Below are positions 1 to 13,392 of a DNA stretch of 13,392 nt, piece after piece. The stretch covers positions 1 to 13,392 of the forward strand of contig JALVPN010000107.1 in NCBI GenBank assembly GCA_027031765.1. Reading direction: 5' to 3'. This stretch comes from Promethearchaeota archaeon (GTDB lineage: Archaea > Asgardarchaeota > Thorarchaeia > Thorarchaeales > Thorarchaeaceae). The notes under the pieces were generated by a model. That model was not told the DNA's origin, ran no database searches, and saw nothing but the letters and a program-made list of their open reading frames with translations. The position numbers and the translations under genes were made by a program. Positions within the stretch are counted from its first letter, which is position 1, and each line of letters begins with the position of its first letter.

Positions 1-113
1 CGGCAGGACGGGGGGAAAAATGGGGGTGCGGCGGCCGGACGGTGCACCGGACAGGAGGACATGGGGTGCAGTGGTGACAGCCCTGACGACAGGTCGTGGC
101 GCCGGGGCCGCAC

Positions 114-431
114 TCAGACCCACTCGTCCATGTCTGGCGTCTTGACCTCCAGGTCACCTACAGAGAAGTCGAGGTGCTCACGCTCGCAGAAGTTGAGAAT
201 CCTGTACATGAGCTTGCTGTCCATCTCGTAGACGAGTTCACCGGTGGCGGCCGAGCAGCTGACCATGATCTCGTTGTCCTTCTCGGAGACTATCTCGACA
301 CTGAACTCGTTGCCGAGGACCTCCTTGCCGAGATTGAGCACGGCACTGCGTATCTCGGCTGCACCAAGGTGGAGCTGGTGTCCAAAACGTGGTCTGAAAC
401 GGTATATCCGCCTGCTATACACCTCGCTCAT
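114..431 (-). CDS. Hypothetical protein, 105 aa (MSEVYSRRIY...DMDEWV)
   Basis: Protein-like composition. ATG at 431 is preceded by SD-like GGAGTGA and lies 17 nt after the stop of the upstream Lrp gene, so it is preferred over the ORF-track start at 467. TGA stop at 116-114. No family recognised. Confidence 0.6.
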   Translation of the reverse strand: MSEVYSRRIYRFRPRFGHQLHLGAAEIRSAVLNLGKEVLGNEFSVEIVSEKDNEIMVSCSAATGELVYEMDSKLMYRILNFCEREHLDFSVGDLEVKTPDMDEWV

Positions 432-448
432 GCAGGTGTCACTCCCGT

Positions 449-694
449 CTAACCTGTGGTGGCGCACACGTTTGTGACAGTGTCCTTGACACCGTCAATC
501 TTCCTGAGCTCGTCCACGACGAAGGAGCTGAGTGCCTCGGGGGTCTTGAACACGCCCTTTATCAGCAGGTCATATGCGCCGTAGATGATGTATGCCTCCT
601 CAACGGGCTCCATTGACTTGACAGCCTCGAGCACCGAGCGGGACTTGGCCGACTCGACCTTTGCCATGATGAACGCTGTAATCACGGTGGTCAC
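449..694 (-). CDS. Lrp/AsnC ligand-binding (RAM) domain protein without HTH
   Basis: 81 aa with the typical pattern ITAFIMAKVE...VEEAYIIYGAYDLLIK...LRKIDGVKDTVT. GTG start at 694 or 685; TAG stop. Confidence 0.8.
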   Translation of the reverse strand: MTTVITAFIMAKVESAKSRSVLEAVKSMEPVEEAYIIYGAYDLLIKGVFKTPEALSSFVVDELRKIDGVKDTVTNVCATTG

Positions 695-976
695 TCACAC
701 ACGCACTGACGGGAGTGCAGACACACGTACTGCATAAAACTCTAGCGCCGCGTACCATCTACCCACCCGGCCGCACCCACACCACCTCACACCCCAGGCA
801 TGGGGCCTGCTGGTCACGACCACGTTGACACGAGGGCCGCCATATATGATCCGGGGACTGCGGCCCCTATGCAGGCCCCAGCGGGGAGCGGTATTACGCT
901 GGGCCGAGGGAAACGGCATGCTGGCCGGGGTGGGCCAGCCCCAACGGTCCGGGGCGGTGCCGCCCCAATCAGGAAT

Positions 977-984
977 CTTAATAG
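977..984 (+). promoter_or_regulatory. Possible TATA box of the mvhDGA operon (CTTAATAG)
   Basis: AT-rich octamer in GC-rich DNA, about 47 nt upstream of GTG 1031. The same octamer recurs at 6914-6921. Position-based guess only. Confidence 0.3.
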
Positions 985-1030
985 GGCGTCTCTAAGCCCT
1001 GCCAAGCAGCCCAGAGGAGGCCAAAAGGCA

Positions 1031-1495
1031 GTGACGGCCACTACTCAGAGAGCAGCGTCGCGGACAAAGGCTAAGGAGCGGGCGCGCTTCGAGCCACGGA
1101 TTGTCGCCTTCTGTTGCAACTGGTGCTCATATGCGGGGGCCGACCTTGCGGGTACCAGCCGGATGCAGATGCCCCCGAACATCAGGATCATCCGGGTCAA
1201 CTGCACCGGCCGTATTGACCCGAGCTTCATCCTTGACGCTCTGTACGAGGGTGCGGACGGCGTACTGGTCTCAGGCTGTCATCCGGGGGACTGTCACTAC
1301 ACGAGTGGAAACCTCCGGATGCGTTCCCGGTACGTCCTCCTGAAGAGACTGCTCGAACAGGCCGGGATAGAGCCCGAAAGGGTGCACCTGCAGTGGGCGA
1401 GCGCAGCCGAGGGTGATGTGTTTGCCCAAGGGGTGACGGACATGGTCGAGCGGATACGCCGGCTGGGCCCGAACCCGGTGAGGAGGCGGAGATGA
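1031..1495 (+). CDS. mvhD: Methyl viologen-reducing (F420-non-reducing) hydrogenase subunit D, [2Fe-2S], Cys form
   Basis: Motifs PRIVAFCCNWCSYAGADLAG, RIIRVNCTGRID, GADGVLVSGCHPGDCHY, ERVHLQWASAAEG. Start set at GTG 1031 (GGAGG at 1016-1020). The ORF-track extension 800-1030 is low-complexity and probably non-coding. Confidence 0.92.
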   Translation: MTATTQRAASRTKAKERARFEPRIVAFCCNWCSYAGADLAGTSRMQMPPNIRIIRVNCTGRIDPSFILDALYEGADGVLVSGCHPGDCHYTSGNLRMRSRYVLLKRLLEQAGIEPERVHLQWASAAEGDVFAQGVTDMVERIRRLGPNPVRRRR

Positions 1496-1496
1496 G

Positions 1497-2408
1497 ATGA
1501 CCAAGAGGGCCGCTTTTGCACAGCTGTCATCGTGCTGGGGCTGCGACCAGTCCCTGGTCGACCTACACTTGAAACTGCTGGATGTCCTGCCGGAGCTTGA
1601 GATAGTGTACTGGCCCGCAGTCGTCGACTACAAGCTGAAGGACCTTGAGAACCTCCCAGACCGTTCCATCCACTTCGGGTTCGTGGAGGGCAGCTGTCGG
1701 ACGCGGGAGGACGAACACCTCCTTAGGACAATGCGTGCAAAGAGCAAGGTGCTTGTCGCATGGGGCTCGTGCTCATGCTACGGTGGTGTACAGGGCCTGG
1801 CCAACCAGTGGACACTGAAAGAACTGCTGGAACGCAAGTTCCTCAAGGCAGAGACCATCACTGATGGCAGGATTCCGGACGAGAACGTGCCCGGTTTCAA
1901 AGAGGACATACGGCCGAACCCGGACGTCGTGCCCTTCGACGTACTGCTCCCCGGGTGTCCGCCCACCAGCGACAACACAGCGGAGGCACTGTCGGCCCTC
2001 CTTGCAGGACAGCCCTTCGACCTCCCGGAGAAGACCGTGTGCGACCAGTGCCCAAAGGTGCGGGAGGAGAAGCATATCAAGGTCGTCCACAGGACGCACG
2101 AGGGGAAGGTCGACCCGGAACGCTGCCTCCTCGACCAGGGGTACCTGTGCCTCGGGTTTGCGACCATCGGGATGTGCGGTGCCCAGTGCCCCAGCGTGAA
2201 CACACCGTGCAAGGGGTGCTTCGGGCCTCCACCGGGGATAAAGGACCACGGGGCCAAGATCATCTCGGCACTCGGGGCCATCGCAGAGATGTCGCCAGAA
2301 GAGCTCAAGGAGGCGTTCCCTGACCCGCTGGGCTCGTTCTATTTCACGGACTATGCAGCATCGTACCTGTCACGACTGGTCGGGCACACCAAGGAGGAGG
2401 AACAATGA
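1497..2408 (+). CDS. mvhG: Group 3c-type [NiFe]-hydrogenase small subunit (MvhG/VhuG)
   Basis: Proximal cluster motifs SSCWGC, WGSC and PGCPP; distal Cys-rich part CDQC...CLLDQGYLCLG...CGAQCPSVNTPCKGCFGP. Starts 1 nt after the mvhD stop. Confidence 0.92.
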   Translation: MTKRAAFAQLSSCWGCDQSLVDLHLKLLDVLPELEIVYWPAVVDYKLKDLENLPDRSIHFGFVEGSCRTREDEHLLRTMRAKSKVLVAWGSCSCYGGVQGLANQWTLKELLERKFLKAETITDGRIPDENVPGFKEDIRPNPDVVPFDVLLPGCPPTSDNTAEALSALLAGQPFDLPEKTVCDQCPKVREEKHIKVVHRTHEGKVDPERCLLDQGYLCLGFATIGMCGAQCPSVNTPCKGCFGPPPGIKDHGAKIISALGAIAEMSPEELKEAFPDPLGSFYFTDYAASYLSRLVGHTKEEEQ

Positions 2409-3718
2409 CGGACGAGAGAGTGATAAGGGTCGAGCCGGTCACACGGCTTGAGGGGCACGGCGAGCTCACAATAAGACTCGGCACAGACGGCAAGGTCAGG
2501 GCTGTCCAGTTCAACGTCAGCTCGACACGCTTCTTTGAGAAGTTCCTTGAGGGTAGGTATGCGGAGGAGGCGCCACGGATAGCCCCACGGATATGTGGCA
2601 TATGTCCGGAGCCACACCACCTCGCGTCCGTGAAGGCGGTCGAGGCCGCATGGGGTGTGCACCCACCAGCACCAGCAGTCAAGCTCAGGCGCCTGTTGAT
2701 AAACGCCAAGCAGTATAGCAGCCACGCCCTCCACTTCTTCGCACTCGCAGCACCCGACTTCCTTGCCGGCCCACTGGGCGAGCCTGCCAAACGCAACGTG
2801 GTCGCAATAATCAAGGCGCTACCAGACGTCGGGAAGATGGCGTTGCAGGTGATGCAGTTCGGACAGGAGCTGGCTGCCGCGGTGGGTGGAAAGGCCATCC
2901 ACCCTGTGACAGCAGTGCCAGGCGGGATGATGAACCCGTTCTCCGAAGAGAAGAGGGACGAGTTCCTCAAGAGGGCAGAGCAGGCAATGGAGTGGACGGA
3001 GAGGACCCTCGACCTGGCAAAGAAGGTCGTCGAGGACTACTGGGACGTGGTCACCAAGTTCGCCGTCGTGCCCACGTACTACCTTGGGATGCACAACAAG
3101 GGCGCACTGGAGATCTACGACGGTAAGCTGCGGGTGATGAGCCCGGAGGGCGAGGTCGTGGAGGACTTCAACCCGAAGGACTACCGCAAGTACTATGGTG
3201 AGTATGTCCCTGACCACTCGTACGCCACCCACATATACTACCGGCCGGTGGGCTACCCGGAAGGCATCTGGCGCGCGAACAGCCTTGCACGCATCAACGT
3301 TGCTGACAGGATGGCAACACCCAGGGCACAGGAGGCACTGGAGGAGATGCGCGAGAGGCTCGGGAGGCCCATACATGCCACCTTCGCGTACCACTGGGCA
3401 CGGGTCATCGAGCTGGTGCAGGCGCTGGAAGAGATCACAGTCCTCCTGGAAGACCCTGACATTGTGAGCACGGATGTGAAGCTGTCGGACGTCGAGCCCA
3501 GACGGGGTGAGGGTGTGGGCTGTGTCGAGGCCCCACGGGGCACACTCGTACACAACTACTGGACTGACGAGCGTGGCATCATAACAAAGGCGAACCTTGT
3601 CGTTGCCACGAACAACAACATTGCCGGCATTGAGAAGAGCCTCCTCCAAGCTGCAAGGCAGGTGTTCGAGGAGCACGCACACGAGTCGTTCTCGCTCCCA
3701 AGACCGATGATACCATAG
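2405..3718 (+). CDS. mvhA: Group 3c-type [NiFe]-hydrogenase large subunit lacking the C-terminal L2 motif (VhuA-like)
   Basis: EPVTRLEGH, L1 motif PRICGICPEPHH (C64, C67), VEAPRGTLVHNY, ANLVVAT. ATGA overlap with the mvhG stop. Ends ...QVFEEHAHESFSLPRPMIP with TAG and no DPCxxC. Confidence 0.92.
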   Translation: MTDERVIRVEPVTRLEGHGELTIRLGTDGKVRAVQFNVSSTRFFEKFLEGRYAEEAPRIAPRICGICPEPHHLASVKAVEAAWGVHPPAPAVKLRRLLINAKQYSSHALHFFALAAPDFLAGPLGEPAKRNVVAIIKALPDVGKMALQVMQFGQELAAAVGGKAIHPVTAVPGGMMNPFSEEKRDEFLKRAEQAMEWTERTLDLAKKVVEDYWDVVTKFAVVPTYYLGMHNKGALEIYDGKLRVMSPEGEVVEDFNPKDYRKYYGEYVPDHSYATHIYYRPVGYPEGIWRANSLARINVADRMATPRAQEALEEMRERLGRPIHATFAYHWARVIELVQALEEITVLLEDPDIVSTDVKLSDVEPRRGEGVGCVEAPRGTLVHNYWTDERGIITKANLVVATNNNIAGIEKSLLQAARQVFEEHAHESFSLPRPMIP

Positions 3719-3860
3719 TCGGTACTACCGGTAGCCCACTGCGGGAGCACCCGTGTGTACAGGCACCCACCAGCGTGACCTGCACTCAGTACTGTCAGTT
3801 GTTTGTACGTGGCGGCGTCACCGCCCCCGGCCCTGGACACCACTGGTGGGTACCACTTGT

Positions 3861-6767
3861 TCACTCGATGAAGAGGGACACCCTGCCGGGGAGTGCCGAC
3901 TTGGCCTTTCCCTGTGGGTCGTATTCCGGGTCCTCAGAGTCGTGGACAACGACTTCCAGCCCCAGTTCACGGCTCATGTACGGTATGGACGCCCTGAGCG
4001 TGGCCATCTCGTCGGCCGCTGACGCAGAGTGCACCCACAGGCCGTTCTCCTTTGCAATCCGGTCGACAATGGCCTTGACCCTCTTCCCGTACTTGCGGAA
4101 CTCCTTGTTGGCCATGAGGTGCTTCATGATCACGCCGACGTTTATCTGCAGGCCCGCCTCCTCGATGCTGTTCATGGCCCTGAACATCCACTCGGGCGCC
4201 ACGTAGATGTGCACCATCTGTGGTGTCTTGCCCTTCAACAGGCTGAGGATTTCCCGGACATCCCGGATTGTCGACTCGACCACTTCGTGGGCGGCCTCAA
4301 CGGACGGGTCGACAAGCGCGTCGTCAGGACGTGGCCATGGGGCCAGTGACACGTAGCCCTCACGTCCCATGTGTTCCCACAGCTCCTCACAGATGTGGGG
4401 CATCATGGGGGCTGCCAGCCTGACCCACCTGTCACAGGCGTATGCCATTGCTGCAGGGAGTTCCTCGACCGGCACATCAGGGCGTTTCAGGTAGTGGTTG
4501 ACCACACGCAGCATCTCTGTGGTGACGGTGAGTGCGTAGTCCCGCAGTCTGAACGAGTCGAGGCTCTCGGTACTCACACGTACCAGTGTGTTGACCTTTG
4601 ACAGGAACCACCGGGTGACGGGTGATAGGGACGACGCATCACTGACCTCAGGTGCGGCGCCGGTGCCGTGTTCCCGTACGATCTCCGCAAACTGTCGCAG
4701 GCGGCTCCGCACTGTTGGCACGTCCTTCTCGCGCCAGTCCATGAGGGATGCCGGCTCGGCCGCAGAGACCGCATATGTGCGGTAGACATCAGCGCCGTAC
4801 TTCTTTGGTATCTCGACCAGTGGTATCACGTTCCCCTTGCTCTTCGACATCTTTGCGCCCTCCATGTTCACGTGCTCGTTGAGGCTGATGCACTTCAGCC
4901 AGTGCTCCTCGGGAAAGATTGCGACGTGGTGGAATATTGCGAAACTGAGGTGGTTGGTGATGTGAGAGGGCGCAGTGTGGCGCTGGTCATTGGGGTACCA
5001 GTACAGGAACTCCTGACGCATCCTCTCCAGCAGCTCAACAGGGACCCCCGTTTCCTCGGCCACCTCCTCCACCTTGCCGGTGCCCAGGAACACGTAGTCG
5101 AAGAAGGAGAGCGTCAGCTGTTCGGGCTTGAGGCCGTTGCTGGTGATGTGGTGTGAGATTGTATAGTACGCCATGTAGATTGTAGAGTCGGACAGTGACT
5201 CTATGATCCACTCCTCATCAAAGGGCAGTGGTGTCCCAATACCGCGCTTGCGGGCGCAGGGCCGCTGTGCCAGCCAGTCGAACGTGGCCTCGAACAGGTT
5301 CCTGAACACGGACGGGACAATGCACATGGAGTCCAGCGCCTTCCTTGCGGTCTCCTTCCAGCCGGGGCTGGTGTAGTCGAGGAACCACTGGCCAGCAAAG
5401 ACACCCACCTGGACATCAGTGCCACACTTGCAGACCACTGGCCGCTGGTCGGGCTCGTAGAACACATCGGCACGGTTGACTGAACGCAGCCACTTGACGA
5501 CCTCGTCCTTCACGTCCCGGATGTACCTGCCGGCGAACTGGCCACAGTTGTCCTTCATGACGCCCTCGTAGAACTCGGCCTTGTAGATCTCCTGGGTGGC
5601 GTCCTCAAGGGCCTCGGTGTCTACCTGTGACCGGATGCCGCGCTTCTCCACGGCGTCCTTGCCGGGGAACTCGCTGTACCCCTTGATGTCAATCATGCTT
5701 ATCATCTGGATACCACGCACCTCCTCGGGGTCGATGCCGTACTCCTTGAGCGGGGCCGGGTCGTCCCAGAGGTCGCGCAGGGCAATGTAGTCGAAAGGCG
5801 CGTGGCCTGGAACAGAGTACACGACACCGGTGGCATTGTCCGGGTCGACGAACTCTGCTGGCAGGACAAGCAGCTCGATGCTCTCATCGTGGACCGCGTG
5901 GAACCGTTTCCCCACCACCTCTGAGCCGGGGAACGTCTCCAGCACCTCCACGTCCTTGGCCTGGAGCCTCAGCTTCTCTGCTGCCGACTTGGACACCAGC
6001 CACTTCTCGCCGTTGACGCGTGCCCAGACGTACTCGGCAGTCGGGTGGATCCACATGTTGGTGATCCCGAACACGGTCTCAGGACGCAGGGTGGCCGGGA
6101 CAATGAAGCCGTCCTCAAAGGGGAACTTGATGGCGGTGAACTCCTTGACCTTGGCGTTGGCACCTTCCAGCAGGTCGTCCTCTCCAACAGGGTTGCCACA
6201 GTTGGGGCAGTACAGCAGTGGATAGTCGCCCTGCTTGATGTACCCCTTGTCCATGAACTTGTGGTACTGCCAGCGGATGAACTGGCTGTACGTGGCATCG
6301 CCCGTAGTGAACTTGCGCCGCCAGTCAATGCCGTAGCCCAGTGCCTTGAAGTCCGCAGAGATGGCGTCCGCGAAGAACTTGGCGGTCACCCACGGGTCGG
6401 TGAACTTGGCCAGCTGGGCCTCCACCTCCTCCTCGGTCTCAAGGTACAGGCGGAGGTCACGCTTGTACTGTTCGATTGCCTCAGGATCACCAGCCTTTAT
6501 GCGCTCGACCATGCCGAATATGGGTGTCCCGGTCATGTGCGACGCCATCGGGAAGAGCACGTTGTAACCGCACATCCTCTTGTAGCGTGCAATCAGGTCA
6601 CCGACCGTGTACGTCCGGCCATGGCCGATGTGAAGTGCTCCATTCGTGTACGGGTAGGGTACGGTCAGGAAGAACTTGGGCCGTGAGGGGTCCGGGTCGG
6701 CCTCGAATATACGGTCACGGGCCCAGCGTTCCTGCCACTTCTTCTCAATCTCAGCGAACTCACTCAT
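3861..6767 (-). CDS. leuS: Leucyl-tRNA synthetase, archaeal type
   Basis: PYPYTNGALHIGH (HIGH), KMSKSKGN, editing-domain motifs ATLRPETVFG and TGVVYSVPGHAPFDY, C-terminal KAKSALPGRVSLFIE. ATG 6767 with GAGG upstream is preferred over TTG 6776. Confidence 0.97.
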   Translation of the reverse strand: MSEFAEIEKKWQERWARDRIFEADPDPSRPKFFLTVPYPYTNGALHIGHGRTYTVGDLIARYKRMCGYNVLFPMASHMTGTPIFGMVERIKAGDPEAIEQYKRDLRLYLETEEEVEAQLAKFTDPWVTAKFFADAISADFKALGYGIDWRRKFTTGDATYSQFIRWQYHKFMDKGYIKQGDYPLLYCPNCGNPVGEDDLLEGANAKVKEFTAIKFPFEDGFIVPATLRPETVFGITNMWIHPTAEYVWARVNGEKWLVSKSAAEKLRLQAKDVEVLETFPGSEVVGKRFHAVHDESIELLVLPAEFVDPDNATGVVYSVPGHAPFDYIALRDLWDDPAPLKEYGIDPEEVRGIQMISMIDIKGYSEFPGKDAVEKRGIRSQVDTEALEDATQEIYKAEFYEGVMKDNCGQFAGRYIRDVKDEVVKWLRSVNRADVFYEPDQRPVVCKCGTDVQVGVFAGQWFLDYTSPGWKETARKALDSMCIVPSVFRNLFEATFDWLAQRPCARKRGIGTPLPFDEEWIIESLSDSTIYMAYYTISHHITSNGLKPEQLTLSFFDYVFLGTGKVEEVAEETGVPVELLERMRQEFLYWYPNDQRHTAPSHITNHLSFAIFHHVAIFPEEHWLKCISLNEHVNMEGAKMSKSKGNVIPLVEIPKKYGADVYRTYAVSAAEPASLMDWREKDVPTVRSRLRQFAEIVREHGTGAAPEVSDASSLSPVTRWFLSKVNTLVRVSTESLDSFRLRDYALTVTTEMLRVVNHYLKRPDVPVEELPAAMAYACDRWVRLAAPMMPHICEELWEHMGREGYVSLAPWPRPDDALVDPSVEAAHEVVESTIRDVREILSLLKGKTPQMVHIYVAPEWMFRAMNSIEEAGLQINVGVIMKHLMANKEFRKYGKRVKAIVDRIAKENGLWVHSASAADEMATLRASIPYMSRELGLEVVVHDSEDPEYDPQGKAKSALPGRVSLFIE

Positions 6768-6822
6768 TGTGGACAACCTCGAAAAGTACAGACCACGGGC
6801 GAGCCGGTGGTGGCGGCATGGC

Positions 6823-6828
6823 TATAAA
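6823..6828 (-). promoter_or_regulatory. Possible TATA box for leuS (TTTATA on minus strand)
   Basis: TTTATA about 56 nt upstream of ATG 6767. It also reads TATAAA on the plus strand, so orientation is uncertain. Confidence 0.35.
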
Positions 6829-7169
6829 GCAAACGCGTGTGCCACAGTCCCGTTCAGTGTCCGAGAACGCAATCCATCCTGGCTCACTCCGTAGACTGCT
6901 GCACTCAAACCGACTTAATAGCGCTGTGGTCAAACACCGTTGTCCTCAAGGTGTGTCACCGGACAACTGAGGGCAGGGGTCCGGGGCAGGACATGCCGTG
7001 AGAGGTGCTATGGGGTTGCGCGCCTCACTGCAGGTGGAGCGGAGCGGCCCGTCTGTTGTCGGGGGCGATGACCGGTCACAGGGGCGTCCCAGGTGGCACG
7101 CTGATGTGATACACCAGTTCATAACCACATGCGAGAAAGGAGGGGCACCGCCTGCGAGAGGACGATGGG

Positions 7170-8108
7170 ATGCCAACACCAGCGGTTGATGCGGTGGACA
7201 TAGACCCGAAGACTGGCACCACACTCGGATTCTACACTTTTGGCCATGACAGACCAGCTGTGTTCATAGTTGCAGCCATGAACGGTCATGCATCGACCTG
7301 TGTCTATACCGCATACCTTGTCATGAAACACCTCCGGGAAACTGAGAGGCTCATCGGCTCTGTTACTGTCGTCCCTGTCGCAAACCCTCTGGCCTTCCGC
7401 CTCGGGACCCACGTATCACCCTTGGACTCGCAAGACCTTGACACCACGTTCCCCGGTGACGAGAGGGGGAGTGTAACACAAAGGACGGCATGGGAGATCT
7501 GGCGGAGGGCCACGCAGGCGGACTACGTCCTCCACCTTGTCACCAAGACCAGTGCGTGTGTCAGTCACGCCTCCGGCCTCCACAGGGAATACATCCATGT
7601 CAGGAACCTCGCATCACAGGTGGCCCTGCCAGTGGTCACACAGGGTCATGGACGCAGGGGTGCACTCGTCACAGAAGCTGCACACGAGGGCATCCCCGCA
7701 TTGCAGATAGTGATGCGGGGTGGGGCGAGAGATGTGGACTCTCAGGCAGCGGTCGAGGTCAGGGAGGCGGTGCTGAACCTCATGAGGGCGTTGAGTGTGT
7801 TGCCCGGCCAAGCGATGGAGGTCTCAAGTGTGTTCACCCGGACATCCCAAGTGGTCAACGTCGACACCGAAGGGTTCTACGTACCTGTGGCCCGTCCGGG
7901 GGAGCATGTCACAGCCGGAGAAGTGATTGGGCGGGTCGAGGACAGGGGTGAGGTCATGTCACCGGAGACCGGCGTGTTGGTGTCTACCAGCCACATGCGC
8001 TATGTCTTTGAGGGGGACGAGGTCGCACGGGTCGCACCACCCATAGTCACGAGGGAGCCATATGTAACAGCCGACAGCACACCCGCGAGGCCAAGGAGGA
8101 AGTGGTGA
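7170..8108 (+). CDS. Succinylglutamate desuccinylase/aspartoacylase (M14-like) family protein, catalytically degenerate
   Basis: Scaffold motifs GSVTVVPVANPLAF and DLDTTFPGDERGSVTQRTA, plus a C-terminal barrel-sandwich-like segment (ARPGEHVTAGEVIGRV...SPETGVLV). Canonical HGDE, DLNR, DLH and catalytic Glu are all substituted. Confidence 0.75.
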   Translation: MPTPAVDAVDIDPKTGTTLGFYTFGHDRPAVFIVAAMNGHASTCVYTAYLVMKHLRETERLIGSVTVVPVANPLAFRLGTHVSPLDSQDLDTTFPGDERGSVTQRTAWEIWRRATQADYVLHLVTKTSACVSHASGLHREYIHVRNLASQVALPVVTQGHGRRGALVTEAAHEGIPALQIVMRGGARDVDSQAAVEVREAVLNLMRALSVLPGQAMEVSSVFTRTSQVVNVDTEGFYVPVARPGEHVTAGEVIGRVEDRGEVMSPETGVLVSTSHMRYVFEGDEVARVAPPIVTREPYVTADSTPARPRRKW

Positions 8109-8111
8109 GCG

Positions 8112-8567
8112 GTGTGTGACGACCAGTGTGCCTGCGGGCGGCTCATGTCGGTCAACGTGGGTGACCGACGACTGCAGGAGAAGGACGGCCTGCTGCTGGT
8201 CGGGAGCTGCATGCTCTCCAAGTACCCGGAGATTGTCAGGGAGTACGGACAGAGGGATGGGGGACAGGCTGTGCTCCACATCTGTCTTGAGGAGAGCCAC
8301 GTCAACCAGGCGGGCTTCAAGATAGCATCGATTGTGCGGTACTCGAAGATGCGCCGGCTCACGGCGCTCACTGTGGACGGCAGCCCCCACTGTGTGCAGC
8401 TCCACTTTGTATTGGAGGACATACGACGACACTTCACCCCCGAGGTGGAGACCGCACACTTTGTTGTTGAGCGCGGACATGTGCATGAGATATCGGCACG
8501 GGCAGTGAAGACTGCACGGCACCTCCATAGAGTGGAGGCACTGCTCGGGGACTCGGGCAGGGCGTGA
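8112..8567 (+). CDS. Conserved-looking small Cys/His protein, possibly Fe-S/metal-binding
   Basis: Motifs LLLVGSC, ICLEESHVN and LTVDGSPHCVQLH resemble an uncharacterised domain I recall from proteins annotated as ferredoxin-associated. N-terminus CDDQCAC. Start uncertain (GTG 8112 after GGTGA, or ATG 8145). Confidence 0.65.
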   Translation: MCDDQCACGRLMSVNVGDRRLQEKDGLLLVGSCMLSKYPEIVREYGQRDGGQAVLHICLEESHVNQAGFKIASIVRYSKMRRLTALTVDGSPHCVQLHFVLEDIRRHFTPEVETAHFVVERGHVHEISARAVKTARHLHRVEALLGDSGRA

Positions 8568-8684
8568 CGGCCACCTACAAACACGTCCAGGCCCGCATCA
8601 GGGTGTGACTGCCAACAGCAGGACCGTTGCAGTTGCCGTTGTCGTTGCCCGCCGACTGGTACAAGTATTCATGGATGCTTAGAC

Positions 8685-8691
8685 TTATATA
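8685..8691 (+). promoter_or_regulatory. Possible TATA box for tfb (TTATATA)
   Basis: Best TATA-like element in the 240-nt spacer, about 115 nt upstream of ATG 8807, which would imply a long 5' leader. Confidence 0.3.
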
Positions 8692-8806
8692 GCCATAAAT
8701 GTGGGCTTCGAGCGGCACTTCTCCCAGGTGCAGTTCTAGACAGTGACTGGTCGGGTCATTCCGGCGGCCAAATACCGAGCAGTAGTAGTAAGATGGGTGA
8801 ATTGAC

Positions 8807-9751
8807 ATGGCAAGACCAATGCGGGCAATTGATGACAGACGACACGGCCTAGGCGTATGTGCCATATGTGGTGGCAGTGACTTCTACGAGGATTTCACCC
8901 GTGGGGAGCGGGTCTGCACGAGCTGTGGCTGTGTGGTCTCCGAGCGGATTGTAGACACAGGACCGGAGTGGAGGGCATTCACAGCGGAGGAACGCGATGC
9001 CAGGGCCCGCACCGGGGCACCGTTCACGCTGACGATGGCGGACAAGGGGCTGGCCACCACAATCGGCTGGAGCGACAGGGATGCGAACGGCCGCTCCATT
9101 GCCGCGAGCAGTCGGGCTGCCATCTACAGGATGCGGAAGTGGCAGATAAGGACGCTAGTGCACAGCTCCCAGCACCGGAACCTGAGCATTGCCATGAGCG
9201 AGATGGACCGTCTCTCATCACAGCTGGGTGTGCCGCGGGAGACCAAGGAGACCGCCGCTCTCATCTACAGGAAGGCCCTGAACAAGCGCCTCGTGCGTGG
9301 CCGGAGCATTGAGGGGATGGTCGCAGCTGCAATATACCTGTCGTGCAGGATCCACAAGATACCGCGTCAGCTCGACGAGATAGTCACGGAGGCCCGGGTG
9401 AACCGCAAGGAGCTTGGCCAGTGTGTGCGCCTGATACTGAGGAATGTCAACATCAAGGTGCCAATACCCTCTGCGAACGACCTCATGCCGCGGATCTCTG
9501 CCGAGCTCAGGCTCGACGGGAAGACCGTACAGACGGCGATGCGCATCATTGAGGAGGCGCGTGCAAAGGGGATTACCGCAGGGAAGGACCCCGGTGGCCT
9601 TGCAGCAGCTGCCCTGTACATTGCTGGGATAATCGAGAACGACAGACGCACCCAGCGCGAGATTGCCGAGGCGTCAAACGTGACGGAGGTCACCGTACGG
9701 AACAGGTACAAGGACCTCGCTTACAGTCTACAGATAACAATACGACCATAG
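8807..9751 (+). CDS. tfb: Transcription initiation factor IIB
   Basis: Zn ribbon CAICG...CTSCG, B-reader DTGPEWRAF, two cyclin repeats (LVRGRSIEGMVAAAIY; GKDPGGLAAAALY), C-terminal HTH RTQREIAEASNVTEVTVRNRY. SD GGTGA upstream. Confidence 0.96.
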   Translation: MARPMRAIDDRRHGLGVCAICGGSDFYEDFTRGERVCTSCGCVVSERIVDTGPEWRAFTAEERDARARTGAPFTLTMADKGLATTIGWSDRDANGRSIAASSRAAIYRMRKWQIRTLVHSSQHRNLSIAMSEMDRLSSQLGVPRETKETAALIYRKALNKRLVRGRSIEGMVAAAIYLSCRIHKIPRQLDEIVTEARVNRKELGQCVRLILRNVNIKVPIPSANDLMPRISAELRLDGKTVQTAMRIIEEARAKGITAGKDPGGLAAAALYIAGIIENDRRTQREIAEASNVTEVTVRNRYKDLAYSLQITIRP

Positions 9752-9838
9752 CCGTTAGATGCAGTCCACCACTTTCTGGCCCCATCCGGGGCCACCACCT
9801 TCTTCTTGCTGTTCGTACAGAACTGTGATGGTCATACC

Positions 9839-10618
9839 ATGGAACAGATACTTGTCGTGCTGTGTGGTATCCCTGCATCAGGAAAGAGCACCCTTGCCAG
9901 GGAGCTGGCAAGCCGCATGCGGGCCGAGCGCCAGACATGCATTGTGGACACAGACCGCTGGCGTGCAGAGGTGTACGGTGGATCGTTCAGCCCGGAGAAG
10001 GAGCGGCTCGTACGGGGGCTCTCCCTCAGGGAGGTACGCGAGTGCCTCCGGCGGGGATGGGACGCGGTCCATGACGACACGAACTACTATGCAAGTATGC
10101 GGCACGACCTGCGTCAGGTCGCCTTGGAGGAGGGGTGCCGGTTCGGCGTCGTGCATGTGGCAACACCGCTGTCAGTGGCCCTCGGGTGGAACCGCACACG
10201 GCCCAACATGGTGCCAGAGCATGTCATCAGGAAGATTGCCGAGAGGCTCGACGTACCGGGACAGAAGTATGCATGGGACCGTCCGGTGGCGACCGTAGAC
10301 CTTGCAGTGACAGGTGTTGAAGAGGCAGCAGGGCGAGTACTGCGGGCACTGAGACAGCTTGCGCGTGGACGGGAGCGACGAGTGACACACGGTACGCACG
10401 CAGAGGAGCTTGACCGTACGACGAGAGGCGTTGTCCGACAGTTCCTCAGCGAGCATCTGGAGATGATGGGGGAGCCGGCAGTGCACCGTGCCCGTAAGGA
10501 GGTGCTCCGACAGGCCCTGAGAGAGGGGCGTCCGCCGTCCTGGGCGGCAAGGGAGTTGCGACTGCGACTACGTGGGGTGTTGGACAGGGCGGAGGAGGAC
10601 AGGACAGGCAGTGCCTGA
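9839..10618 (+). CDS. pstK: O-phosphoseryl-tRNA(Sec) kinase
   Basis: Walker A GIPASGKST, plus DDTNYYASMRHDL and RLDVPGQKYAWDRP, which match archaeal PSTK as I recall it. Stop is 30 nt from the tRNA-Sec 3' end. ATG 9839 preferred over 9806. Confidence 0.92.
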   Translation: MEQILVVLCGIPASGKSTLARELASRMRAERQTCIVDTDRWRAEVYGGSFSPEKERLVRGLSLREVRECLRRGWDAVHDDTNYYASMRHDLRQVALEEGCRFGVVHVATPLSVALGWNRTRPNMVPEHVIRKIAERLDVPGQKYAWDRPVATVDLAVTGVEEAAGRVLRALRQLARGRERRVTHGTHAEELDRTTRGVVRQFLSEHLEMMGEPAVHRARKEVLRQALREGRPPSWAARELRLRLRGVLDRAEEDRTGSA

Positions 10619-10648
10619 TGGAGAGGAGAGCTGGAAAAAGACAGTATA

Positions 10649-10739
10649 TGGCGGCTTCCTCAGAGAATCGAACTCTTATCGCTTGCGCGATCACGGGTTT
10701 GAAGCCCGCGGGGCCGGACCACCGGTCCTGGAGGAAGCC
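10649..10739 (-). tRNA. selC: tRNA-Sec (anticodon UCA), 91 nt, archaeal/eukaryotic 9/4 fold, CCA encoded
   Basis: Minus strand: GGCTTCCTC CA GGACCGG TGGT CCGGCCC CGCGGG CTTCAAA CCCGTG ATCGC GCAA GCGAT A AGAG TTCGATT CTCT GAGGAAGCC G CCA. This gives a 9-bp acceptor stem, 7-bp D stem (one A.C mismatch) with 4-nt loop, 6-bp anticodon stem, long variable arm, 4-bp T stem and G discriminator. Confidence 0.96.
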
Positions 10740-10800
10740 ACGGTTGACCAGCACAGGGCTAGGACTGTGGTGGTAAAGGTGTTTCGGACTGGGAACCCAC

Positions 10801-11457
10801 CTAGGCCGGGATGAACTTCTGCAGTAACTTGGAGGTCTCCTGTTTCCACTCGACCGACTTCTTTGCAAGTGCTGTTGCGAAGTCGCCTGGTAGTGGCTGG
10901 TCACGTGGCATGGACTCGAGCTTCTGGAGCCAGGGGGTGGTAGACAGTGGGAGGGGGTGCATGTCGCCACCCTCGATGGCCCTGATGAACATCTCGCGGC
11001 CGTGGGCCACTTGGATGTAGATGGCCTCAGCAGGGGCCCTGGTGAGGACAAGGTGCACGATACGGTCCCAGCAGGTCCTCGCGATGAGCGCCCGCTGCAG
11101 GCGTGTCTTCTGGACCTCGTCCAGTTGTCGGTACGAGACGAGGGCGTCCCTAAGACTGTTGGCAAGACCCTCGACGTGGCTGGTGAGTACGGACTCGTCA
11201 TCACCGTATGACGTTATCTCTGCTGCCTTCTGGGCCTCCTCGACCCACACTCTGACCGTGACCTCGTGGTCGTCAAGCTTGCCTGTGAACAGTGCTTTGC
11301 CCTTGAAAATGGTGCTCTCGGCCTCACTGTGCTCACTCAGGACAAAGCCCGGCTGCGCCGTGACAAAGTGCCATGCAATCCGGAACACGACTGCCGAGTC
11401 TGGGATGTCATATGTGACTGAACGTGACACCTTGATCCTGTCATCCATCTCTTCCAA
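10801..11457 (-). CDS. Hypothetical protein, 218 aa (215 aa from ATG 11448), inside the Sec cluster
   Basis: Protein-like composition; fills the gap between SepSecS (29 nt) and tRNA-Sec (61 nt) on the same strand. TTG 11457 or ATG 11448 start; TAG stop. No family recognised. Confidence 0.8.
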   Translation of the reverse strand: MEEMDDRIKVSRSVTYDIPDSAVVFRIAWHFVTAQPGFVLSEHSEAESTIFKGKALFTGKLDDHEVTVRVWVEEAQKAAEITSYGDDESVLTSHVEGLANSLRDALVSYRQLDEVQKTRLQRALIARTCWDRIVHLVLTRAPAEAIYIQVAHGREMFIRAIEGGDMHPLPLSTTPWLQKLESMPRDQPLPGDFATALAKKSVEWKQETSKLLQKFIPA

Positions 11458-11486
11458 GGCGCAACCCCCTGGGTATTGCAGCGGGC

Positions 11487-12797
11487 CTATTGAGCAACCG
11501 CCTTATAGAGTTTGGTGGTAGCTCTCTCCACATCTTCGCGGCGAGCACCGATGGCCGCATTCATCACAATATAACTGTGTGGGTAGCCATCGATGCACGA
11601 GCCGTGGGCGCCCCTCTCCACCGCACGCGGGCCAGTGACCCTCAGGTTGTACAGTCGCGCACCGACCGCCCTCACATCGTGGCCGTCAAGTGTCAATGCG
11701 CAGGCAACGGGGTTCCAGACATCAAGGAGCTCCTGTCCAATGGACCCCGCAATCTCCCTGAGCCGTTTCTCAAGTAGGGCGCGGTTCTCTGCCTGTTCGC
11801 GTCGCAGTCGCTCGTAGCCCGAGTGTCCCAGCAGGAGCAGTGCCACGAGGGTCTGCAGGACTGGTGCTGCGGACGCACGCCCTGCGTAGGAGCCCGCAAC
11901 CGTATCTATGACCTCGCGGCTCGGCGAGACCACAACAGAGGAGCCGACGGGGGCCAGGAAGTTCTTGTCGCCGCTCTGGACAATGGCATCCACACGGCCA
12001 CCATCAATGGCACGACGGAGCATGTCCATGATGTCGGGGGACTGTATGCCATAGGCATTGTTGACGACAAGCGGGACATCGTGGTCAGCACAGGTCCGCG
12101 CGACCTCTCTCACAGGGTCTGGCTCCCGTGGTGGGAAGAAGGTGGTCGTGCACAGGACGGCACAGTGTTCACGACTGCGGACTGCACGCGCCACCACATC
12201 GGGGTCCGCGCGCACTGCATCGCCCTCGAGCACCGTCGGCAAGGTGACCACCTCAAGGCCTGCAAGACGCACCCCTTTGACCGGTGACGTATGGTCGATA
12301 CGTGGGTGGAGGACACAGCGCACCCCAGAGGCCTGTCGCAGGGCCGACATCACGAGCGCAATGCTCATCCCGGTGGCCATGGGCGTCACAAGGCCGGCAC
12401 GGACATTTGGTAGGCCCAGTCTGCGGGCAGCATCAGTGGCCACATGGTCGGCCAGACGCTGCATTGATGATGCCCCCGGGGCCTTTGGCTGCGGTGCAGT
12501 GAGATGACCACTACGTCCCACGCCATGGTTGAAGCCGCATGACAGCCTGTCGAGGAGTGGGGATACGACACGTCCCTCACGCTCGCCCACGCGGGCTGCC
12601 CCGGGGTCCTTGTCAGAGTCCATGGAGGAGAGGAGCCCGACCAGGAGCCCGACCTGGCGTTCCGAGAGGGGGACATCCGGGAACCTCTGACGGGCCAGCA
12701 GGTCACGGATGGGCGCCACTAGCGCGTCCAGCGTGATACGGCCGCGTGCGGCCATGCCTGGTGGCAACACGTCACTGAGCCAGCGTTCAATGTCCAA
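11487..12797 (-). CDS. spcS: O-phosphoseryl-tRNA(Sec) selenium transferase (SepSecS)
   Basis: RVGEREGR, FNHGVGRSG...PQPKAPGAS, PMATGMSI, VNNAYG and PLP-lysine motif QSGDKNFLAPVG (K278). TTG start overlaps the selB stop by 11 nt. Confidence 0.94.
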   Translation of the reverse strand: MDIERWLSDVLPPGMAARGRITLDALVAPIRDLLARQRFPDVPLSERQVGLLVGLLSSMDSDKDPGAARVGEREGRVVSPLLDRLSCGFNHGVGRSGHLTAPQPKAPGASSMQRLADHVATDAARRLGLPNVRAGLVTPMATGMSIALVMSALRQASGVRCVLHPRIDHTSPVKGVRLAGLEVVTLPTVLEGDAVRADPDVVARAVRSREHCAVLCTTTFFPPREPDPVREVARTCADHDVPLVVNNAYGIQSPDIMDMLRRAIDGGRVDAIVQSGDKNFLAPVGSSVVVSPSREVIDTVAGSYAGRASAAPVLQTLVALLLLGHSGYERLRREQAENRALLEKRLREIAGSIGQELLDVWNPVACALTLDGHDVRAVGARLYNLRVTGPRAVERGAHGSCIDGYPHSYIVMNAAIGARREDVERATTKLYKAVAQ

Positions 12798-13392
12798 GCT
12801 GTACGACCTCCTCTACAGACTGCTCAAGCAGTACCGGCTCACCACGACTGACTTCCCCAGCGAACGACACTGCCACGACCCCACGTGTGCCGAAGGCCGA
12901 GAGCAGTGTACCAGAAACGCCGCTCTCTGTGACGACCCGGTCGCCGACAGCGCGCTGGGCCGCTTCCCGTCTTGAGAACAGGCCCTCGACAAGGACATCG
13001 GACGCACGCACACGCAGGACACGGCCTGTCAACCGGCGTCTGCGCACCAGAGTCACCGACTGCGGGAGGTCAGTGACCTCGCCCCATGCCACTATGCGCA
13101 TGGCTGTGGGTGGCAGGTCTGGGCGCATCAACAGGACCCTCATCCCCGGTGTGGCTGCCAGTTGTCTGCGCAGCAGCAGGACAGCACCGAACCCGCCCTC
13201 AGTGACCTGCTCCACACGGACATGGGCGCCAGCCTCCGTGATGAAGGGCACAATCTCACAGCTGACGGTCGGCATGCCAATGGTGGCGCTCAGGGTCATC
13301 CCCCGGGTCACACATCCACGGTACAGGGGCTCCATCTGCAAGTGCACGACAACGCCCGACACCCGACGCAACAGTCCCGGCCCAGAGAGGTA
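12787..13392 (-). CDS. selB: Selenocysteine-specific elongation factor SelB, archaeal type, 3' part (5'-truncated by window edge)
   Basis: Frame is open to the window edge (YLSGPGLLRRV...). RVLLMRPDLPPTAMRI and VEGLF...GTLLSAFGTRGVVAVSF match domains III/IV of archaeal SelB as I recall them. Adjacent to SepSecS. Confidence 0.87.
   Translation of the reverse strand, partial: YLSGPGLLRRVSGVVVHLQMEPLYRGCVTRGMTLSATIGMPTVSCEIVPFITEAGAHVRVEQVTEGGFGAVLLLRRQLAATPGMRVLLMRPDLPPTAMRIVAWGEVTDLPQSVTLVRRRRLTGRVLRVRASDVLVEGLFSRREAAQRAVGDRVVTESGVSGTLLSAFGTRGVVAVSFAGEVSRGEPVLLEQSVEEVVQLGH

Follow-up and report, generated by a model that had tools for sequence, protein, structure and literature searches.

A hydrogenase large subunit that ends early

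The locus studied here raises the question of how a hydrogenase large subunit that ends before its second metal-binding motif obtains the rest of its metal ligands. The window (the whole analysed stretch of 13,392 nt, contig JALVPN010000107.1, here C107, of a Thorarchaeota-like genome) encodes such a protein in the gene vhuA, and the first-pass annotation had proposed that the enzyme is split as in Methanococcus Vhu, its missing ligands coming from a tiny, unlinked selenocysteine (Sec) peptide gene, vhuU. The N-terminal RxCGxC motif (L1) is intact, as RICGIC at residues 61–66. Towards its end the chain reads ANLVVATNNNIAGIEKSLLQAARQVF, then EEHAHESFSLPRPMIP, then the TAG stop; the L2 motif, DP(C/U)xxCxxH, is absent, and the polypeptide ends at the VhuA breakpoint.

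The NCBIfam VhuA profile NF041785 is covered from position 4 to 417 of 418, at 485.9 bits against an equivalog cut-off of 800 bits; judged by its sequence, the protein is VhuA-like, comes from a distant lineage and falls short of NCBI's threshold for an equivalog. In the solved Methanococcales VhuA (PDB 9sfi, 418 aa), residues 4–417 of chain 9sfi_g align with residues 7–421 of the window protein (E = 8.9e-132), which breaks at the same point. On a full-length MvhA (5odc_F), window VhuA spans residues 4–411 (E = 1.6e-112) and VhuU residues 425–452. The breakpoint proposed in the first-pass annotation was thus borne out, as was its expectation that relatives stop at the same place: the best 120 homologues listed are 432–445 aa long, bar one fragment of 389 aa. 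Because these homologues are similarly long and a Logan contig is identical across the junction, the early stop is not an error, and the enzyme is of the naturally split VhuA type.

The short C-terminal tail had been suspected to be lineage-specific. It is not peculiar to this genome, since, in an order-wide comparison with 15 other VhuA proteins of A- and B-type, 13 end in LP(D/E)P(M/L)(I/V/M) plus 0–2 residues, with the variants LPEPKI in one relative (G009) and LPRPMIP in the window. What stands is that, by alignment, the tail is an extension relative to Methanococcales VhuA only, there amounting to 16 residues.

Operon and assembly

The operon has the traits of group 3c (Mvh type), an MvhA-homologous large subunit with FlpD and Oxidored_q6 neighbours (Table 1). 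Both vhuD and vhuG lie 5′ of vhuA in the same direction, as in the upstream part of vhuDGAU, and the end of vhuG and the beginning of vhuA share 4 nt. The mvhD start, deduced from the codon listing and from relatives, is probably a GTG with GGAGG ahead; the alternative listed start, ATG 800, would add about 77 residues that are not protein-like. No hdr gene occurs in the window, but only about 1 kb of contig precedes mvhD.

The genome was assembled from a hydrothermal vent metagenome (95.3% complete, 229 contigs), and both C107 and the contig discussed below, C115, match its composition. A Logan contig of 5143 nt from run X1, which is probably the source sample, so that the contig counts as a further assembly and not as independent evidence, covers positions 2400–5400 with 0 differences and 0 gaps; the junction, at which misassembly had been considered, stands as assembled. 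Run X3, which belongs to the study of X1, has next to no coverage of the window.

Table 1 Features of the window (C107) and of the vhuU locus on C115
Feature	Position	Strand	Remarks
Conserved unknown ORF, divergent	114–467	−	117 aa listed (105–106 aa in relatives); without CxxC
AsnC_trans_reg-like ORF, divergent, conserved	449–694	−	without CxxC
MvhD/VhuD-like iron–sulfur subunit	1031–1495	+	all-Cys (CCNWCSY); FlpD E = 4.3e-55; NCBIfam VhuD 149.5 bits; probable GTG start at 1031
VhuG-like hydrogenase small subunit	1497–2408	+	Pfam Oxidored_q6 E = 3.2e-22; NCBIfam VhuG 265 bits
vhuA, A-type, split-type [NiFe(Se)] large subunit	2405–3718	+	437 aa; stop TAG 3716–3718
Intergenic spacer, convergent vhuA/leuS	3719–3860		142 nt; no vhuU, SECIS or relic
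Leucyl-tRNA synthetase (LeuRS)	3861–6776	−	Pfam tRNA-synt_1 and Anticodon_1; 3′ operon boundary
PSTK	9806–10618	+	Pfam KTI12/AAA_33
tRNA-Sec, anticodon TCA	10649–10739	−	ARAGORN
SepSecS	11487–12797	−	Pfam PF05889 E = 7.7e-113
aSelB, C-terminal part	12787–13392	−	cut by contig end; Pfam aSelB_III E = 1.4e-9
vhuU	C115:4907–5059		50 codons, in-frame UGA; directly 3′ of B-type vhuA
SECIS, match to model R1	C115:5034–5130		96.7 bits

The only vhuU detected closes a paralogous operon

As the first-pass annotation had stated for the operon, the window holds no recognizable VhuU. The motif [DE]x[C/U]xx[C/U]xx[H/R] was absent from all six frames of C107 with TGA read as Sec, and neither tblastn with the genome's own VhuU nor the NCBIfam VhuU profile NF041786 matched the window, where a covariance model built on the 3′ end of vhuU together with the SECIS (filters off) reached at best 14.8 bits, at an unrelated place. 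No conserved alternative CxxC peptide was found around the locus; the two divergent ORFs at the start of the window were rejected as alternative ligand donors because neither has a CxxC.

The window does carry genes for Sec decoding, namely PSTK (whose synteny with tRNA-Sec recurs in three other genera), tRNA-Sec, SepSecS and part of aSelB. Going by these assignments the Sec island is real and the organism has the capacity to decode Sec, which keeps a split [NiFeSe] enzyme coherent, as had been argued. One ORF of unknown function in the island had no usable match in the Protein Atlas.

The genome contains two paralogous Vhu operons, A in the window and B on C115, and the vhuU gene is the last gene of the latter, in the order HdrA-MvhD-HTH-VhuG-VhuA-VhuU. 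Here, and not in the window, vhuU immediately follows vhuA. A regular-expression search, tblastn, NF041786 and the SECIS model R1 concur on this one vhuU in the 95%-complete assembly, and R1 has its sole match in the whole genome at the same locus. The missing ligands are thus traced, as predicted, to a very short gene that encodes a Sec peptide, has a SECIS on its 3′ side and is unlinked to the window operon; what did not hold was the idea of a VhuU gene of the operon's own, the sole copy in the assembly closing the paralogous operon instead. The search pattern suggested beforehand, RAYDP[C*]xxCxxH, would have missed it, the actual motif being RCYDC-U-LSCGAH (Sec at U23), with DC-U-xxCxxH rather than DPU. 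The peptide combines UxxCxxH, an in-frame UGA, a length within the VhuU range of about 45–50 aa and a match to the large-subunit C-terminus, aligning with the 27-residue chain 9sfi_M and with MvhA 425–452. Against NF041786 it scores 44.5 bits, under the 70-bit cut-off.

The SECIS is eukaryote-like (AUGA...GUAAA...GA), its AUGA core includes the vhuU UGA stop itself, and compensatory changes occur at 11 of its 26 pairs in an alignment of 11 loci. On this covariation and structure the element is predicted to be able to direct Sec insertion. Rfam gave no SECIS family at the element with E thresholds up to 10, and its matches there (miRNA/PhotoRC) were dismissed as chance.

vhuA without vhuU across the order

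A survey of 87 genomes of the order yielded 34 full-length A-type vhuA copies. vhuU lies directly downstream of 17 of them and is missing from 16, the remaining copy being at a contig edge. Of these vhuU-less loci, eleven were checked on sequence; the other five (G006, G028, G034, G037 and G033:C78) are followed by 487 nt or more of contig, and none shares its contig with a vhuU match. Most genomes with a vhuU-less A-type vhuA retain a B-linked vhuU, a state seen in twelve genomes, some of them 97–98% complete in 10–30 contigs, and two vhuA genes with one vhuU recur in the near-complete G003 (98%, 10 contigs), G005 and G026. The reverse holds in genus g15, where G077 and G078 retain the A-linked vhuU and have a B-type vhuA without one. 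In G079 (98% complete) the sole vhuA is of B-type and has no vhuU, while an orphan vhuU persists in an A-locus context (Fer4-AFOR-AsnC-like) from which mvhD-vhuG-vhuA is gone; in G008 an orphan vhuU follows HdrA-MvhD-HTH. From these arrangements it appears that either copy, A- or B-linked, can be the one lost. Three genomes, G025 (GCA_008080745.1 lineage; 97% complete, 20 contigs), G033 and G053 (both 83%), have an intact A-type vhuA and SepSecS, with no vhuU match even at E ≤ 10 and no B-type vhuA detected. In the VhuA tree, A and B separate at 100/100; the tree needs four vhuU changes, of which well-supported branches force only one, the inner branches being too weak to give a number of independent vhuU losses. 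The vhuU-less state occurs in many genera with differing downstream genes and, on this genomic survey, is widespread and no accident of assembly.

Both partners are well conserved. The 18-residue core LNL[L/I]EMVVRCYDCULSC[G/A]AH, with two variable positions, is kept in all 29 VhuU copies read. In 6 of the 11 genomes with both, the last 27 mature residues of A- and B-linked VhuU are identical, and no A- or B-specific VhuU residues were evident on inspection. Three within-genome pairs of vhuU cassettes share 86–91% nucleotide identity, against a between-genome mean of 78%. By these comparisons A- and B-linked VhuU copies look interchangeable. The A-linked peptide of G009 is a Cys variant in which Phe replaces His, and it has no SECIS. 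In VhuA, RICGIC is invariant in the 16 A- and B-type proteins compared, and of the 216 columns without variation among VhuU-linked copies, VhuU-less A-type VhuA retains 198. Values of dN are 0.05–0.19 with dS saturated in most pairs; ω (NG86) is 0.015–0.056, from the four pairs only in which it could be used. Such values indicate that VhuU-less VhuA is under strong purifying selection and is not decaying.

A VhuU probably shared in trans

We favour the reading, with a probability of roughly 0.6, that VhuU is shared in trans and that the B-linked copy on C115 completes the window A-type enzyme too. The window would then encode the core subunits MvhD, VhuG and VhuA of a Vhu-type [NiFeSe] hydrogenase of group 3c, in which VhuA provides two N-terminal Ni/Fe ligands from RICGIC and a separate peptide, about 29 residues long and released from the 50-residue VhuU precursor, contributes Sec and Cys as the other two. 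Operon A would have lost its own vhuU, and the single C115 VhuU, its UGA read as Sec under the SECIS, would complete the A-type enzyme. That the sole vhuU is the last gene of the paralogous C115 operon suggests that the partner has not just moved elsewhere but probably serves both operons, and we infer that B-linked VhuU would physically assemble with A-type VhuA.

The 2:1 ratio could be an artefact if a second vhuU, dedicated or orphan, lies in sequence missed by assembly or binning, which makes up roughly 5% of the genome. With completeness at 95.3% in 229 contigs, orphan vhuU genes away from any vhuA in G008 and G079, and contig-end copies in the relatives G012:C56, G073:C40 and G046:C10, an orphan like that of G008 could have escaped, but we consider it rather unlikely: such a gene cannot adjoin the window vhuA, because the contig runs on into LeuRS, and the twelve genomes with vhuU at B and not at A include those that are 97–98% complete in 10–30 contigs. 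That the C-terminus or vhuU was removed by misassembly or a sequencing error is extremely improbable. The window is a contig from a vent metagenome and a syntenic relative, L012, has vhuU and three genes between vhuA and LeuRS; nevertheless, all close homologues share the stop position, the Logan contig is identical over the junction, the window contains neither a SECIS nor a vhuU relic, and many genera with other downstream genes are in the same state.

A different possibility is that A-type VhuA works without VhuU, either as part of an MvhD/VhuG redox module, in a non-catalytic role or with other ligands, or with an unrecognised donor, and the absences in G025, G033 and G053, if real, would mean that A-type VhuA can persist without any VhuU; the altered G009 peptide indicates, moreover, that the peptide tolerates change. 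However, two of these three genomes are just 83% complete and the surroundings of the locus offer no conserved CxxC peptide. A [NiFe] site requires four Cys/Sec ligands, so retention of RICGIC and of 198 invariant columns is hard to explain without a metal site. We therefore regard VhuU-independent function as unlikely, and improbable in the stricter form in which A-type VhuA needs no VhuU at all, using two N-terminal Cys only or an unrecognised ligand donor. Nor is the gene likely to be a remnant that was orphaned recently and no longer functions, a pseudo-enzyme cut short and heading for loss. Its cognate vhuU is gone, and whole mvhD-vhuG-vhuA blocks have been deleted in G079 and G008, but its reading frame is uninterrupted and still translationally coupled to vhuG, six VhuU-less lineages of different genera show low dN and saturated dS, and changes at otherwise invariant columns are only scattered single-lineage substitutions; we judge this very unlikely.

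Relation to known hydrogenases

Methanococcales Vhu (vhuD-G-A-U; PDB 9sfi/9t1s) has the same split point in the large subunit, takes its last two metal ligands from a small Sec peptide (compare 9sfi_M) and is likewise encoded with VhuD and VhuG upstream. It differs in that vhuU is the next gene, whereas in the window it is not and the sole copy follows the paralogous vhuA; in its RAYDP-U motif, against RCYDC-U in this genome; and in that the window VhuD is all-Cys and the C115 SECIS eukaryote-like rather than methanococcal. Both proteins lie below the NCBIfam equivalog cut-offs.

The MvhADG-HdrABC complex of Methanothermococcus thermolithotrophicus (PDB 5ODC) is also of group 3c, with a homologous MvhA and with MvhD and MvhG as partners. 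Its MvhA is one 473-aa chain with Cys in DPCxxCxxH, whereas the window enzyme has a split chain and a Sec ligand; here an Hdr gene (HdrA) precedes the B operon. Methanococcus also has Vhc, a Cys isoenzyme whose VhcA is full-length with Cys ligands. As there, a second paralogous F420-non-reducing hydrogenase stands beside Vhu; in the present genome, by contrast, both paralogues are split and both seemingly depend on Sec-VhuU.

VhuU selenoprotein genes with eukaryote-like SECIS elements have been catalogued in Lokiarchaeota and Thorarchaeia (Mariotti et al. 2016, PMC4989117; ISME J 2024, PMC11227280). In the portions of these papers available, the Sec peptide is, as here, about 50 aa long and encoded beside VhuA and VhuG, the initial AUGA of the SECIS doubles as the vhuU stop, and the G[U/G]AAA apical loop of Thorarchaeia accommodates the GUAAA of C115; those portions contain no mention of vhuA paralogues without a cognate vhuU, of a 2:1 ratio or of an orphan vhuU. 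Since split Vhu with Sec-VhuU in Asgard archaea is already published, the gain is incremental, and the 2:1 vhuA:vhuU arrangement alone appears new: a gene-dosage and linkage variant, together with natural 'experiments' (G079, G077/G078 and G008) that argue for use in trans.

Annotation pipelines will label such large subunits truncated or overlook their partner, and this mis-annotation affects reconstructions of H2 use in Asgard archaea and hence hydrogen-based models of eukaryogenesis. Were VhuU not needed, the A-type protein would amount to a [NiFe]-large-subunit scaffold whose metal site differs or whose role is not that of a hydrogenase. If, instead, two different large subunits are both completed by a single selenopeptide some 29 residues long, vhuU with its built-in SECIS would be a free-standing active-site cassette, and selenium supply or vhuU expression would gate both hydrogenases simultaneously.

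The early stop of VhuA

The [NiFe] large subunit encoded in the window is the last of three tightly packed co-directional genes, preceded by those for an MvhD/VhuD-like protein and a VhuG-like small subunit, and its stop codon lies 142 nt from that of the convergent leucyl-tRNA synthetase gene (leuS). As the first-pass annotation had read it, the protein carries an intact RICGIC motif, followed by ANLVVATNNNIAGIEKSLLQAARQVF, and ends ...SLPRPMIP at TAG 3716–3718. It matched positions 4–417 of 418 in the NCBIfam VhuA profile, and the alignments covered 4–417 of the solved 418-residue Methanococcales VhuA chain 9sfi_g (E 8.9e-132) and 4–411 of full-length MvhA (5odc_F, 473 aa), bearing out the proposed Vhu-type breakpoint. 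Relatives stop at the same place: the best 120 homologues listed in a database search are 432–445 aa long, except one 389-aa fragment, and those with a named organism are labelled Thorarchaeota, with one Odinarchaeota exception. The C-terminal tail, thought possibly lineage-specific, is not unique to this genome, and 13 of 15 other sequences compared from the A and B groups of VhuA (defined below) end in LP(D/E)P(M/L)(I/V/M) plus 0–2 residues; genome G009 has LPEPKI, and the window's own sequence reads LPRPMIP, with R for D/E. A 5,143-nt Logan contig from a hydrothermal vent metagenome run, probably the source sample and so a second assembly of probably the same data, showed no difference from the window over 2400–5400, indicating that the vhuA–leuS junction is no artefact of MAG assembly. 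The early stop is real.

The mechanically called MvhD start, ATG 800, is probably not the real one: the first ~77 residues are Pro/Gly/Arg-rich and have no counterpart in relatives, and GTG 1031 is the likely start. A divergent gene pair lies upstream. Its AsnC-like member precedes the A-type operon in all relatives examined; the other has a counterpart at relative loci L009 and L010/L011, and none was called at L012.

A single vhuU beside the other vhuA

The partner of the window's VhuA had been predicted to be an unlinked, tiny, TGA-interrupted vhuU, encoding the small selenocysteine (Sec, U) peptide that supplies the last two metal ligands. Such a gene exists on another contig of the genome, C115, but this copy, the only one in the assembly, adjoins a paralogous vhuA. 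A six-frame search of the suggested kind, run genome-wide with TGA as Sec for DP[C/U]xxCxx[H/R], matched only two other hydrogenases, on contigs C91 and C127, each with its own C-terminus; it missed the C115 gene because Cys, not Pro, precedes Sec. The encoded peptide starts MTEEIPEG, includes ...RCYDC-U-LSCGAH... with one in-frame TGA, and can be aligned both with MvhA residues 425–452 and with the 27-residue VhuU chain of 9sfi, whose X (Sec) occupies the matching position. The motif is RAYDP-(U/C)-xSC in Methanococcales VhuU and in full-length MvhA/FrhA but RCYDC-U-LSC in Thorarchaeota VhuU, whose two extra Cys, one directly before Sec, are invariant in 29/29 copies read. Patterns based on DP[CU] therefore overlook Thorarchaeota vhuU genes. 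Four independent searches (relaxed regex, tblastn, the NCBIfam VhuU profile NF041786 and a covariance model built on the vhuU 3′ end plus SECIS, the RNA element for Sec insertion) each found exactly one vhuU in the assembly (2.95 Mb, 59% GC, 229 contigs, 95% complete) and none in the window. C115 and C107, the contig that makes up the whole window, both match the genome's composition.

The anticipated 3′ SECIS is present as a conserved predicted structure directly on the vhuU stop codon, comprising AUGA, an 8–9 bp stem, a GUAAAG.. loop, GGAC, a small hairpin and a lower stem, with compensatory changes in 11 of 26 pairs across 11 aligned loci. In the portions of the published reports available, it resembles the eukaryote-like SECIS of Lokiarchaeota VhuU, in which AUGA doubles as the stop, and its GUAAA loop agrees with the G[U/G]AAA loop of Thorarchaeia. 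The Sec island noted farther along the window was confirmed, with PSTK, tRNA-Sec, SepSecS, the aSelB end and a conserved 218-aa ORF. This ORF occupies the same island position in three other genera (G025, G003 and G026; 44–54% identity), without a Pfam family or a usable match in Protein Atlas. Asgard archaea have a eukaryote-like SECIS, yet to our knowledge no SBP2, which makes this conserved member of the Sec cluster a candidate Sec-pathway factor.

Coordinates of genes and loci in the window and in related genomes
Feature	Position	Strand	Remarks
Unknown protein	window 114–467	-	117 aa; 105–106 aa in relatives
AsnC_trans_reg-like small protein	window 449–694	-	81-aa ORF from GTG; 72–78 aa in relatives
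MvhD/VhuD-like protein	window 1031 (probable GTG start)–1495	+	GGAGG before GTG
VhuG-like small subunit	window 1497–2408	+	
VhuA, 437 aa	window 2405–3718	+	
LeuRS (leuS)	window 3861–6776	-	convergent
Unknown 218-aa ORF	window 10801–11457	-	between SepSecS and tRNA-Sec
vhuU, 50 codons	C115:4907–5059 (L007:1958–2110)		TGA stop; 25 nt past stop of second VhuA-like gene
Orphan vhuU with SECIS	L029:2246–2395 (G079:C34:77745–77894)	-	A-locus context, mvhD-vhuG-vhuA deleted
Orphan vhuU with SECIS	L013:2754–2903 (G008:C28:8253–8402)	-	behind HdrA-MvhD-HTH, vhuG-vhuA absent
A-linked Cys-variant vhuU	L025 about 1420–1560 (G009:C63:34318–34458)		
VhuA-matching stretch	G010:C1:2636009–2636737	-	

vhuU linkage across the order

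VhuU and the window's VhuA served as queries against 87 genomes of the same order. The VhuA proteins form two paralogue groups, separated in a tree with support of 100/100: A, 73–83% identical to the window's, and B, the C115 type, at 64–72%. B-type vhuA is followed by vhuU wherever the contig permits a view, genus g15 excepted. Among 34 full-length A-type genes, vhuU lies directly downstream in 17 and is absent in 16; the remaining gene lies at a contig edge. One of the 17, in G009, encodes a Cys variant without SECIS (DCCLSCSAF, with Phe at the conserved His position). Absence was read on sequence in G000 (the source genome), G003, G005, G008, G012, G025, G026, G033, G041, G053 and G054; for the other five copies (G006, G028, G034, G037 and G033:C78), the contig extends at least 487 nt beyond the gene and gave no vhuU match. 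No SECIS relic was detected in the window or the six vhuU-less loci searched with the model (L009, L010, L015, L017, L027 and L028). At L012, a LeuRS-syntenic metagenomic relative 81% identical, vhuU and three genes separate vhuA from leuS, so the window's state looks like a deletion.

Twelve genomes, including near-complete G003, G005 and G026, combine A-type vhuA without vhuU and B-type vhuA with it; they are not all strictly 2:1, as G008 and G012 each hold one further vhuU adjoining neither vhuA. The reverse state, vhuU kept at the A-type gene and absent at the B-type, occurs in G077 and G078. In G079 (98% complete) the sole vhuA is B-type and lacks vhuU; an orphan vhuU is also present. In G010, a single-contig 3.2-Mb relative without a detected vhuU, only VhuA residues 1–243 matched, at 66% identity; the match falls within an open frame of 611 aa that may be a fusion or rearranged gene.

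A probably shared active-site peptide

The 18-residue VhuU core from LNL to AH, LNL[L/I]EMVVRCYDCULSC[G/A]AH, has only two variable positions across 29 copies. Of the 11 genomes that carry both A- and B-linked VhuU, 6 show no difference between the two over the final 27 residues of the mature part, and the other five show differences at 1–4 N-terminal positions; inspection revealed no residue distinguishing the two. Within G014, G074 and G076 the vhuU cassettes share 86–91% nucleotide identity, against a between-genome mean of 78%.

That the window's vhuA is a decaying remnant seems very improbable: RICGIC is retained in VhuU-less A-type proteins, as are 198 of the 216 columns that never vary among VhuU-linked copies, the other 18 show scattered single-lineage substitutions, and dN is 0.05–0.19, with dS saturated. 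Misassembly, given the matching Logan contig, is barely credible. A second vhuU could lie in the unassembled 5% of the genome, which we consider unlikely, the same arrangement recurring in near-complete genomes. Somewhat less likely still is a VhuU-independent role for A-type VhuA. The main difficulty for a shared VhuU is G025 (97% complete), G033 and G053, which it leaves unexplained: their A-type vhuA is intact and SepSecS is present, and neither vhuU nor B-type vhuA was found even at E ≤ 10. Either these assemblies have missed vhuU, or A-type VhuA can be maintained in its absence.

That VhuA and VhuU form a split enzyme in Methanococcales is textbook knowledge, and the structure has been solved (9sfi/9t1s). 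For Lokiarchaeota and Thorarchaeia, a Sec-containing VhuU and its eukaryote-like SECIS have likewise been published (PMC4989117, PMC11227280). The systematic 2:1 ratio of vhuA to vhuU, the reciprocal losses and the orphan vhuU genes appear to be new, in that the literature searched, available in part, yielded no account of them. The most economical reading, to which we assign a probability of about 0.6, is that VhuU acts in trans as a shared active-site peptide: the source genome would have lost vhuU from the A operon and kept that of the B operon, and the window's A-type VhuA would be completed by the C115 peptide.

Follow-up and report, generated by a model that had tools for sequence, protein, structure and literature searches.

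The stretch of DNA analysed here, referred to as the window, spans 13,392 nucleotides and is the whole of contig C107 (JALVPN010000107.1) from a Thorarchaeia-type Asgard archaeon with 61% GC, not a Lokiarchaeon. It carries a selenocysteine (Sec) locus that includes a 218-codon open frame, here called gene X (Table 1). As the initial annotation of the sequence had described, SepSecS, gene X, and tRNA-Sec lie tightly packed on the same strand; 29 nt separate SepSecS from gene X and 61 nt separate gene X from tRNA-Sec. On the upstream side, the SelB gene is cut by the contig end and overlaps the start of SepSecS by 11 nt. On the downstream side, PSTK is convergent on tRNA-Sec, and TFB is a conserved flank of the Sec island in Thor loci. 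A TTTA-containing stretch at positions 10771-10778 could, judging from its letters, be a promoter belonging to tRNA-Sec itself. A look-up of sequencing runs that contain positions 10600-12900 gave no RNA data set and a single match, a hydrothermal-vent metagenome that may be where this DNA comes from.

Table 1. Features of the Sec locus in the window and the two predicted domains of the gene X protein
Feature	Position	Strand	Evidence and remarks
Archaeal SelB, C-terminal part	12787..13392	-	Pfam aSelB_III 38.4 bits
SepSecS (O-phosphoseryl-tRNA(Sec) selenium transferase)	11487..12797	-	TIGR03531 431 bits; Pfam SepSecS E 7.7e-113
Gene X	10801..11457	-	218-aa member of NCBIfam NF045535 'Sel_Asgard'; TTG start; stop codon 10801-10803
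Gene X, N-terminal alpha/beta domain (residues 1-112)	11122..11457	-	TBP/helix-grip fold like the adaptin/COPI appendage platform subdomain, at fold level
Gene X, C-terminal helical domain (residues 113-218)	10804..11121	-	Vps28-C-like four-helix bundle; holds D131, R154, E155, K205, and Y147
tRNA-Sec (UCA)	10649..10739	-	ARAGORN; Rfam RF01852 59.8 bits
PSTK (L-seryl-tRNA(Sec) kinase)	9806..10618	+	TIGR03574 127.5 bits (below cut-off); KTI12 101.8 bits; position conserved in Thor loci
TFB (transcription factor IIB)	8807..9751	+	NF001658 423.5 bits; found in Thor loci and locus L035

Gene X is a genuine gene, as judged from its 82 homologues, a match to a curated family over the cut-off, and strong purifying selection in its relatives. 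The TTG start fits better than the in-frame ATG at codon 4 (position 11448) because the sequence AGGGGG ends 8 nt upstream and the closest homologue begins MEEMDD. The product had been described as containing one cysteine and as not notably basic in composition, and both observations stand: the protein is acidic (pI 5.7) and its single cysteine is C127, though this residue is not conserved across the family. In the family alignment D131, R154, E155, and K205 are invariant and Y147 is near-invariant, all of them within the C-terminal domain.

The only NCBIfam match of the protein is NF045535 ('Sel_Asgard, putative selenocysteine system protein'), an equivalog model with a curated cut-off of 132 bits. 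Gene X scores 188.6 bits against it (E 1.1e-55; 188.4 bits in the genome search), with residues 19-212 aligned to model positions 3-194 of 195. The family is restricted to Asgard archaea, where it occurs in 281 of 400 genomes of the phylum and in 0 of 14 control genomes, and just 18 cluster representatives were found at E<=1e-3 in 1.84 billion proteins. Homologues that carry names come from Thor-, Loki-, Prometh-, Hermod-, and Odinarchaeota. Huang, Xiao & Zhang (2024, ISME J, PMC11227280) had already noted a hypothetical protein, exclusive to Asgard archaea, in the vicinity of secS/efSec/pstk, and this unnamed protein (e.g. MBD3157761.1) probably belongs to the X family. Gene X is already catalogued and its family already published; the fold described below is the new part.

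The association between gene X and SepSecS extends well beyond the window. In each of the more than 40 genomes for which both coordinates were given (e.g. G335, G384, G164, G189, and G242), from Thor, Loki, and further lineages that use Sec, SepSecS is followed on its own strand by X at a downstream distance of 90-725 nt; this includes all such genomes of Thor, Loki, and families f4 and f16. Genomes G117 and G002 likewise carry X downstream of SepSecS on the same strand. The order SepSecS-then-X is kept across deeply diverged Asgard classes, between which X proteins are ~15% identical, and the guilt-by-association argument of the initial annotation, a connection also made by the curators at NCBI and by Huang et al. 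(2024), holds to that extent. Thor loci read SepSecS>X>tRNA-Sec<PSTK<TFB, whereas Loki loci retain SepSecS>X only: tRNA-Sec follows X in 15 of 19 Thor loci versus 0 of 11 Loki loci, and neither PSTK nor tRNA-Sec was found within 1.5 kb downstream of X in Loki loci.

In four Sec-using families X is carried by 78/85, 134/135, 14/14, and 5/6 genomes, respectively. The phylogenetic profile of X against the Sec trait nevertheless breaks in both directions. X is present and SepSecS absent in Hermodarchaeia (19/19 genomes versus 0/19), in Odinarchaeia-type genomes including Odinarchaeum yellowstonii LCB_4 (4/4 versus 0/4), in families f28 (2/3 versus 0/3) and f6 (3/4 versus 0/4), and in genome G311 (1/1 versus 0/1). 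Conversely, a search of Borrarchaeum with the family profile and inspection of its SepSecS flanks found X in 0/5 genomes and SepSecS in 5/5, and it is for this clade (Sifarchaeia/Borrarchaeales) that Sec use and eukaryote-like SECIS elements have been reported (Huang et al., 2024). In Helarchaeales, the C-terminal domain of X occurs alone and unlinked, with an invariant D..Y..RE..W..WK motif. Five X-bearing Sec-negative genomes (91-98% complete) also lack aSelB_III, PSTK above 48 bits, and SelD over the cut-off; the tRNA-Sec covariance model matches ordinary tRNAs below threshold and is of limited use for calling absence.

The copies in Sec-negative genomes are intact and under selection. The median dN/dS over 13 Hermodarchaeia copies is 0.05, and Sec-free Hermodarchaeia and Odinarchaeum also score over the NF045535 cut-off (157 and 143 bits, respectively). 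Because the X tree follows taxonomy, these copies are orthologues and do not form a separate paralogue clade. In G311, X still adjoins TFB, as in the Thor island, and the Sec genes on both sides are gone. Where lineages are Sec-negative, the genes around X vary and offer no clue to a general function. An in-frame TGA in the X copy of genome G115 was considered as a Sec codon and rejected, as it is the stop of a slightly shorter protein. The family name Sel_Asgard implies a Sec role, and the phylogenetic profile gives no support to its exclusivity; an equivalog name reading 'putative selenocysteine system protein' is being passed to genomes without selenocysteine.

The protein was modeled with AF2 at high confidence (pLDDT 94.4, pTM 0.91). 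Strands and helices extend to residue 85 and are followed by five helices at 88-212, in agreement with the alpha/beta N-terminal and helical C-terminal domains that had been predicted from the sequence. Sequence and structure searches returned little: a PDB sequence search with the family profile gave nothing below E 0.06, Foldseek against the PDB gave no match at E<=1e-3, and an ESM Atlas feature search gave no usable match. The first 112 residues form a beta-alpha-beta4 domain in the model, and VIA-align superposes this domain on the platform subdomains of appendages at Z 9.3-10.3 (rmsd 2.6-3.0, 92-104 aa), with AP2 beta at the top (3h1z, Z 10.3, rmsd 2.9, 96 aa), followed by gamma-COP (1r4x, Z 10.0), AP2 alpha (1w80, Z 9.7), and AP4 beta (2mj7, Z 9.3). 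KA1, COR, Bet v1, Flpp3, and DUF3568 folds score similarly; Foldseek matched the domain to Flpp3 (6pny) and the Atlas to DUF3568. Since TBP-like folds are common and the Z scores are tied with those of unrelated folds, the assignment is made at fold level only. In the Atlas, the domain also superposes on a 788-aa Asgard PCI/DDRGK/UFL1-like cluster with an rmsd of 2.2 over 116 aa. In eukaryotes, the appendage platform subdomain is a hub for the binding of peptide motifs.

The C-terminal bundle is likely homologous to the C-terminal domain of Vps28 (Vps28-C), as suggested by a chain of sequence comparisons. The four-helix bundle at residues 118-212 superposes on the yeast Vps28 C-terminal domain (2j9u_A) with Z 10.8 and rmsd 2.2 over 92/94 aa, a score tied with generic bundles. 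An hhalign comparison of the X family with 24 Asgard Vps28 proteins gave 63% (E 7e-5) over X residues 118-214, and the register agrees with that of the structural superposition. The whole two-domain X module also occurs at the C-terminus of Loki-type PCI/DDRGK/UFL1-like winged-helix-repeat proteins of 526-801 aa. The modules of these fused paralogues match X in profile comparison with 98.6% (E 6e-16, 192 columns) and match the 24 Asgard Vps28 proteins with 94.9% (E 4.6e-8). A bridging 784-aa protein (L108) matches both NF045535 (E 6.7e-11) and Pfam VPS28 (36.7 bits, GA 24.5) over overlapping residues. The homology is reached through this transitive chain because X itself has no direct Pfam VPS28 match. 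The Vps28 C-terminal domain couples ESCRT-I to winged-helix ESCRT-II proteins. EAP30 proteins were found in 5/5 genomes tested, the X-less Borrarchaeum included, and co-occurrence with ESCRT-II thus does not discriminate. In the host genome, the N-terminal part of Vps28 is encoded elsewhere, fused to an EAP30 protein (C117:5099-5911), and in at least 10 genomes of Lokiarchaeia a Vps28-like gene lies 6.6-10 kb from X.

Asgard archaea manage to read eukaryote-like SECIS elements in the absence of SBP2, and the position of gene X makes it the obvious candidate for a missing factor. The initial annotation accordingly proposed a missing component of archaeal Sec decoding and, among other roles, a SECIS/SelB adaptor. 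As an SBP2 analogue, X would bridge kink-turn SECIS elements, directly or via L7Ae, to SelB at the ribosome. This would suit an archaeal SelB that has no SECIS-binding extension and a phylum in which no SBP2 has been found; moreover, X and SelB stand in one gene string in the window and the Loki copies of X reach a pI of 9.4. Against it, Borrarchaeum has no X although its clade is reported to have eukaryote-like SECIS elements, X occurs in Sec-free lineages, and its conserved neighbour is SepSecS, not SelB. A search of 36 family members for Pfam RNA-binding families, L7Ae included, found none at E<=1, and the fold of the model corresponds to modules of protein interaction and neither to L7Ae nor to any other fold that binds RNA. 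Net charge is not conserved either (family pI 4.8 to 9.4): Thor copies are acidic, with a pI of about 5, and Loki copies are neutral to basic, which leaves RNA contact conceivable in the Loki lineage. We consider an SBP2-like function very improbable. Its retention in relatives without Sec and its likeness to an adaptor that binds proteins make it improbable that X is the missing decoding factor. Two further candidates were rejected: selenium handling, also raised in the initial annotation, because the family has no conserved cysteine and the five Sec-negative carriers of X that were checked lack SelD, and an adaptor shared by SepCysS and SepSecS, because SepCysS is present in 2/5 of these genomes and absent in 3/5.

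The remaining readings differ in how they treat the link to SepSecS. X may be a dedicated accessory of the Sec pathway, for example a SepSecS scaffold or chaperone that couples PSTK, SepSecS, SelD, or SelB or hands over Sec-tRNA, the Sec-negative copies having been recruited secondarily. The position directly after SepSecS in Thor, Loki, f4, f16, and related families despite ~15% identity, the near-constant presence in Sec-using families, and the concurring judgement of NCBI curators and Huang et al. (2024) all speak for this possibility, which we nonetheless regard as unlikely, if the most credible of the alternatives. Secondary recruitment sits poorly with copies in Hermodarchaeia, Odinarchaeum, f28, f6, and G311 that are orthologous by tree position, occur without any Sec or selenium genes, and evolve, where estimated, at a dN/dS of about 0.05; G311 lost the flanking Sec genes yet retained X. 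A dedicated accessory would also have to be dispensable in Borrarchaeum, which has SepSecS without X, and in Helarchaeales, which keep only the unlinked C-terminal domain, and would act without a conserved cysteine. At the other extreme, there may be no functional link at all, the order SepSecS>X reflecting neutral inheritance or transcriptional context and X serving an unrelated process, ESCRT-like or other. The persistence of X in G311, domains of the kind found in Asgard trafficking-type adaptors, the Vps28-like gene in the wider neighbourhood of X in Lokiarchaeia, and the restriction of the tRNA-Sec adjacency to Thor loci would all fit. However, gene order this tight is rarely neutral at class-level divergence, where the positions of PSTK, tRNA-Sec, and SelB have all changed, and short spacers (29 nt in the window) suggest co-transcription. 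We judge the absence of any link to be rather improbable.

The explanation that we favour, and to which we give about an even chance, is that X, which is restricted to Asgard archaea, is a small soluble adaptor between proteins, built of two domains, with a Sec-independent core function and co-expressed with SepSecS where Sec exists. We infer that it binds proteins, not RNA, and likewise infer any role in the Sec pathway. An appendage-platform-type N-terminal domain and a Vps28-C-type bundle would together make a minimal stand-alone adaptor, whose core job would need neither selenium nor selenocysteine, given the strong selection that preserves X in Sec-free classes. Where Thor, Loki, and related lineages use Sec, X would be co-expressed with SepSecS from its position directly downstream, and one of its two binding surfaces would most likely tether or organise a Sec-pathway protein, with SepSecS as the prime candidate, against a partner common to all these archaea. 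A predicted X-SepSecS complex scored 0.00 in two runs without controls, a result that counts neither for nor against binding. Against the adaptor explanation, so deeply conserved a SepSecS>X order would be expected if X were a true pathway component, but not if it were a general adaptor. Both the four-helix bundle and the TBP-like fold are, moreover, common, and in the modeled structure the Z scores are tied with those of unrelated bundles. 

A more specific version of the adaptor explanation is speculative, and we think it improbable in its full form. Through its Vps28-C-type bundle, X would couple the Sec machinery, either SepSecS or SelB together with Sec-tRNA, to a partner of winged-helix or ESCRT-II-like type, and its appendage-platform-type domain would grip a short motif of the Sec enzyme. 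The result would be an Asgard-specific localising or channelling of Sec-tRNA synthesis, reused for other clients in Sec-free lineages. If true, this coupling would use modules that eukaryotes later employed for trafficking, and if X tethers SepSecS to a general partner, the Sec pathway would connect with the growing set of ESCRT-type adaptors of Asgard archaea. More narrowly, X is of interest as a small Asgard-only protein that combines two eukaryote-type interaction modules and whose synteny with SepSecS is very old. Its distribution argues against an obligatory decoding role, which should save effort in the hunt for the missing factor.

Among known systems, NF045535 Sel_Asgard is the closest: gene X matches it over its full length and shares its Asgard-only spread and its site beside SepSecS, SelB, and PSTK. 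At family level there is no difference, and gene X is one further member. SBP2 and SepCysE, as accessory factors that tether the components of recoding or of a tRNA-dependent amino-acid pathway, are conceptual analogues only: X lacks an L7Ae domain and resembles SBP2 neither in sequence nor in fold, and SepCysE is the adaptor of the methanogen SepRS-SepCysS complex. Compared with Vps28 (PF03997), X lacks the N-terminal steadiness-box/core domain that builds the ESCRT-I headpiece, and the hhalign match covers the C-terminal 94 columns only. X is not a Vps28 orthologue, since Hermod, Odin, and Loki genomes that carry X also have a canonical Vps28. Adaptin and COPI appendages have an IG-like beta-sandwich subdomain before the platform, which X does not, having only 112 residues ahead of its helical bundle. 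The pairing of Vps28-C with an adaptin appendage recurs in Asgard multidomain ESCRT-accessory proteins, which have been proposed as cargo adaptors analogous to ESCRT-0 and are listed with fusions to HTH/PCI winged-helix repeats (Makarova et al., 2024, mBio, PMC10936438); the main text and accessible supplements of that study show no sign of the X family being listed. X resembles them in joining a TBP-fold domain of appendage type to a Vps28-C-like bundle, and its module is likewise fused to HTH/PCI repeats in other proteins. Unlike those multidomain proteins, X is minimal and stands alone, without the IG half, longin, TPR, or Zn-ribbon domains, and it is linked to SepSecS instead of to ESCRT loci.

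X is a real gene, and its surroundings bear out the layout proposed in the initial annotation, with SepSecS, X and tRNA-Sec ordered on the minus strand (Table). The window is one entire 13.4-kb contig (C107) of a 2.95 Mb genome (95% complete, 61% GC) from a Thorarchaeia-type Asgard archaeon, not a Lokiarchaeon. The gene begins with a TTG codon, and because an AGGGGG stretch lies 8 nt upstream and the closest homologue begins MEEMDD, we prefer this 218-aa form over the 215-aa ATG form given in a database record. The 61 nt between X and tRNA-Sec hold a TTTA-containing stretch, about 35 nt before the 5' end of the tRNA, that could give tRNA-Sec an archaeal promoter of its own; the tRNA need not be co-transcribed with X. 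Elsewhere in the window, VhuD/VhuG-like genes adjoin a VhuA-like hydrogenase large subunit gene whose NCBIfam model is matched only to position 417/418, with a sub-threshold score.

Features of the window and related loci in other contigs and genomes (fused paralogues belong to families f19, f21, f22 and f23)
Feature	Contig or locus	Coordinates	Strand	Remark
Archaeal SelB, 3' part	window	12787-13392	-	Pfam aSelB_III
SepSecS	window	11487-12797	-	TIGR03531, 431 bits
X, 218 codons	window	10801-11457	-	ORF; NF045535
TTTA-containing stretch	window	10771-10778	-
tRNA-Sec	window	10649-10739	-	Rfam, 59.8 bits
PSTK	window	9806-10618	+	converges on SelB-SepSecS-X-tRNA-Sec string
TFB	window	8807-9751	+	converges on the same string
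VhuA-like gene	window	2405-3718	+
Vps28 N-terminal part, fused	G000 (window genome), C117	5099-5911	+
Fused paralogue	L044	1222-3594	+
Fused paralogue	L045	2983-5187	-
Fused paralogue	L046	2011-3591	+
Fused paralogue	L047	2479-4638	-	match internal
Fused paralogue	L048	1153-3558	+
Fused paralogue	L108	1198-3552	+
C-domain protein, Helarchaeales	L050 (G126)	3953-4342	-
C-domain protein, Helarchaeales	L051 (G128)	3977-4387	-
tRNA-Sec model match	G299, C43	4-89		50.3 bits

X has no match in Pfam, and is matched end to end by NCBIfam NF045535 (Sel_Asgard, putative selenocysteine system protein) at 188.6 bits (cut-off 132). Its family is probably that of an Asgard-exclusive hypothetical protein (e.g., MBD3157761.1) which gene-neighbourhood analysis found often near secS, efSec and pstk (Huang, Xiao & Zhang, 2024, PMC11227280), and of which Mariotti et al. 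(2016) make no mention. As a Sec-linked Asgard family, X is thus already catalogued and published.

The synteny is strong. Across 400 surveyed genomes of the phylum, the family occurs in 281 (250 above cut-off) and SepSecS in 243, and in every genome of the Thor family f1 and the Loki family f22 with both coordinates listed (more than 40) X lies 90-725 nt downstream of SepSecS on the same strand, an order common also to G117 (family f16) and G002 (family f4). Thor loci retain the full arrangement of the window (SepSecS>X>tRNA-Sec<PSTK<TFB), with tRNA-Sec immediately after X in 15 of 19. Since Loki loci retain SepSecS>X alone (tRNA-Sec within 1.5 kb downstream of X in 0 of 11, and PSTK in none of those examined), the conserved core is the SepSecS-X pair, and Thor and Loki X proteins share only ~15% identity. 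This deep synteny argues for some functional tie in Sec-using lineages. At least 10 genomes of the Loki family f22 (listed: G179, G198, G200, G205, G208, G212, G238, G182, G184, G270, G149 and G145) carry a Vps28-like gene on the contig of the pair, at a distance of 6.6-10 kb; in G179 (L079, C86:46000-64000) unrelated genes separate them (RtcA, NUDIX, SAM hydroxide adenosyltransferase and Yip1-like), and the proximity may be mere family-level conservation of gene order.

The initial annotation proposed X as a missing component of archaeal Sec decoding, a reading weakened because X and the Sec trait dissociate in both directions. Homologues occur in all 19 Hermodarchaeia (f14), all four genomes of the Odinarchaeia-type family f29 (among them Odinarchaeum yellowstonii LCB_4, whose genome is closed and whose copy is WEU40612.1), two of three f28 genomes, three of four f6 genomes, and G311, from the same order as the window genome, and no genome of these lineages encodes SepSecS. 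Such copies in Sec-negative genomes are what the initial annotation itself had named as grounds for refuting its proposal. In five Sec-negative, X-bearing genomes (91-98% complete), aSelB domain III is absent, no PSTK match exceeds 48 bits (against 127 for the PSTK of the window), and SelD does not reach its cut-off. G311 (L041/L035, C23) keeps the TFB-X adjacency of the window and lacks PSTK, tRNA-Sec, SepSecS and SelB, as if the Sec genes had been cut out cleanly from around X. The maximum-likelihood tree of X matches taxonomy, with G311 sister to Thor (95/94) and all Loki copies in a single clade (100/100), which makes the Sec-free copies orthologues rather than a separate paralogue. Among 13 Hermodarchaeia copies, median pairwise dN/dS is 0.05. 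The NF045535 equivalog model scores above cut-off in genomes without any Sec machinery (157 bits in the Hermodarchaeia genome G100, 143 bits in Odinarchaeum LCB_4, G304), so automatic annotation will wrongly label those proteins as putative selenocysteine system proteins. Conversely, all five Borrarchaeum genomes encode SepSecS, flanked by genes unrelated to X, and none encodes X (two are 100% complete, and a broader profile, A1, also found no match); Sec use and eukaryote-like SECIS elements are reported for the Sifarchaeia/Borrarchaeales clade (Huang et al., 2024, PMC11227280). Helarchaeales (f18, f19) have SelB-SepSecS, and their sole X relative is an unlinked 130-137-aa protein on another contig, equal to the X C-domain and retaining its D..Y..RE..W..WK motif. 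G299 (91% complete; no SepSecS, aSelB or PSTK) has a tRNA-Sec model match (gathering score 47) at an extreme contig end, to be read as a long-arm tRNA or else as a trace of unassembled Sec genes.

An AlphaFold2 model from a 36-sequence alignment covering Thor, Loki and Sec-free lineages (pLDDT 94.4, pTM 0.91) agrees with the anatomy predicted from sequence, an N-terminal α/β domain and a helical C-terminal domain: residues 1-112 form a β-α-β4 domain and residues 113-218 a helical bundle. The bundle holds four of the five invariant residues (F25, D131, R154, E155 and K205; A55 and Y147 are near-invariant). Foldseek returned no significant PDB match. Exhaustive structural alignment, whose Z values alone are weak proof, matched residues 118-212 to the C-terminal domain of yeast Vps28 (2j9u_A; Z 10.8, rmsd 2.2, 92/94 residues), with which generic four-helix bundles tie, and residues 1-104 to platform subdomains from AP2 beta (Z 10.3), gamma-COP (10.0), AP2 alpha (9.7) and AP4 beta (9.3), with similar Z for further TBP/helix-grip folds. 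In the ESM Atlas, the N-domain (rmsd 2.2, 116 aa) also occurs in a PCI/DDRGK cluster and several Thor multidomain proteins.

Weak second matches to NF045535 in Loki-type genomes lie at the C-terminus (internal in L047) of 526-801-aa proteins, one named merely "PCI domain-containing protein" by NCBI, in which several PCI/DDRGK/UFL1-like winged-helix repeats precede a module homologous to the entire X (hhalign 98.6%, E 6e-16, 192 columns). The final 100 residues of this module match Pfam VPS28; the 784-aa protein of G132 matches NF045535 at residues 587-769 (E 6.7e-11) and VPS28 at residues 683-780 (36.7 bits, gathering score 24.5). The fused modules also align with 24 Asgard Vps28 sequences (94.9%, E 4.6e-8). 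Compared directly with the Vps28 profile, X aligns over residues 118-214 (63%, E 7e-5), and its register agrees with that of the structural alignment. From these profile comparisons, the X C-domain is very likely homologous to Vps28-C; the N-domain is assigned at the level of fold. Pfam detects no Vps28 in any of 85 Thor-family genomes at E<=1e-8, nor in any of 13 searched at E<=1e-3. The window genome carries the Vps28 N-terminal (steadiness-box) part as a fusion with an EAP30/Vps22-36-like protein, and its sole clear Vps28-C-type bundle match is X.

The more specific roles considered for X fare poorly. Against a SECIS or tRNA binder, none of 36 members matches a Pfam RNA-binding family at E<=1, and charge varies from acidic in Thor to neutral or basic in Loki copies, leaving no conserved charged surface. 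A selenium carrier is at odds with the lack of a conserved Cys and with the presence of X where SelD is absent, and a shared SepCysS adaptor was also rejected, since SepCysS occurs in only two of the five Sec-negative X-bearing genomes. From its modelled domains, X is best read as a putative two-surface protein-protein adaptor. We hypothesize that its general partner would be something present in all X-bearing archaea, and that its client in Sec-users would be SepSecS or a neighbour, which would most simply reconcile the synteny with the phylogenetic profile.

What is new here is the assignment of the X domains (an appendage-platform-like TBP fold and Vps28-C) and the tie to fused winged-helix paralogues, which together lead to concrete binding experiments. 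We did not find the X family named by Makarova et al. (2024, PMC10936438), who described the same pairing of adaptin appendage and Vps28-C in Asgard proteins.
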